DNA from: Octopus vulgaris
Lineage: Eukaryota
Assembly (NCBI GenBank): GCA_951406725.2
Contig: OX597833.1
Location: 17,236,001-17,300,000 of the forward strand
Direction: 5' to 3'
Length of the DNA: 64,000 nt
Part shown: positions 1 through 64,000 of the stretch, in pieces
Layout of the letters: each line of letters begins with the position of its first letter
How positions within the stretch are numbered: the stretch's first letter is position 1
Position numbers and translations under genes: made by a program
Notes under the pieces: generated by a model
Told to the model about the DNA's origin: nothing
The model's input: the letters and a program-made list of their open reading frames with translations, nothing else
Database searches by the model: none

Positions 1-450
1 CTGGCATCCGTGCTAGAGGAGCACTAAGAGACCATCCGAGCATGATCTTTGCCAGAGCGGTTAACTGGCTTCCGTGCCAGTGACACGTAAAAAGCATCAT
101 TCGAGCATGATTATTACCAGTGTCGCCTTACTGGCACTTGTGCCGGTGGCATGTGAAAAAACATTCAAGCGAGGTTGTTGCCAGTGCCACTGGACTGGCT
201 CCTGTGCAGGTGGCACGTAAAAACCATTTGAGCGTGGCCGTTGCCAGTACCGCCTTGCTGGCCCTCGTGCCAGTGACACGTAAAAGCACCCACTTACACT
301 CTTGGAGTGGTTGGCGTTAGGAAGGGCATCTAGCTGTAGAAACTCTGCCAGATCAGATTGGAGCCTGGTGCAGCCATCTGGTTTGCCAGTAATCAGTCAA
401 ATCGTCCGACCCATGCTAGCATGGAAAGTGGACGTTAAACAATGATGATG
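1..450 (+). mobile_element. SINE family E, 3' part, with internal ~63-bp tandem repeats and (GAT)n tail
   Basis: Repeated unit GTGCC(A/G)GTG(A/G)CACGTAAAA..., then GGTTGGCGTTAGGAAGGGCATC..., ending GGACGTTAAACAATGATGATG. The same tail recurs at 1090-1222 and 2660-2900. Confidence 0.75.
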
Positions 451-519
451 ATATATACATACACCAGCCCATTAAAAGATCAGTTTATACAGAACCTTAG
501 TTCTGACTACAGAACCTTA

Positions 520-1060
520 GTTCTGACCCCTTGTACAGCTCAGACTTGTAGGTCATTTATCGACATCACCTACAATTCCTTGAGCAACAGCATCAGCCTT
601 CACATCATCCTTAGCATCTGCTAAAGTGGCTTTGTCACTAGTAACACAGTCCAAGAGCAGGCAAATGTCACCAGTACTGAAGCAACTCTGCTGAAGACAC
701 TGCTACACTGGACAGGACACTTCACTGAGAAGGAAGATCATTATCAATTTCCCAAGATCATGCTATATGACAAATTCTCTTCTGGTCAATGTGATAAAGG
801 AACACCAAAGGAGTCCAAAGACCCCCTAAAGAAATCCTTTCGTTCCAACCACAGTGACCATTACCAGTGGTCAGTTCTTGCAGCTGACCATGAAACCTGG
901 CATCTCAACATCCACTGAGTAGCAGCCTCCTTTGAAGATACCCACAGGACCATCCTTGGAGATGAAAGAAAAAGGAGGAAAAACAAGGACACTGTGACCA
1001 GCCCTGATCTGTCTGCTTTCACATATCACATTCATCAGGTCTCAGTAAGCTTGCAACAGA
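520..1060 (+). pseudogene. RTE-clade LINE ORF C-terminal fragment (stops and frameshifts)
   Basis: Manual translation LLKTLLHWTGH...FPKIMLYDKFSSGQCDKGTPK..KDPLKKS..QWSVLAADHETW resembles the RTE motifs QLRWAGHVxRM..LPKxxLYGEL..G.R..G.PKKR.KD.LK..W..LAADR..W. Confidence 0.8.
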
Positions 1061-1089
1061 CATGGTCATCCCACTTTTAGAAATTTTCA

Positions 1090-1222
1090 GTCATCCAGCT
1101 GTAGAAACTCTGCCAGATCAGATTGGAGCCAGGTGCAGCCATCTGGCTTGACAGTCCTCAGTCAAACCATCCAACTCAAACCAGCATGGAAAGCGGACGT
1201 TAACGATGATGATGATGATGAT
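1090..1222 (+). mobile_element. SINE family E 3' fragment
   Basis: Near-identical to 327-450; (GAT)n tail. Confidence 0.75.
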
Positions 1223-1287
1223 ATACACACACACAGACATACATTCACATACAATATGCCTATATATATATATATAAGAAAAATATA

Positions 1288-1708
1288 GGCATAGGAGAAG
1301 CTGTGTGGTAAGTAGCTTGCTTACCAACCACATGGTTCCGGGTTCAGTCCCACTGCGTGGCATCTTGGGCAAGTGTCTTCTACAAGAGCCTCGGGCTGAC
1401 CAAAGCCTTGTGAGTGGATTTGGTAGACGGAAACTGAAAGAAGCCTGTTGTATATGTGTGTATATATATATATGTACATATGTATGTGTGTTTATGTTTG
1501 TGTGTCTGTGTTTGTCCTACCAACATCACTTGACAACCAATGCAGGTGTGTTTACATCCTCGTAACTTAGCGGTTCAGCAAAAGAGACCGATAGAATAAA
1601 TACTAGGCTTACAAAGAATAAGTCCTGGGGTGATATTTGCTCAATTAAAGGTGGTGCTCCAGCATGGCCACAGTCAAATGACTGAAACAAGTAAATGAGT
1701 AAAAGAGT
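1288..1708 (+). mobile_element. SINE family A (tRNA-like head, internal microsatellite, AGTAAAAG tail)
   Basis: Head GCTGTGTGGTAAG...GGGTTCAGTCCC (A/B-box-like), central (TA)/(TG) tract, 3' GGTGCTCCAGCATGGCC..CAGTCAAATGACTGAAACAAGTAAA. More than 15 copies in the window. Confidence 0.85.
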
Positions 1709-2015
1709 ATATACACACACATACATACATTCACCTACAGTGCATGAGTGTGTGTATATATATATATATAAATAAAAGTTCAAATAAAGGTTACAAACCT
1801 CATTAAGGGATAATAAAAGCCAATGAATATACTGGTTTATTAATTATTACAAAAGTGTTGAATATTACAATTAATATTCAAGTTTAAGGTAACTGGGTAA
1901 ACCAGGGGTTTATGAATCGGAACAGCTGTCAGAGATGATGTCCTATTTTATAATTAATAAATAATTATTAATTTAATTATCTCTCTGTTTTCTAATTTTC
2001 TTTTATATATATATA

Positions 2016-2411
2016 CTAGCAGTATAGCCCCGGCGTTGCTCGGGTTTGTAAGGGAAATAACTATATAAGCATTTTTAGAGATGTAAAGTATAATAGCCAT
2101 CTCAATATGGCTAACCACAAAGGGGGGTGTTACTGTAGCTTTTTACTTTCTGAGATTTAATAATACATTTTTAGAGAGTTACTTCCCTTATATAATTGCA
2201 AAAAAATGCATTAAAAATAGGGAAAAATTATGGTAAATTTTTTTTTAAATTGTAGACTCATCGTAGATGCACGCTAATACCCAGAAGGGCTCAATATGAA
2301 TCACGACTATAAGATACCCGGTTTTGGTTAAACTGCACCGCAAAATGTGGGAGTAGTTAGGAATCTAAATCGTAGGAGACAGACACACAACTTCACTTTT
2401 ATACATAAAGA
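2016..2411 (-). mobile_element. Non-autonomous Helitron
   Basis: On the minus strand it starts A|TC, has the subterminal hairpin CCCGAGCAACGCCGGG and ends CTAG|T. A second copy lies at 33173-33474. Confidence 0.8.
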
Positions 2412-2488
2412 TATATATATATATATAGATAGATATGGATGGATGGATGGATACAAAGAGAGGTAGACTGACAAATAGACAGACAGAC

Positions 2489-2567
<79 letters not shown>

Positions 2568-2642
2568 CAAACAGACAGATAGTGAGATAGATACATACAT
2601 ACATATAGATAAATAGATAGATAAACAGACAGACATAGATAG
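2412..2642. repeat. Compound (TA)/(GGAT)/(GATA)n microsatellite
   Basis: Direct inspection. Confidence 0.95.
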
Positions 2643-2659
2643 GTTTCACATAAAAAGCA

Positions 2660-2900
2660 CAATTCCCAGTGCCACGTATAAAGTGCAAGTGTCAGGTGTA
2701 AAGCATTGGCGGTAGTGCCACATAAAAAGCGCCCCATACACTTTGTAAAGTGGTTGATGTTAGGAAGGGCATCCAGTCACAGGAACCATGCCAAAACAGA
2801 CAAATTGAAGCCCAGGCAGCTCTCCAGCTGGCTACCTCTTATCAAAGCGTCCAACCCATGACAGCATGGAGAACAGACGTTAAATGAAGATGATGATGAT
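2660..2900 (+). mobile_element. Degenerate SINE family E
   Basis: TTAGGAAGGGCATCCAG core and GACGTTAAATGAAGATGATG tail. Confidence 0.6.
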
Positions 2901-2909
2901 TTCTGTGTA

Positions 2910-3190
2910 GGCATGGCTGTACAGTTAAGAAGCTCGCTTTACAACTACGTGGTTTCGGGTTCAATCCTACATGCCACCTTGGACAAATGTCTAATATAGC
3001 TCCAGGCTGCTTGATGCCTAATCAGTAAATTTGGTAACGGGAATTATGTGAAAATCCGTCATATGGTTGGCAAAAGGTAACGGTTAGTCTACATGCTTGC
3101 CTGTAACTTAGCGGTTCGGTAAAGAGATCGATAAAATAAAAACCATACTTTAAAAAACGTATGCAGTGGGTCAGTTTTTGTTTTTTTTTT
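2910..3190 (+). mobile_element. Degenerate SINE family A
   Basis: GGGTTCAATCC B box; CTGTAACTTAGCGGTTCGG..GATCGATAAAATAA. Confidence 0.6.
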
Positions 3191-3467
3191 CTTGTGCCAT
3201 GGATTGGTCGTAGCACGACTATAACGAGAAGACGGAAAATAAAGCATACACTGTACACTTAGATCGCCAGTATGCTCGATAAACATCAAGTGATTGCTAC
3301 ACGAAGAGATCGGGTTTCGTATCAAGGAAGAATATAAACTCTTAATGAAATCTACGGAAGAATCAGCTGTCTTTACGTCTGTGTGCATGCGCGCGCGTAT
3401 GCATAGTATGGTCACTCTTAAAAAGACCTTCAGGTCGAAACGGCCTTTGTATGACCTCTTGAATATA

Positions 3468-3498
<31 letters not shown>

Positions 3499-3720
3499 TT
3501 AATAACTTTACATTCGTACCTTATACAGAATACCAAATCTGAAAATACTTCGTTCGAATCCAATCAACGTAAAAAAAAGCACACACACACACACGCACAT
3601 GTAAAAGAAGAAAGCACACACACACACTATATATATATAAAGCAGATACTATATGTATGTAGTATGCAATGGGGCCGATTTTTATTCTCATGTGCCCTGG
3701 ACTGGTTGCAGTAAAAGACC

Positions 3721-3797
<77 letters not shown>

Positions 3798-4454
3798 AAC
3801 ACAGACCATGGTGCTTTAGCATCAATGAAAACGATTGTTTTCTTAATTGCCAGGGGTTAAATTCGAAGGATATGGATAACTAAGTTTTGCTTCCGTTGTT
3901 TAATTAGGTTTAAATGTTGCCAATAATTATCAGATTAATGAATCCTCCACCACCAACGCAGTAATTTAGAAAAAAAAAATTATTGGGGTCCCATATGTTA
4001 GGAAAGAGTTATAGCCAATTTTATTCAGCCACTTCAAGACAGGTTAGAGTTTATCAACATCGTGTGGATGAAAGGTAAAGTTAGTCCCGAGAAGAAAGGT
4101 AGTCTTTTTTTTCCGATTAAGTTCGAATAATACCTTTCGACAATCACGGGGTAGGGGTTTAAATCGACCGTAGTACTTTACTGATATTTATTTTTGATCG
4201 AACCTGGATGAATGAAAGACAAAAACGTCTCGGGTGAAATTTGAACTCAGTTGATGCGAAGGAAAAGTAAATAAAATGTTGCGAAGAGGCTTCGTCACTT
4301 AATGTCACAAAACAAAAACATATATATTCTATTTGTGACGAGTTGTTTCTCGAAGTCCCATAAGCAAGTGGATAGTAAGAGACATCAGAGTTAAAACTGC
4401 GTACTAAGTACGAACTATTTCCATGCAGAACATTTTGGGAGGACGAGACAGTGA

Positions 4455-4528
4455 TGGAATACGAACCCTATATCCTTTGGTCAGTAGTCTGAGTGACACC
4501 GCACTAACTAGGTCAGCTGCAGCTGTCA
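4455..4528 (-). mobile_element. Degenerate tRNA-derived SINE head
   Basis: Minus strand GCAGCTGACCTAGTTAG...AGGGTTCGTATTCC with A/B-box spacing. Confidence 0.35.
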
Positions 4529-5365
4529 TTAGCAAATGTAGTTCGCGGTAAATGGGAGAAAGAGTTTGTCCACTGCATATACTGATGGCCAGTAGGCAAA
4601 CCACAAGCATTCGTTTCTGAGATTATGAATTGATATCACAATGAAACGACCGTCTCTGCTTATTTTCTTCTTAAATATTTAGTCACTGATCTTATGATTT
4701 TGCCTTATGAATAAAAAGTTTTATTTCGTTTTTGTTTTTTCCGAAATTTACCAAATAAAAAAAACTGATAAATTTCAATCGTATTATTGAAGAATGCGAA
4801 CGAGAGATAATAATACTAATATAAAGCTGTATACGCTTGCTAAACAAAAGAACTGTTCTTTTGTGGCTCTTGACTTCAGGTCACTTTTATGTAATAATAA
4901 TAATAATGATAATGATAATAATAAAACAGAACCAAAAAGACAAATTGTCAACAGAAAGTGCCACGAAAAGAATATGAAAAAGGCCAGGACTTGGCGCTTA
5001 TTCTATCTAACACAGAAAAATGTGGAATAACAACAATGAACATGAAATTGACAAACAGATCTGAAGCATGCAGTTTTGAAATCTGATCGTTTTTAGTTAG
5101 CCACTAAGCGATTACAAGGCGTATGGAGAGACAGAGAGAGAGAAGACGATGAAGAAGAAAAAAAATCGAATGCAAATGGACTGCAATATATATTTGAAAA
5201 TGGTAGCAGGCGAAGAAGGGAAAAAAAAGATATTGAACAACTCTCTCTGTATATATATACAACAGTAATAGAACCGAACTGGTGGTGGAAGTTGATACAT
5301 CATATATATATATATCATATGCACGGGCATATCGATGATTCAATTATAATAGGGAATTCCAATTA

Positions 5366-5802
<437 letters not shown>

Positions 5803-6062
5803 ATAATCTGGTGTTTCGTTTTAAGTGGAAGAGAAAATATGGAAACAATAAATCTAAATACTAACAATGGTTTGTTTATAATAATGATGATGATGATGAT
5901 AACGATGATTTTATTTATTTATCATTATTATTATTATTATTATTATTATTGGCAATAGTGATGCTGAAGATAATAGTATAGAATAACGTGATTTAATATC
6001 GATACTTAATATATATACTTCAGCATTTTTGTCATAAAATGACCACACACACAGATATATAT

Positions 6063-6108
<46 letters not shown>

Positions 6109-6374
6109 TTCATCAAATATAGAAATGTCTTTTCTTTTCCTTTTTCTTTTTTCATCTAAAAGAGATATGGTCAGTTGCGTATTTGTATTTATGTATGTCA
6201 AAAGTGCTGGGAATGAAAATAGTCAAAAACGTGTTTAAAGCAAACGAAAATAATAAACCTTTTTTACATATTTAAGTTTAGCAGAGGCTGACCAGGTTTT
6301 TAGAAATTAAACCATTTAAGTTTGGCCAAGAATCGATAGTCTTCACGCTAGAATGATTGCAATACTGTAGAATT

Positions 6375-6688
6375 ACATATATATATACATATACATATAT
6401 ATACACACATATATATATATATATACATATATATATACATATATTTATATATATATATACATATATATATATATTTATATATATATATACATATATATAT
6501 ACATATATTTATATATATATATACATACATATATATACATATATATTTATATATATACATACATATATATACATATATTTATATATATATACATATATCT
6601 ATATATATATATACATATATTTATATATATATATATATACATATATTTATATATATATATATACATATATTTATATATATATATATAC

Positions 6689-6719
<31 letters not shown>

Positions 6720-6821
6720 TATATTTATATATATATACATATATTTATATATATATATACATATATATAAATATATATATACATATATAGTAAATACACA
6801 CACACACACACAATATATATA

Positions 6822-6871
<50 letters not shown>

Positions 6872-6910
6872 TTTTTATATAATATATATATATATAAATG
6901 TATGTATGTA
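6375..6910. repeat. Compound (TA)n microsatellite
   Basis: Direct inspection. Confidence 0.95.
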
Positions 6911-7253
6911 TAAAGGTGTCATTAATAAGGTATGACGAAAGGACAAGTGGAATATGAATGTATATGTGGCTATTTCGTGGCTCAAGTGCGTAGAGGTAAA
7001 TATATAAATACATCAGAGCGTATAAAATGCGTTGTAACTTATGTGTATAAAAAAAGCCAGAGATGTGAAGGTTTGTGTTTATTGTATGTGTGTGAGACTC
7101 TGTCCTTTTCAGACGGTCAAGTCGCGGTTACAACAAACACGAAAACCGTGTGTTGAGTAGGTATATGATAAGATCAGATCCAGAGTTCTAGCAGCGAAAG
7201 GGGAAGATGTCTTGGGAATAGAGTTTGTGGCGGCTAACAAAATAAACACTCAC

Positions 7254-7285
7254 CATACATATAATGAACTCCGGGCCTTCGCCAT
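7254..7285 (-). CDS. Candidate first coding exon (MAKARSSLYV-, phase 2) of an unidentified gene
   Basis: GATGGCG start context, consensus donor TG|GTGAGT at 7253, ETS-like ACCGGAAAT near 7345-7353, unique CpG-containing sequence. No downstream exon identified. Confidence 0.3.
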
Positions 7286-9872
7286 CAGACGGTGTAGTTG
7301 ACAAATTACACGGTGTTAGAGGAATGTGTAAACGGAAAATAAAATTTCCGGTGGGGAATTTTAACAGTTTGAAAATTAACAAGTCTAAAAGAAATTTAAA
7401 CGGATCAACAACATATAGAATGGGAATATATTAAAAGTTATGATGGTTAATCGAGAAATTCTTTCGTTTTATTTGGTTTCTTTGTGTTTTGATGTCTGAG
7501 TGGAAAGCTGTTTATTCGTTAAGTGACAGCTAAGGACACACCGGTTTATTTTGCATTACTTGCAAGTGCTTGTGACATTCGATTGAAAGAACTGCTATTT
7601 AAGATTGATATATAAAAAAATAATAAAGGAGAGGGTGACAGAGAAAGACAAAAGGCAAAAAAAGCTGTCGGGCAAATTTTATTATCAACTATGTAATACA
7701 TTTATTAACAGATTTCTTGTAGAAAATAATAATTATATTTTAAAATAACAATGCTTGCTCAAACAAACTTCTAATTAAAAAAAAAATATTTTGCATATAT
7801 TTTTTTTTCTCGGAGTGGTCAGTAATTACAGATGTTTATTTTAGAATACAATTTTTTTCTTTTTCTTTTTAGTATGTTAATATGGTTGAGTAGAATTTGT
7901 CACTCTGTTATATAGATAGCTATGCTGCGAATTTAAAACTTTTTTGAAATAAAAAAAAATAATTAAATAATTTAGTATATGGGTAAAAAAAATAAATAAA
8001 TATGATTTAATTAAGGTTAGGTCATATTGAACCTGGTTCGAAATAGAAGAAAATCTTCTTCAGATTAGAATGGAATTTAGTTTATAGCTGATCAGGTTAC
8101 ATTGACAAACTTAAAACACATTCGATATCTTGAACTGTTGTTGAAAATGAACAGGCTTTTGGCAAAAAAATATTTATTGCATAACTAATGATTGACAGAG
8201 TTACGAAATCGTTGTTATATCTTTCCAGCTTTAGGTGTACCATAATATTGGATTTTACTGTTCGTTTACTAGCACTTACACTCAGAAAAACAGGAAATCA
8301 TTTCTAATTTGTCTAATATGCGATGCCTAAGATATTTTCTAGCGACAAATATTGAGTGAAGCCCATGAGACAAGTCTGTTAAGTAGGCAAGCTAAAGCAG
8401 TCAGGTCCAGTTTTCGTTCGTCCAACTAGCCAGCGGCTAGCTACTTTCAATGTATTAATGGTGTTCTTACTTAAATTAACTACCCTTCCGAATATTAGCT
8501 CGCATTTTATTTTTATTTGTTTAGCTTACATTTACATGGAAAAGAAAACTTCGTGCTTTGAAAATGACCATTTAAATGTTATATCAAAATAAGTACTTAT
8601 TTTCTTAAGTATTATTACTGTTTGCGTGAAATAAAATTTGTTCTTTTACAAGGGATTGTTAAATAATAAAAGTGTCAATTAAATTTGGGGGAAATATTCA
8701 CCATTCCTTCGTTCAAATAATAAACTATAATAGGTAAATTGCTTTAAAACTTTGTAAATAGTCTAGATTCAAACATACTGGATTTAGTAAAAATAGTACC
8801 GGATGATAAATTTAGAAATTTTATTTCATTTTATTATTATTATTTTTTTTTTACTTTCTGTTGACTTTGTGAATGAAGATTTGCGTAACAAAAATAAAAT
8901 AGAATGGAATTAATTAAAACAAATATAATTTAAAAGACAATCCACTCATTGCATTTTAATGAGATATGAGTTCAACTTCATTAAACTAATTTGTCTGTTG
9001 TTAATTATTGTGGTAAACTTGAAATGACAGGAAGGAAGGAAGGAAGGTGGGGAAGGAATGAAGGAAAGTAAGTGGGGGGAAGGTAAGAAAGAAAGAAAGA
9101 AAGAAAGAAAGAAAAGAGTGACGGAAAAGAAAGAAAGAAAGAAAGAAAAAAGAGACAGAAAAGAAAAAGAAAGAATTCTTCTGGATCAATGAGTCATGCT
9201 GCAAGTTTGTAACATCCGTTATAAACACCACACTACCACCAACACCACTACCAACACCACCACCAACACTACCACTAACACCTCAAAGTGACAGTTTATA
9301 CCTTCTTACGCGGAAGATATTAAAAAAAGAAAAACTTCTATAAGAAATATTATTTAAAGACCATTGACGAGTATATACTTATACAGATATATATATATAT
9401 TTCCTAAGTTATTTTAGTATGTAGTAGACATGAAGTGTGTCGCTATACTGAAGATGGGAAACATGAGCCCGCAGGCTAAGGTTTAATTTTTTTGATTGGG
9501 ACAGTTGCACTAAGTGCTGTTGGGAATATGTAACTCTTCAGTCTCTTGTAAAATTAATCATTGATTTGTTACATATGCATGAGTCGGGTCAAATTTCGAG
9601 AAGGAGCTGCTTATCTCCTATCCCTTTCCTCTGGGCATAATATTCTTGGGTTCGGGGAAAGATATAAACGATTTTCACACAGAAAAGAAGAAAAAAAAAG
9701 CTCCACTATTTTGACAAAGAACGCTAGAAGGATAAAACAATGGTTTCATACCTCTTAGCAATCGTTAAGTGTTATGCAATAAATGTTTTTTTCCTCCACT
9801 TCCAATAACAGAAGCTTTAACTTCTAAGTTCTAGAATATCGAAAGTGTTTCAAGTTTGTCTATGTGGCTTTT

Positions 9873-10628
9873 AAATTTTGGTAGAAGGCCAGCAATTTTG
9901 TGGGAGAGGTAAGACGATTACATCGATCTTCAGTACTCAACTGCCAATTGTTTTATCGGCCTCGAAAGGATAAAAGGCAAAGTCGGCCCCGGCGGGATTT
10001 GAACTCAGAACGGATATTTGGAAGAAATACCTATTTCTTTACTACCCACAAGGGGCTAAACACAGATGAGACAAACAAGGACTGACAGACGGATTAAGTC
10101 GATTATATCGACCCCAGGGCGTAACTGGTACTTAATTTATCGAGCCCGAAAGGATGAAAGGCAAAGTCGACCTCGGCGGAATTTGAACTCAGAACGTAAC
10201 GGCAGACGAAATACCTATTTCTTTTACTACCCACAAGAGGCTAAACATAGAGGGGACAAACAAGGACAGACAAACGGATTAAGTCGATTACATCGACCCC
10301 AGTGCGTAACTGGTACTTATTTAATCGACCCCGAAAGAATGAAAGGCAAAGTCGACCGCGGCGGAATTTGAACTCAGAACGTAACGGCAGAAGAAATACT
10401 TATTTCTTTACTACCCACAAGGGGCTAAACACAGAAGGGACAAACAAGGACAGACATAGGTATTAAGTCGATTAAATCGACTCCAGTGCGTAACTGGTAA
10501 TTAATTTATCGACCCCGAAAGGATGAAAGGCAAAGTCGACCTCGGCGGAATTTGAACTCAGAACATATCGGCAGACGAAATACCGCTAAGCATTTTGTCC
10601 GGTGTGGTAACGATTCTGCCAGCTCGCC
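9873..10628 (-). mobile_element. SINE family B tetramer (head plus four units, 184-185 bp period)
   Basis: GGTATTTC junctions at about 10584, 10400, 10215 and 10031. B box GAGTTCAAATTCC; core GGTCGACTTTGCCTTTCATCCTTTCGGGGTCGATAAA, Meta-domain-like from recall. Confidence 0.9.
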
Positions 10629-10654
10629 AACTTTTATAACAGTAATAATCGTTG

Positions 10655-10860
10655 CTGCTATAGGCACAAAGTCAGAAACTTTGAGAAAGGGGACTAGTCG
10701 ATAGCATCAACCCCAGTGCTCAACTAGTACTTATTTTATAGACCCCGAAAGGATGAAAAGCAAAGTCGACCTCGGCGGAATTTGAGCTAAGAACGTCAAG
10801 TCGAAAGAAATGCCGTTAAGCAATTTGTCCGGCGCAATAATGATTCTCTTAGCTCGCCCG
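10655..10860 (-). mobile_element. SINE family B monomer, tail type 1
   Basis: Same core, ending in a ...TTGTGCCTATAG-type tail. Confidence 0.75.
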
Positions 10861-10867
10861 CTTTAAT

Positions 10868-11825
10868 ATGGTTGTGTGGTAAGCTGTTTGCTTTCCAACT
10901 ACGTGATTCTGGGTTCAGTCCTACTGGTGGCACTTTGGACCTGTGTCTTCTACAATAGCCGCGGACTGACCATAGTGTTTTGAGTAAAGCCAGGTGAGTA
11001 GAATTGGAAAACGGAAAATGAAAGAAGCCTGTCGTAGATATTTGCGTGTGTATGTGTGTATGCCTTTGAGTTTATCCACCAAGACGCTTAACAACCGATG
11101 TTGACTCGATTACGTCCCCACATAGCGGTTAATCAAAAGAAACCGATAGAATGAGTACTAGGTTTAAAGATAAGTACTTGGATAAATTTGTTCGACTAGA
11201 CCTTTCAAGGCAGGAGCCCGATATAGCCGCAATCTATTGGGTTGTCCGGAAAGTTCGTGCCGATTTATAGCAGCTTACCTTTCGACTTATTTTAGAACAT
11301 AGTTGAGTCCGTAAAATAAGATTTCACTACACTTCCATTTAGAGCACAGTTTAAGCTATCTTTTCGTGGAAGAAGGTTTATGTTCCTATAACCTGTGTTA
11401 ATTCTGTAACCCTTTAAAATGGAAGATAAGAAAGTTCATTTTCGGCACTTGATGCTTTGGGAACCAGACAAAAATTGCTGCAGTTCGGCTGGGATGTGTA
11501 ACCCCACCCTCCATATTCACCAGATATTGCTACTTCGGATTTCCTCTTATTCAGGTCTCTGCAGAATAGTCTTAATTGTAAAAATTTCAATTCCTTGGAT
11601 GACGTAAAAAGATACCTTGATGAATTCTTTGCCATGAAACCACCTCAATTCTGGAAAGAGGGTATTTTCAAATTAAAGGAAAGATGGAGACGCATTGTGC
11701 AACAAAATGGTTCATATTTGGTTGATTAAAAAGGTAATGACATGTATTTATTGACCTTTTCCTTTCCTTTAAAAAATCGGCACGAACTTCGGACAACCCA
11801 ATAATATATGACACAAGTAAAAGAT
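10868..11825 (+). mobile_element. Degenerate SINE family A interrupted by a mariner element
   Basis: Head at 10868; the 3' tail resumes (ACAAGTAAAAGATA) after 11803. Confidence 0.7.
11237..11801 (+). mobile_element. Internally deleted mariner transposon (mellifera-subfamily-like)
   Basis: TA TSD; TIR TTGGGTTGTCCGGAAAGTTCGTGCCGATTT. N-terminus MEDKKVHFRHLMLWE is joined to C-terminus HPPYSPDIATSDFLLFRSLQNSL...GIFKLKERWRRIVQQNGSY (YSPDLAPSD motif). Confidence 0.92.
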
Positions 11826-12174
11826 ACATCTCCACTTTCCTTTTCAAATCCTATAGGACGTCATTTTTCATTGCCTCACCTCAACCCATGTCTCGTTCTG
11901 AAGTTTCCTCAGAGAGGCACGGCTTTACATTTGTTTGTATATTTACATTCGTACCAATAACTTTGCCGTGTTTGTTTGCGTCACCGTCTTCTACGTTCGT
12001 TCATTATTCCCAGCAGCTCTTTGCTGTTGACGTCACTATAATGAACAATATTGTTAAAGGCGTGAGACTGTTATGGTTTTTGAACGATAACTGACATGGA
12101 AAGAGCATGTCCATGTATTATGTGTGAATTTTCTTTTTGTTCTTGTGTCATCTTCCAGTTTAGTTTTTTAATAT

Positions 12175-12495
12175 ATGGCTCAGTAGTTTGAGCGTCGGGC
12201 TCACAATCATGATGTAGTGAGTTCGATTTCCGGACCAGGCTCTGTGTTGAGTTCTTTAGCAAGACACTTTATTTCATGTTGCTCCAGTTCACTCAGCTGT
12301 AGAAATGAGTTCCGATGTCACTGGTGCCAAACTGTATCGGCTTTTGCCTTTCCTTTGGATAACATCAGTGGTGTGGAGAGGAGAGGCTGGAATGCGTGGG
12401 CGACTGCTGGTCTTCCAACCTTACCTGGACTTGTGCCTTGGAAGGGAACTTTCTGGGTGCAATCCCATGGTCATTCATGGCCGAGGTGGAGATCT
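12175..12495 (+). mobile_element. SINE family D (tRNA head plus CORE-like domain)
   Basis: TGGCTCAGTAG A box, GAGTTCGATTTCC B box, GCAAGACACTTTATTTC..GCTCCAGTTCACTCAGCTGTAGAAATGAGT; matches 33758-34063. Confidence 0.8.
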
Positions 12496-12530
12496 TTATA
12501 TATATAAATCTTTTGTAAAAAATATAAGTA

Positions 12531-12837
12531 TCAGCGTAAGCAGTGATAAGGAATAAACGAAAATTAGACAAGTTTAAATATGTTTGTACATATTTTAACT
12601 TCTAAAGGCAAATACACTGCAGTTTACTATGGAGAAAAAAATACTTGCTTAGGCGCAAGCGTGACTGTGTGGTAAGAAGTTTACTTCCCAACCACATGGT
12701 TCCGGGTTCAGTCCCACTGCGTGGCACCTTGGACAAGTGTCTTCTACTATAGTCTCGGGCCGACCAAAGATTTGTCAGTGGATTTGGCAGACGGAAACTG
12801 AAAGAAGCACAGCGTATATGTATGTGTGTGTGGTGTG

Positions 12838-12897
<60 letters not shown>

Positions 12898-13352
12898 CAG
12901 TGTGTCTGTGTTTGTCCATACCACCGTCGTTTGACAACCAATGCTGGTGTGTTTACGTCCCCGTAACTTAGTGGTTCCGCAAAAGAATTCGATAGAATAA
13001 GTACTAGGCTTACAAAGAATAAGTCCTGGGGTCGATTTGCTCGACTAAAGGCGGTGCTCCAGCATGGCCACAGTCAAATGACTGAAACAAGTAAAAGAAT
13101 AGAAGAACGGTAAAAGGCGTAAGAACCCCTTTTCTGCCCAGCTTCGCCCCGTCTCGGATTCCTAGATACGTTTCTGACTCTCTTTAGCCTTCCTCAGTCG
13201 GAGATATCGAAGAGAGACAACCCTGGACAGATTATAATGCCACAGCTTTATCTTCGAAACGCGGTAAATTTGCCTTTAGAAGTTAAAATATATCGCAAAC
13301 GTATGTGAACTAATCTGAGGTTCGTTTATTCATCATCACTGCTTAGCGCTGA
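12531..13352. mobile_element. Putative old MITE (imperfect ~33-bp TIRs, TA flanks) containing a SINE A insertion
   Basis: TCAGCGTAAGCAGTGATAAGGAATAAACGAA versus inverted TTCGTTTATTCATCATCACTGCTTAGCGCTGA. Confidence 0.45.
12651..13100 (+). mobile_element. SINE family A, full length
   Basis: As 1288-1708, with a (TG)n centre. Confidence 0.9.
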
Positions 13353-13565
13353 TATTAACTATATTCATTCTGACCAGGCGGTCAGCAAGCGCAGCTCAGT
13401 CACTAATATCGATTGTTCGGTCCAACGTGCCGCACGAGTCAGGTTAGTTTGACGAGCCGACGAAACTTACAGGTGCATGGAGCCGAGTCAGACGCTTAGA
13501 AGACAACACATGTAACTCTTATATGTGGTAAATCCCACTTACCGTCGTTTGTTCATATATATATA

Positions 13566-13639
<74 letters not shown>

Positions 13640-13940
13640 GGCGCAATTGCCCAGTGGTTAGAGCAGCGGACTTGCGGTCGGAGGATCGCAGTTTCGATTC
13701 CCAGACCGGGCGTTGTGTGTGCTTATTAAGCGAAAACACATAAAAGCTCCACGAGGCTCCAGCAGCGGGTGGTAACGACCTCTATTGTACTCTTTCGCCA
13801 CAACTTTCTCTCACTCTCTCTCTTCCTGTTTCTTGAGTAACGCCGCGATGGACTGGCGTCCCGTCCAGCTGGGGGAACACATACGCTACAGAAACCGGGA
13901 AACCGGGCCCATGAGCCTGGCTAGGCTTGAAAAGGGCGAC
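13640..13940 (+). mobile_element. SINE family C (tRNA-derived head, V-domain-like body)
   Basis: GCCCAGTGGTTAG A box, GTTTCGATTCCC B box, GCGATGGACTGGCGTCCCGTCCAG; matches 37877-38166. Confidence 0.85.
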
Positions 13941-14004
<64 letters not shown>

Positions 14005-14013
<9 letters not shown>

Positions 14014-14488
14014 TAATAAATGAAATAAAACATATGCATATATATAAACATATATGTACGTACCTACCTCTACATGTACATATACACGCATATATGAGTA
14101 CAGGACACCAAAGGGATGTCGAACACAAAGAGAAACGAAAACATAGACACAAACCAAAGGAACTGGACATTTTTTTTTAAAACAACAAAAAATGGAGTAC
14201 AGGACAATTAACACAACGAAAAACCCCTTCTTCAGTCGCTAAGGTTTCATCTACTCTACGTTTCGAAGGATAAAAGCGAGACGTATCTTCGACAAGAAAC
14301 TTTCCTTCCTGCGAAAAGCAAATCAATTAAAATTCTGAGATCTTTTCGCAGAGGGGTAAAAAATGGTAAAAAAATGGTAAAAAAAAAACAGGACAGTAAC
14401 GACAGTACAAAAATATAAACAGTAAAAAAATAAACAGTAAAAAAATATAAACAGTAAAAAAATATAACAGTAAAAGACAGGGACAGGG

Positions 14489-14490
<2 letters not shown>
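14005..14490 (-). mobile_element. PLE-like remnant inserted in (TA)n
   Basis: Shares sequence with 40775-41325 (ATATGTACGTACCTAC..CTACATGTA, GAGTACAGGACA); flanked by TA runs; GAAACGTA and CTGAAGA half-motifs on the minus strand. Confidence 0.45.
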
Positions 14491-14549
<59 letters not shown>

Positions 14550-15034
14550 TTAAGGGTTTGCAACTGTACAGTCAACATGCAGGAATTGGACACCTATTTT
14601 GTATATCTTAAACGACGAGATTCGACTTACAAATTATTTAAAATTTTATTAATTAATTTTCTGAAAGTCTAGAATTGAAACAGCTGTAAGAGATGTTTGT
14701 CATTTTTTTAATTGATAAATAGTAATTTATTAATTATATCTCTACTTTCATATCTTATTATAATAAGTAAATATATATATAAACCATGGTTTATATAGTT
14801 AAACTTACAGTTGAATATTAACTGTAATGTTTGACATTCTTTGTATAGGGAATTAACCAATACTTTCATAGGATTTTGCTATCCCTTAATGAGGTTTGTA
14901 ACCTTTATTTGAACTTCTGTTATGTATGTATGTATGTATGTATGTATGTATGTATGTATGTATGTATGTATGTATGTATGTATATATATATATACATACA
15001 CACATACATACATACATACACATATATATGTATA

Positions 15035-15256
15035 CTCTTTACTCTCTTTTACTCTTTTACTTATTTCAGTCATTTGACTGCGGCCATGCTGGAGCACCGC
15101 CTTTAGACGAGCAAATTGATCCCAGGACTTATTCTTTGGATGCCTAGTACATATTCTATCGGTCTTTTTTTGCCGATACACTAAGTTACGGGAACATGAA
15201 CATACCACTATCGGTTCTCAAGCGATGTTGGGGGGACAAACATACACACGCGCACG

Positions 15257-15346
<90 letters not shown>

Positions 15347-15512
15347 TACGACGGGTTTGTTTCAGTTTCCGTCTACCAAATCCAATCACAAGGCTTTGGT
15401 CGGCCCGAAGCTATAGTAGAAGACACTTGCCGAAGGTGCCACGCAGTGGGACTGAACCCGGAACCATGTGGTTCGTAAGCAAGCTACTTACCATACAGCC
15501 ACTCCTACGTCT
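15035..15512 (-). mobile_element. SINE family A, full length
   Basis: Reverse complement of the family A consensus. Confidence 0.9.
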
Positions 15513-15529
15513 ATATATGTATATATATG

Positions 15530-16442
15530 TATCGGGAAGCTTTATGAAAATAGACAAAAGACGAAGGCAGGTTTACGGAAATAAACAAAAGACGAAGGCA
15601 GGTGGAATACAAACAAACAATTGTATTAGTATGGCGCTCAGGAAATATAAATAAAACAAGTCTTTAACGTTTCGAGCCTACGCTCTTCAACAGAAAGATA
15701 CATAGAGAAAAAAACACAGAAAGAAGGAGAGAAAAAATGCGTGCAGAGGCTAGCGAATCAACATGGCGATCTGATTTCGGCCAAAAGTGAAAGATCAAAC
15801 GTGAGACGCAAGAGCGAAATTAGGGGAGATAATAGGGTTAAATGACCTCGCTCCAACATAAGAGTGTGTGTGTGTGTATGAGAGAGTATTAGTGCGTATG
15901 AGAGGTCTGGACGTGTGTATGTATATATATAATGTGATGTGTAAAGTCGTATGGTGTAGTGTAGAGAGAGGAGATGATGGAAGAGGGGGGAGGTAAGGGG
16001 GGAGAGAGGGGAGGGGAGGGGGAGAAAGAAAGGGGAGAAGAGGAGGGGGAAGGGGGAGAAGGAAGGAGAGGAGAAGAGGAGGGGAGAGGAGGAGGGAGGA
16101 TAGAGGGAGATAGAGAGAAGGGGAGTGAGGGAGCAGAGAGAAAGAGGGAAGGGGAAAGGGAAGAAGGAGGGAGGGAGAAAGAGGGAAGAAGGGAAGAGGA
16201 GTAGGGGTGAAAGGATGAAGGACTGAAGAGAAGTAGGGGTCGGGGGGGAGGTTAGATGAGGAGGGGGGAGAGGGGGTTAGATGAGGAGGGGAGGAGAGTT
16301 GGAGACCAAATGGCGTATAAGAGCGAAGAGAGAAGATTAATTCCTGTTCACGGCGCAAACGGGAATCCGGATGGCCTCTGTGTAAGGACAAACCGAACAC
16401 AGACAGGTGTTGCAAGGAGTGACCGGTGGGGCGGAAATGGCA
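15530..16442 (-). mobile_element. Penelope-like element 3' remnant (GIY-YIG C-terminus, pyrimidine-rich UTR, hammerhead)
   Basis: 16296-16440 translates HFRPTGHSLQHLSVFGLSLHRGHPDSRLRREQELIFSLRSYTPFGL, matching the PLE endonuclease tail HF...HS....R...EQ.LI..L.T..P.GLN. Flanked by (TA)n. Confidence 0.8.
15661..15698 (-). ncRNA. Minimal type I hammerhead ribozyme, core variant
   Basis: TCTTT-CTGTTGA-A-GAGC gtag GCTC-GAAA-CG-TT-AAAGA: 5-bp stem I, 4-bp stem II; core A6 replaced by U. Confidence 0.6.
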
Positions 16443-16489
16443 TATATATATATGTATATATATATATAACTTAGTGTATATATATATAC

Positions 16490-17054
<565 letters not shown>

Positions 17055-17315
17055 AGGGAGAGAGAGAGAGAGAGAGAGAGAGATGTATGTGTGTGTGTGT
17101 ATGTATGTATGCAGTAAAATAAGGATTCAGATAGAATCAAGTACTTGAAAAGATATGCACCAGGTAGGGCTGGACAAACCTATAGTTCCGGCCTATAGTT
17201 GGTAAGTATCAAATAAGATATTCCGGTTGTGTACACTGAGTAAACCAACCCAATGAGTATTTAGCGCTTAGGAGCTGGTCCAAACGACGCGTTACGTTGT
17301 TGGTCTACTCTAGGG

Positions 17316-17560
17316 CAGTGCTTCTCAAACTATCTGATGTGGCGTACCGGCACTTTTTTTCCTATGTGCCAGGAACCGGTAATATTTCTTAATGATATTA
17401 ATTTATACCGAAAACAATATATATAATGAAAAAAATAAAAGTTGACAATTTATGTTTTATCGTAATAGTTATTTTGTAAACAAATAATACAATATTACAT
17501 AAACATTTTATAAAAATTTTATGTTTCTTTTTTTCTGGAAACTCGCCGCGTACCAGCAGC
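17316..17560 (+). mobile_element. hAT/Charlie-like MITE fragment
   Basis: Starts CAGTGCTTCTCAAAC, a typical Charlie TIR; other end not seen. Confidence 0.45.
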
Positions 17561-17584
17561 TGATACATATATATATATGAAATC

Positions 17585-18027
17585 CGTTGGAAGGACAACC
17601 CAGAGGACAAAGAAATAAGAACCCACAGTATGGTAGAAGCCATAGCTACTCATAATAAAAAGGTGTAGTGATGGAATGTCCCAGTGAAAATCTCAATAAA
17701 ATATAAGCACAACAGACCTGATATAATGATTTGGGATAGTGAAGAGAAACTGTGTACAGTTGTGGAAATTGCTGCCCAGCGGATGTTAACATAAAGCTGA
17801 AGATCAGTGAAAAAGAGAATACCTACGCTGAACTATTGAAAAATTTGCAGTTACTCTATCCAGATTACAAGTTCAGGCTTATTACCTGTAATTATTGGGG
17901 CTTTTAGATAGGTAGCACACTGCCTAAATACCAATCTTGAGAAATTAGGCTTCCCAAAACCAGAAAGGAGAAAACTAATTCGAAGACTACAGATCCACTC
18001 TATTAATGGAACTATAAAAATCTATAA
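17585..18027 (+). pseudogene. R4/Dong-type LINE restriction-like endonuclease fragment
   Basis: WNVPVKISIKYKHNRPDIMIWDSEEKLCTVVEI..P.DVNIKLKISEKENTYAELL...PVIIGA (RPD..E motif), with frameshifts. Confidence 0.82.
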
Positions 18028-18112
18028 GGTTAGGATTTTAGGGTTAGGGTTAAGGTTTTAGAGTTAGGGTTAGGGTTGTAAGGTTTAGAGTTAGGGTTTT
18101 AGGGTTAGGGTT
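18028..18112 (+). repeat. Degenerate interstitial (TTAGGG)n
   Basis: TTAGGGTTAGGGTTAAGG...TTAGGGTTAGGGTT. Confidence 0.85.
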
Positions 18113-19463
18113 GTCATAAATAACAGTGACAAACGAAATATACATTTCCGGAAGTTCTTGTTGACGAACAATGGCAGTAATTTTATTCAGCTGAATACAC
18201 GTCATTGATTGGTTGAAATTACCGAAATAAGACTACTTTAACGTGAAATAACTTCGTAAATATAAGTTTTTCTCAAAAATGCTAAGAGTAAAAGATGTCT
18301 TATATGAAACATTCTACCAGTGTCCGAAGTTTGAAAGGGTTTAGTTACAAAAAATTATTTTTTAAATCTGTTGGTCAAAAGCTAAAGAACCACACTTATT
18401 TCTCCATTGCATATAATTAAAAGCCAAAACTACGACGGACAGACGTGTATAAAAGCAGTCGGAAAGCATGCGAGGTAACGAGAGTTATATTTTCTTGTTA
18501 AAGGGTAGATTGTGTTGAACTTACGTATCTTCATGATCCCTGTTATTGTAGCAGTAGAAACTAAATTGATTAAGTGATATTGTTGAAACGAAAGTGGGTT
18601 AATGAGAAGAGCAAAGAGAGTGGTGGACGGCATAACTGTATCATTGGTAAATTCAATAGCTGTCCCTCTATGACGTTTTCGAACCGGTCAGCCTGCTCTT
18701 TCTGTCGGTTGCTCTCACTAAATTTTCTTTATAGAATACTAGTATTCTATAAAGATGGATATACCTTGTAAGAATAGCTAAATAAATGTAGGTCGTTCCT
18801 TATCTATTTCAACTTTCCATGGCATAGAAAATGTTAAGAGTCAAGTGGAAAACACATATATCTGCGTTTATCCCTGAGAGAACAATAGGTAGTATGAACA
18901 GGGAGAGTCTACAGATTCAGTTTCGAATCTCAGGTAGGGCCAAGCGAGGTCCTACACATCTCATCACCAGTAATAAATACTTGAATGACGAAATGTCGGT
19001 CGTAAGGATATTTCTAACGACTTATAAACTGTTCAACATTCGTATGTTCTAAGGAGACGAGCTGGCAGAAACGTTCGTCCCTTGGATCTTTTCTGTTTGG
19101 CTGCCAAGATTTCAAAACTAAATGTTTATTGAAAAGTTTAAAATTTGGTACATTAATGTAGTTTTCCAAACTGAATTACTAGATATATTTCACTTTTTCC
19201 AGAATTTAAAAAAAAAAAGTTATAGAGGTTTAAAGTTTGATAATTTTCTCTCAGTCAGGAAACAGGATTTGGAAGCTGTCATTTTGTGCGTGACTGTACA
19301 TTTTGTCAACATCCTGAAATAGCACGTGTGTGTTTATATGAAACCGTAAACAAATGAATTACGATCGACATATAACTTCTCATAACATTTTTTTTACTTT
19401 TTGGAATTTACAAAATATTTTTGCGAATTTGTATTATACACATGGGAATTCAAACGATTATCC

Positions 19464-19735
19464 GGTACTATTTAAGAACAGTGGTCCCGGTGCGCGCACT
19501 CGCGTACTCACGCATCCGCGCTAGCTAGTCGTGATTAGTCGATCCTACAACGACTACCTAGCAAAGTAAATAAAACACAAAATAAATAATTTTTTTACAC
19601 AAAGTAAATAATTTTTTTTAACAAAGTAAATAAAACACAAAAACACAAAGTAAGGATCGACTAGTCACGACTAGCTAGCGCGGATGCGCGAGTACGTGAG
19701 TGCGCGCACCGGGACCACAGTTCTTAAATAGTACC
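19464..19735. mobile_element. MITE with ~85-bp TIRs and 9-bp TSD (Merlin- or MULE-type)
   Basis: Termini GGTACTA...TAGTACC; perfect TSD CGATTATCC at 19455-19463 and 19736-19744. Confidence 0.92.
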
Positions 19736-19970
19736 CGATTATCCAAAAACAAAAAAAAAATTGTGAGGGTACGTGGTTTAAGACCTGTTTAACTGTTATT
19801 TTTAGCACACCTCACAACCACCTCAATGAGAGAAGAAAAAAAACGAAAAAACACGTATTTTTGTAGTTTTAAGCATTCAATATGCATTTAATGCGATAAA
19901 CAGCACATTACAAATGAAATATTTCTCAAAATAAGAAACTTATAACACAAACTTAAAAGATATGAATCTA

Positions 19971-20129
19971 GCAGGAGTGGCTGTGTGGTAAGTAGCTTGC
20001 TAACCAATCACATGGTTCCGGGTTCAGTCCCACTGCGTGGCATCTTGGGCAAGTGTCTTCTGCTATAGCCCCGGGCCGACCAATGCCTTGTGGGTGGATT
20101 TGGTAGACGGAAACTGAAAGAAGCCTGTC

Positions 20130-20209
<80 letters not shown>

Positions 20210-20428
20210 GTGTGTGTGTTTGTGTGTCCCCCTGGCATTGCTTGACAACCGATGCTGGTGTGTTTAGGTCCCCGTCACTTAGCGGTTCGGCAAAAGAGAA
20301 CCGATAGAATAAGTACTGGACTTACAAAGAATAAGTCCCGGGGGGTCGATTTGCTCGACTAAAGGCGGTGCTCCAGCATGGCCGCAGTCAAATGACTGAA
20401 ACAAGTAAAAGAGTAAAGAGTAAAAAGA
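19971..20428 (+). mobile_element. SINE family A
   Basis: Family A consensus; (AGTAAAAG)n tail. Confidence 0.9.
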
Positions 20429-20434
20429 GTAGCA

Positions 20435-20856
20435 AAGAATGGTGAGTGCACGTAATCTCCACTTGTTGAGCGTGGGTATTGTCTTTCGAGTCAACAAACC
20501 TGACGCAGTGGTTCACCGTTCTATGCTCAAAATTTTAACCATCAATTTCAGGAATGTGAGAGTACGCCCTCCACAAATCGCTGAAAATTGTGGTTCCTAG
20601 AAGAATCGATTGACATATGAATTCCTCCGGTGTGTCACGATTTCGACATGGCACCGCATACAGAAAAACCCTGTTTTGTCTCGCGATACATTCCTCCGAA
20701 AATGCACTGCTCAAGTAGGACTCTTCCTCGGTTGTACTTACAACCGGAGAAGACTATTTCGTCGATCCCAGCAATCTTTCCAGGACCACCAAGTTGAATT
20801 TGATGACGGAGCAAGTCCTCCGCACATGCTCCCCGCAACATAGCTGTTATAATCAA
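20435..20856 (-). pseudogene. Merlin/IS1595-family DDE transposase fragment
   Basis: GGPGKIAGIDEIVFSGCKYNRGR..QCIFGG, then after a frameshift ILLGTTIFSDLWRAY...HRTVNH..FVD....HAQQVE, matching Merlin motifs EIDES..KYNRGR, SD.W.AY, H.TVNH, HTQ.IE. Confidence 0.9.
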
Positions 20857-20863
20857 CAGCTAT

Positions 20864-21750
<887 letters not shown>

Positions 21751-22516
21751 AATAAAAGAGCTGTGCAATGGTTCATCCCCAGTTCTTAAACACAGAACCA
21801 GACTGAAGTCAATTCCTTAAACCGTGAGAAATGGAAAAGCACTACAGTCCTGAGAAGAAGGGTGCCACCTTCAAACCATGTTTCTTTCCACACTGACACA
21901 ACCTCCATGCGTCCTTGGCGCGAGCATCACCAATACATATTCCCACCACCTTTTCTTGTCCTCTTAAAATACTTTGTTTAGCAAAATTTTCTTTTAGGTA
22001 TAACAACCTTTTCTTGCAAGTATGAAACCGCCGCCTCCTCTGCTGCGTGATTAAAGGCCTATTTGGCTGCTATTTTTAGCACATATGACAGCTACCACAA
22101 TGACTGGAATATCTTCGTCAACATGTGCTTTCTCGCAGACGAAAGAGTTCTCATGTTTGGCTCGTTACAATGGAAACAAGCATTCGCTAAAATTACCCAA
22201 AATTTTCAACCCTTTGATAGCTAATAACTATTTATTGATTTATGGCGAAAATGATTTCCATGACATTGATTAGCGCATAAAAGTATATCATTACACTAAA
22301 TATGAAATCAATTCGAACAGAAATTACAGAAACTGAAAATTGGTAGTCAAACGCTGTCGGGGTAGATAAAATAAGTACCAGCGGATCACTAGGGTCGATG
22401 TAATTAACTCACCCTCTTTCACGAACTTGTTGACCTTGCGCCAACATTTGAAATCAATATGTGTCTGCTTTTAAATTGGTAAGTGAAAGCGTGTGATGAA
22501 ACAGTTACTATGTTAA

Positions 22517-22930
22517 GGCGGTGAGCTGGCAGAAACGTTAGCACGCCGGGCGAAATGCTTAGCGGTATTTCGTCTGCCGCTATGTTCTGAGTTCAAATCC
22601 CGCCGCGGTCGACTTTGCCTTTCATCCTTTCGGGGTCGATTAAATAAGTACTATTTACGCACTGGGGTCGATGTAATCGACTTAATCCGTTTGTCTGTCC
22701 TTGTTTGTCCCCTCTGTGTTTAGCCCCTTGTGGGTAGTAAAGAAATAGATATTTCGTCTGCCTTACGTTCTGAGTTCAAATGCCACCGCGTTGACTTTGC
22801 CTTTTATCCTTTCGGGGTCGATTAAATAAGTACCAGTTACGCACTGGGGTCGATATAATCGACTTAATCCGTTTGTCTGTCCTTATTTGTCCCCCGTGTG
22901 TGTAGCCCCTTGTGGGCAGTAAAGACAGAA
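22517..22930 (+). mobile_element. SINE family B dimer with 17-bp TSD
   Basis: TSD GAAACAGTTA(C/A)TATGTT at 22498-22514 and 22931-22947. Confidence 0.9.
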
Positions 22931-23369
22931 GAAACAGTTAATATGTTGCTCTATCAATCACAAGACAGTGGTTTCGATTCATTGACAGGGTGTTGCGTTT
23001 TTTCTTTTCTTTCTTTCTTTTTTTTTTTTTTTTGAACGAAACACTTCATTCCAAGTTGCTCCAGTTCTTTCAGCTGTAAATGAGTAACCATGCGACGGGC
23101 CCGCGTCTCGTTCAGGGAGAATGATCTCAGTCACTTACATAAAGCATGGAAACTGGGTAACCGGCCCCATGACACCTAGGATTTGAGACATTAATGTCCA
23201 GGGAGTTTACTTTTATTTAAGTCGGTAACGAGTCCTTTTCAGTATAAACCAGAACCATTTAATTTGTAGATCAGATTTCATCCAAGAGCCGATTAATCTG
23301 CAAGAGCCACAAATTGCCCTTTCCTTTTTTTTTTTTTTTGTCAATCTTGTGGGTTCGATAAAATACATT

Positions 23370-23723
23370 TCCAAACCACATGGTTCCGAGTTCAGTCCCA
23401 CAGCACCTTGCACAAATGTTTTCCACTATAGCCTCAGGTCAACCAAATCCTTGTGAGTGGATTTGGTAGACGGAAACTGAAAGAAACATGTATAAATATG
23501 TGTGTGTGTGTGCGTGTACGCGCACGCGTGCGTACGTGTGTCTTTGTGTGTCCCACCACTGATTGATAACCGGTGTTGGTGTGTTTAAGTCTTTGTAACC
23601 CAGCGGTTCTGCAAAAGAGGTCGATAGAATAAGTAGCAAGCTCTAAAAAGAAGATAAATCCTGGCGTCGATTTGTTCAAGGCGGTGCCCCAGCATGGCCA
23701 CAATCAAATACTGAAACAAGTAA
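23370..23723 (+). mobile_element. Degenerate SINE family A
   Basis: GTGAGTGGATTTGGTAGACGGAAACTGAAAGAA and the 3' block. Confidence 0.8.
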
Positions 23724-24057
23724 ATTTTCTTTAATCATCAAAGATTATTGATGATTCAAATTATGAAAAGCATTTTATTAAGCTAATCCTCCATTTTCGT
23801 ATAGGATTTATTATAAAACTACCATCCTTAGATTAAGTTTTTGCCGTCTTCCAACCCTCACCCTAATCTCCCCCAACCCCAGCTTTACTGCGGGTTGTTC
23901 GAGTAAATGTCCGTTGCTTGGTAGGTTTCTGGTAATCAGTTACTGAATGATGTGTGATAACCAAGAGAGATTAAGGTTTCCAGACATATATACATACATT
24001 TATTTATTAACGGAGACTCTTACCTATCATAATACAGAAACACTTCCCATGGCAGCA

Positions 24058-24445
24058 GGGCGAAATGCTTAGCGGTGTTTCGTCTGCCGTTACGTTCTGA
24101 GTTCAAATTCCGCCGAGGTCGACTTTGCCTTTCATCCTTTCGGGGTCGATAAATTAAGTACCAGTTACACACTGGGGTCGATCTAATCGACATAATCTGT
24201 TTGTCTGTCCTTGTTTGTCCTCTCTGTGTTTAGCCCCTTGTAGGTAATAAAGAAATAGGTATTTCGTCTGCCGTTACGTTCTGAGTTCAAATTCCGCCGA
24301 GGACGACTTTGCCTTTCATCCTTTCGGGGTCGATAAATTAAGTACCAGTTACACACTGAGGTCGATCTACTCGACTTAATCCCTTTGTCTGTCCTTGTTT
24401 GTCCCCTCTATGTTTAGCTATTTGTGGGCAATAAAGAAATAAGAA
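24058..24445 (+). mobile_element. SINE family B dimer, 5'-truncated
   Basis: Two units joined at AAGAAATA|GGTATTTCG. Confidence 0.9.
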
Positions 24446-24900
24446 TGGAAAACGCGTTGCTCGGGGCAGATAGCGAGTAAGGTGCACGGGAACAGCTACT
24501 CTGATTTACGGGGCTCGCACTTCCGGACAGTAATCTTTGCCCCGATATCGGTGAGCGGAGATACAGCCCGGGGGGTGGGGAGCCAAGAACGCCGGACGTC
24601 TCAACTGCCACTGTTTCGACCATAAGCCTGTCAGAGAGCAACTGGTACCGTGACAGTGTGTTTTTCTCAAGCTGACGAGCAGCGGAGTCTGGGCTGGTAG
24701 CTGACAACACCAAGTTTTTGCTGGAGAAGGTGTCACAGCATGTGTCATCCCAGGTGAGGGGCCTGCCGTCACGGAACGAGAAAATTGTCATGCCGTCTGA
24801 CCTACTGTTCCCTCAGTCTAGCCCCTGCTGGCTCCAGCTGGGAAGGGAAGCCTGCGGCGTCTAAACCTGCGGCGTCTAGGCCTACGACGTCTAGGCCTGC
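24446..24900 (-). pseudogene. CRE-clade-like LINE restriction-like endonuclease fragment
   Basis: AGFPSQLEPAG..DGMTIFSFRDGRPLTWDDTCCDTF...AAR..E....RY..L....VETVAVETSGVLG matches LEP.GL.R.DGKRPDG.T..PW..G..L.WD.T..DT...AVET.G.WG. Confidence 0.8.
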
Positions 24901-24904
24901 AGAC

Positions 24905-25450
24905 ACTCGTATTCTTAACTAACTACAAGGTGTACACTTTGCTTTGAGGACAAGAGATCTGTTCTCAGGACAAACCATTTTCATAAGTTTGTCGTAAATG
25001 CCCAACTTGTTCTTAGACTATCCATTAGCTCTTGTTTCATGCTTTCTTAGTAACATAGAGCTTCCCTTTCATAAGTCCTAAGTTAATTGGTCATTCCAAG
25101 CATAGAGTTTGTTATTGAATCCAGGCTTTTTTTTTTCTTGGAATGACCAATTTTAAATACCGTTGGAACTTATTCACAAGGTACAAGAACCTTATATATA
25201 TACCATTCTGCCTAAATAATGGAACTACAGATACAATATCCCTGCTTTTCCCAGTTCTATTTTCATTTCTCCACTTCACTCTCTATTTCATATCTTATCT
25301 AGAATAACCATTGCTTAACCATTTTCTCACACCGTCTCCGATGAAGGGATATATAAAATAACCCGGAAACAGCTGTAAGACCATCTCTTTATAAATGTTC
25401 TGAAATCTTTCACAGCTTTGGATTTTTATCTCATTCTGTTAATAATTTTT
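24905..25450 (+). mobile_element. Decayed PLE 3' end
   Basis: SYS*LTTRCTLCFEDKRSVL resembles the PLE C-terminal CxLCLxEK motif; hammerhead at 25334. The GAAACAGCTGT tail also appears near 1920 and 14677. Confidence 0.5.
25334..25381 (+). ncRNA. Minimal type I hammerhead ribozyme, U4C variant
   Basis: GTCT-CCGATGA-AGGG..CCCG-GAAA-CAGCTG-TA-AGAC; palindromic stem III. Confidence 0.65.
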
Positions 25451-25653
25451 ATATATACACATGCTGATATATGACCTACGTTGACCTCTTTCGTATAATT
25501 ACCGAACCTGGAGCTTAACTATAGACTGTCCATAGCACTTACTCAGCATTACCTGACACCTTTGGGTCTTATTGACACCATTACCTCTCATAACCCCCCT
25601 CTCTCTCGCTATATATATGGACCGAAATATACATATATATATATATATATATA

Positions 25654-26053
25654 CTCTTTTACATGTTTCAGTCATTTGACTGCGGCCATGCTGGAGCACC
25701 GCCTTTTAGTCGAGCAACTCGACCCCGGGACTTATTCTTTGTAAGCCCAGTACTTATTCTATCGGTCTCTTTTGCCGAACCGCTAGGTGACGGGGACGTA
25801 AACACACCAGCATCGGTTGTCAAGCAATGCTAGGGGTACAAACACAGACCCACAAACACATACACATACATACATATACATACATATATACGACAGGCTT
25901 CTTTCAGTTTCCGTCTACCAAATCCACTCACAAGGCATTGGTCGGCCCGGGGCTATAGCAGAAGACACTTGCCCAAGATGCCACGCAGTGGGACTGAACC
26001 CGGAACCATGTGGTTGGTTAGCAAGCTACTTACCACACAGCCACTCCTGCGCC

Positions 26054-26054
<1 letters not shown>
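25654..26054 (-). mobile_element. SINE family A, full length
   Basis: Reverse complement of the consensus. Confidence 0.9.
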
Positions 26055-26126
<72 letters not shown>

Positions 26127-26361
26127 GCATACATAAATATATACATACATACACACATACATATGTATATTTATCGTATTTCATGGTATATATATGACTC
26201 ACACCAGTTTCAACATCCTCCATTCAAGATTCGGGGTGATTTTATGACACAAACTACGTTTTTATGTGTGGGGGCGATGCGTCTTATATGTGTCAAATAC
26301 AGTATATATATATACATACATACATACATACATACATACATACATCATACATACATACATG

Positions 26362-26412
<51 letters not shown>

Positions 26413-27324
26413 TATATATATACATACATACATACATACATACATACATACATACATACATACATGATACATGCATACACACGAAGGCATATATAATTAT
26501 ATACATATAGTGAGAGAGAGAGAGGAAGAGAGAGTGAGTGAGTGAGTGTCTGTGTGCGCGTGTGGGTGAGCGCGCACGTATGAATGAGTTAGAGAGAGAG
26601 ACGGAGAAGTAAGACATGCATATTCTTTGATATGCAGAACAAGAGCACTCACTGTAAAAGAATTTCATAGAGTGAGATTTGTATAGAATTATCTTCATTG
26701 ATATCCAATGATGTCGATAATTTGTTTCTATTGAATTTATGTACTTGTTTTATGATGGCTGTATAAGCCTGTTTTCTACCTAAAAGAACCCTGGCATAAG
26801 AGGTCATAAGATTTAGAGCGCAGTTGATACCAACAGTTTTTTATGCCAACCTGTTTCCGAGTACGTAGTAGCTAAAGAGTGTTCCTCCCATACGGGACAG
26901 CCCTTGATTCTCCTTGCCCCCGGGTCCCCCAAAACCTCTACAGGCTTATACAGCAGGCCCAAAGTGCTGCCCCATAAAAACATCGCCTAAATTCCCCTGG
27001 CCCTTCTTTTTCGGCCATGCTATTGTCTGCTTTCGTTCGTTGGCAGCTGTGTCTGTGAGCCTCCTTTTTGCAGTTACTTTCGAAAAAAAGTCGCATCCAT
27101 AGAAACATTTTATCATTCAGGGAGGACGATTAGGTGTCTCAAACGTTCAGGAAGAAACCTCAATTCTATTAAAGATTTCGAATATTGGATTCAGCTGATG
27201 TTTGTATTAACGCCTCGGAATTTCTACTGGGTGTTTTCCTTCTTGTAATTGTCTATACACAAGTAGCTTCCCTGTCGATGATGTTGTCAAGGACTTCAAT
27301 TCATGATGTTAGTTGTGAAGTATG

Positions 27325-27710
27325 TTCCTTCTCGAGCCATGCCTGGCTCACAAGGGCCGACTTCCCGGTTTCCTTGGCGTATAGGTTCCCCGCCTGTCCG
27401 TCACAGTTGAGCTGCAAGATGCAGGAGGAAAGAGAGGGAGAGAGAGAAAGAGCGAGAGAGAGAGAGAGCGAAAGTTGTAGCGAAGGAGTCAACAGAAGTT
27501 CGCCATTGCCTTCTGCCGGAGCCGCGTGGAGCTTAGGTGTTTCGCTCATAAACACACACATCGCCCGGTCTGTGATTCGCCATTGCCTTCTGCGGAGCCG
27601 CGTGGAGCTTAGGTGTTTCGCTCATAAACACACACATCGCCCGGTCTGTGATTCGAACCCGCGATTCCTCGACCGCGAGTCCGCTGCTCTAACCACCCGG
27701 CCATGTGCCT
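27325..27710 (-). mobile_element. SINE family C, tail type 3, with internal ~77-bp duplication
   Basis: tRNA head (GGGTTCGAATC B box); 27500-27580 is duplicated at 27578-27657. Confidence 0.8.
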
Positions 27711-27824
27711 TCACGGTAGTTGTGAAGGTTCTTCATTAAGATATGAAAGATGCATAAAGGGGAAAACTATCAGCGCCACTTTAGCGTATATTCTACCTGG
27801 TCATTTACACTTTAGTGCGCAGTC

Positions 27825-27958
27825 TAACCGTAATTTTAACCCTAAACCCTAACACTAACCATTAAACCTTAACCCTTACCCTGGCCTAAACATAACCATA
27901 ATCATTAAGCCCTAAATCCTTAACCCTAATCATAAACTCTAATCCCAATCCTTACCCA
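27825..27958 (-). repeat. Highly degenerate (CCCTAA)n tract
   Basis: AACCCTAAACCCTAACACTAACC...TAACCCTAATC. Confidence 0.6.
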
Positions 27959-28039
27959 GATCAGATCGTTTCACAGCGTAAACTACAGATACTGCGGTGG
28001 GCTGCCTCTATTGGGACAGGTCAAACAGATTTATGGTCT

Positions 28040-28200
28040 TATTTAATTTATATTTTGTACACTGGGAACCCTGGCGGTCAAGTTAGAACAACTAAAAGAA
28101 CCAATGACTGTACTTCTCAGCTTCAATATGCTGATGATAACATCATCAGGGAACAGTCCTGAGGATCCAAAAACTACTTCAGATATTGTTTACGCCATAA
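28040..28200 (+). pseudogene. Short LINE reverse-transcriptase relic
   Basis: LQYADDN motif near 28121-28141. Confidence 0.4.
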
Positions 28201-28809
28201 AAATTTAGAAACTTCGAGAGAGCGGGAAATAATTATTTCTAAATTCTTATAAGTTTCTAAATTCTTATAACATAATCAAAGTACAATACCCGTGGGTAAG
28301 AATTAGGTTTCTAAAATGGGTAAAGGCATTCGAAGGATAGCTTTGGTTCAGTAGCAGAACAATGTCTGTTGTGTTTTTGGATGATATGGGTTTAGGTCCC
28401 ACGAGCAGCTGTTGTCTATTGATTTTTTCTACCTAAAGGGTATTTTTTTTAAAACAACATTTACATACTATTATTTACATCTGTACCTTATCTTAAGGCG
28501 ACGAGCTGGCAAAATCGCTAACACGTCAGGCGAAATGCTTAGCAGCATTTTCCAAACCACCTTCTGCCGAGGTCGACATTGCATTTCATCCTTCAAGTGG
28601 CAATAAAATAAGTACCTGCTGAGCACCCCTTTCACACAATTGTCCTCCAATATATATATTGTTTTTAAAAACTGCACGTCCATATGAGATGTTATCTCTG
28701 GACGAATACCGCAGTAAATATGCCTTTTAATGATGTATTTATATTAAGTATGATACATAGATGGCTATTTTAGTTTTAATGCGATTGTTTTGCATATAAC
28801 GGTTGTTTA

Positions 28810-28989
28810 CAGTGCCGTCTGAAGACATGGGCAAACTGGACAGTTACCCAGTGGATCCACATGTTTAGGCACATGTTTAGGGGCCTAATTCTGATATATG
28901 TATTCTGTGTCTTAATGTCAATATATAAATTCCATAGGGTCCAGTTCACTCATTTACGCGGGGCCTAAAATGTTGATAAGACGGCCCTG
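28810..28989. mobile_element. hAT-like MITE
   Basis: Termini CAGTGCCGTCT...AGACGGCCCTG; TSD not preserved. Confidence 0.55.
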
Positions 28990-28995
28990 GACATA

Positions 28996-29207
28996 CACTG
29001 GCAAAAATAAATTTAAGACCGATAATAAAAGTTCTATTTCTTACAAAATATTTTGTTACTAACACCATACAAATCATTTTCATCTGTTACACCTTATGCA
29101 GAATTTATTTCACTTTCGAATGATGCAGACAATAACTATTTTTATACATAAATATTTTGTAAGAAATAGAACTTTTATCATTGGTCTTAAATTTATTTTC
29201 GCCAGTG
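28996..29207. mobile_element. Tc1/mariner-type MITE
   Basis: TA flanks; ~58-bp TIRs CACTGGC(A/G)AAAATAAATTTAAGACC...CTTACAAAATATTT. Confidence 0.9.
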
Positions 29208-29299
29208 TATATTGAATATTTTAGATACGATAAATGAAGGAACAACTTTCAAAATACCATTTTGAATGTAAAAGAATTCGTATTCCATTATTAGACTTC

Positions 29300-29870
29300 A
29301 ACATAGGTCTTCCCGGTAGCAAGCTTTCTCCACCGTTGCCGATCTGCAGCGGTTCTACCAGTATTTAATGTTTTCCTGGAGTATCTGGTGCTAGCTGTTT
29401 TTGTGGGGTCGACACTTTTTCCCTTTTGTTTTTCTGCTAACGATATCATTTGCAGTTTTTGCACACCGAGTTGCTGTTAAGCGCAAAATGTGACCAACCA
29501 GGCGAAACCGATGTACTGCTGGCTGGGATTTTGCTTCGTGGAAGGATTTTCTTACATGCATTTTCCGTAGACACCATTGATGGAATACATCTAGTTCCTT
29601 GGCACATTCGCCGACATTTTCCACGTTTCACTGCTATTCAAATCCTTTAGCAGAACTATTACCCTTTATAACACGGCCGCACGGCCTTTATATCAATACC
29701 GATTCTTGTTGTTATCCAGAATTGGCGCATAGGATGAAATAGGTCCCCTACTTGACCATTCTGTTGTTCATATTCTTTTCTATTTCTTCCTCTATTCTGA
29801 CCACACTGCCCAGGTAAGAGAAATTGCAAATATCTTCCACAGCAGATGAAGTAAATGTCGGTGTCATACT
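29300..29870 (-). pseudogene. RTE-like LINE C-terminal fragment
   Basis: FSYLGSVV, ETWK, LDVFHQWCLRK and RFRLVGHILR motifs across frameshifts. Confidence 0.72.
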
Positions 29871-29921
29871 TGCATCTCTGTTCTATAAAAGCCTAACAAC
29901 CACTAAAGAAACAAATGAAAA

Positions 29922-30514
29922 GGCAGCGAGCTAGCAGAAACGCTGCACGCCGGCGAAATGCTTAGCCATATTTCGTCTGCCGCTACGTTCTGAGTTCAAA
30001 TTCCGCCGAGGTCGACTTTGCCTTTCACCCTTTCGGGGTCGATAAATTAAGTACCAGTTACGCACTAGGGTTCACGTAATCGACATAATCCGTTTGTCTG
30101 TCCTTGTTTGTCGCCTCTGTGTTTAACCCCTTGCGGGTAGTAAAGAAATAGGTATTTCGTCTGGCGCTATGTTCTGAGTTCAAATTCCGCCGAGGTCGAC
30201 TTTGCTTTTCATCCTTTCGGGGTCGATAAATTAAGTACTAGTTACGAACTGGGGTCGATATAATCGACTTAATACGTTTGTCTGTCCTTGTTTGTCCCCT
30301 CTGTGTTTAGCCCCTTGTGGGTAGTAAAGAAATAGGGATTTCGTCTGCCGTTACGTTCTGAGTTCAAATTCCGCCGAGGTCGTCTTTGCTTTTCATCTTT
30401 TCGAGGTCGATAAATTAAGTACCAGTTACTGGGGTCGATATAATCGACTTAATCCGTTTGTCTGTCCTTGTTTGTCCACTCTATGTTTAACCCATGGGCA
30501 ATAAAGAAATAAGA
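29922..30514 (+). mobile_element. SINE family B trimer
   Basis: Three ~184-bp units; ends AAGAAATAAGAA. Confidence 0.9.
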
Positions 30515-30629
30515 ACCTACTTCATATGGTTTCTCTTGTGATGATTGTGAACTCCAAGCACGCAGCGAGGCAGGGCTTGCTTCCCACATTAACAAGCATA
30601 AACCTACTCAATATCACCATCATTTAGTG

Positions 30630-30810
30630 AAATCTTTCTTGAGAACATACTCTTCGTGGTAAGGCGATTTGATGTCTATCTTTAGCATATTTGGAATCCA
30701 CTTTCATGGTCATTCCTCTTAAATTGTATGTAATATAATTTTTAATCTTCGGATTTTTAAAATAAGTCACTGGTTTTAATTGATTAATATCAGTTTCTAC
30801 CCTCATTATC
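30630..30810 (+). mobile_element. PLE pseudo-LTR-like repeat
   Basis: Homologous to 39390-39570, which follows the intact hammerhead, and to pieces at 43400-43660. Confidence 0.55.
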
Positions 30811-31479
30811 TAATATTTATTTCAATGTTTAAAAAAAATCTGACTGAATCTTACGTCAAAACTGTAGTGAAAATTTTCAACATGTGTTCCGTCTCAATCC
30901 CTACAAATTTCAAATCTATCCTTAGCATTGCGACCCCCATTTTGAAACATTTCAGGAGTTATCTACTGCACTGCTAACTGAATGCGTTCAGCTAAACTAT
31001 TGCTCTACCCTGTGAGTGGAGGCAGAGAAAATGATTGCAGTCATATTGTAAAAAAAAACTGTCGTGGACCAATAAGCAAGATCTGACAGAAATGAAAAAA
31101 AATTATTAAAAAAATTATTTAAAAAATTATAAAAAATAAAATTATAAGGAAAATTAAACATTTGTACTCTTTTTACGCATATTAAACATGATAAATATAA
31201 ATAAAAGTGAGTTTTGAAAAAATTGTCCAATTTCACTGAAATAAATAATTAATTCTGGGACACCCAGTATATTCGGCCTGTTGCTTCTTATTCTTCCCTC
31301 TACAACGTCATTTCGTTGTTTCCCACAGCTTGCATTTTTGTTCCCACGAAATAATCATAGCTTTTCCCCTACATACAAAACCTAATTTTTTTACATACAA
31401 AACCTAATTTTGCAAAAAAATTCCGATGAATTATTGCAACAGCCTTATCATGCCAATAAGTTTTGTGTTATAGCACAGG

Positions 31480-31870
31480 TATCAGCTATGTGGTTAAGAA
31501 GCATACTTTGCAATAACGTGGTTTTGGTTTCGGCCCCACTACGCAAAAATTTGAGCAAGTGCCGCCTCCAGGCTGACCAATAACTTGTGAGTGAATTTGG
31601 TAGACGGAAACAGTGGAAATCTACCGTGTACATATGTGTATATATATTTATTCTTTTATTTGTTTCAGTCATTTGATTGCGGCCATACTGGAGCACCACC
31701 TTAAAGGGCATTTTTAGTCGAAGAAATCGACCCCAGGACTTATTCTTTTTAAGCCTAGTACTTATTCTATAGGTCTCCTTTGCTGAATCGCTAAGTTACG
31801 GGGACGTACGTAAACATATCAACATCGGTTGTCAAGCGATGGCGGCGGGACAAACGCAGCCACACACATA
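31480..31870. mobile_element. Two SINE A halves in opposite orientation
   Basis: 5' half on + (31480-31630), 3' half on - (31650-31870). Confidence 0.7.
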
Positions 31871-31929
31871 AACACATACATACATAGATACATACATACA
31901 TACATACATACATACATACATACATACAT

Positions 31930-32016
<87 letters not shown>

Positions 32017-32134
32017 AATATATATAAAAATACAAAATGGGACAAGAACGCAAAACATTCAAATAGACGACACAAAAAAGGGACGGGTCATTCGAAGTCT
32101 CTAATCTTCAGTCAAGAACCAGATCATCCTCGCA

Positions 32135-32196
<62 letters not shown>

Positions 32197-32239
32197 GTGT
32201 GTATGTATGTATGTATGTATGTATGTATGTATATATATT

Positions 32240-32530
32240 GCATGGTCACATGATCGACCAGATTCTCGGATGTTGCTATACATCGCTAGTCACAATGCTC
32301 TTTACATCGTTTTAGCCTTCGAATGATGCCACCCCGCTGGCAAGGCGGCCAACATCATCCGTGATAACAAGTCTGGTCCGTCGCAAGGTTACCTATTTAC
32401 AGGTAAGTGAACTGGAGCATCGTTAAATTAAGTGTCTTGCTCAAGAACACAATGCGCAGCCGGCCTGGTATTCGAAACCACGATCTTAGAGTCATGAGTG
32501 CGACGTATCTAAACACTAGGCTGTGCGCCT
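32240..32530 (-). mobile_element. SINE with D-type head/core and C-type-2 tail
   Basis: TTGAGCAAGACACTT core on the minus strand plus the tail shared with 21410-21512. Confidence 0.7.
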
Positions 32531-32576
32531 TTACACACAAACACACATGTGTCTGTGCGTATGTATAAACACAGAT

Positions 32577-32611
<35 letters not shown>

Positions 32612-32631
32612 TACACACACACACACATTTA

Positions 32632-32850
32632 CAGGGTGATTCAAAAGTCGTCATACATAGGAACAATTTATCTTTTTTATAAGAAACAGTTTATAAGAAT
32701 AGTTTTTTTTTATGCAACAGGCTCTGTATGGTTACCATTGTTTTGAATACACATTGCAATACGTTTAGCCCACTCATTGTGAACTCGTAATAGCAAATCT
32801 GGTGATACGTGTGCAAAGGAGTTGGTGATGCGTTCCTTCAAATGATTTTA
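32632..32850 (-). mobile_element. Tc1/mariner-superfamily transposon right end with transposase C-terminus
   Basis: TA|CAGGGTGATTCAAAAGTC TIR; LKERITNSFAHVSPDLLLRVHNEWAKRIAMCIQNNGNHTE. Confidence 0.75.
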
Positions 32851-32861
32851 TCGACGGTATA

Positions 32862-33092
32862 GGCGGCAAGCTGGCAGAAACGTTAGCACGCCGGGCGAAA
32901 TGCGTAGCCGCATTTCGTCAGCAGTTACGTTCTGAGTTCAAATTCCGCCGAGGTCGACTTTGCTTTTCATCCTTTCGGGGTCGATTAAATAAGTGCCAGT
33001 TACGCACTGGGGTCGATATAATCGACTTAATCTGTTTGTCTGTCGTTGTTTGTCCTCTGTGTGTTTAGCCCCTTGTGGGTAGTAAAGAAATA
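32862..33092 (+). mobile_element. SINE family B monomer (tail 2) inserted in an opposite-strand SINE B relic
   Basis: Preceded by GGTAT and followed by GGTATTTG. Confidence 0.88.
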
Positions 33093-33172
33093 GGTATTTG
33101 ATCTCAGAATGTCGAGGTGGAAGAAATGCCGTTAAGCATTCTGCCAGCTCGCCGCCTTAGATATATAAACGA

Positions 33173-33474
33173 CTAGCAGTATCGCCCGGCGTTGCTCGGG
33201 TTTGTAAGGGAAATAACTATATAAGCATTTTTAGAGAGTTACTTCCCTTATATAATAGCAAAAAAATGCATTAAAAATGGGGAAAATTATGGTAAATTTT
33301 TTTTCAAATTGTAGACTCATCGTAGACGCGCGCTAATACCCAGAAGGGCGCGATATGAATCACGACTATAAGATACCCGGTTTTGGTTAAACTGCACCGC
33401 AAAATGTGGGAGTAGTTAGGAATCTAAATCGTAGGAGACAGACACTCACACAACTTCACTTTTATATATAAAGA
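33173..33474 (-). mobile_element. Non-autonomous Helitron, same family as 2016-2411
   Basis: A|TC start, hairpin, CTAG|T end; high identity to copy 1. Confidence 0.85.
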
Positions 33475-33757
33475 TAATGATAATATAGCAACATAGCTAT
33501 TAGTGAGAGATTATCAATCCAGGCAAAATACCTCATAAGCTCTCTGTTGGCACACCAGGCTAACAATATCACTTAGATTAGTAAAGAGTTCCCTGTATTC
33601 TTATAGCAGGGTCCAAGGTTATAGTTCGTCACCATTCTATATTGTAAATCCGTGGTTGCGTTCCAGTCAAGCTGGTTTTCATACAGAGTGATATAGAGGA
33701 CAAGGTGTAAATAATGGTCATTAAATATATGCCCTTTTTTGGAGCAAATTTGTGAAG

Positions 33758-34063
33758 GCGCATGGCTCAGTGCTTAGAGCGTCGAGCTTACGATCGTGAG
33801 GTTGTGAGTTCGAATCCCGGACCGGGCTGCGTGTTGTGATCTTGAGCAAGACACTTTATTTCACGTTGCTCCAGTTCACTCAGCTGTAGAAATGAGTTGC
33901 GACATCACTGGTGCCCAGCTGTATCGGCCCCTTTGCCTTTCCCTTGGATAACAGCAGTGGTGAGGAGAGGGGACGCTTCCATAAACAACCTTGCCCGGAC
34001 TTGTGCCTCGGAGGGTAACTTTCTAGGTGCAATCCCATGGTCATTCATGACCGAAGGGGGTTT
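33758..34063 (+). mobile_element. SINE family D
   Basis: TGGCTCAGTG A box, GAGTTCGAATCCC B box, CORE-like block. Confidence 0.85.
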
Positions 34064-34623
34064 CCTCCGATTGGAGCAAATTTACTCTAATAAAGGAAAA
34101 TATGTAATGACCATTATTTATAACTTGTCTAAAAAAATGGACTATAGTATCTTGGTATAAAAGATGGGCTGCAGTAAATATTCTGCTCAATATGCCCTAG
34201 GCAGTAGCTCTGATGCAGTACCGTGCAGTGGCTAATGCACTGATGCATTACCAAGCAGCGGCTCTCATGGCTTCTGATCTTAACTGATTGGAAGTGTTAT
34301 TATGTACCTTGTTTTGCCTTGGTATAAAAAATGGTCTTACAGCAAATATTCTGCTCAATGCCACAGATATGTTTGTCAGTTGTTTGACCTTAACCAGTTG
34401 AGCATATTCCTTGGTGGCTGACGATATGTGCATCTCAGATAGCGAGCAGAAGTAGTGGGGGAGCATCATAGCCATGTGTTGAGAGGAATTGTTTGGTGTT
34501 TGGATAGTACACCTCTAGAAACATGGGTGTTTCGTTCAACATCCTTAAACAACACTTATTCAGGGATCGTAAGCCGAATACCCTACTAAGCTACGCGCTT
34601 TTATATCTCTCTATCTATCTCTA

Positions 34624-34687
<64 letters not shown>

Positions 34688-34754
34688 ACACACACATGCA
34701 CACACATGCACACATGCACACGCACAAGCACATGAATATATACATACATATACA

Positions 34755-34972
34755 TTCTTTTCTACTCTAGGCACAAAGCCCCAAATTTTGGCGGGGAGGG
34801 GGGGGCAGTCGATTAGATCGACCCCAGTACGCAACTGTACTTAATTTATCGACCCAGAGAGAGGACAAACAAGGACAGACCTCGGCGGAATTTGAACTCA
34901 GAACGTAGCGGCAGACGAAATACCGCTTAGCATTTCGCCCGGCGTGCTAATGTATCTGCCAGCTCTCCACCT
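34755..34972 (-). mobile_element. Internally deleted SINE family B
   Basis: Head and tail present; AGGACAGAC|CTCGGCGG junction. Confidence 0.75.
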
Positions 34973-35084
34973 TTACATACATACATACATACATACATGC
35001 ATACATACATACATACATACATACATACATACATACATACATACATACATACATACATAATACATACATACATACATACATACA

Positions 35085-35117
<33 letters not shown>

Positions 35118-35420
35118 CTTACGACGTCGAAGGTTCCAGTTGACCCGATCAACGGAACAGCCTACACTTGAAATTATCATTGCATGTCGCTGAGCACTCT
35201 ACAGACATGCATACCCTTAAGGTTGTTCTCAAGGAGATTCAGCATCACTCAGAATGTTTTAAGGCTGGTCCTTTGAATTACAGGTACTGCTCATTTTTGC
35301 CAGTTGACTGGACTGGAGCAACGAGAAATAAAGTGTCTTGCTCAAGGACACAGCGCACCGCCGGGAATCGAACCGACGATCTAACGACCGTGAGCCAAAT
35401 ATCCTTACCACTATGCCACG
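35118..35420 (-). mobile_element. SINE with D-type core and a tail shared with 63730-63886
   Basis: GCTGTTCCGTTGATCGG.TCAACTGGAACC tail; GGTTCGATTCCC B box. Confidence 0.7.
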
Positions 35421-35916
35421 CGACTTCACTGGCGGTTTGAAAAAGGGCCTTAATCTGGTTATAACATTCTGAAAGGATACAGAAATGAAGTTCTAATGTT
35501 ACTGTAAAGCGATGGCGAACTATTGATATAAGACTGACATTTGATGACATTTGATGACATTTCTGACTTTCTGAATGTCACACGTACTTAGGGATGGATA
35601 TAAATTCATCCTATGATGGAACTTGAAACAATGAACACATAACCAGGGAATATAGCACTCATATATATACACATATATATATAGCCGTAACCAAAGGAAT
35701 CTAATGCTCTTAGCTTAGTTTTTCCTTGGGGCTGGCCAGATTAAAGCAATCTCAAGATTAATCAGCCGAAATTGCGAGGATGATCCGGTCCTTGACTGAA
35801 GATAAAAGGCTTCGAATGATCCGTCCTTGTTTTTTTGTATCGTCTATTTGGATGTTTTGTTGTCCCCTTTTGTATCACCTAATTGTCCTGATGTTTTGCG
35901 TTCTTGTACCATTTTG

Positions 35917-35994
<78 letters not shown>

Positions 35995-35996
<2 letters not shown>

Positions 35997-36210
35997 CCCA
36001 CAATTATCTGAACTCCCTGTATACGATGTGTTTGCTTTATCAGCACACATTTGGGTATTCGATTGGCCGTTAGATGAGATCCGAGTCATTGATGCTAATA
36101 CCCAAAAACTGATGACTAACACCAGAAATTTCGACATCAACAATGTTTTAGACCGGATTTATCTAAAACGAGGAGAAACAGGCAGGGGTTTAACATCGAT
36201 TCAAGCAGTT
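35995..36210 (+). pseudogene. R4/Dong-type LINE RT-thumb fragment
   Basis: FDWPLDEIRVIDANTQKLMTNTRNFDINNVLDRIYLKRGETGRGLTSI matches W...E...ID.KTRK.LT....FH....VDRLYL.R..GGRGL. Confidence 0.8.
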
Positions 36211-36569
36211 GTAGCTAGACTAATGTCTATTATGGAATATTGAAGTCAATCAGGTTTTTTGTAGGTTCAACACGTTAATCTATAACGATTGGTCGATTTA
36301 CCCATCATGTGAGTTTTGAACATTGGTCGAGTCCTGTGTTGTGATTGGTTGAGAGTATTGTGCGGGATTTGGATCAAAGATCCAATCCCATTGCGTGTAA
36401 TACGCTCTGAAACAACTAATTGGTATCATTTCTGGAGCCTACCTTTTTACCATAGATTGGCGCAAAAGATTCTCTAAGGGCAAAAGAGTGAGAGTTTTTC
36501 ATCAAGGCAAGTTATGCTGATTTCCTGCCGTTTTCCACCAGAGAAAAATTAATATAACAGAGCACATAA

Positions 36570-36925
36570 GGCGGCGAGCTGGCAGAATCGTTAGCACGCC
36601 AGGTGAAATGCTTAGCAGTATTTCGTCTGCCGTTACGTTCTGAGTTCAAATTCCGCCGAGGTCTACTTTGCCTTTCATCCTTTCGAGGTCGATAAATTAA
36701 GTACCAGTTAATCCGTTTGTCTGTCCTTGTTTGTCCCCTCTGTGTTTAGCCCCTTGTGGGTAGTAAATAAATAGGTATTTCGTCTGTCTTTACGTTCTGA
36801 ATTCAAATTCCGCCGAGGTCGACTTTGCCTTTCATCCTTTCGGAGTCGCTAAATAAAGTACCAGTTGTGTTCTGGTATCTAATCCACTGGAAATTATCGG
36901 GTTGTGTATACAATAGAAAGAGTAT
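36570..36925 (+). mobile_element. SINE family B dimer (tail-2 unit then tail-1 unit)
   Basis: Junction AAATA|GGTATTTCG near 36774. Confidence 0.85.
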
Positions 36926-37876
36926 AACGCACATTCAACGACGACCCAGAAAGAATAAATGGAATTAGAAGAAAAAAAGACTAACTTCTGTCTCTATTAG
37001 AAGAGGAATAATCTAAGGTAACCTTTTCCGTTCATTTCTGCTTTGCTTTGGTACTATCAACTTTTATCGGCATATTAAATAGGACTGATATCTCAGATAC
37101 AAATGCTCTGATTGGACAATCAAACATGTTTTGTATTTGGTCGGCACCAAGTTATTCGATGCAGTTGTTAAAGCAACCAGTAAACATATTTATTGGAGGA
37201 ATTGATAAATGGTTCGGATTACAAAAGAGAACCTTGAAAAGAGGTAAATAAAAAGGACCAATGGCGAGCTGGCAGAATTGCTAACACGTCGGGCAAAATG
37301 CAAAGCAGCGTTTTTACCGGCTCTTTACGTTCTTAGTTCAAATCCCGTCGAAGTCAGCTTCGTTTTGCATCCCTTCTGGATCAATAAAAATAAACTATAA
37401 ATCAAGAACTGGTTTCGATGTAATCGACTTGTCCGCTTCCGACAAAACTACTGGGTCTTGAATCCTGCAACCTACCGGAGTCTCTTTCAAAGGGAATATC
37501 ATGATCCCGGTCATTTATACGCTATGGATCCCAGATAACTAGTCTTGTGAGTTTTAGGGTTCACGGGGAAGAATATTCATCATGTTAGATATTACAAGGA
37601 TTGCTGCACCGCACGTCGCATTGCCACACTACGGCAGAGATTTATGAGCGCCCGACAGCATTTCAGATTGCAGGTGTCAGAGTACTTTGGAAAACACAAA
37701 GCAGATTTCTTGAAACGAATCTCATCGAAAACCTAAGCCCTGGGCAAACTGACCCTCAATCCCTGTTTTATATGAAATTGCAAGTGACAAAATGGCGAGT
37801 GACAAAACTTTTTCAGTCTTCTACAAGAAGCTTCATGGCAGCATTTGACTTTCCGACTTGTAATTCTTGTTACGGA

Positions 37877-38166
37877 GGCGCAATGGCCCAGTGGTTAGGG
37901 CAGCGAACTCGCGGTCGGAGGATCGCGGTTTCGATTCCAACACCGAGCGTTATGTGTGTTTATTGAGCGAAAACACCTAAAGCTCCACGAGGCTCCACGG
38001 TGGCGACCCCTGTTGTACTCTTTCACCCCAACTTTCTCTCACTTTTTCTTCCTGTTTCTTGAGTAACGCTGCGATGCACTGGCGTCCCGTCCAGCTGGGG
38101 GAACACATACACCATAGAAACCGGGAAACCGGACCCATGAGCCTGGCTAGGCTTGAAAAGGGTGCA
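37877..38166 (+). mobile_element. SINE family C, V-like body
   Basis: Matches 13640-13940. Confidence 0.88.
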
Positions 38167-38424
38167 TAAAAAAATTTTTAATTCTTGTTACAGAATTCAT
38201 GGCATTTTTCGACAGTGATCACCAACAGCTCTGCTAACCCCAAAAACTCAGGCTACAGGCGATATTTTGCATATCCATCCTGCAAACCTAGAATAAAATC
38301 AAAGGTTTTATATATCCTCGCACATATTCCCCTTAAATTTTACATATCAAATTGCAAATTCTGCACGCATTTTCTGGCATACAGTTGTCTCGTTATCTTG
38401 CCTTCTTTTAATCTTCCTGTATAT

Positions 38425-39005
38425 TGGTTTCAAATTTTGGCACAAGGCTAGTGATTGTAAGTGAGGGTGCTAGTCGGTTACATCGATCCCAGTGCTCAGC
38501 TGGTACTTATTTTATTGACCCCGAAAGGACGAGGGGCAAAGTCGACCCCGATGGTATTTGAACTCAGAAAGTAAAGTCAGACGAAATACCTCTTTCTTTA
38601 CTACCCACAAGGGGCTAAACACAGAGGGGACAAACAAGGACAGACAAACGTATTAAGTCGATTACATCGATCCCAGTACGTAACTGGTACTTAATTTATC
38701 GACCCCGAAAGAATGAAAGGCAAAGTCGACCTCGGTGGAATTTGAACTCAGGACGTAGCGGCAGATCAAATACCTATTTCTTTACTACCCATAAGGGGCT
38801 AAACACAGAGGGGACAAACAAGGACAGACAAACGGATTAAGTCGATTATATCGATCCCAGTGCATAACTGGTACTTAATTTATCGATCCCGACAGGATGA
38901 AAGGCAAAGTCGATCTCGGCGGAATTTGAACTCAGAACGTAGCGGCAAACCAAATACCACTAAGCATTTCGCCCGGCGTGCTAACGTTTCTGCCAGCTCA
39001 CCGCC
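38425..39005 (-). mobile_element. SINE family B trimer ending in tail type 1
   Basis: Junctions at about 38590 and 38774. Confidence 0.9.
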
Positions 39006-39239
39006 TGGCGATTGTTAGATCAAGCATGAAGGATGCAGAAACACACTAGATTCATTCTGGTACTTATTCTAATAATCTTTTTTTTTTTTACAAAATTTCT
39101 CGGGTGCGGGGATGTAAACAAACCAACACTGGTTGTCAAATAGTGCTGGGTGTACAAACGCGGACAAGATCATCCCACATATATAAACGGTCAAGCGTTT
39201 TTGTATCTAGTCCTGGAAATTATGTTTGTATACGACAGA

Positions 39240-39314
39240 CTATGCTGATGAGCTTGCAGATTTTCACGTATCCATATGCGTGGATATTAACAAGCGAAAC
39301 TGATCGGTACATAG
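39240..39314 (+). ncRNA. Type I hammerhead ribozyme with intact core
   Basis: CTATG-CTGATGA-GCTTG-(34 nt)-CAAGC-GAAA-CT gatc GG-TA-CATAG: 5-bp stems I and II, short stem III with palindromic loop, GUA cleavage triplet. Confidence 0.85.
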
Positions 39315-39825
39315 GTAATGGTTATTATTTCGTATATTTTCATTTGTCTTGCTTATTTTTTTACACTTTGGTTTTGTGCTGAGTTTTTACTTGAGAACGC
39401 ATTCTTCGTGGAAAATAAGCAATTTTGACGTCTATATCTAGCATATTGACCATCCACTTTTAGTGGTCAGTCCTTTAAATTTTGTATGTAAAAATATTTT
39501 AATCTTCGGATTTCTTTAATATGCTAGGCCACTGGCTTTAATTGATTAATAACAATTTCTACCCTCATTCAATTATATATCTATATTTATATATTCCAGT
39601 TGTTCGTCCATGCTAGTATAAATAAACGGCATGAATTTTTACGGCCGGGCGCTCTTCCTGTTGTCAACTCTTAGCTGATTTTCAAGACAGGAGTTATTTT
39701 TCATCTAGTGGAATTCGAAAATGTAGAAATATCGAGCGATTTATTAAATGCATTAACAAACATCGTTGGCTGCAGTCCAGCTACAAACGATTAAGTTTGT
39801 AGCTTGGCTGCAATCAGTATCGATC

Positions 39826-39829
<4 letters not shown>

Positions 39830-39895
<66 letters not shown>

Positions 39896-40034
39896 CTTTC
39901 AGTTTCCGTGTACTAAATCCACTCACAAAGCTCTGGTCGATCCGACGCTGTTGTAGAAGACACCCACATGGGACTGAACCTAGAACCATGTGGGTGGGAA
40001 GCAAATTTCTTACCGCACCACCATGCCTCCGCCT
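39830..40034 (-). mobile_element. SINE family A 5' half
   Basis: Reverse complement of the head. Confidence 0.75.
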
Positions 40035-40039
40035 ATATA

Positions 40040-40109
<70 letters not shown>

Positions 40110-40135
40110 GTATATATATTTATATATATGTTTGC

Positions 40136-40189
<54 letters not shown>

Positions 40190-40200
40190 TTGTATATATA

Positions 40201-40407
40201 CAGGGTGTACCAAAAAATGTATACACATTTTAGCAGCTGATAACTCATTTGATATTTTTTCTTTCCAGATGAAACCTATAGGATTTAATGATGGCAGCCA
40301 GATTAAGCTTTGAACGAAGAAAATTCATTCTAAAATGATACTTGAAGTGTGAAAATGCAGTTGAAGTGCAAAAACAGTTAAAGTATGCATACATTTTTTT
40401 GGGACAC

Positions 40408-40411
<4 letters not shown>
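40201..40411 (+). mobile_element. Tc1/mariner-superfamily MITE with transposase N-terminal relic
   Basis: TIRs CAG(G/A)GTGT(A/C)CCAAAAAATGTAT in a TA tract; [28 protein letters not shown]. Confidence 0.85.
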
Positions 40412-40469
<58 letters not shown>

Positions 40470-40477
40470 CACATACA

Positions 40478-40531
<54 letters not shown>

Positions 40532-40579
40532 AATTTATATAAATAAGGATATAAATCAGGTGGCCAGCATATATATACA

Positions 40580-40625
<46 letters not shown>

Positions 40626-40719
40626 GGAATAAAAAATGGAGTTAACGCAGGTTTAAACAAGCCCTGGTAACTATTCATTCATTTATCCGTGTTAATTGTT
40701 AACAAGGTAAAATACACTC

Positions 40720-40774
<55 letters not shown>

Positions 40775-40776
<2 letters not shown>

Positions 40777-41325
40777 AGATAAATAAAAATATATGCATAC
40801 ATACAAACATATATGTACGTACCTACATCTACATGTATATATACATGCATATATAAATAATTATACGGGAGTACAGGACATCACAATAATACGTAGAAAC
40901 GGAAAAAGCCAAAAAACAAAAAACAAGAAAACGGAAAACGAAAAACAAGAAAACGAAAAACAAATACAGGACGAGCTACACAAGGACAAAACCCCCGTCA
41001 TCAGCTGTCGCTAGAGGAGTCAGGCATGTTTCGAAGGCATAACAGAACACTAATCCAATAGGCCTTCCTGCGAGAGAATTAAAATAAAATTCCAAGCAGC
41101 GGGGCAAAATGAGTACGAACACAAACAAGACGTAACAATAAGACTGCAAAATTAAAATACATGTACAAAAACAAACACAAGAGGACGAACGAAAAAGCCT
41201 TTTTTCTGGCATAGACAAACGATAAAACTGCAAAAATAAAAATACATGTACAAAAAGTACAATTAGTTACAAAACGAGAAAATAACAAGAATACTATACA
41301 GGAAATCAACCACACAAGGTGGTTA
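40775..41325 (-). mobile_element. PLE-like remnant in (TA)n
   Basis: Homologous to 14005-14490. Confidence 0.45.
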
Positions 41326-41428
41326 TATATATATATATATACATTGTGAGTGGATTTGGTAGACGGAAACTGAAAGAAGCCCGTAGTATATATATATATA
41401 TGCGTATGTGTGTTTGTGTGTCTGTGTT

Positions 41429-41459
<31 letters not shown>

Positions 41460-41460
41460 A

Positions 41461-41642
41461 AAATTATAATTAAGGGTATCTAAGAGCTGCACCATGCTTG
41501 AAATAGCAACCAAAAGCTTGACTATAAAACCACATTAAATGTTCATACAACACCAATGAACATTTAATGTGGTTTTAGAGTCAAGTTTTGGCTGCTATTT
41601 CATGCATTGTGGTATCTCTTAGATAGCCTTAATTATAATTTT
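41461..41642. repeat. Imperfect foldback, ~85-bp arms, 9-bp spacer
   Basis: ...AAAACCACATTAAATGTTCAT acaacacca ATGAACATTTAATGTGGTTTT... Confidence 0.9.
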
Positions 41643-41818
41643 AATGCTAATTATTACCTTTGAGGTTTTTTTATTCCCATGCTGGACACCTGATAAGATC
41701 GGTATTTCGAATAACGATCTTATCCTTATTTATATAAATTTATATATATATATATGTATATATACACATACACATACATATATATATGCATACATACATA
41801 CATACATACATACATACA

Positions 41819-41852
<34 letters not shown>

Positions 41853-41880
41853 CATACATACACAAATACATATATATATA

Positions 41881-42285
41881 GGCGCAGGAGTGGCTGTGTG
41901 CTAAGTGGCTTGTTTACCAACCACATGGTTCCGGGTTAAGTCCCACTGCGTGGCACCTTGGGCAAGTGTCTTCTACTATAGCCTCGGGCCGACCAAAGCC
42001 TTGTGAGTGGATTTGGTAGACGGAAACTGAAAGAAGCCCGTAGTATATATATATATATATATGCGTATGTGTGTTTGTGTGTCTGTGTTTATCCCCCTAG
42101 CATTGCTTAACAACCGATGCTAGTGTGTTTATGTCCCCGTTACTTAGCGGTTCGGCAAAAGAGACCGATAGAATAAGTCCTGGGCTTAGAAAAAGAATAA
42201 GTCCCGGAGTCGAGTTGCTCGATTAAAGGCGGTTCACCAGCATGGCCACAATGAAATGACTGAAACAAGTAAAAGAGTAGAAGAG
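41881..42285 (+). mobile_element. SINE family A, full length
   Basis: GGCGCAGGAGTGGCTGTGTG start; tail AGTAAAAGAG. Confidence 0.9.
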
Positions 42286-42289
42286 AGAG

Positions 42290-42375
<86 letters not shown>

Positions 42376-42384
42376 TTGTAAAAG

Positions 42385-42522
42385 TAAAAGAGGACAACAA
42401 ACGTAAAGGCAAGACAAACATTTCAAAGCATATACGTTATTATTATTGGAAATATTCCAATAATAATAATAACGTGTATGACTTCAGATGTTTGTTTTGT
42501 CTTAACGTTTGTTGTCCTTTTT
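42385..42522. repeat. Imperfect foldback, ~65-bp arms
   Basis: GGACAACAAACGT...TATTATTGGAA ata TTCCAATAATA...ACGTTTGTTGTCC. Confidence 0.85.
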
Positions 42523-42703
42523 AAAAAAATTATATCTCCGCTCTATCGGAAATCTACTATGGTTCCGTAACTCCCGTCTTGGCTATGAGCTTGGAGCCTT
42601 GGTAATCCGTTACCACACTTACGCAGCGTCCCTAGTCGTTTAGATCACATGTGAACTAAGTCCTCATATTTTGTGTATGTATTTATATATATACATACAT
42701 ACA

Positions 42704-42739
<36 letters not shown>

Positions 42740-42745
42740 TGTGTG

Positions 42746-42875
<130 letters not shown>

Positions 42876-43666
42876 GTTGTAATGCTTACAATGTTTAATA
42901 AAATGATGTAGCGTGAAACGATCGTACCAAATTACCGAGGGTATTCTTGCTCCTTATTTTGAATATATATATATATATATATATATGTCTAACGAGCAAA
43001 ACGCCCCCCCCCCCCGTCCAGTGGACGGTGCTGAGTTGTCAAACATTTAAGCCAAATTTTCTCAAAACAACTTTGTCCGACCGTCCTTTAGGCCTCCTTT
43101 TTGAGAAACACTGATTTAACCTAAATTTGAGACACCAGCAAAAGAAGAAATAAAGATAGACTTTTTTTTCTATTCCAAAGAAAAACGATTTTATTCACTT
43201 TATCGATCGCATTCTCATTTGGAATCGATTTTTGTAATTTTTTCAAGACTCATACACGCCCTGATTCCGTCGGTATCTACATATCAAATTTGAGCGCCAT
43301 CGGATGGAAGATGCCCGAGATCCTAGAAGACACACTCACAGACGGACAGAACGGATTTTATATATTATATAAATATATATATATTATATATATATAAATT
43401 TTAAAATAAGGGTGAGAAATTAGATATTAATTTAATTAACATCGATTTCATACCAGTTGTCTAGCATATAAAAAAAACTGAAGGTTCAGTAAAATTGTAT
43501 TATATATATATTAGAGGGAAACCCCTATTTTTATTGCTTTTTATTTTGTCTTGCTCGTTTACGTTTTGGTTGCTTTGCTAAATTTTTCTTGAGAACATTT
43601 CTTTGTGATAAGACCATAGTGGATCTACTTCTAGCATAAGGGTGTCCGCATAGTGGTTTCCCTGTA

Positions 43667-43706
<40 letters not shown>

Positions 43707-44275
43707 CAAGTTATAATTAATAGTCATTACATATTTTTCCTTTATAGGAGCAAATTTGGCTTACAGCTGTTTCGAGTAATCATTATAGGTATGTTACTGA
43801 TAGGTTCACTCAGTCGGTCTCTTGATCAGCTGAGAAAAATTGAACGACCTAAAAGAAAGTCAATGCTACTTTCGTCAGACCCATTTCATGTATATATAAC
43901 AAGAGAGAGAGAGAGAGAGAGAGAGAAGGAGGAGGAAAGATCATGGGCCTACCTTGGTACTGTTTTATTGTATTTGTTGCTTGCATATGTTTCAGTATTC
44001 GGTAAGACACGACGTCATACTATAGATGCCACCAGTAGATGTAGCTTACAAGCGCCAACATGCTCTGTGCTGTGGAATGAAGGGGTACCAAGTTATATCT
44101 ATTTTCTTTTCTCTTATTATTGATGTGCTCTTTGAATTACCTCATCATCCACCCTCGGATACGTACAACTTGTAAGTGCAAGCGGTGTTGAGAATTCAAC
44201 GTGTTTAACATTAGAGCCGAAATCTATGTGGCTTAAATGTTGCGAGTTGAGAGCATCTAATAATAATGGCTAACT

Positions 44276-44349
44276 CTGATGAGCACAGGGTTACGTAATC
44301 GGACTGTTACCTAACACTCCAAGTGCGAAACCGATTGGTAAGATCGGCC
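44276..44349 (+). ncRNA. Degenerate hammerhead-like motif
   Basis: CTGATGA-GCAC...GTGC-GAAA-CCGAT tggtaag ATCGG-CC; cleavage U replaced by C, stem I not evident. Confidence 0.4.
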
Positions 44350-44419
44350 GTAATGGATACATAATACTGTACTCCTCATTCAATATATCTATAAATATAT
44401 GTATACGTGTGTATGTATG

Positions 44420-44810
44420 TCAGGTTACTTTCGAGTGCTACTGGTAACATGTAACCCAGTACAACCTGTTGCATGGTCGGGTCGTCGGCGACTAAACCGG
44501 CAACCCCACCAAGCTTGCTTGGTGAGGAGGGTGTTTATTGGACACCCTGTGGGATGAAAACAAAACCCGTCAAAGGGCGGAGGAATTCCTGAGAGTCAAC
44601 GGCCATCCAATAAATGTCTTAAGGCTGTATTATGCGCGGGGACATAGAAATAATCGGACTAAATACCCGATCGCGCAGTTAAACCATTGGGAGTGAAGGA
44701 CTCCTAGCCTTTGTTAGGGCATCCTTCTAGGAAAAGGTAACTCTGGTAACTGGGATAACTCCGACATAAAACCTGCGGCTCAGTGGTTACCGATGATGTT
44801 GACTTGTTCT
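44420..44810 (+). mobile_element. Probable RTE-type LINE 5' UTR or derived non-autonomous element
   Basis: GC-rich with several short hairpins; GGGCATCCTTCTAGGAAAAGGTAACTCTG resembles the recalled RTE 5'-UTR motif GGCAACCAGTCTAGGAGAAGGAAAACTCTG. Confidence 0.45.
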
Positions 44811-45033
44811 TCTTTTCGGATTATGGCTGCTGTTGCTTAGTGAGTGGGATTGACTCAGTGCACAGCCTTTCCTCACTTAAAAAAAAAATCTTCTTGCACA
44901 GGCATTGCACGATAACAACATTGATCAACCTTCGTGCAATGGCCATACTCGATAACGATGGGGCAGCCACCATGTATGTATGTATGTATGTATGTATGTA
45001 TGTATGTGTTCCAAGGTGTGACAAGTTCAAAAG

Positions 45034-45260
45034 AACATTATTTACATTTGACCACATCTTGTTTGTTTTTAACAACGTTTCGACAGATATACCCTCCAGC
45101 TTTCTTCAGGCGTCTTGAGGAAATTTCGAACCTGGATTCTCATTCCTAAGGTATTTTTCAATATTATCATTGTTGTTGTTGTTGTCACTGCTTGGAATCG
45201 AACTCGGAATCTTGGGGTTAGTAGCCCGCGCCCTTAACCACTACGCCATATGCCCACGGG
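45034..45260 (-). mobile_element. SINE family F: tRNA head plus hammerhead-bearing tail (copy 1)
   Basis: A box TGGCGTAGTGG, B box GAGTTCGATTCC, (CAA)n linker, CTGAAGA...GAAACGTT at 45071-45113. Confidence 0.8.
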
Positions 45261-45785
45261 TGTATATATCGTTAGTTCGGATATATATAGGCTATATTAA
45301 ATCTCTGAGCCAGATGTAAACAATAGCAACACGGAATCGTAAGATATAATTGTCAATCAAGTATGGCATCCTATACGGGACATTGCAACTGGCGTTTATA
45401 GCCGCAGGACGACATCTCTTCCTGCTGGCTAACGACATACATTCTGTGTCCGATTAGTATTTGCGAGGGGAGGTCATCGCTCCTATCTCTAGCCTTACGT
45501 GATACACATAGACTCGAGTTTCTGAGTGGTCACTCGTCCCCAGTATGTGTTAATCGCCAGCTAGGGATGAAAACTCGCAAAATACTATATGCTTTTTCCA
45601 GCGACGAACCGTCGCTGATTTCAAAAAAGGAGAAATAAGCTATAATTAAATCTCTGAGCGAGATGTAAACAGTAGCAATATGGTGTCGTAATATATATAA
45701 TTGCCAACCAAGTGTAGCGTCCCGAGATGTCTTCCTGGGGCTATAAACGCCAATAGCACTGTCCCGTATAGGACACCACACTTGG

Positions 45786-45850
<65 letters not shown>

Positions 45851-46099
45851 AATGTGTCTGTCTATCAGTCGGTCTGTCTGTCTGTCTGTCTTTGTGTGTG
45901 TGTGTGTGTGTGTGTGTGTTTCGCCTATGGCTCTTCCCGAAGATATAAACCTATGTACACGACTGGCTTCATTCGTTTTCCATCGAAAAAAAAAATTACA
46001 TAATAGTGGCGCTGTGGTGGAGTAAACTTGCCCGAGGTGCTGCGCGAACATCAAATCGTCACCAATAATGACGCAGAAGTTAACATAACGTCTGCCGAA

Positions 46100-46460
46100 G
46101 GCGGTGAGCTGGCAGAATCGTTAGCACGCCGAGCGAAATGCTTAGCGGTATTTTGTCTGCCGTTACGTTCTGAGTTCAAATTCCACCGAGGTCGACTTTG
46201 CCTGTCGTCCTTTTGATGTCGATAAATTAAGTACCAGTTACGCACTGGGTTCAATATAATCGACTTAATCCGTCTGTCTGTCCTTGTTTGTCTCCTCTGT
46301 GTTTAGCCCCTTGTGGGTAGTAAAGAAATAGGTATTTCGTCTGTCTGTACGTTCTGAGTTCAAATTCCACCGAGACCAATTTTGCCTTTCATCCTTTCTG
46401 GGTCGAAAAATAAGTACCAGTTGAGTAGTGGAGTAGATGTAATCTACTTACCCTCTACAA
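46100..46460 (+). mobile_element. SINE family B dimer
   Basis: Junction AAGAAATA|GGTATTTCG at 46330/46331. Confidence 0.88.
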
Positions 46461-46560
46461 CCATTTACCTTATTGACAACCATTTACCTCATTACCTATT
46501 TACTGTCGGTTAAGACTTAACAATGAGTGAAAAGTGACCGCGTAGATTTCATTGGACACA

Positions 46561-47090
46561 GGCATGGCCGGGTGGTTAAGAAACTAGCTTTGCAGCTTCG
46601 TAGTTCCCAGTTCAGTCCCATTGCGCAGCTAGCGTAACTACAGTGAGTGCCGCCTGTGATGGTGGTGGTGGTGGTGGGGTTGGGGGGCTTCCGTTTGCCG
46701 TCCGCACCCGGATCCCACAAAAAACACATATTGCCTACAGCAGACCCAAAATTGGTGCCGCTTTAAAAGTGCTACGCTAGTGCATCGCGCGGCACATTGG
46801 ACACGTGACTTCAGCTACAGCCCCGGAGTGACTAATTGCTTTGTGAGTGAATTTGGTAGACAGGAAATTATGTGGAAGTCTGTCATGTGTGTGTGTGTGT
46901 GAGTGTGCCAATGTTTGACTCTTCCTCCAGCGCTTGGCAACTGGTGTTGATTTCTTTTACGTCGCTTGACCTAGCGCTTCGGCAAAAAATCCCGGTAAAA
47001 TAAGTACCAAACTTAAAAAAAGGGAGAAGAATCAACAACGTAAGACAGTGCTCCAGCATGGGCGCAGTCTGATAACCGAAACAGATAAAA
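46561..47090 (+). mobile_element. Degenerate SINE A with a nested hAT-like MITE
   Basis: Head interrupted after the B box; resumes at 46790. Confidence 0.7.
46627..46782. mobile_element. hAT-like MITE
   Basis: CTAGCGTA..TACGCTAGTG ends; 8-bp TSD CATTGCGC/CATCGCGC; interior shared with 58017-58148. Confidence 0.7.
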
Positions 47091-47198
47091 AAAAAATAAT
47101 CAAAAATCAAGTATAGAACTAAAAATTAACAACAAAAAGGGTCCCACAAAATGTGTATGGTGGTGGGTAGGAGTAGGGACAGGGTCTAATCAAATACC

Positions 47199-47346
47199 TA
47201 TTTCTTTACTACCCACAAGGGGCTAAACACAGAGGGGACAAACAAGGACAGACAGACGGATTAAGTCGATTATATCGACCCCAGTGCGTAACTGGTACTT
47301 AATTTATCGACCCCGAAAGGATGAAAGGCAAAGTTGACCTCGGCGG
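47199..47346 (-). mobile_element. 5'-truncated SINE B (tail 2) with 11-bp TSD
   Basis: AATCAAATACC at 47188-47198 and 47353-47363. Confidence 0.9.
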
Positions 47347-47741
47347 GTGTCCAATCAAATACCGTAATTCGGGGTACCCCATAATCGAAATATGCTATTT
47401 CAGGTAGGGTACCCCTATAATAGAGTATTGATACAAGGCCAGAAATCTGGAAGGACAGACAGACAGAGAATTGAATAGACACCAAAAACGTCGTTGGTTG
47501 TTATTTGACCAAAGCTGGAAGGATCAAAGACAAAGTTCCAAAGCGAACGGGATTTGAATATCGATTCTTCAAATTGGCGCATGACGTTATAAGGTTGTGT
47601 GTAGAACGGAGAATGCGGTCGATAGAAGTAACCCACATTGTATTACAGGTATGGAATTTATTTATTAATTTATTAATTTTTGTTGTTGTTTTTTGTCCCT
47701 ATCGACTACGGAGATATGAAAAAAGAGGAAATATTAGCAAT

Positions 47742-47993
47742 GCTGTTGTTACTGCCGCTGCTGATGCTACTACTACATTCACAGTTACCACCACCACCAC
47801 TACTACTACTACTGCTACTACTATTACCACTGCTGCTGCTGCTACTACTACTACTACTACCAATACCACTACGACCATTATCACAGCGACAACTATACCA
47901 CTACTACCACCACCACCACCAGTACTACAACAACTACTACTACTACTACTACCAATATCACCACGACCATCACCACGGCGACAACTACTACTA

Positions 47994-48042
<49 letters not shown>

Positions 48043-48109
48043 CAATATCACCACGACCATCACCACGGCGACAACTACTACTACTACCACTACCACCAAC
48101 ACCACCACC

Positions 48110-48143
<34 letters not shown>

Positions 48144-48525
48144 TAGTACCACCACCACTACTATAGTACCACCACCACCACCACCACCACCACCACTACT
48201 ACTACTACTACCACTACTACAGGTGTAAATGCTGATGTACCACCACCACCACCACCACCACTACTACTACTACTACTACCACTACTACAGGTGTAAATGC
48301 TGATGTACCACCATTACCGCCACCACCGCCATCGCCTCCACCACTACCTCCACCGCCGCCACCATCGGCCACCATCGGCCACGTTACTTTTAATACTAAT
48401 CTCGACTGTACATGAAGAGAAGACAGCGATTTGCAGCGCAAACGGCAATAGCCGGAGCAATAGCAATAGCCATAAGTCTGCCGACAACTGCTTATTATAT
48501 ACTCACTCACTTTTTCCAGTGACGC

Positions 48526-48568
<43 letters not shown>

Positions 48569-49022
48569 CCCTACTGCTACTACTGCTGCTGCTGTCGCCG
48601 CCGCCGTCGCATCCACCACCACAACGTCTATCACATCCACCTCCACCGCCACCGCCACTTCCATCACTGTAGCTGCCACCGCCGCCGTCGCCGTCGTCGC
48701 CACCACCACCACAACTTCTACCACGTCCACCACCACCACCACCGCCATCGCCATCACTGTAGCTGCCACCGCCGCCGTCGCCGTCGCCGTCGCATCCACC
48801 ACCACCACAACTTCTACAACGTCCACCACCACCACCGCCATCACCATCACTGTAGCTGCCACCGCCGCCGTCGCCGCCGTCGCCTCCACCACCACCACAA
48901 CTTCTACAACGTCCGCCACCACCGCCACCGCCATCACTGTAGCTACTGTTGCCGCCGCCGTCGTATCCACCACCACTGCCATCGCCATCACTGTAGCTGC
49001 TGCTGCTGCTCCTGCCACTGCT
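47742..49022. repeat. Trinucleotide (TAC/CAC/CGC) low-complexity region with an ~80-bp minisatellite
   Basis: CCATCACTGTAGCT recurs five times between 48660 and 49000. Confidence 0.9.
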
Positions 49023-49887
49023 GAAAAGATGCTATCAAACCCAGATTTACATCGTTTAAACATGATGTCCATGCTAGCAATGAATAACTAATGAACTGTT
49101 GGTGAGGATTATTGATATTCGAGACAATTTTTCTTTCTTTTTTTTTACGACAACGACTAACGCCATGACAACGGCTGAGGCAGACGACCGTACAGACAGG
49201 CAAGCAGAAGGGTGGTGATAGTATAACTATAATAATGATAATAATAATAATAATAGTGATGATAATAATAATCATCTTTCTGATAATGTTGATGGTGGTG
49301 GTGGTGTTGGTGGTGATATTGGTGTTGGTGGTGGTCGCCGTTGTAGTAAGCGTGACATCGGTAGAAGAGATAACAACTTAGATTTGCTGTCACAGCAGAA
49401 GACAATAAACGTTTCGTTCGTTACTGACTGCATGCATCTCAACTAAACTCTCTTTCTATCACCTTTCCTTATCCTTTCTGTTTGGCTGAAAAGCCACTCC
49501 ACTGGACAATGGAGATTGTTAGATGCTGCTGCTAACATTCTCCATATATTAATGTCAGTTCAAAATAATATTCTTTAAAAAAAAAAAAAAAACTGGAAAA
49601 GAAAGAAAGAACAGAAAAGAAAAAGAAAAAATGAAATAGGAGATATTGAAACCTTTCTTATTTGCTTTCAGATATTTATTTGCTTGTTTTATTATCTTTA
49701 TATTGATATTCATTTATGCATTTATTTTCATCGACGATCAATAAATGTAGAGCGAACGACTCACATTATTGGCGGCCATTTTAATTTGATGTCGATCAAT
49801 ATTTTATCAGCGGAGTGCATTCAGTTACTGGTACTATAACATTCGCAGCGTTACGTTTACTAATTATCCTGATTTATTTCCTTCTAG

Positions 49888-49940
49888 GATTCCATTTAGA
49901 CGGAGCGGTGAATCTCTTTTATCTCCAGGGAAATTTCATG
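49888..49940 (+). CDS. Candidate internal or ATG-terminal exon (53 nt)
   Basis: Branch-like TACTAAT (49858-49864), pyrimidine tract ending TTCCTTCTAG, donor ATG|GTAAGT; two frames open. Confidence 0.45.
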
Positions 49941-50164
49941 GTAAGTGTTTAATTCATAACACTAACCCACGCCTTTCATGGAATGCAGTTTCTTTATAGC
50001 TATACACTTTTAACTAAATGCCACAACTTGAATTATCTTTAATGCTTCATATAATTTCAAAAAGCTGTGTGTTGAGTTGATCGTACTTGCAATCATGAAA
50101 TAACACTAAATCCTAATTTTGTATTAAATAGGAAACACGAGAGCGAGGATGGTTTAAGAGATAG

Positions 50165-50415
50165 TTTCTTTTGCTTGTTTCAGTCATTGGACTGCGGCCA
50201 TGTAAAGACACCATCTTGAAGAGTCTTAGTCGAACAAACAAATCAACTCAAGTACATTTTTTTGTTTTCGAATGCGTGCTACTTAGCGGCCTCTTTATCA
50301 AAAATGACCGGCAAAGATTGCCTGGAAACATACGGCGCGCTATACATGCTGGTCAGATCATCATGTTTAAACAACATGAAACTAACAGTACCTCGAATTT
50401 AAATCTCCTCTCTGT

Positions 50416-50452
<37 letters not shown>

Positions 50453-50672
50453 ACCAGACCACACCACACCACACACACACATACGCACAGTGCTTATACA
50501 CACACGCGCACGGCGGGCATCTTTCAATTTCCGTCTTCTAAATTCATTCACAAGGCTTTGGTTGACCCGGATATATAGCAGAATAGTAAAATACATCTGC
50601 CCAAGGTACCATACTGTGGGACTGAACCCAAGACCACATGGTTAGGAAGCAAGCTTCTTGCCCACACGGCCA
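50165..50672 (-). mobile_element. Degenerate SINE family A
   Basis: Head and tail recognisable. Confidence 0.7.
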
Positions 50673-50929
50673 TTATACATGCATCTCATTAAATGTTTCT
50701 CAGCCAACTGTATTACATCAATAGACAGAAAACGGCCATTTCTTATTTTTAATGGTTTGTTATTGCACATTGAGAACAATGTCGTTTCATTGAACAATAG
50801 TTATTCGATAAAGCCAAGAACTTCATGAAGCATTAGGTTTGACGAAGAAGTTAACGAAGACATAAGCGATGGTGTCATAATGTTCCAGCTACCTCAGGGA
50901 TGATAGCTGGTTATTACGTTGGTGAAGGT

Positions 50930-51255
50930 GTGTGGCTCAGTAGTTAGGGCATTCGGCACCTTGGGCAAATGTCATTTATTAGCCACGGGCTGACCAAAGC
51001 CGTGGGAGAGGAGTTGGTAGACAAAAACTGAAAGAAGTTTGTCGTGTGTGTGTGTGTCTTTGTCTCTGTATGCGTCCTACACCACCTCTTCACAAGCGGT
51101 GCTGGTGTGCTTACGTCCCTGTAACTTAGCGGTTCAACAAAAGACACCGACAAAATAAGTATCAGGCTTTAACGAATAAATCCCGGGATCGATTCGCTCG
51201 ACTAAAACCCTTCAGCGTAGTCATAGTCAAATGACTGAAGCACATAAAAGATAAA
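50930..51255 (+). mobile_element. Degenerate SINE family A
   Basis: GTAACTTAGCGGTTC..CACCGACAAAATAAGTA. Confidence 0.7.
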
Positions 51256-51789
51256 ACATATTCGTATAGACATGAGCATGTCAAGAATTTCTCAGTTGTA
51301 AGACCGTTCTTCATCGTGTTTGCAACGAGATGTGCTTAATGCGGAGCATAAATTATAAAATGCATCGATTCAGCTTCCAGCAGTTATGTATAGATCGAGG
51401 GAAAAACACTGATTTATTTTGCCGCGAGGAACAAAAATTTAACGTTTCGGAGATTTGTTATTTTTCAGAGAGAGAGAACAAATATAGAAGCTGATACTAC
51501 ATTTACGGGTAAGTGAATGAGAAAAAGAAGCGGAGAATTATTCGCACTGATAGTTATGAGGAGAAAAAGTAAAAGGCAAGAGTAAATAGTATGGGAGAAG
51601 AGTGATGTAGGGAGAAATAAAATTAAGAAGAGGGGAGATTTTCTAATAGATGCCAGATCAGTTGAGGTGAGATGGGAGTAGTGAAAGCTATGTTCAGTGA
51701 ATTTAGTATGGAGTGAGAAGGTAGAACGAGCGGGAAGATCGACATAAGGACAATTGCAGAATGGAACAGATCTAAATATAAGACCACCT

Positions 51790-52358
51790 GAGAAAGAGGA
51801 GAAGAAAGAGAAGAGAAGGAGGAGAGAAAGGTGGAAAGGAAGGAGAAGGAGGAGAGGAGAGAAAAGGTAGAAAATAAGGGGAGGAAAAGAAGGAAAAAGA
51901 GAGAAGGAGAGAAAAGAAGAAAACAAGGGAGGAGGAGAGAAAAGAAGAGAAGGAGAGAAAGAAGGAAAAGAAGAAGGGGAGGAGGAGAGAAAGGAAGAGA
52001 AGGGGAGAAGGAGAAAAAGGAGAAGGAGAAAGAGAAAGGAGACAAAAAGAAGGGAGGAGGAGAGAAACGAAGAAAAGAAGGAGAAGGAAATGAGAGAGAG
52101 AAAGAGAATGAGAAGAGAGGCGGAGAGAAAGGAGAAGGAGAAGGGGAAGAGGAAAGAATGAATGAGAAGAGGAGGAGGACAGAAAGGAGAAAGTGAAGAA
52201 GGTGAGGAGAAGAGAAAAGATGAAGAGAAGAAGGTGAGGAGAGAAAAGAAGAAAAGGAAGAGAAGGGGAGGAGGAGAAGAAGGGAAGATGAGAGAAAAGA
52301 GGAAGGAGGAGAAGAAGGAGGAGAGGAGACAAAGGAGGAAAAGAAGTAGAAGAAGAAT
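51790..52358. repeat. ~570-bp nearly pure polypurine tract
   Basis: Almost exclusively G/A on the + strand. Confidence 0.95.
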
Positions 52359-53875
52359 GTTCCCGTTTATACAAGTTTTTCTTGACCATTTTTGTATCCC
52401 TAGATCCCTTTGATTCCTTTTTTTACTCCGATGGACCCTCACAGCCGTTCGATGTTTAAAAAATCCCTATTATATTTTTATAATTAAATGTTATTCATAA
52501 TTATATTTTAAAAATGGCGAAATATTTGGTGTCCCATAGAAGTAACAGCAATTAACTGCACTTGACTTTTAATAAAAATATATTTTATTGGTCGACTCCT
52601 GTTGCGGAACCCCCACCTTTTTTTTTGATATTGTTACCTGTAGATTTTAACTTATCTAGGATGAATGGCCTAACTAGATCACCAGCTTCCGCTCCGCCAA
52701 AGAAGCCCATAATAACATCAAAGAGATCGTTAGTGTTCTTTTCCTATTATTCGACCACGCTGCAAATAACAGCTAGAATTCGATAAAACTAAACTGGATC
52801 AGATAATTTTATTGCTAATATTGCTCAGCTAACGAACTACTGTGCATGTAATATTCCAATGCTGTAATTAAATAGCATTTCTAATTAGATTGTCAATGCG
52901 GTTTAATATTTGCTTGCGAACTTTCACAGGCTCGTGTTTATAAGCCTACACTGAAATTTTGTAGTGAATCGAAATTTGAGATCGTTAAGAGTTATATATG
53001 GTTTGCGTTTGGCTACACACAGTATTTTCTTATCTAATTTAAGCTTCGCGGCTTTGTCTAGCTTCCACAGTTTCATTTTGTCTTTTCTGAAAATGTGACG
53101 CTTTTGTTTGAGTTTTTAAGGAGTATGATGTGATGTTTCAGGTAACGCTCGAAATTACTGCATTTTCAATTTTACAATGCTGTTTGTAGTAGCTCTGCTT
53201 CAAGGTTTTTGAGTTCCGTATGGGATCTTCCGTGATTTTCACGCAAAATTTCTTTTTCAGTCACGTAGTTATTCTCGTGAAACTGTCTTTGCACCACATT
53301 CATTTGATGACGTTCCACATAATTGATTAACGGTTATATATATATATAGTCTGTGTGTGCATATCTATGTGTATGTTTATATATGTGTATATTTATGTAT
53401 GATTATATGTATATATACATATATGTATGTATCTACATACATTATAGGTATACATATTTACGCATACACACACACATGCATTCGTATGTATGTATGTATG
53501 TATGTATGTATACATGCATACATGCACATATATAGTCATGCCAATCTAAGCCTCCATGTTATGCACAAACATAGGCATGCCTGAGAGTATTTTCAAACAT
53601 AGTTATTAGAATCAAATTCCCTCTTTCCGACACATGGAAAAGGAAAATGTGATAGAATCATCAGCAGCCTTCTCTGAACAAGCAAAAGTAGAGTTCTTTT
53701 TTGTGCTAAAACATTAAATTTGTAAAATAAAACTCGCATTGAGTTCTTTTCTATTTGGTCTTCGGATCAAGAATTTTCACACACGCACAATCTTACGTGT
53801 GTGTGTTTGTGTATGTGTATGTGTGTGCGTGTTTGTATGTGTGTGTGTGTGCATGTTTGTATGTATGTGTCTGTT

Positions 53876-53908
<33 letters not shown>

Positions 53909-54190
53909 GTATAATTCTTTCAGATCGTTCATCATATTCCAGGGACGTTCCTCCATTTTTGAAGTGCTTGTGCCATTCTACACATTGCGTACGACCCATT
54001 GCCTTGTCGCAGCAAGCTTACCGAAACATGCTCAAATGATTCTAAAGCAGACTTCCCAACTTTAAAACGAAATTTCATGCTTGTCCTTTATTCCTGTCCA
54101 TGACCAAATCACAGATTACAGCATAAACGTGATTAAAAAAAAACACAAATTCCACAACTTGCGAAGTAAAAACCGCGATGTCACACGGCG

Positions 54191-54415
54191 CACTGCCTCT
54201 TGGAGGTCACTACTAGCTCTCACTGCGCACGTGACCGTGTGCTGCCATCTGTTGGCGCTCTGCAGAAAGCACACACCCACCCCACCACACATATGCGTGC
54301 ATACATACATACATACATACATACATACACTGCGATGTCACTCGGCACACTGCCTCGTAGAGGTCACTGCTAGCTCTCAATGCGCACGCAACCGTATGCT
54401 ACCATCTGTTGGCGC
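54191..54415 (-). promoter_or_regulatory. Four co-oriented CTCF-like motifs in a duplicated cassette
   Basis: Minus strand: CCAACAGATGGCAGC (54240-54258), CCAACAGATGGTAGC (54397-54415), TGACCTCCAAGAGGCAGTG (54191-54209), TGACCTCTACGAGGCAGTG (54348-54366), versus consensus CCASYAGRKGGCRS. Confidence 0.6.
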
Positions 54416-54932
54416 ACTACAGAACTAGTCCGAGAACTTACTGATTCCATCTTGTACATACATACATACATGCATACATACATGCATGCATACATACATA
54501 CATACATACATACATACATACATACATACATACATACATACATACATACATACTATGGCATTAGTCGGGCTAGGTAATTGAACCGAGAATCTCAGGGTTA
54601 CAAATCGAACATCTTAACCATATTGCCATCCCTGTATTCATTGAAGGTTTACTATAACTGCTGAAACGGACAAGATTGGTATGTTGCCAGTTTTAAGGTC
54701 TCCGTCTTGAGTAACATTACCCCCAGCGACACTTTGGAAGAGTCTCATTTAAGACCTTTGTATTTAGGATCAAGCTCTTCCAGCCACTACCCATGATTCA
54801 TGGTTACAGATACGGGTAGCGACGTAGCTAGAGCGTGTGTGTGCCACTCGGGGCTGCCTTAGAATTTATACCTTACCACGTATACAAATACGTGTATGTA
54901 AGCAATGCGATCAAAGATAGAAAAATACGTAA

Positions 54933-54979
54933 TGGTGTATATTCATATTTCAGGAGTTATTGCGCTTTCATCAGCACCA
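54933..54979 (-). ncRNA. Minimal type I hammerhead ribozyme, weak stem II
   Basis: TGGTG-CTGATGA-AAG..CCT-GAAA-TATGAATA-TA-CACCA. Confidence 0.6.
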
Positions 54980-55879
54980 AACCTAACCCATAAATCATCC
55001 ACGACCTCATTGCTTAAATATCCTCTTAATTTAGTGTTTTAACACTAATGAATAGACAAATTTGCATATCAAACATTCCTGGCAACTAGTACGTAGATAT
55101 TGACTGCTGATAGGGATACCGTATTTCGTTTTGCAACCATATTAAACTACGGGGTCCCAAAGTCAATACAGGCTCAAAAGACTCAAAAGTGCCTCTTTCA
55201 CTAAATCGTCGTCCAGGTCGGACCAACACACTCGCCTCTCCTGTACCTATGCTACTAGATATATATAGGTAGATACAAAACATCAAACTGAGGATAGTGA
55301 GTTCGGCCTGTTCGCTTTCTGTCCTTCGTTCTGACGACCGAATGTGGAAGATGGTGCATTATTGCTCCAAAGCCAGTAACTCTTATACCTAATTCAGTTC
55401 CCTTCCTTTAGTCATTGGTGAAAGCGGCACCAGAATACTTGAATGTCCCCATCTATTTCAGCGTGACACTATTAAGGGGCAAAAGGATACAGCGCTGGCC
55501 TTCTCGTGAAAACCAATACCTCAGCCTTCGCAAAACTTATTTTCCTCTAGCAGCGTATTTAGGGGAGAGAGGGCCGACAAGTACTTATCTTATGAGTTTC
55601 TTTTGTAGAACTGCCAAGCTATGGGCGCATAAACAAACCAGCACTTGTTAATCGGTGGGAAAGAGCACAAACACAAATATACATCCTCGCTGTGGGGCGG
55701 TTATATCACCTGTCAGTACATAGAATGTGCATTTTGTGGCTATAAGGGTCTTTGACTCTGGTTTCTAGCAATGTAGGTACTACCCTGTACCCTCAGTCAC
55801 TATTAGTAACAGCTGAATTTTTCCTATTTGGTTATATATTGCGTCTATACACCTTCGTTATTCTATATATGTATATGTA

Positions 55880-56070
55880 TGTGTGTGTGTGTTGGTTTGC
55901 TTACGTCCCTCTAACTAAGAAGTCCGGCCATAAAGGAAGACAGAATAAGTAGCAATCTTTTTTAAAAAAGATACTGTGATCGATTTGTTTGACTAAACCG
56001 TTCAATGCGGTGCCCCAGCATGGCCGCAGTCGAGTGACTGAAGCAGGTAAAAGATAAAAGATAAAAGATG
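55880..56070 (+). mobile_element. SINE family A 3' half
   Basis: GCGGTGCCCCAGCATGGCCGCAGTC; (GATAAAA)n tail. Confidence 0.7.
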
Positions 56071-56072
56071 AA

Positions 56073-56157
56073 TATGTTTTCCGCACGTCTATGTTTTCCG
56101 CACGTCTATGTTTTCCGCACGTCTATGTTTTCCGCACGTCTATGTTTTCCGCACGTC
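56073..56157. repeat. Perfect 17-bp tandem repeat x5
   Basis: TATGTTTTCCGCACGTC five times. Confidence 0.97.
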
Positions 56158-56349
56158 TACCGAAGTCAACTGTGGAAATGAAACCAAATATAATTTATGA
56201 TAATGTATGCGTTTAATTTATATTCAAAGATTTCCAAGGCAAAATGGAATTGCATATTCAACAGCTATTATCATAAATTAAAATAAAATATAAGGAATAA
56301 AACATAGAAAACCTGGTATTTGTAACTAGCAAATACCATAATAATATCC

Positions 56350-56565
56350 TTTCTTATTTTGGCACAAGGCCAGCAATTTTGGGAAGGGAGTTAATCAATT
56401 GTATCGCCCCCAGTGCGCAACTGGTACTTATTTTATCGACCCCGAAACGATGAAAGGCTACCTCAGCCTCGGCGGAATTTGAACTCAGGATATGGATATA
56501 AAGTCGGAAGAAATGCCATGAAGCATTTTGTCCGGCATGCTAACGATTCTGCCAGCGCACGGCCT
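56350..56565 (-). mobile_element. SINE family B monomer, tail 1
   Basis: Family B core; further monomers at about 57010-57160, 57865-57990 and 58170-58355. Confidence 0.75.
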
Positions 56566-56582
56566 TTTAAATACTATCATAA

Positions 56583-56755
56583 CAGAGTTCTATATTTAAG
56601 AGATGAGGAATTATGTACATTATTTACATTATTTACATTCGACGGATATTTGTCCTCATCTTGTTTGTTGTTAACACAACGTTTCGGCTGATATACCCTC
56701 CAGCCATCTTCAGGTGTCTTGGGGAAATTTCGAACCTGTGTAATTATTATTATTA

Positions 56756-56796
<41 letters not shown>

Positions 56797-56990
56797 GTTA
56801 TCATTATTATTATTATTGTGGTTGTTAGTATTCAGGTCACTGCTTCGAATCGAACTCTGAATCTGGGGGTTAGTAGCCCGCGCTCTTAACCACTACGCCA
56901 TATGCTCGTGGGTATATCGGGCGAAACGTTGTGTTAACAACAAACAAGATGAGGACAAATATCCGTCAAATGTAAATAACGTAAATAATA
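56583..56990 (-). mobile_element. SINE family F copy 2 with an inverted partial tail at its 5' end
   Basis: tRNA head 56832-56912, (AAT)n linker, hammerhead 56674-56717; 56912-56990 is an inverted copy of about 56620-56697. Confidence 0.85.
56674..56717 (-). ncRNA. Minimal type I hammerhead ribozyme
   Basis: ACAC-CTGAAGA-T-GGCTG gagggtatat CAGCC-GAAA-CG-TT-GTGT. Confidence 0.72.
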
Positions 56991-57382
56991 TAAATAAGGT
57001 ACTATCATAATAGGTCTGAAATTTGAAGGGAAGGGCTTTCATCTGCGATTGGATGAAAGGCGAAGTCGATTCCGGCGGAATTTGAACTCAGTACGAAATG
57101 ACGGACGAAATGCCGCTAAGCATTTTCTCCGGCATACTAACGATCGTGCCAGCTCGCCACGTTTTACTACTATATTCTTTTACTCTTACTTGTTTCAGTC
57201 ATTTGACTGTGGCCATGCTGGAGCACCGCCTTTTAGTCGAGCAGATCGACCCCAGGACTTATTCTTTGTAAGCCTAGTACTAATTCTATCGGTCTATTTT
57301 GCCGAAAAGCTAAGTTACGGGGACGTAAACACACCAGCATCGGTTGTCAAGCGATGTTGGGGGAACAAACACAGACACACAA

Positions 57383-57439
<57 letters not shown>

Positions 57440-57440
<1 letters not shown>

Positions 57441-57591
57441 TTTATTTTAAGCAGCAGAAAATTCAACAAAATCTGTTACTCTGAGTTTCTCGTTGCCGTT
57501 CATCAGACAGTTTTTAAAAACTGTCTGATGAACGGCAACGAGAAACTCAGAGTAACAGATTTTGTTGAATTTTCTGCTGCTTAAAATAAAG
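57440..57591. repeat. Perfect 152-bp palindrome
   Basis: 76-bp arms, no spacer, centre TTTTT|AAAAA at 57515/57516. Confidence 0.97.
57521..57558 (+). ncRNA. Minimal type I hammerhead (mirror copy at 57473-57510 on -)
   Basis: CTGT-CTGATGA-A CG gcaa CG A-GAAA-CTC a GAG-TA-ACAG. Confidence 0.72.
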
Positions 57592-58016
57592 CATATTACT
57601 CTACCACTGGTATTTGAGTACTCTTTTTTCCACCTTGTTTCACATTTATGTGTTTACTCCGGTATATATATATATATATATACATACACATATATACGAC
57701 AGGCTTCTTTCAGTTTCCGTCTACCAAATCCACTCACAAGGATTTGAGTCGGCCCGAGGCGATAGTAAAAGACACTTGCCCATGGTGTCAAGCAGTGGGA
57801 CTGAACCCAGAACCACGTGGTTCGTAAGGAAGCTACTTACCACACAGCCACTCCTACGTCTACTTTATTTTATCGACCTCGAAAATGATGAAAAGCAAAG
57901 TCGACCTCGGCGGAATTTAAACTCAGAACGTAAAGAAGGATGAAATGCCGCGAAGCGCTTTGTTCGGCGTGCTAACGATTTTGTCATCACGCTTCCTTTT
58001 AAATACTATGATAATC

Positions 58017-58148
58017 ACTGGCGTAGCTAGAGTGTGTGTCACTCTGGGTGTCCCTTCCATTTGCCGCACTAGGACCCCTACAGCAGATCCAAAAGTGCCG
58101 CCCGGGCTGGACTGCCCCTACAACCCCTCGTCCCCAGCTACGATAGTG
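58017..58148. mobile_element. hAT-like MITE
   Basis: CACTGGCGTAGCT...AGCTACGATAGTG termini. Confidence 0.65.
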
Positions 58149-59203
58149 ATCATAGTACTATCAAGACCAGCCAGTTTGGTGGTGGGACCAAGGCAATTAC
58201 ATCGACCTCATTGCTGAACTGGTATTTATTTTATCGACTACGAAAAGATGAAAGGCAACGGCTACCTCGGCGGAATCTGAATTCAGAACGTGAAGCCGGA
58301 TGAAATACTGCTAAGCATTTCGACCGGCGTTTTAACGATTCTGCCAGCTCGTCATCTTTTGATGCTCTAATCATAACATCATACGGTTACGTGTACGAGA
58401 TTTATCTAAGCGGCATTATGTGATGTAAGGGAAATAACTATGTAGCTTACAAGTTCTATGGGGAAATAACTCTTCCTATTTTTTCGTTTTGGGATTTGAT
58501 TTGCAAGGTTTTTTTTTATGTGAGTTAGTGTGTTGAAGCATATTCTGTTGTGTCTGGGGAGAGTAATTTTATTTTTGTACCTTGTAATGTAACATTTCCA
58601 CTTATTTCTTATTTTTATTTTCCTAAAATTTTCATTACGTCTTGCAACCTCTTCAATAGTCTTGACTTTGTCCATTATTTACACTGCGTTCCTTTTTGCT
58701 TATTTGTGCGCCTGTGTGTGTGTGTGTGCCTATGCATGCATGAAAGTACGTACGTACGTACGTATGTATGTATGTATGTATGTATGTATGTATGTATGTA
58801 TGTATGTATGTATGTATGTATGTATGTATGTGTGTATGTATGTATGTGTCCTGCATATTTATGTGCTTGCATGTCTGTGTTTGTGTATTTTCTATGTATG
58901 TGTGTGTGTGTGTGTGAGCGTGTGTTTATATATGTATACACCTCTGTCTCCTTGTGTGTGCATGTCTCTGTGTGTGTTATGCAACCATGTACCATGTTTG
59001 TATGAATTGATGTGTATCTCTATACGTGTGGACCCGTGTCTCCATATGTGTCCTTGTGTGGAGCAAAGTGTGTGTGTATATATGGTCTTGTGTTTCAGTC
59101 TCCATCATTTGCTTATGTGTGCTTGTCTGTTCATATAACCTATGTACCTATCCGTCGGTATGTTAATATGTTTATTTTCGTATCTATATGCTTACATACA
59201 TTG

Positions 59204-59271
<68 letters not shown>

Positions 59272-59370
59272 TACATCCTACTTTGATCGGTTGAAAAAAA
59301 ATGTTTCTTTTGTAGACAGCTTATATCAGATTTAACCGCTATTTGGAAAAAAACGAATTTTATATAAATA

Positions 59371-59404
59371 TTAGGTTGAGGAAAAAGTTCGTGCACCATG
59401 TTAA

Positions 59405-59493
<89 letters not shown>

Positions 59494-60243
59494 TAATAGT
59501 AATAATAATGAAATTATTGTATGCAGTGCTCAGGTGCACCACAACTTGTCAGAAAGTGCGTATAAAGCATATGCAGTAATGTACAAATGTCTGGAAAGTG
59601 AACAGTGTATGAGTCAGATACATGCTTGCGTGTGTATGGAGGGGAGAAAATCAGGTGTAGTGTTGGCGAATCTCAAGAAGCATGGAAGTTTTGAACGATG
59701 CAGTGCTCCGACAACTAACAACTGATGTCAGCAGTTTATTCCATACTTCAGCAACTCTTAGCGTGAAAAAATGCTTCCGAAAGTCATGGGAGCTGTGCAG
59801 TTTTCTGACTTTGTAAACATGTCCATGGGTGTTAGACAGGTGGAGTTTGAAAAGGTGCTCAGAGTTTTTATTAGTAAGATGGTTGATAATTTTATGGGTG
59901 TCTGCCAAGTCACCTGCCAGACGTCGGAGTTTCAATGTGTCCATGACCAGGGAAGTAAGGTGTTCAGAATATGGCAAATGCCTGATGGAGGGTATTCTCT
60001 TGGTCGCACGTCGCTGAACGGTTTCCAGACGATTAATATCCTGGGCAAGATAGGGGTTCCAGAATGGTAATGCAAATTCCAGGTGAGGCCGCACCATAGC
60101 TATATAAAGCCTCAGATAGACAGCCGGAGAGCGGCTCACAAAGGACTTGGTAAGTGATGGAACTGAATGAACACACACACCACAAAAATATATGTGAAAA
60201 AGCGTTATTTTTACACGGCGCAAGAACTTTTTCCTCAACGTAA
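59371..60243. mobile_element. Mariner-type MITE enclosing a CR1 fragment
   Basis: TA flanks; ~39-bp TIRs TTA(G/C)GTTGAGGAAAAAGTTC(G/T)TGC(A/G)CC(A/G)TGT. Confidence 0.8.
59405..60158 (-). pseudogene. CR1-clade LINE 3' end (ORF2 C-terminus, 3' UTR, (ATT)n tail)
   Basis: LYIAMVRPHLEFA..FWNPYL..DI..LETVQRRATKRI...LPYSEHL...LRRL.GDL...KI...THGH..K....RKHFFT.RV...WN.L. Confidence 0.92.
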
Positions 60244-60484
60244 TATTTGTTCTAAGTCCTGATACATACAAGCACTAGTTCGTGTGTGCATGCACGCACA
60301 GAAGCTACAAGCCGCTGATCCTTTGGCAGATAGACTAGTAATCTAAATAATACGTTAGCTGAAACATGTTTTCGAAGAGTTTCTAAAAGGATATCGATAA
60401 TCTCTTGCAGGAATAGTGTGATTTTTACCCACATGGAACATTCGGTCACACATCTACCTGATTAGACATTGCAAGGCGATGGTG

Positions 60485-60622
60485 GAAAAATACCTTAGGA
60501 ATGAGAACCTAGGTTTGAAATTTCGTCAGGACACCTGATGAAGGCTGGAGAGTATATCAGCCGAAATGTTGTGCTAACAACAAACAAGATGAGGACAAAT
60601 ATCCGTCAAATGTAAATAATGT
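60485..60622 (+). mobile_element. Family F tail without head, with hammerhead at 60531-60574
   Basis: ACAC-CTGATGA-A-GGCTG..CAGCC-GAAA-TG-TT-GTGC; same downstream sequence as the 56583 copy. Confidence 0.8.
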
Positions 60623-60769
60623 TTTAGAGTTTTACTTAAAAAAAAATTAGTTGTATAGTGTAGAATAATTATTGAACTGTGTTTATGTAAGAACAGGTGT
60701 AACTATTATCAAACAGTTTCGTAACACTTGTTGAAATGTCGGGCAGCATATATAAGATGGTTTTTATCT

Positions 60770-60991
60770 TTTGTCTTTCACTTGTTTCTGTCAATGAACT
60801 GTGGCCATTCTAGCGTACCGCTTCGAAGGTACCCCAGTACTTATCTTTTTAATTCTGGTTCTCATTCAATCATTTTCTTTTGTCGAACCGCTAAGCTACG
60901 AGTACGTCGACGAACGAATACCAATTATCAAGCGGTGAGGGGGAGACACAAGGGCAAAGGGGACACACACACACATATGTGCACACACACA

Positions 60992-61064
<73 letters not shown>

Positions 61065-61195
61065 TCGAATGGCTTCCGTCTGCCAAATTTACTAGCAAGG
61101 CATTGGTCAGCTCGAAACTATAGTGGGAAAAACTTGCCCATGATATGTCGCTATGGGACTGAACACGAAACCACGTCGTTATAGAGCGAGCTTAA
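60770..61195 (-). mobile_element. Highly degenerate SINE family A
   Basis: GAACCGCTAAG, (CA)n centre, GGGACTGAAC. Confidence 0.65.
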
Positions 61196-61309
61196 ACAAA
61201 AATAATCTAAAAGAAATAATTAAGAATAGCTAAAGTCAGTTAGACGACAGAGATAAATACAGGTATATTAAACACCATACAGCAAAAATTTTTGGTTTAT
61301 TAAAATTAT

Positions 61310-61640
61310 CTTCGTCCTCAAAGACCAACTTCACTTGTCAAGAGGAGATAATCTCAATAAGGAAGAACACTCGAGAGTCGATACGCCATTAAGGAACAGG
61401 GCAGGTTTATTGTCTGCAGATAAGAGGCCGGACGTGGATAAGCGTTTCTGGGACAATAGCCGTCGACAGCAAGACAGTTGTCTAACCTTGAATTGGATTT
61501 GATTGGATTGCCCATCCTGAGTCCACTGTAAGAACGAGGACTTCGAAATGTTCTCTCCACCAACCATGGTGTGATGTGGAGGCCGTCAATTTGAGCTTGA
61601 AATCATACGATTTTGATGAGCCTACTCTGCCATACTGGCC
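61310..61640 (-). pseudogene. Possible LINE RT post-YADD fragment
   Basis: W..GQSNQIQF......LLSQKR....PALFLNG....CSSLLRL resembles W...N...FN..KT...LSRKR...L..NG..L...SS...LG. Confidence 0.35.
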
Positions 61641-61699
61641 CGTCACGGCTTGGCAGAGAGAAGCAGTTTTTTTAATATATATACTTATACCAAGGAGTA

Positions 61700-62120
61700 G
61701 CTAAGTTGATTACATCGAACCCAGTAGTCAACTGGTACTTGATTTATCGACCCCGAAAGAGATGAAAAGCAAAAGTCGACCTCAGTGGAATTTGAACACA
61801 GAACGTAATGATGGATGAAATATATATTTCTCCACTGCTCTCAAGGGGCTAAACATAGAGGGGACTATGTCGTTGAGAAGCAAGCTTCATATTTATTTAT
61901 TGCCCACAAGGAGCTAAACATAGAGGGGACAAACAAGGACGGACAAACGGATTAAGTCGATTACATCGACCCCAGTGCGTAACTGGTACTTTATTTATCG
62001 ACCCCGAAAGGATGAAAGTCAAAGTCGATCTCGGTGGAATTTGAACTCAGAACGTAATGATGGATGAAATATAGCTAAGCATTTCGCCCGGCATGCTAAT
62101 GATTCTGCAGACTCGCCACC
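61700..62120 (-). mobile_element. SINE family B multimer, rearranged
   Basis: Two cores plus a duplicated tail-2 segment. Confidence 0.8.
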
Positions 62121-62134
62121 TTAAATTCCCTATT

Positions 62135-62817
62135 TATTGGTTTCAGTTTTTGGCACAAGACCAGGATTTTAGGGGGAGGGTTAAGTCGATTATATCGCCC
62201 CCAGTGATCATCTGGTACTTAATTTATCGACTCCGGAAGGGATGAAGAGCAAAGTCGACCTCGGGGGAATTTGAACTTAGAACGTAATGACGGGTGAAAT
62301 ACCTATTTCTTTACTACCCTACAAGGGGCTAAACATAAAAGTGGACAAACAAGGACAGACAAACGGATTAAGTCGATTATATTGACCCCAGTGCGTAACT
62401 GGTAATTAATTTATTGAGTAATTAATTTATTGAGTAATTAATTTTATCAAGGCGGCGAGCTGGCAGAAACGTTAGCACGCCGGGCGAAATGCTTAGCGGT
62501 ATTTTGTCTGCGTTACGTTGTGAGTTCAAATTCCGCCGAGGTCGACTTTGCCTTTCATTCTTTCGGGGTCGATAAATTAAGTACCAGTTACGAACTGGGG
62601 TCGATGTAATCGACTTAATACCTATGTCTGTCCTTGTTTGTCCCCTCTGTGTTTAGCCCCTTGTGGGTAGTAAAGAAATAGGTAATTAATTTATTGACCC
62701 CGAAAGGATGAAAGGCAAAGTCGACCTCGGCGAAATTTGAACTCGGAACGTAAAAACGGGCGAAATACTTCTAAGCATTTCGTCCGGCGTGCTAACGACT
62801 CGCCCAGTTCACCGCTT
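62135..62817 (-). mobile_element. SINE family B dimer interrupted by an opposite-strand SINE B
   Basis: Continuity across 62417/62681. Confidence 0.85.
62451..62680 (+). mobile_element. SINE family B monomer (tail 2), nested
   Basis: TSD GGTAATTAATTTATTGA at 62401-62417 and 62681-62697. Confidence 0.9.
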
Positions 62818-63513
62818 TAGCCAAACTTCTATCCAATATACGGCAAGGAACTTATACTGGTTCCAAAAAAAAAAAAGAAAGAAAAAAGAAAGAAAAACGG
62901 AAAAACGAAAAGAGAGCAGAACATATTTGTGGCCTAAGTATTTTGCATAATTTAAGCAAAAATAATTTTAATGAATTAAACAAAAATAATTTTAATGAAT
63001 TTAACAAAAATAATTCTAATAAGCCAAGAATTTACGTTATACGGTATTTAATATACCTGTATTTATACATTTACTACTCAGCTGTTTAAATAAAAGAGAA
63101 TTCCCTGCAGACTTAAACCGAATGAAGCAAAGCACTAAGCTATGTATTAAATACGTATTTATTCCTGTATTTAATCATCTGTTCTGTAACTTCCGGTTAT
63201 ATAATAATATTTTGACATGTATTCCCTAAGGAGAAACCATCGCCGGTTTTTTCTTACGTTTTTCTTTTAAGAAATACATTTCTTTCTATTTCCTTCCGAC
63301 TTCGTCATTTGTGGCGTTGAAAGTATTACGTTTGTTCTGTTTGCCTTACAGACTGTTTCTGTGTACGAATTTGTATATATAGTGAAAGTGTTGCAGAAAG
63401 TGTTGGAACGAAAAGTATGACTAACTCCATCTTGACTTTGTGAAAATATAAATAAACATTAAAACGATGCTTAATGTACGCAATCTTTTAGCATATATAT
63501 ATATATTTGTGGA

Positions 63514-63886
63514 GGCGCAATGGCCCAGTGGTTAGGGCAGCGGACTCGCGGTCATAGGATCGCGGTTTCGATTCCCAGACCGGGCGTTGTGAGTGTTTAT
63601 TGAGCGAAAACACCTAAAAGCTCCACGAGGCTCTAGCAGGGGATGGTGGTGATCCCTGCTGTACTCTTTCACCACAATTTTCTCTTATTTCCTGTTTCTG
63701 TTGTACCTGTATTTCAAAGGGCCGGCCTTGTCACTCTCTGTGTCACGCTGAATATCCCCGAGAACTGCGTTAAGGGTACACGTGTCTGAGGAGTGCTCAG
63801 CCACTTACACGTTAATTTCACGAGCAGGCTGTTCCGCTGATCGGATCAACCGGAACCCTCGTCGTCGTAACCGACGGAGTGCTTCC
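63514..63886 (+). mobile_element. SINE family C, tail type 4
   Basis: Family C head; tail ...GCAGGCTGTTCCGCTGATCGGATCAACCGGAACCCTCGTCGTCGTAACC. Confidence 0.85.
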
Positions 63887-63896
63887 ATATATATAT

Positions 63897-64000
63897 TTAC
63901 TATTTACTTGTTTCAGTCATTTGACTGCGGCCATGCTGGAGCACCGCCTTTAGTCGAGCAAATCGACCCTCAGGACTTATCTCTTTGTAAGCCTAGTACT
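63897..64000 (-). mobile_element. SINE family A 3' end (continues beyond the window)
   Basis: Reverse complement of the family A tail. Confidence 0.85.

Follow-up and report, generated by a model that had tools for sequence, protein, structure and literature searches.

The window analysed here, a stretch of 64,000 nucleotides (64 kb) of the Octopus vulgaris genome, is rich in a SINE of ~233 bp, the family of which gives 38 matches and occupies ~10.7% of the sequence. The element is non-coding; no array unit is found among the listed open frames of at least 120 amino acids in the window. Its size, copy number, target-site duplications and truncation identify it as a SINE: clear duplications of 15–17 bp are present at three of the 13 loci searched, a 5-bp duplication and an imperfect one were found at two more, the search gave no convincing duplication at the other eight, and the copies at 24057 and 47345 are truncated at the 5′ end, as is typical of target-primed reverse transcription. 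ARAGORN reported no tRNA genes in the window and Rfam gave no matches to it at the gathering threshold. Every match to the tail within the window falls in a copy of this element. Octopus tRNA-derived SINEs (OK, OR1 and OR2) were reportedly described by Ohshima and Okada in 1994. Stretches that we take to be A-box-like and B-box-like, spotted by eye against the box consensus, are present in the head and the unit of the element; in the 9873 array they lie near 10611–10621 in the head and near 10547–10557 in unit 1.

Part of the family is arranged in tandem. An earlier note, made from the letters of the stretch, had proposed eight arrays of two to four units (named here 9873, 22517, 24058, 29922, 36570, 38425, 46100 and 62135), and all eight are present (Table 1). 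The 9873 array has four units, the most in the window, those at 29922 and 38425 have three each, and those at 22517, 24058, 36570, 46100 and 62135 have two; homogenised long arrays (four or more middle units) do not occur in the window. The intact tail-2a units measure 183–186 bp, in agreement with the proposed period of ~184 bp, and the tandem unit is shorter than the SINE itself (184 of 233 bp). Tandem Repeats Finder gave periods of 182–184 at at least five of the eight arrays. The single head that the note had given to each array was found in every case, with the qualifications that the 24058 head is 5′-truncated and that an inverted full-length copy (62449–62680) splits the first unit of the 62135 array and so places the head of this array at 62817. 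The units keep a common register and the extra units start at the same point with few point changes, as claimed: the 12 junctions of the eight arrays carry GGTATTT exactly in nine cases and with one change in three. The junction 17-mer has 17 matches with up to three mismatches in the window (two of them opposite-strand readings of the near-palindromic junction) against 0.34 expected, and none of 100 shuffles reached 17. A last unit with tail 1, noticed earlier at 9873, 36570, 38425, 46100 and 62135, was confirmed at all five. Head sequence lies upstream at nine of nine loci, i.e. the eight arrays and a ninth, complex locus at 61680–62122; this locus is absent from the earlier note, as are the two forms of tail 2 (2a and 2b) and three 2a copies that are out of register.

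Table 1. Copies of the SINE, their arrays and their flanking duplications in the 64-kb window.
Feature	Position	Strand	Remarks
9873 array, head, single, old type (GAATC)	10585..10632	-	7 differences from young head
9873 array, unit 1, tail 2a, 184 bp	10401..10584	-	begins GGTATTT
9873 array, unit 2, tail 2a, 185 bp	10216..10400	-	
9873 array, unit 3, tail 2a, 184 bp	10032..10215	-	
9873 array, last unit, tail 1, old	9868..10031	-	0.207 from tail-2 majority, shared core
22517 array: young head + 2a + 2b	22515..22933	+	
17-bp duplication around 22517 array	22498-22514 and 22931-22947		starts within 2b end (GAA)
24058 array: 5′-truncated head + 2a + 2b	24057..24445	+	
29922 array: young head + 2a + 2a + 2b	29918..30515	+	
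36570 array: head + 2a + tail 1	36568..36923	+	2a unit with 27-bp deletion (157 bp)
Imperfect duplication flanking entire 36570 array	36554-36567 and 36924-36934		
38425 array: young-type head + 2a + 2a + old tail 1	38421..39006	-	
46100 array: head + 2a + tail 1	46098..46470	+	
62135 array: old head + 2a + tail 1	62131..62817	-	first unit split by inverted copy 62449-62680
Full-length 2a monomer, antisense within 62135 array	62449..62680	+	at GGTAATT
17-bp duplication of the 62449..62680 copy	62401-62417 and 62681-62697		
5′-truncated 2a monomer in non-family DNA	47199..47345	-	
15-17-bp duplication of the 47199..47345 copy	47363 and 47198 downward		starts GGTATTT on both sides
Full-length 2a monomer, antisense in old copy	32861..33092	+	at GGTATTT
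5-bp duplication of the 32861..33092 copy	32856-32860 and 33093-33097		
Ninth, complex locus: old head + 2b + 22-nt filler + partial tail + tail-1 unit	61680..62122	-	

The 20 tail-2 ends in the window comprise 16 of form 2a (15 full ends and one at 61825, where the tail is incomplete and degenerate and includes some 2b letters) and four of form 2b. GGTATTT, with zero to two changes, comes next at all 16 form-2a ends and at none of the four form-2b ends, which in every case finish (A)GAA and are four to five letters off the motif. Thirteen of the 16 form-2a ends are in register inside the element. The other three are found elsewhere: those at 33092 and 62680 lie antisense inside other copies and that at 47199 lies outside family DNA. 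They show zero, zero and one change from GGTATTT, whereas sites with no more than one change make up 0.0024 of window positions. The duplications of these three copies (5, 17 and 15–17 bp at 33092, 62680 and 47199, respectively) all begin with the first G of the motif, so that the motif must already have been in the target before insertion. The duplications of the out-of-register copies are the strongest evidence that the arrays owe their register to retrotransposition with a target preference.

On the 5′ side of the inverted insertion in the 62135 array there are nearly two further copies of the target duplication (62418–62448, + strand), which resemble the target-derived extra nucleotides of LINE 5′ junctions. 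The head at 22515–22612 (+ strand) folds into a single long hairpin and not a cloverleaf, and the target motif directly follows the loop on its 3′ side. A role for a hairpin at the near-palindromic junction was considered and rejected: the stability of the whole monomer is ordinary (z = −1.66) and the out-of-register targets, inspected by eye, have no palindrome. Longer pairing of a read-through RNA at these targets was likewise rejected, as agreement past the motif is at chance level (10, 10 and 8 of 15 letters).

An origin of the units in DNA, through gene conversion between copies, unequal crossover or slippage, has been put forward for the SINE-derived satellites of squamates. Here it could not produce the three out-of-register insertions with duplications, and we consider it very improbable. 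Also against it are the single register across different residents and the switch from old to young sequence, which falls within ~20 nt of the motif and not anywhere in the 120-bp core. The likeness within arrays that the earlier note had named as a sign of local slippage is present but slight: the distance between units is 0.084 within arrays (nine pairs) and 0.097 between arrays (162 pairs), with p = 0.05 over all sites and p = 0.23 at non-CpG sites. The nearest neighbour is a unit of the same array for four of 12 units (~1 expected from a hand count) and a unit of another array for eight, two truncated or deleted units having been left out of the pool. Units 1 and 2 of the 38425 array share three letters, which together with the slight likeness favours a DNA-level process, as does a 79-bp tandem of secondary origin in one public run (below); the units of the 9873 array have no derived letters in common.

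The expectation of the earlier note that the youngest unit would stand next to the head was not borne out. In order of position, the units diverge from the tail-2 majority by 0.054, 0.048 and 0.034 in the 9873 array, 0.075, 0.048 and 0.035 in the 29922 array, 0.054 and 0.068 in the 38425 array, 0.061 and 0.062 in the 22517 array, and 0.034 and 0.041 in the 24058 array, and no gradient of this kind is seen among the tail-2 units of these five arrays. Such a gradient is not required, since the target is made anew at each junction. The note's main interpretation, that units enter a resident copy at GGTATTT and have their 5′ end resolved by homology, is retained. Its addition of one unit per event is less certain, given the likeness within arrays (p = 0.05). 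Multimeric copying or local duplication probably produced some of the arrays, above all those that end in 2b.

The last tail-1 units differ from the units before them in age as well as in tail. Their pairwise distance over the shared core is 0.198 (n = 6), compared with 0.100 for the 2a units of the arrays (n = 12). The old-type head letter is found at five of the six loci that end in tail 1 and at none of the four loci that have tail 2 only and a complete head (p = 0.048), the exception being the 38425 array, where a young-type head stands before an old last unit. Over nt 1–20, the first and the last unit of a locus have 11 non-majority letters in common against 3.4 expected (p = 0.008, 720 pairings), ten of these 11 coming from two of the six loci, and three letters against 2.6 expected past nt 20; sharing confined to the first 20 nt is what a retained duplication predicts. 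At the 61680–62122 locus seven private letters are common to the first and last unit within the first 20 nt. Letter 3 of the motif is T in six of six invaded old copies and in two of nine un-invaded ones (p = 0.007), and old copies with C at this place have been spared from invasion. These contrasts in head letter, shared letters and motif letter come from small samples and were chosen after the alignment had been viewed. In a rough comparison, six of eight old heads with the motif have been invaded, compared with one of 21 other exact motif sites, a difference that a 7-nt guide alone does not explain, so that longer pairing or easier 5′ joining must be assumed. The last tail-1 unit is most likely an older resident copy, with 2a copies inserting into residents at GGTATTT and one head usually being kept by homology; we infer that the last unit of the 9873 array (9868–10031) is such a resident.

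Some of these loci have small irregularities. Nine nucleotides from the start of the unit itself (46089–46097, + strand) adjoin the head of the 46100 array; this piece occurs nine other times in the window, always within units, matches the young sequence and not the resident, and may be a duplication remnant or the product of a template jump. The 22-nt filler after the 2b end of the ninth locus (61860–61886, − strand) matches 20891–20910 weakly (E = 0.088) and is possibly a piece of another repeat brought in by read-through. In the tail-1 monomer at 34807, ~26 nt of the core (34860–34885, − strand) have been exchanged for tail-2 sequence, which suggests template switching or conversion between the forms.

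The age and the tail type of the last units also bear on the proposal that all arrays were retroposed from one or a few multimeric masters, with no insertion into residents, which we regard as quite improbable. Six last tail-1 units that are twice as diverged as the 2a units and carry the other tail contradict this as the sole source of the arrays, as do the double-head forms described below. It probably explains only some of the 2b-ending arrays: all three of these have units of similar divergence and young or truncated heads, there are shared variants within the 22517 and 24058 arrays, and one duplication flanks the whole 22517 dimer. None of the four form-2b ends belongs to a plain 2b monomer, which fits the copying of whole multimers. 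Runs of four T residues are few within the arrays and missing from three of the seven checked, which makes read-through plausible. The earlier note had listed multimeric masters as an alternative to self-insertion; they are probably part of the mechanism instead, since an RNA needs sequence past the tail in order to carry GGUAUUU.

Rolling reverse transcription of a one-unit circular RNA would account for a precise, repeated junction, and the circle would carry GGUAUUU after the tail. The head upstream at nine of nine loci speaks against this, as does the fact that the out-of-register 2a copies are single units in three of three cases, two of the three with full heads; nor do the units of the 9873 array show the common derived letters of a shared circle. 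Retrozyme-type circular RNA repeats carry a self-cleaving ribozyme in each unit, and in the window no Rfam family, ribozymes included, was matched at the gathering threshold. We consider the circular route extremely improbable.

Four of 24 listed public sequence runs (two of raw reads and two of contigs) were compared with the head and one unit, in window coordinates. The in-register joint from 22747 to 22564 is present in all four, thinly, with one read, two reads, one contig and three contigs. The element matches large numbers of contigs in runs X8 and X9, contig depths not being taken as copy numbers, and the raw-read runs X22 and X23 gave 14 and 226 matching reads from 12.9 million each, samples that are unrepresentative and from which no frequencies were taken. 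In run X8, the contigs of which are labelled as another organism, the 2a tail forms a loose end before 22564 in 314 contigs. Among the 15 of 314 joints that are listed for this run, mostly with the intervening letters not given, there are several double heads: a head that runs through nt 15 of the unit and is followed by a second head (22578 to 22515, five contigs, a 15-bp duplication), a second head after a junction (22752 to 22514, seven contigs) and another such head (22758 to 22514) with three letters between in one joint. The double-head contigs are the predicted product of direct 5′ joining. In ten contigs of the list the tail leads into AGAA of the head (22747 to 22531), the target expected for a 2b end. 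The self-insertion with homology proposed in the earlier note is supported by duplications that start at the motif, older and more diverse last units, matching heads, resident letters in the first 20 nt and double heads. Exact tail patterns had no matches in metagenome, viral and prokaryote contigs.

Compared with 22682–22760, run X23 shows a 79-bp tandem in which 13 nt from the following unit are added to the 2a tail (55 reads with 34 starts). A second tandem, also built from the tail, has its joint at GGAATT. These tandems are satellite-like offshoots of the element, and secondary amplification does happen.

Form 2a, the young form of the element, always ends before GGTAWTT. Most likely it enters this motif through target-primed reverse transcription, primed, as seems likely, by the end of its own RNA, and so homes into resident heads and junctions; we give this reading a probability of about 0.68. 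Pol III would transcribe a source copy within an array and partly stop at the TATTT of a junction, giving an RNA with the end tail-GGUAUU(U). A LINE protein would then nick the DNA, and priming would work where the nicked strand pairs with the RNA end. In a resident copy the upstream overhang (~5–17 nt, starting with GGTATTT) would anneal to the same sequence in the cDNA, and this annealing would drop the second head and add a headless unit in register; direct joining instead would leave two heads. The motif is seen to be remade at each junction, so that any junction could again serve as a target. Read-through transcripts probably copy several units at once, and the arrays would be the source of the guide and its product alike, with multimeric sources belonging to the model.

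Several steps of this scheme have counterparts in other systems. Annealing of the RNA 3′ end to the target raises the insertion of R2Ol (PMC6530143) and of SART1Bm and R1Bm (PMC7265360), the annealing sequence lying past the 3′ end in all three, and annealing and direct joining are described as alternative pathways for LINE 5′ ends (PMC4245944). In human cells, Pol III terminates at TATTT in 42% of cases (PMC8466645); the RNA of any array would end in GGUAUUU if termination were alike in the host, for which the mammalian figure may not hold. As a counterpoint, the same TATTT is also present in the head, where Pol III must read through it.

Self-insertion is well supported, and guidance by the RNA, judged from the letters at ends and targets, is likely. 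Forms 2a and 2b have nearly the same tail, different ends and correspondingly different targets, and for this reason the RNA end would appear to choose the target. The motif could instead be picked by a sequence-preferring endonuclease of a partner LINE, self-insertion itself being real, although we think this unlikely. Such an enzyme would suit a motif that is constant at 16 of 16 ends and duplications that start at the same G, and Tx1-, R4/Dong- and R2-type LINEs are reported to have been recently active in O. vulgaris (PMC13282606). It does not readily explain why 2b, with its nearly identical tail, ends and inserts at (A)GAA (the duplication at 22931 and the ten-contig joint from 22747 to 22531), or why the duplications range in length from 5 to 17 bp; 2a and 2b could still use different LINEs.

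R2Ol, R1Bm and SART1Bm (PMC6530143, PMC7265360) are reported to resemble the SINE in that RNA past the 3′ end pairs with the target at the nick, which helps or steers priming, and in that upstream target sequence in the RNA favours full-length insertion. They are described as autonomous, with specific endonucleases and host-repeat targets, whereas the SINE is non-coding and aims, less strictly and with duplications of variable length, at a motif of its own head. Set against site-specific elements of the R1, R2 or Tx1 kind, it has the fixed target (all 16 2a ends) but no reverse transcriptase or endonuclease of its own; it works like site-specific LINEs at the priming step and is not one of them. 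Squamate sSat1–3 (PMC10702118) likewise have tandem units shorter than the SINE, a longer terminal unit and few units at many loci, and are explained in that account by unequal recombination and concerted evolution, with same-locus insertion merely mentioned. The arrays described here differ from sSat1–3 in keeping both ends, in having an older last unit and in duplications that tie the register to retrotransposition, and they are short and not homogenised (0.084 within against 0.097 between). A large proportion of B2 and Dip copies are reported in head-to-tail multimers of up to eight units (PMC8466645). Each unit there has its full length, and whether it was inserted into a tail or copied from a dimeric template is a question that the authors do not decide; the extra units here are headless and enter inside the head. 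For the Sauria SINE and Bov-B, which share a LINE protein, the 3′ end is reported to correlate with the first duplicated letter (PMC13295347), i.e. one letter compared with about seven, self-directed, here. Zepp, a non-LTR element, also accumulates within its own copies (PMC3446292), but is an autonomous LINE with one large cluster per chromosome, and the cited account, as far as drawn on here, describes no fixed in-register headless unit. We found no description of this type of array or of a self-homing SINE in the open literature, although subscription papers and Repbase or SINEBase sequences could hold one, and the portion of the octopus repeat annotation drawn on here (PMC13282606) does not mention such arrays. 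The known kind to which the element appears closest is 3′-annealing retrotransposition; what would be new is a SINE that targets a motif of its own head.

If the reading is correct, the element is a case in natural sequence of the last few nucleotides of a SINE setting its target, and a self-matching end makes it its own landing pad. Two tail forms with different ends and targets amount to a natural controlled comparison of targeting by an RNA end and by an endonuclease. The arrays also suggest how retrotransposition could turn dispersed SINEs into tandem repeats, a change for which the squamate study credits mainly recombination, and this route from scattered repeats to satellite-like arrays would be built in if the RNA end guides insertion into older copies. 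Polarised arrays record the order of insertion, self-insertion could spare host genes, and repeat annotation and age estimates of the family would need to handle heads and units separately. More tentatively, and at somewhat less than even odds, one self-insertion may have equipped the SINE with a heritable guide in its RNA, the junction being a new target, a primer-binding end of seven letters and a leaky Pol III stop all in one. This would have turned a promiscuous element into a self-homing one with no change of protein, filled most of the suitable residents and seeded satellite-like arrays throughout the genome of more than one species.

Two further features of the window lie outside the SINE family. 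A 207-residue open frame occupies 59654–60274 (− strand), and its final stretch reads like what we take to be the end of a decayed LINE reverse transcriptase. A degenerate TTAGGG-type tandem repeat, interstitial and telomere-like, is present at 18028–18112 (+ strand), with a related tract at 27841–27942.

Follow-up and report, generated by a model that had tools for sequence, protein, structure and literature searches.

A perfect 152-bp palindrome in Octopus vulgaris, the probable product of a stunted Penelope-like insertion

Penelope-like elements (PLEs) leave insertions of a distinctive anatomy. As described in the excerpts of the literature cited here, they are 5'-truncated, are often accompanied by an adjacent inverted truncated copy, carry a tail of 30-40 bp at one end and are biased towards (TA)n targets (PMC8557442), while the palindromes found at the inverted junction were inferred to arise by self-priming, on the antisense template and not on the cDNA (PMC3846280). 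Minimal hammerheads that occur in pairs, one on each strand and separated by 100-700 bp, have been linked to truncated PLEs, and the excerpted account of this work reports that a lone minimal PLE hammerhead gave no cleavage in vitro (PMC4209133). In PAc, the Poseidon PLE of Anolis carolinensis, the ORF is described as starting at stem II, with the hammerhead overlapping it, the cut 26 bp further on and the tail downstream (PMC11167929). The excerpted sources themselves state that neither the origin of the inverted PLE ends nor the role of the hammerheads has been resolved (PMC8557442, PMC11167929). O. vulgaris is reported, in the part of the source used here, to contain recently active Penelope families (PMC13282606).

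We analysed 64,000 nucleotides of O. vulgaris DNA (contig OX597833.1, positions 17,236,001 to 17,300,000; hereafter the window), in which a palindromic insert lies within a microsatellite tract. By itself this locus matters little, since an abundant retroelement has probably left many such stubs and their anatomy has already been published. The family to which it belongs combines abundance with short inverted copies, and the positions of its joints could therefore be counted by the thousands against the predicted ribozyme cut.

The palindrome and its target site

An earlier note on this DNA had described a perfect 152-bp palindrome with spacer-less 76-bp arms, the right arm running on for about 70 bp. 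Both descriptions were borne out. The arms pair at 76 of 76 positions around a centre at 57515/57516 with a spacer of zero, and the continuation of the right arm, present on one side only, measured 71 nt and ends at 57662, giving an insert of 223 bp in total (Table 1). With one mismatch allowed, the repeat finder extended the pairing to 81 nt, into the TA tract. The segment 57440-57591 is by far the longest perfect non-microsatellite palindrome in the 64-kb window, for which the chance expectation of a palindrome with 76-bp arms is ~1e-39. The second longest, at 18726-18755 (30 bp, perfect, centre 18740), has arms of 15 bp. No second copy of the arm was found in the 64-kb window.

Table 1. Features of the insert, its target tract and the flanking repeat (positions in the window)
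Feature	Position	Strand	Basis
Inverted arm, 76 bp; its outer end is the mirror of 57591, where the family has its inner recurrent terminus	57440..57515	-	palindrome pairing and loose ends
Direct arm, 76 bp; putative 5'-truncated end piece of the element, pseudo-LTR-like	57516..57591	+	parent's different upstream letters
Tail, one-sided 71-bp extension; ends at the family's outer recurrent terminus	57592..57662	+	loose ends into (TA)n
Mirror hammerhead-like motif	57473..57510	-	arm symmetry
Minimal type I hammerhead-like motif	57521..57558	+	sequence and fold
18-codon frame, ATG inside the hammerhead core	57528..57584	+	sequence
(CA)n then (TA)n, left part of target microsatellite	57396..57439	.	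sequence
(TA)n-rich tract, right part of target microsatellite	57663..57696	.	sequence
3' half of host SINE-like repeat	57176..57395	-	17 further window matches, 68-92% identity
5' half of host SINE-like repeat	57695..57862	-	16 further window matches, 70-96% identity

The insert is flanked on both sides by (TA)n, between two colinear halves of one repeat, in agreement with its earlier placement in the (TA)n centre of a SINE; the name then given to that repeat, SINE A, is a label of the note's own. A tRNA-like head, judged by eye, marks the putative 5' end of this SINE-like repeat and so gives its direction; ARAGORN found no tRNA genes in the window. The best matches of the two halves to other copies reach 89-92% over most of each half. 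Any target-site duplication is unreadable within the (TA)n tract. Among the 13 centres of other host-repeat copies that were listed, eight are plain tracts of the CA/TA type, 16-98 bp in length; the remainder comprise two that are short and decayed, one that holds another inserted element and two in which the halves may have been mis-paired. At 21026-21529, a copy of the host SINE carries a different tRNA-headed element inside its microsatellite centre, which suggests that such centres attract insertions.

No host gene was found around the insert; Pfam gave no matches for the 4 of 49 long frames that were scanned. A 207-codon frame at 59651-60274 (-), which we take to resemble the end of a CR1/L2-type LINE ORF, gave no Pfam match at E 0.01. 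Clustered near the locus are four diverged copies (63-80%) of another short repeat, at 56500-56582, 57043-57177, 57878-58012 and 58238-58372.

The arms differ from one another at 0 of 76 positions (95% upper bound 3.9%), and 57516-57662 differs at 0 of 147 positions from one contig of a public run, X13 (upper bound 2.0%). Since these bounds fall below the divergence of the host SINE, the insert appears to be younger than its host, and need not be recent; the youth claimed for it earlier is thus retained in this relative and loosely bounded sense.

A repeat family in public runs

At least half of the sampled words were held by 20 of the 24 public runs listed, which derive from 10 studies and bear 8 organism labels, and the arm was nearly unchanged across these 20. 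Comparison at the level of contigs covered four of the 20 holder runs, at 85% likeness, and yielded 12,749 matching contigs in X1, 4,486 in X4, 244 in X17 and 1 in X13; summed depth was not used as a measure of copy number. The repeat family is very abundant. The copy studied here carries the minority allele at both 57559 and 57583, where T makes up 61-69% of the depth of X1 and X4 at the latter. X13, which bears another organism label, contributed one low-depth contig that has this copy's minority haplotype and is identical to it over 57516-57662, as against hundreds to thousands of varied contigs in X1, X4 and X17; it may represent contamination, diet or a low-copy relative. We considered A-to-I editing at 57559, the sole place with an A>G difference, and rejected it, because the same difference occurs at 54% of depth in a run that is probably DNA and so reads as an allele. 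No RNA run was recognized among the listed holders of the arm, the RNA status of X13 and X17 being only guessed, and neither of these two was counted towards expression.

Upstream of 57516, contigs from X1 (28) and X13 (1) show the parent going on differently, with up to 30 letters of it visible in loose ends; the left arm is therefore not parent sequence. Among the loose ends listed, those running into (TA)n behind 57596 mark an inner terminus (79 contigs in X1, 40 in X4) and those running into (TA)n behind 57659 mark an outer one (67 contigs in X1, 69 in X4). Both ends of the insert are thus recurrent family termini adjoining (TA)n. At 57592, T makes up 13% of depth in X1 and 15% in X4, which agrees with the reading of this insert's left junction.

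Joints of the same head-to-head kind, leading from an inverted arm into a direct arm, recur in the family. They account for 14 of the best-supported 15 of 49 joints, have centres other than the one seen here and come from two studies, with depths of 32-252 and with four of them common to X1 and X4; some contain filler letters. In 10 of the 14 the joint is symmetric within 9 nt, compared to the 14-22% that would be expected if the two break points were independent (binomial 2e-6 to 1e-4), a statistic that rests on the selected set of the best 15 of 49. The offsets of these 10 near-symmetric joints are loop-sized (4-9 nt) in seven and 0-1 nt in three. In addition, a snap-back at the same T5 run, its loop 5 nt long, was read by eye in one X4 contig. 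None of the contig pieces listed spans the exact centre or the whole stretch; contigs of this kind would not be expected to cross a perfect palindrome whose length exceeds the assembly word.

We also considered whether the fall in depth toward the centre reflects a gradient of truncation. This was rejected, as it mirrors the fall at the right end. The depths of the two arms sum to a flat 2.8-3.1 million over 57552-57591 in X1, which indicates that most copies do not end at the ribozyme site. Pattern scans disclosed no relative among the metagenome and genome contigs, and no parent frame for a PLE reverse transcriptase (RT) or GIY-YIG endonuclease came to light. A 34-nt pattern had no match in metagenome contigs, and a 22-nt pattern had one match each in metagenome and genome contigs (L001, L002), both of which we discarded as 23-nt chance matches in GC-rich bacterial sequence. 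Among the papers listed on octopus hammerheads and retrotransposons, and on non-autonomous tRNA-derived SINEs with Penelope hammerheads, we found no description of the family; Repbase, Dfam and the supplements of PMC4209133, PMC8557442 and PMC13282606 may contain one.

Taken together, these findings identify the insert with good confidence as a copy of a very abundant family that ends in (TA)n and is often arranged head to head, most probably a stunted PLE insertion. The reading proposed earlier, in which a PLE-type insertion is truncated at its 5' end and carries an inverted pseudo-LTR, agrees with all of the data, among them the parent's upstream letters, the recurrent termini at (TA)n and the recurring head-to-head joints. 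Membership of the PLEs is most likely on anatomical grounds.

The hammerhead-like motif and the route of insertion

The earlier note had placed a hammerhead on each strand of the palindrome. All of the conserved core bases (C3-A9, G12-A15.1, U16.1 and H17) are indeed present on the plus strand, with CTGATGA at 57525-57531, GAAA at 57542-57545 and the triplet GTA at 57552-57554, and they recur in the mirror at 57510-57473; cleavage is predicted after 57554. Helix I consists of 4 bp, with 3 bp more past a mismatch, helix III of 3 near-palindromic bp, and helix II of 2 bp only, closed by a GCAA loop. The G10.1-C11.1 pair is absent, as A57532 faces A57541. The A that follows A9 can be read as an extra base or, equally, as part of an A-A mismatch, since a second unpaired A precedes G12. 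No variant at 5% or above is listed over 57521-57558 in any of the four runs (X1, X4, X17 and X13), so that the odd helix II is apparently the form of the family. Rfam was silent, with no matches in the window at the gathering score and no hammerhead family among the 54 matches up to E 10. The matches obtained by E-value were microRNA and snoRNA models scoring the hairpin, all of them under the gathering threshold, and were set aside. With the G10.1-C11.1 pair absent, the motif would be better termed hammerhead-like than a standard minimal hammerhead (min-HHR), and for the same reason we regard its self-cleavage activity as doubtful.

The predicted energy of the monomeric hammerhead fold is +0.5 kcal/mol, compared to -134 kcal/mol for the full hairpin. 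Of the predicted dimers, the active one, whose intermolecular helix has 4+4 bp with a central A-A, is less stable (-10.6 kcal/mol) than a mis-registered one (-15.2 kcal/mol). A transcript of either strand would, according to these models, hold a single sense motif base-paired to its complement. The suggestion that the hairpin sequesters the ribozyme therefore agrees with predicted folding, but such sequestration is probably without consequence, given that a single minimal PLE hammerhead did not cleave in vitro in the excerpted report (PMC4209133). Both hammerhead-like motifs at this locus are probably inactive passengers. The frame that opens at the ATG at 57528 is closed by a stop, which comes at codon 19 here and, if the majority allele is put in, at codon 30.

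A second, unrelated family in the window also bears a hammerhead. It is represented at 56611-56905 (-) and 45046-45253 (-), by a headless copy at 60511-60622 (+) and by an inverted piece at 56904-56997 (+). Its layout comprises a tRNA-like head, an (AAT/AAC)n linker and a textbook minimal hammerhead with an extra base after position 9, the G10.1-C11.1 pair and a palindromic ACGT helix III. The head at 56.9 kb is adjoined, head to head, by an inverted copy of the family's 3' end, 94 nt long (91%). The family has the appearance of a tRNA-derived SINE whose 3' end is of PLE type. A tRNA-derived non-autonomous SINE with a Penelope hammerhead end was not found in the literature searched, and this family is possibly of more interest than the 57440-57662 palindrome.

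As to how the palindrome was made, we lean, with some reserve, towards fold-back, that is, snap-back self-priming of a truncated cDNA. On this model the endonuclease of the element would nick the (TA)n tract of the SINE, and reverse transcription would start at the outer site, 57662, and break off 147 nt later, on reaching the A5 run at 57516. The end of the cDNA would then snap back and prime a 76-nt copy of itself. This copy would be attached by the inner terminus, 57591, to the opposite side of the target, so that the 71-bp tail remains at a single end. Lying within the copied end, the hammerhead-like motif would be carried along, its mirror copy being a by-product. Support for snap-back comes from the symmetry of the joints, the 4-9 nt offsets in 7 of the 10 near-symmetric ones and the X4 contig with its 5-nt loop at the T5 run. 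The zero-spacer centre, however, is unlike a simple fold-back product and needs either untemplated A's or the loss of a loop, and the three near-symmetric joints with offsets of 0-1 nt tell against snap-back as well.

That central difficulty does not arise with twin priming, in which a dimeric PLE protein nicks both strands and two cDNAs, begun at 57662 and 57591, run to the 5' end of one RNA before repair joins them head to head. Twin priming needs no loop and accounts more simply for an inverted arm that ends at the inner terminus. Precedent exists in PAc, described as nicking and extending both strands, with two start sites that bound the tail (PMC11167929), and the filler letters in some of the listed joints also speak for it. 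Moreover, 9 of the 14 listed inverted arms (best 15 of 49 joints, X1 and X4) end at 57555-57564, in the first 10 nt downstream of the predicted cut, which is where a common 5' end of the RNA would put them, compared to 17-20% expected (binomial 1e-4 to 3e-4). Twin priming nevertheless strikes us as rather unlikely, though a serious competitor: the same listed joints show loop-sized offsets in 7 of 10 near-symmetric cases, the centre of this copy is displaced 39 nt upstream of the predicted cut, and two cDNAs on one RNA are not reported in the excerpts of the PLE literature cited here. PAc, in the excerpted account, inserts without need of hammerhead cleavage and shows no RNA-seq reads ending at the cut (PMC11167929). 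The excess at 57555-57564 may also arise simply because short insertions are commoner. It is accordingly doubtful to us that a family of tens of thousands of copies has a conserved, non-standard hammerhead that cuts in vivo and sets the template's 5' end, with mirror joints piling up downstream; the summed depth in X1 shows no step at the predicted cut and, unlike a 5' end set by cleavage, this copy extends 39 nt beyond it. If true, the family would constitute a natural genomic record of hammerhead cleavage in PLE transposition, one that decides between fold-back and twin priming.

A fixed 223-bp unit that moves as a whole, a palindromic and non-autonomous element in the manner of a retrozyme or a MITE, would suit the very high abundance of the family and the near-constancy of its arm over 20 runs, 10 studies and 8 organism labels, but the centres vary between copies, the parent continues upstream of 57516, the window holds no second copy and the tandem ribozyme units of retrozymes, as described in the excerpted source (10.64898/2026.07.22.740005), are missing, all of which makes it very unlikely. 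We rate as more improbable again a fold-back chimera of sequencing or assembly, taken together with its weaker form, in which only the spacer was lost by consensus error at the hairpin tip. Such a chimera would explain why the exact centre is bridged by no contig among those listed, yet it would mirror the flank, and the inverted arm here ends where the family has a recurrent terminus, beyond which comes the other half of the SINE, correct and colinear; two studies, moreover, contain like joints at depths of 32-252. A chimera of the whole palindrome is for these reasons barely credible. The absence of the spacer alone, through consensus error, fares better, since a 5-nt loop, missing from this copy, is retained in the parent-derived snap-back of one X4 contig, and is merely improbable. 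Finally, the predicted fold of -134 kcal/mol might invite the view that the hairpin is under selection as a regulatory structure, whether as dsRNA for ADAR or Dicer or as a ribozyme with an antisense lock. The structure follows already from the route of insertion, and no host gene was found nearby (Pfam, no match for 4 of 49 long frames), so that we give this view almost no credence.

Comparison with described elements

Set beside the EN+ PLE unit as described in the excerpts of PMC3846280 and PMC8557442, the insert shares the 5'-truncated direct copy with an adjacent inverted copy, the two lying head to head with a palindromic junction, a tail at one end only, and an AT-rich microsatellite target with no discernible target duplication. 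As in EN+ PLEs, a hammerhead motif, here of variant form, lies within the pseudo-LTR. Unlike that unit, the insert is only 223 bp long, has no ORF and shows zero spacer and zero offset at its centre, and its tail is 71 bp in length, compared to the 30-40 bp given in the excerpts of PMC8557442. In EN+ PLEs the pseudo-LTR and the beginning of the ORF overlap; the hammerhead core of this copy contains an ATG, but its frame stops early.

The motif resembles the min-HHRs described in the excerpts of PMC4209133 in being of type I, in keeping all core bases, in its short helix I, in a near-palindromic helix III that suits dimers and in the occurrence of opposite-strand pairs nearby. It differs from them in having A-A for G10.1-C11.1, a helix II of 2 bp and an active dimer that is predicted to be less stable than the mis-registered one. 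The likeness to PAc, drawn from the description in the excerpts of PMC11167929, concerns the ATG, which lies at the hammerhead core or start of stem II in both; the predicted cut about 24-27 nt past the ATG, compared to 26 bp in PAc; and the two fixed downstream termini that bound a tail, here at +64 and +135 from the ATG. Unlike in PAc, the frame is closed at codon 19, and the placement of the ATG is no more than suggestive of the PAc ORF start.

Within the PLEs, the (TA)n bias would fit both Naiad and Neptune as these are described in the excerpts of PMC8557442. The Naiad clade is characterized there by an N-terminal endonuclease and by having no canonical hammerhead, and the hammerhead-like motif found here argues against it. 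Non-LTR retrozymes, according to the excerpted account (10.64898/2026.07.22.740005), are likewise short, non-coding and PLE-related, with a type I hammerhead. They consist, however, of at least two head-to-tail tandem units, each with its own hammerhead, whereas the insert in the window is a single head-to-head stub.
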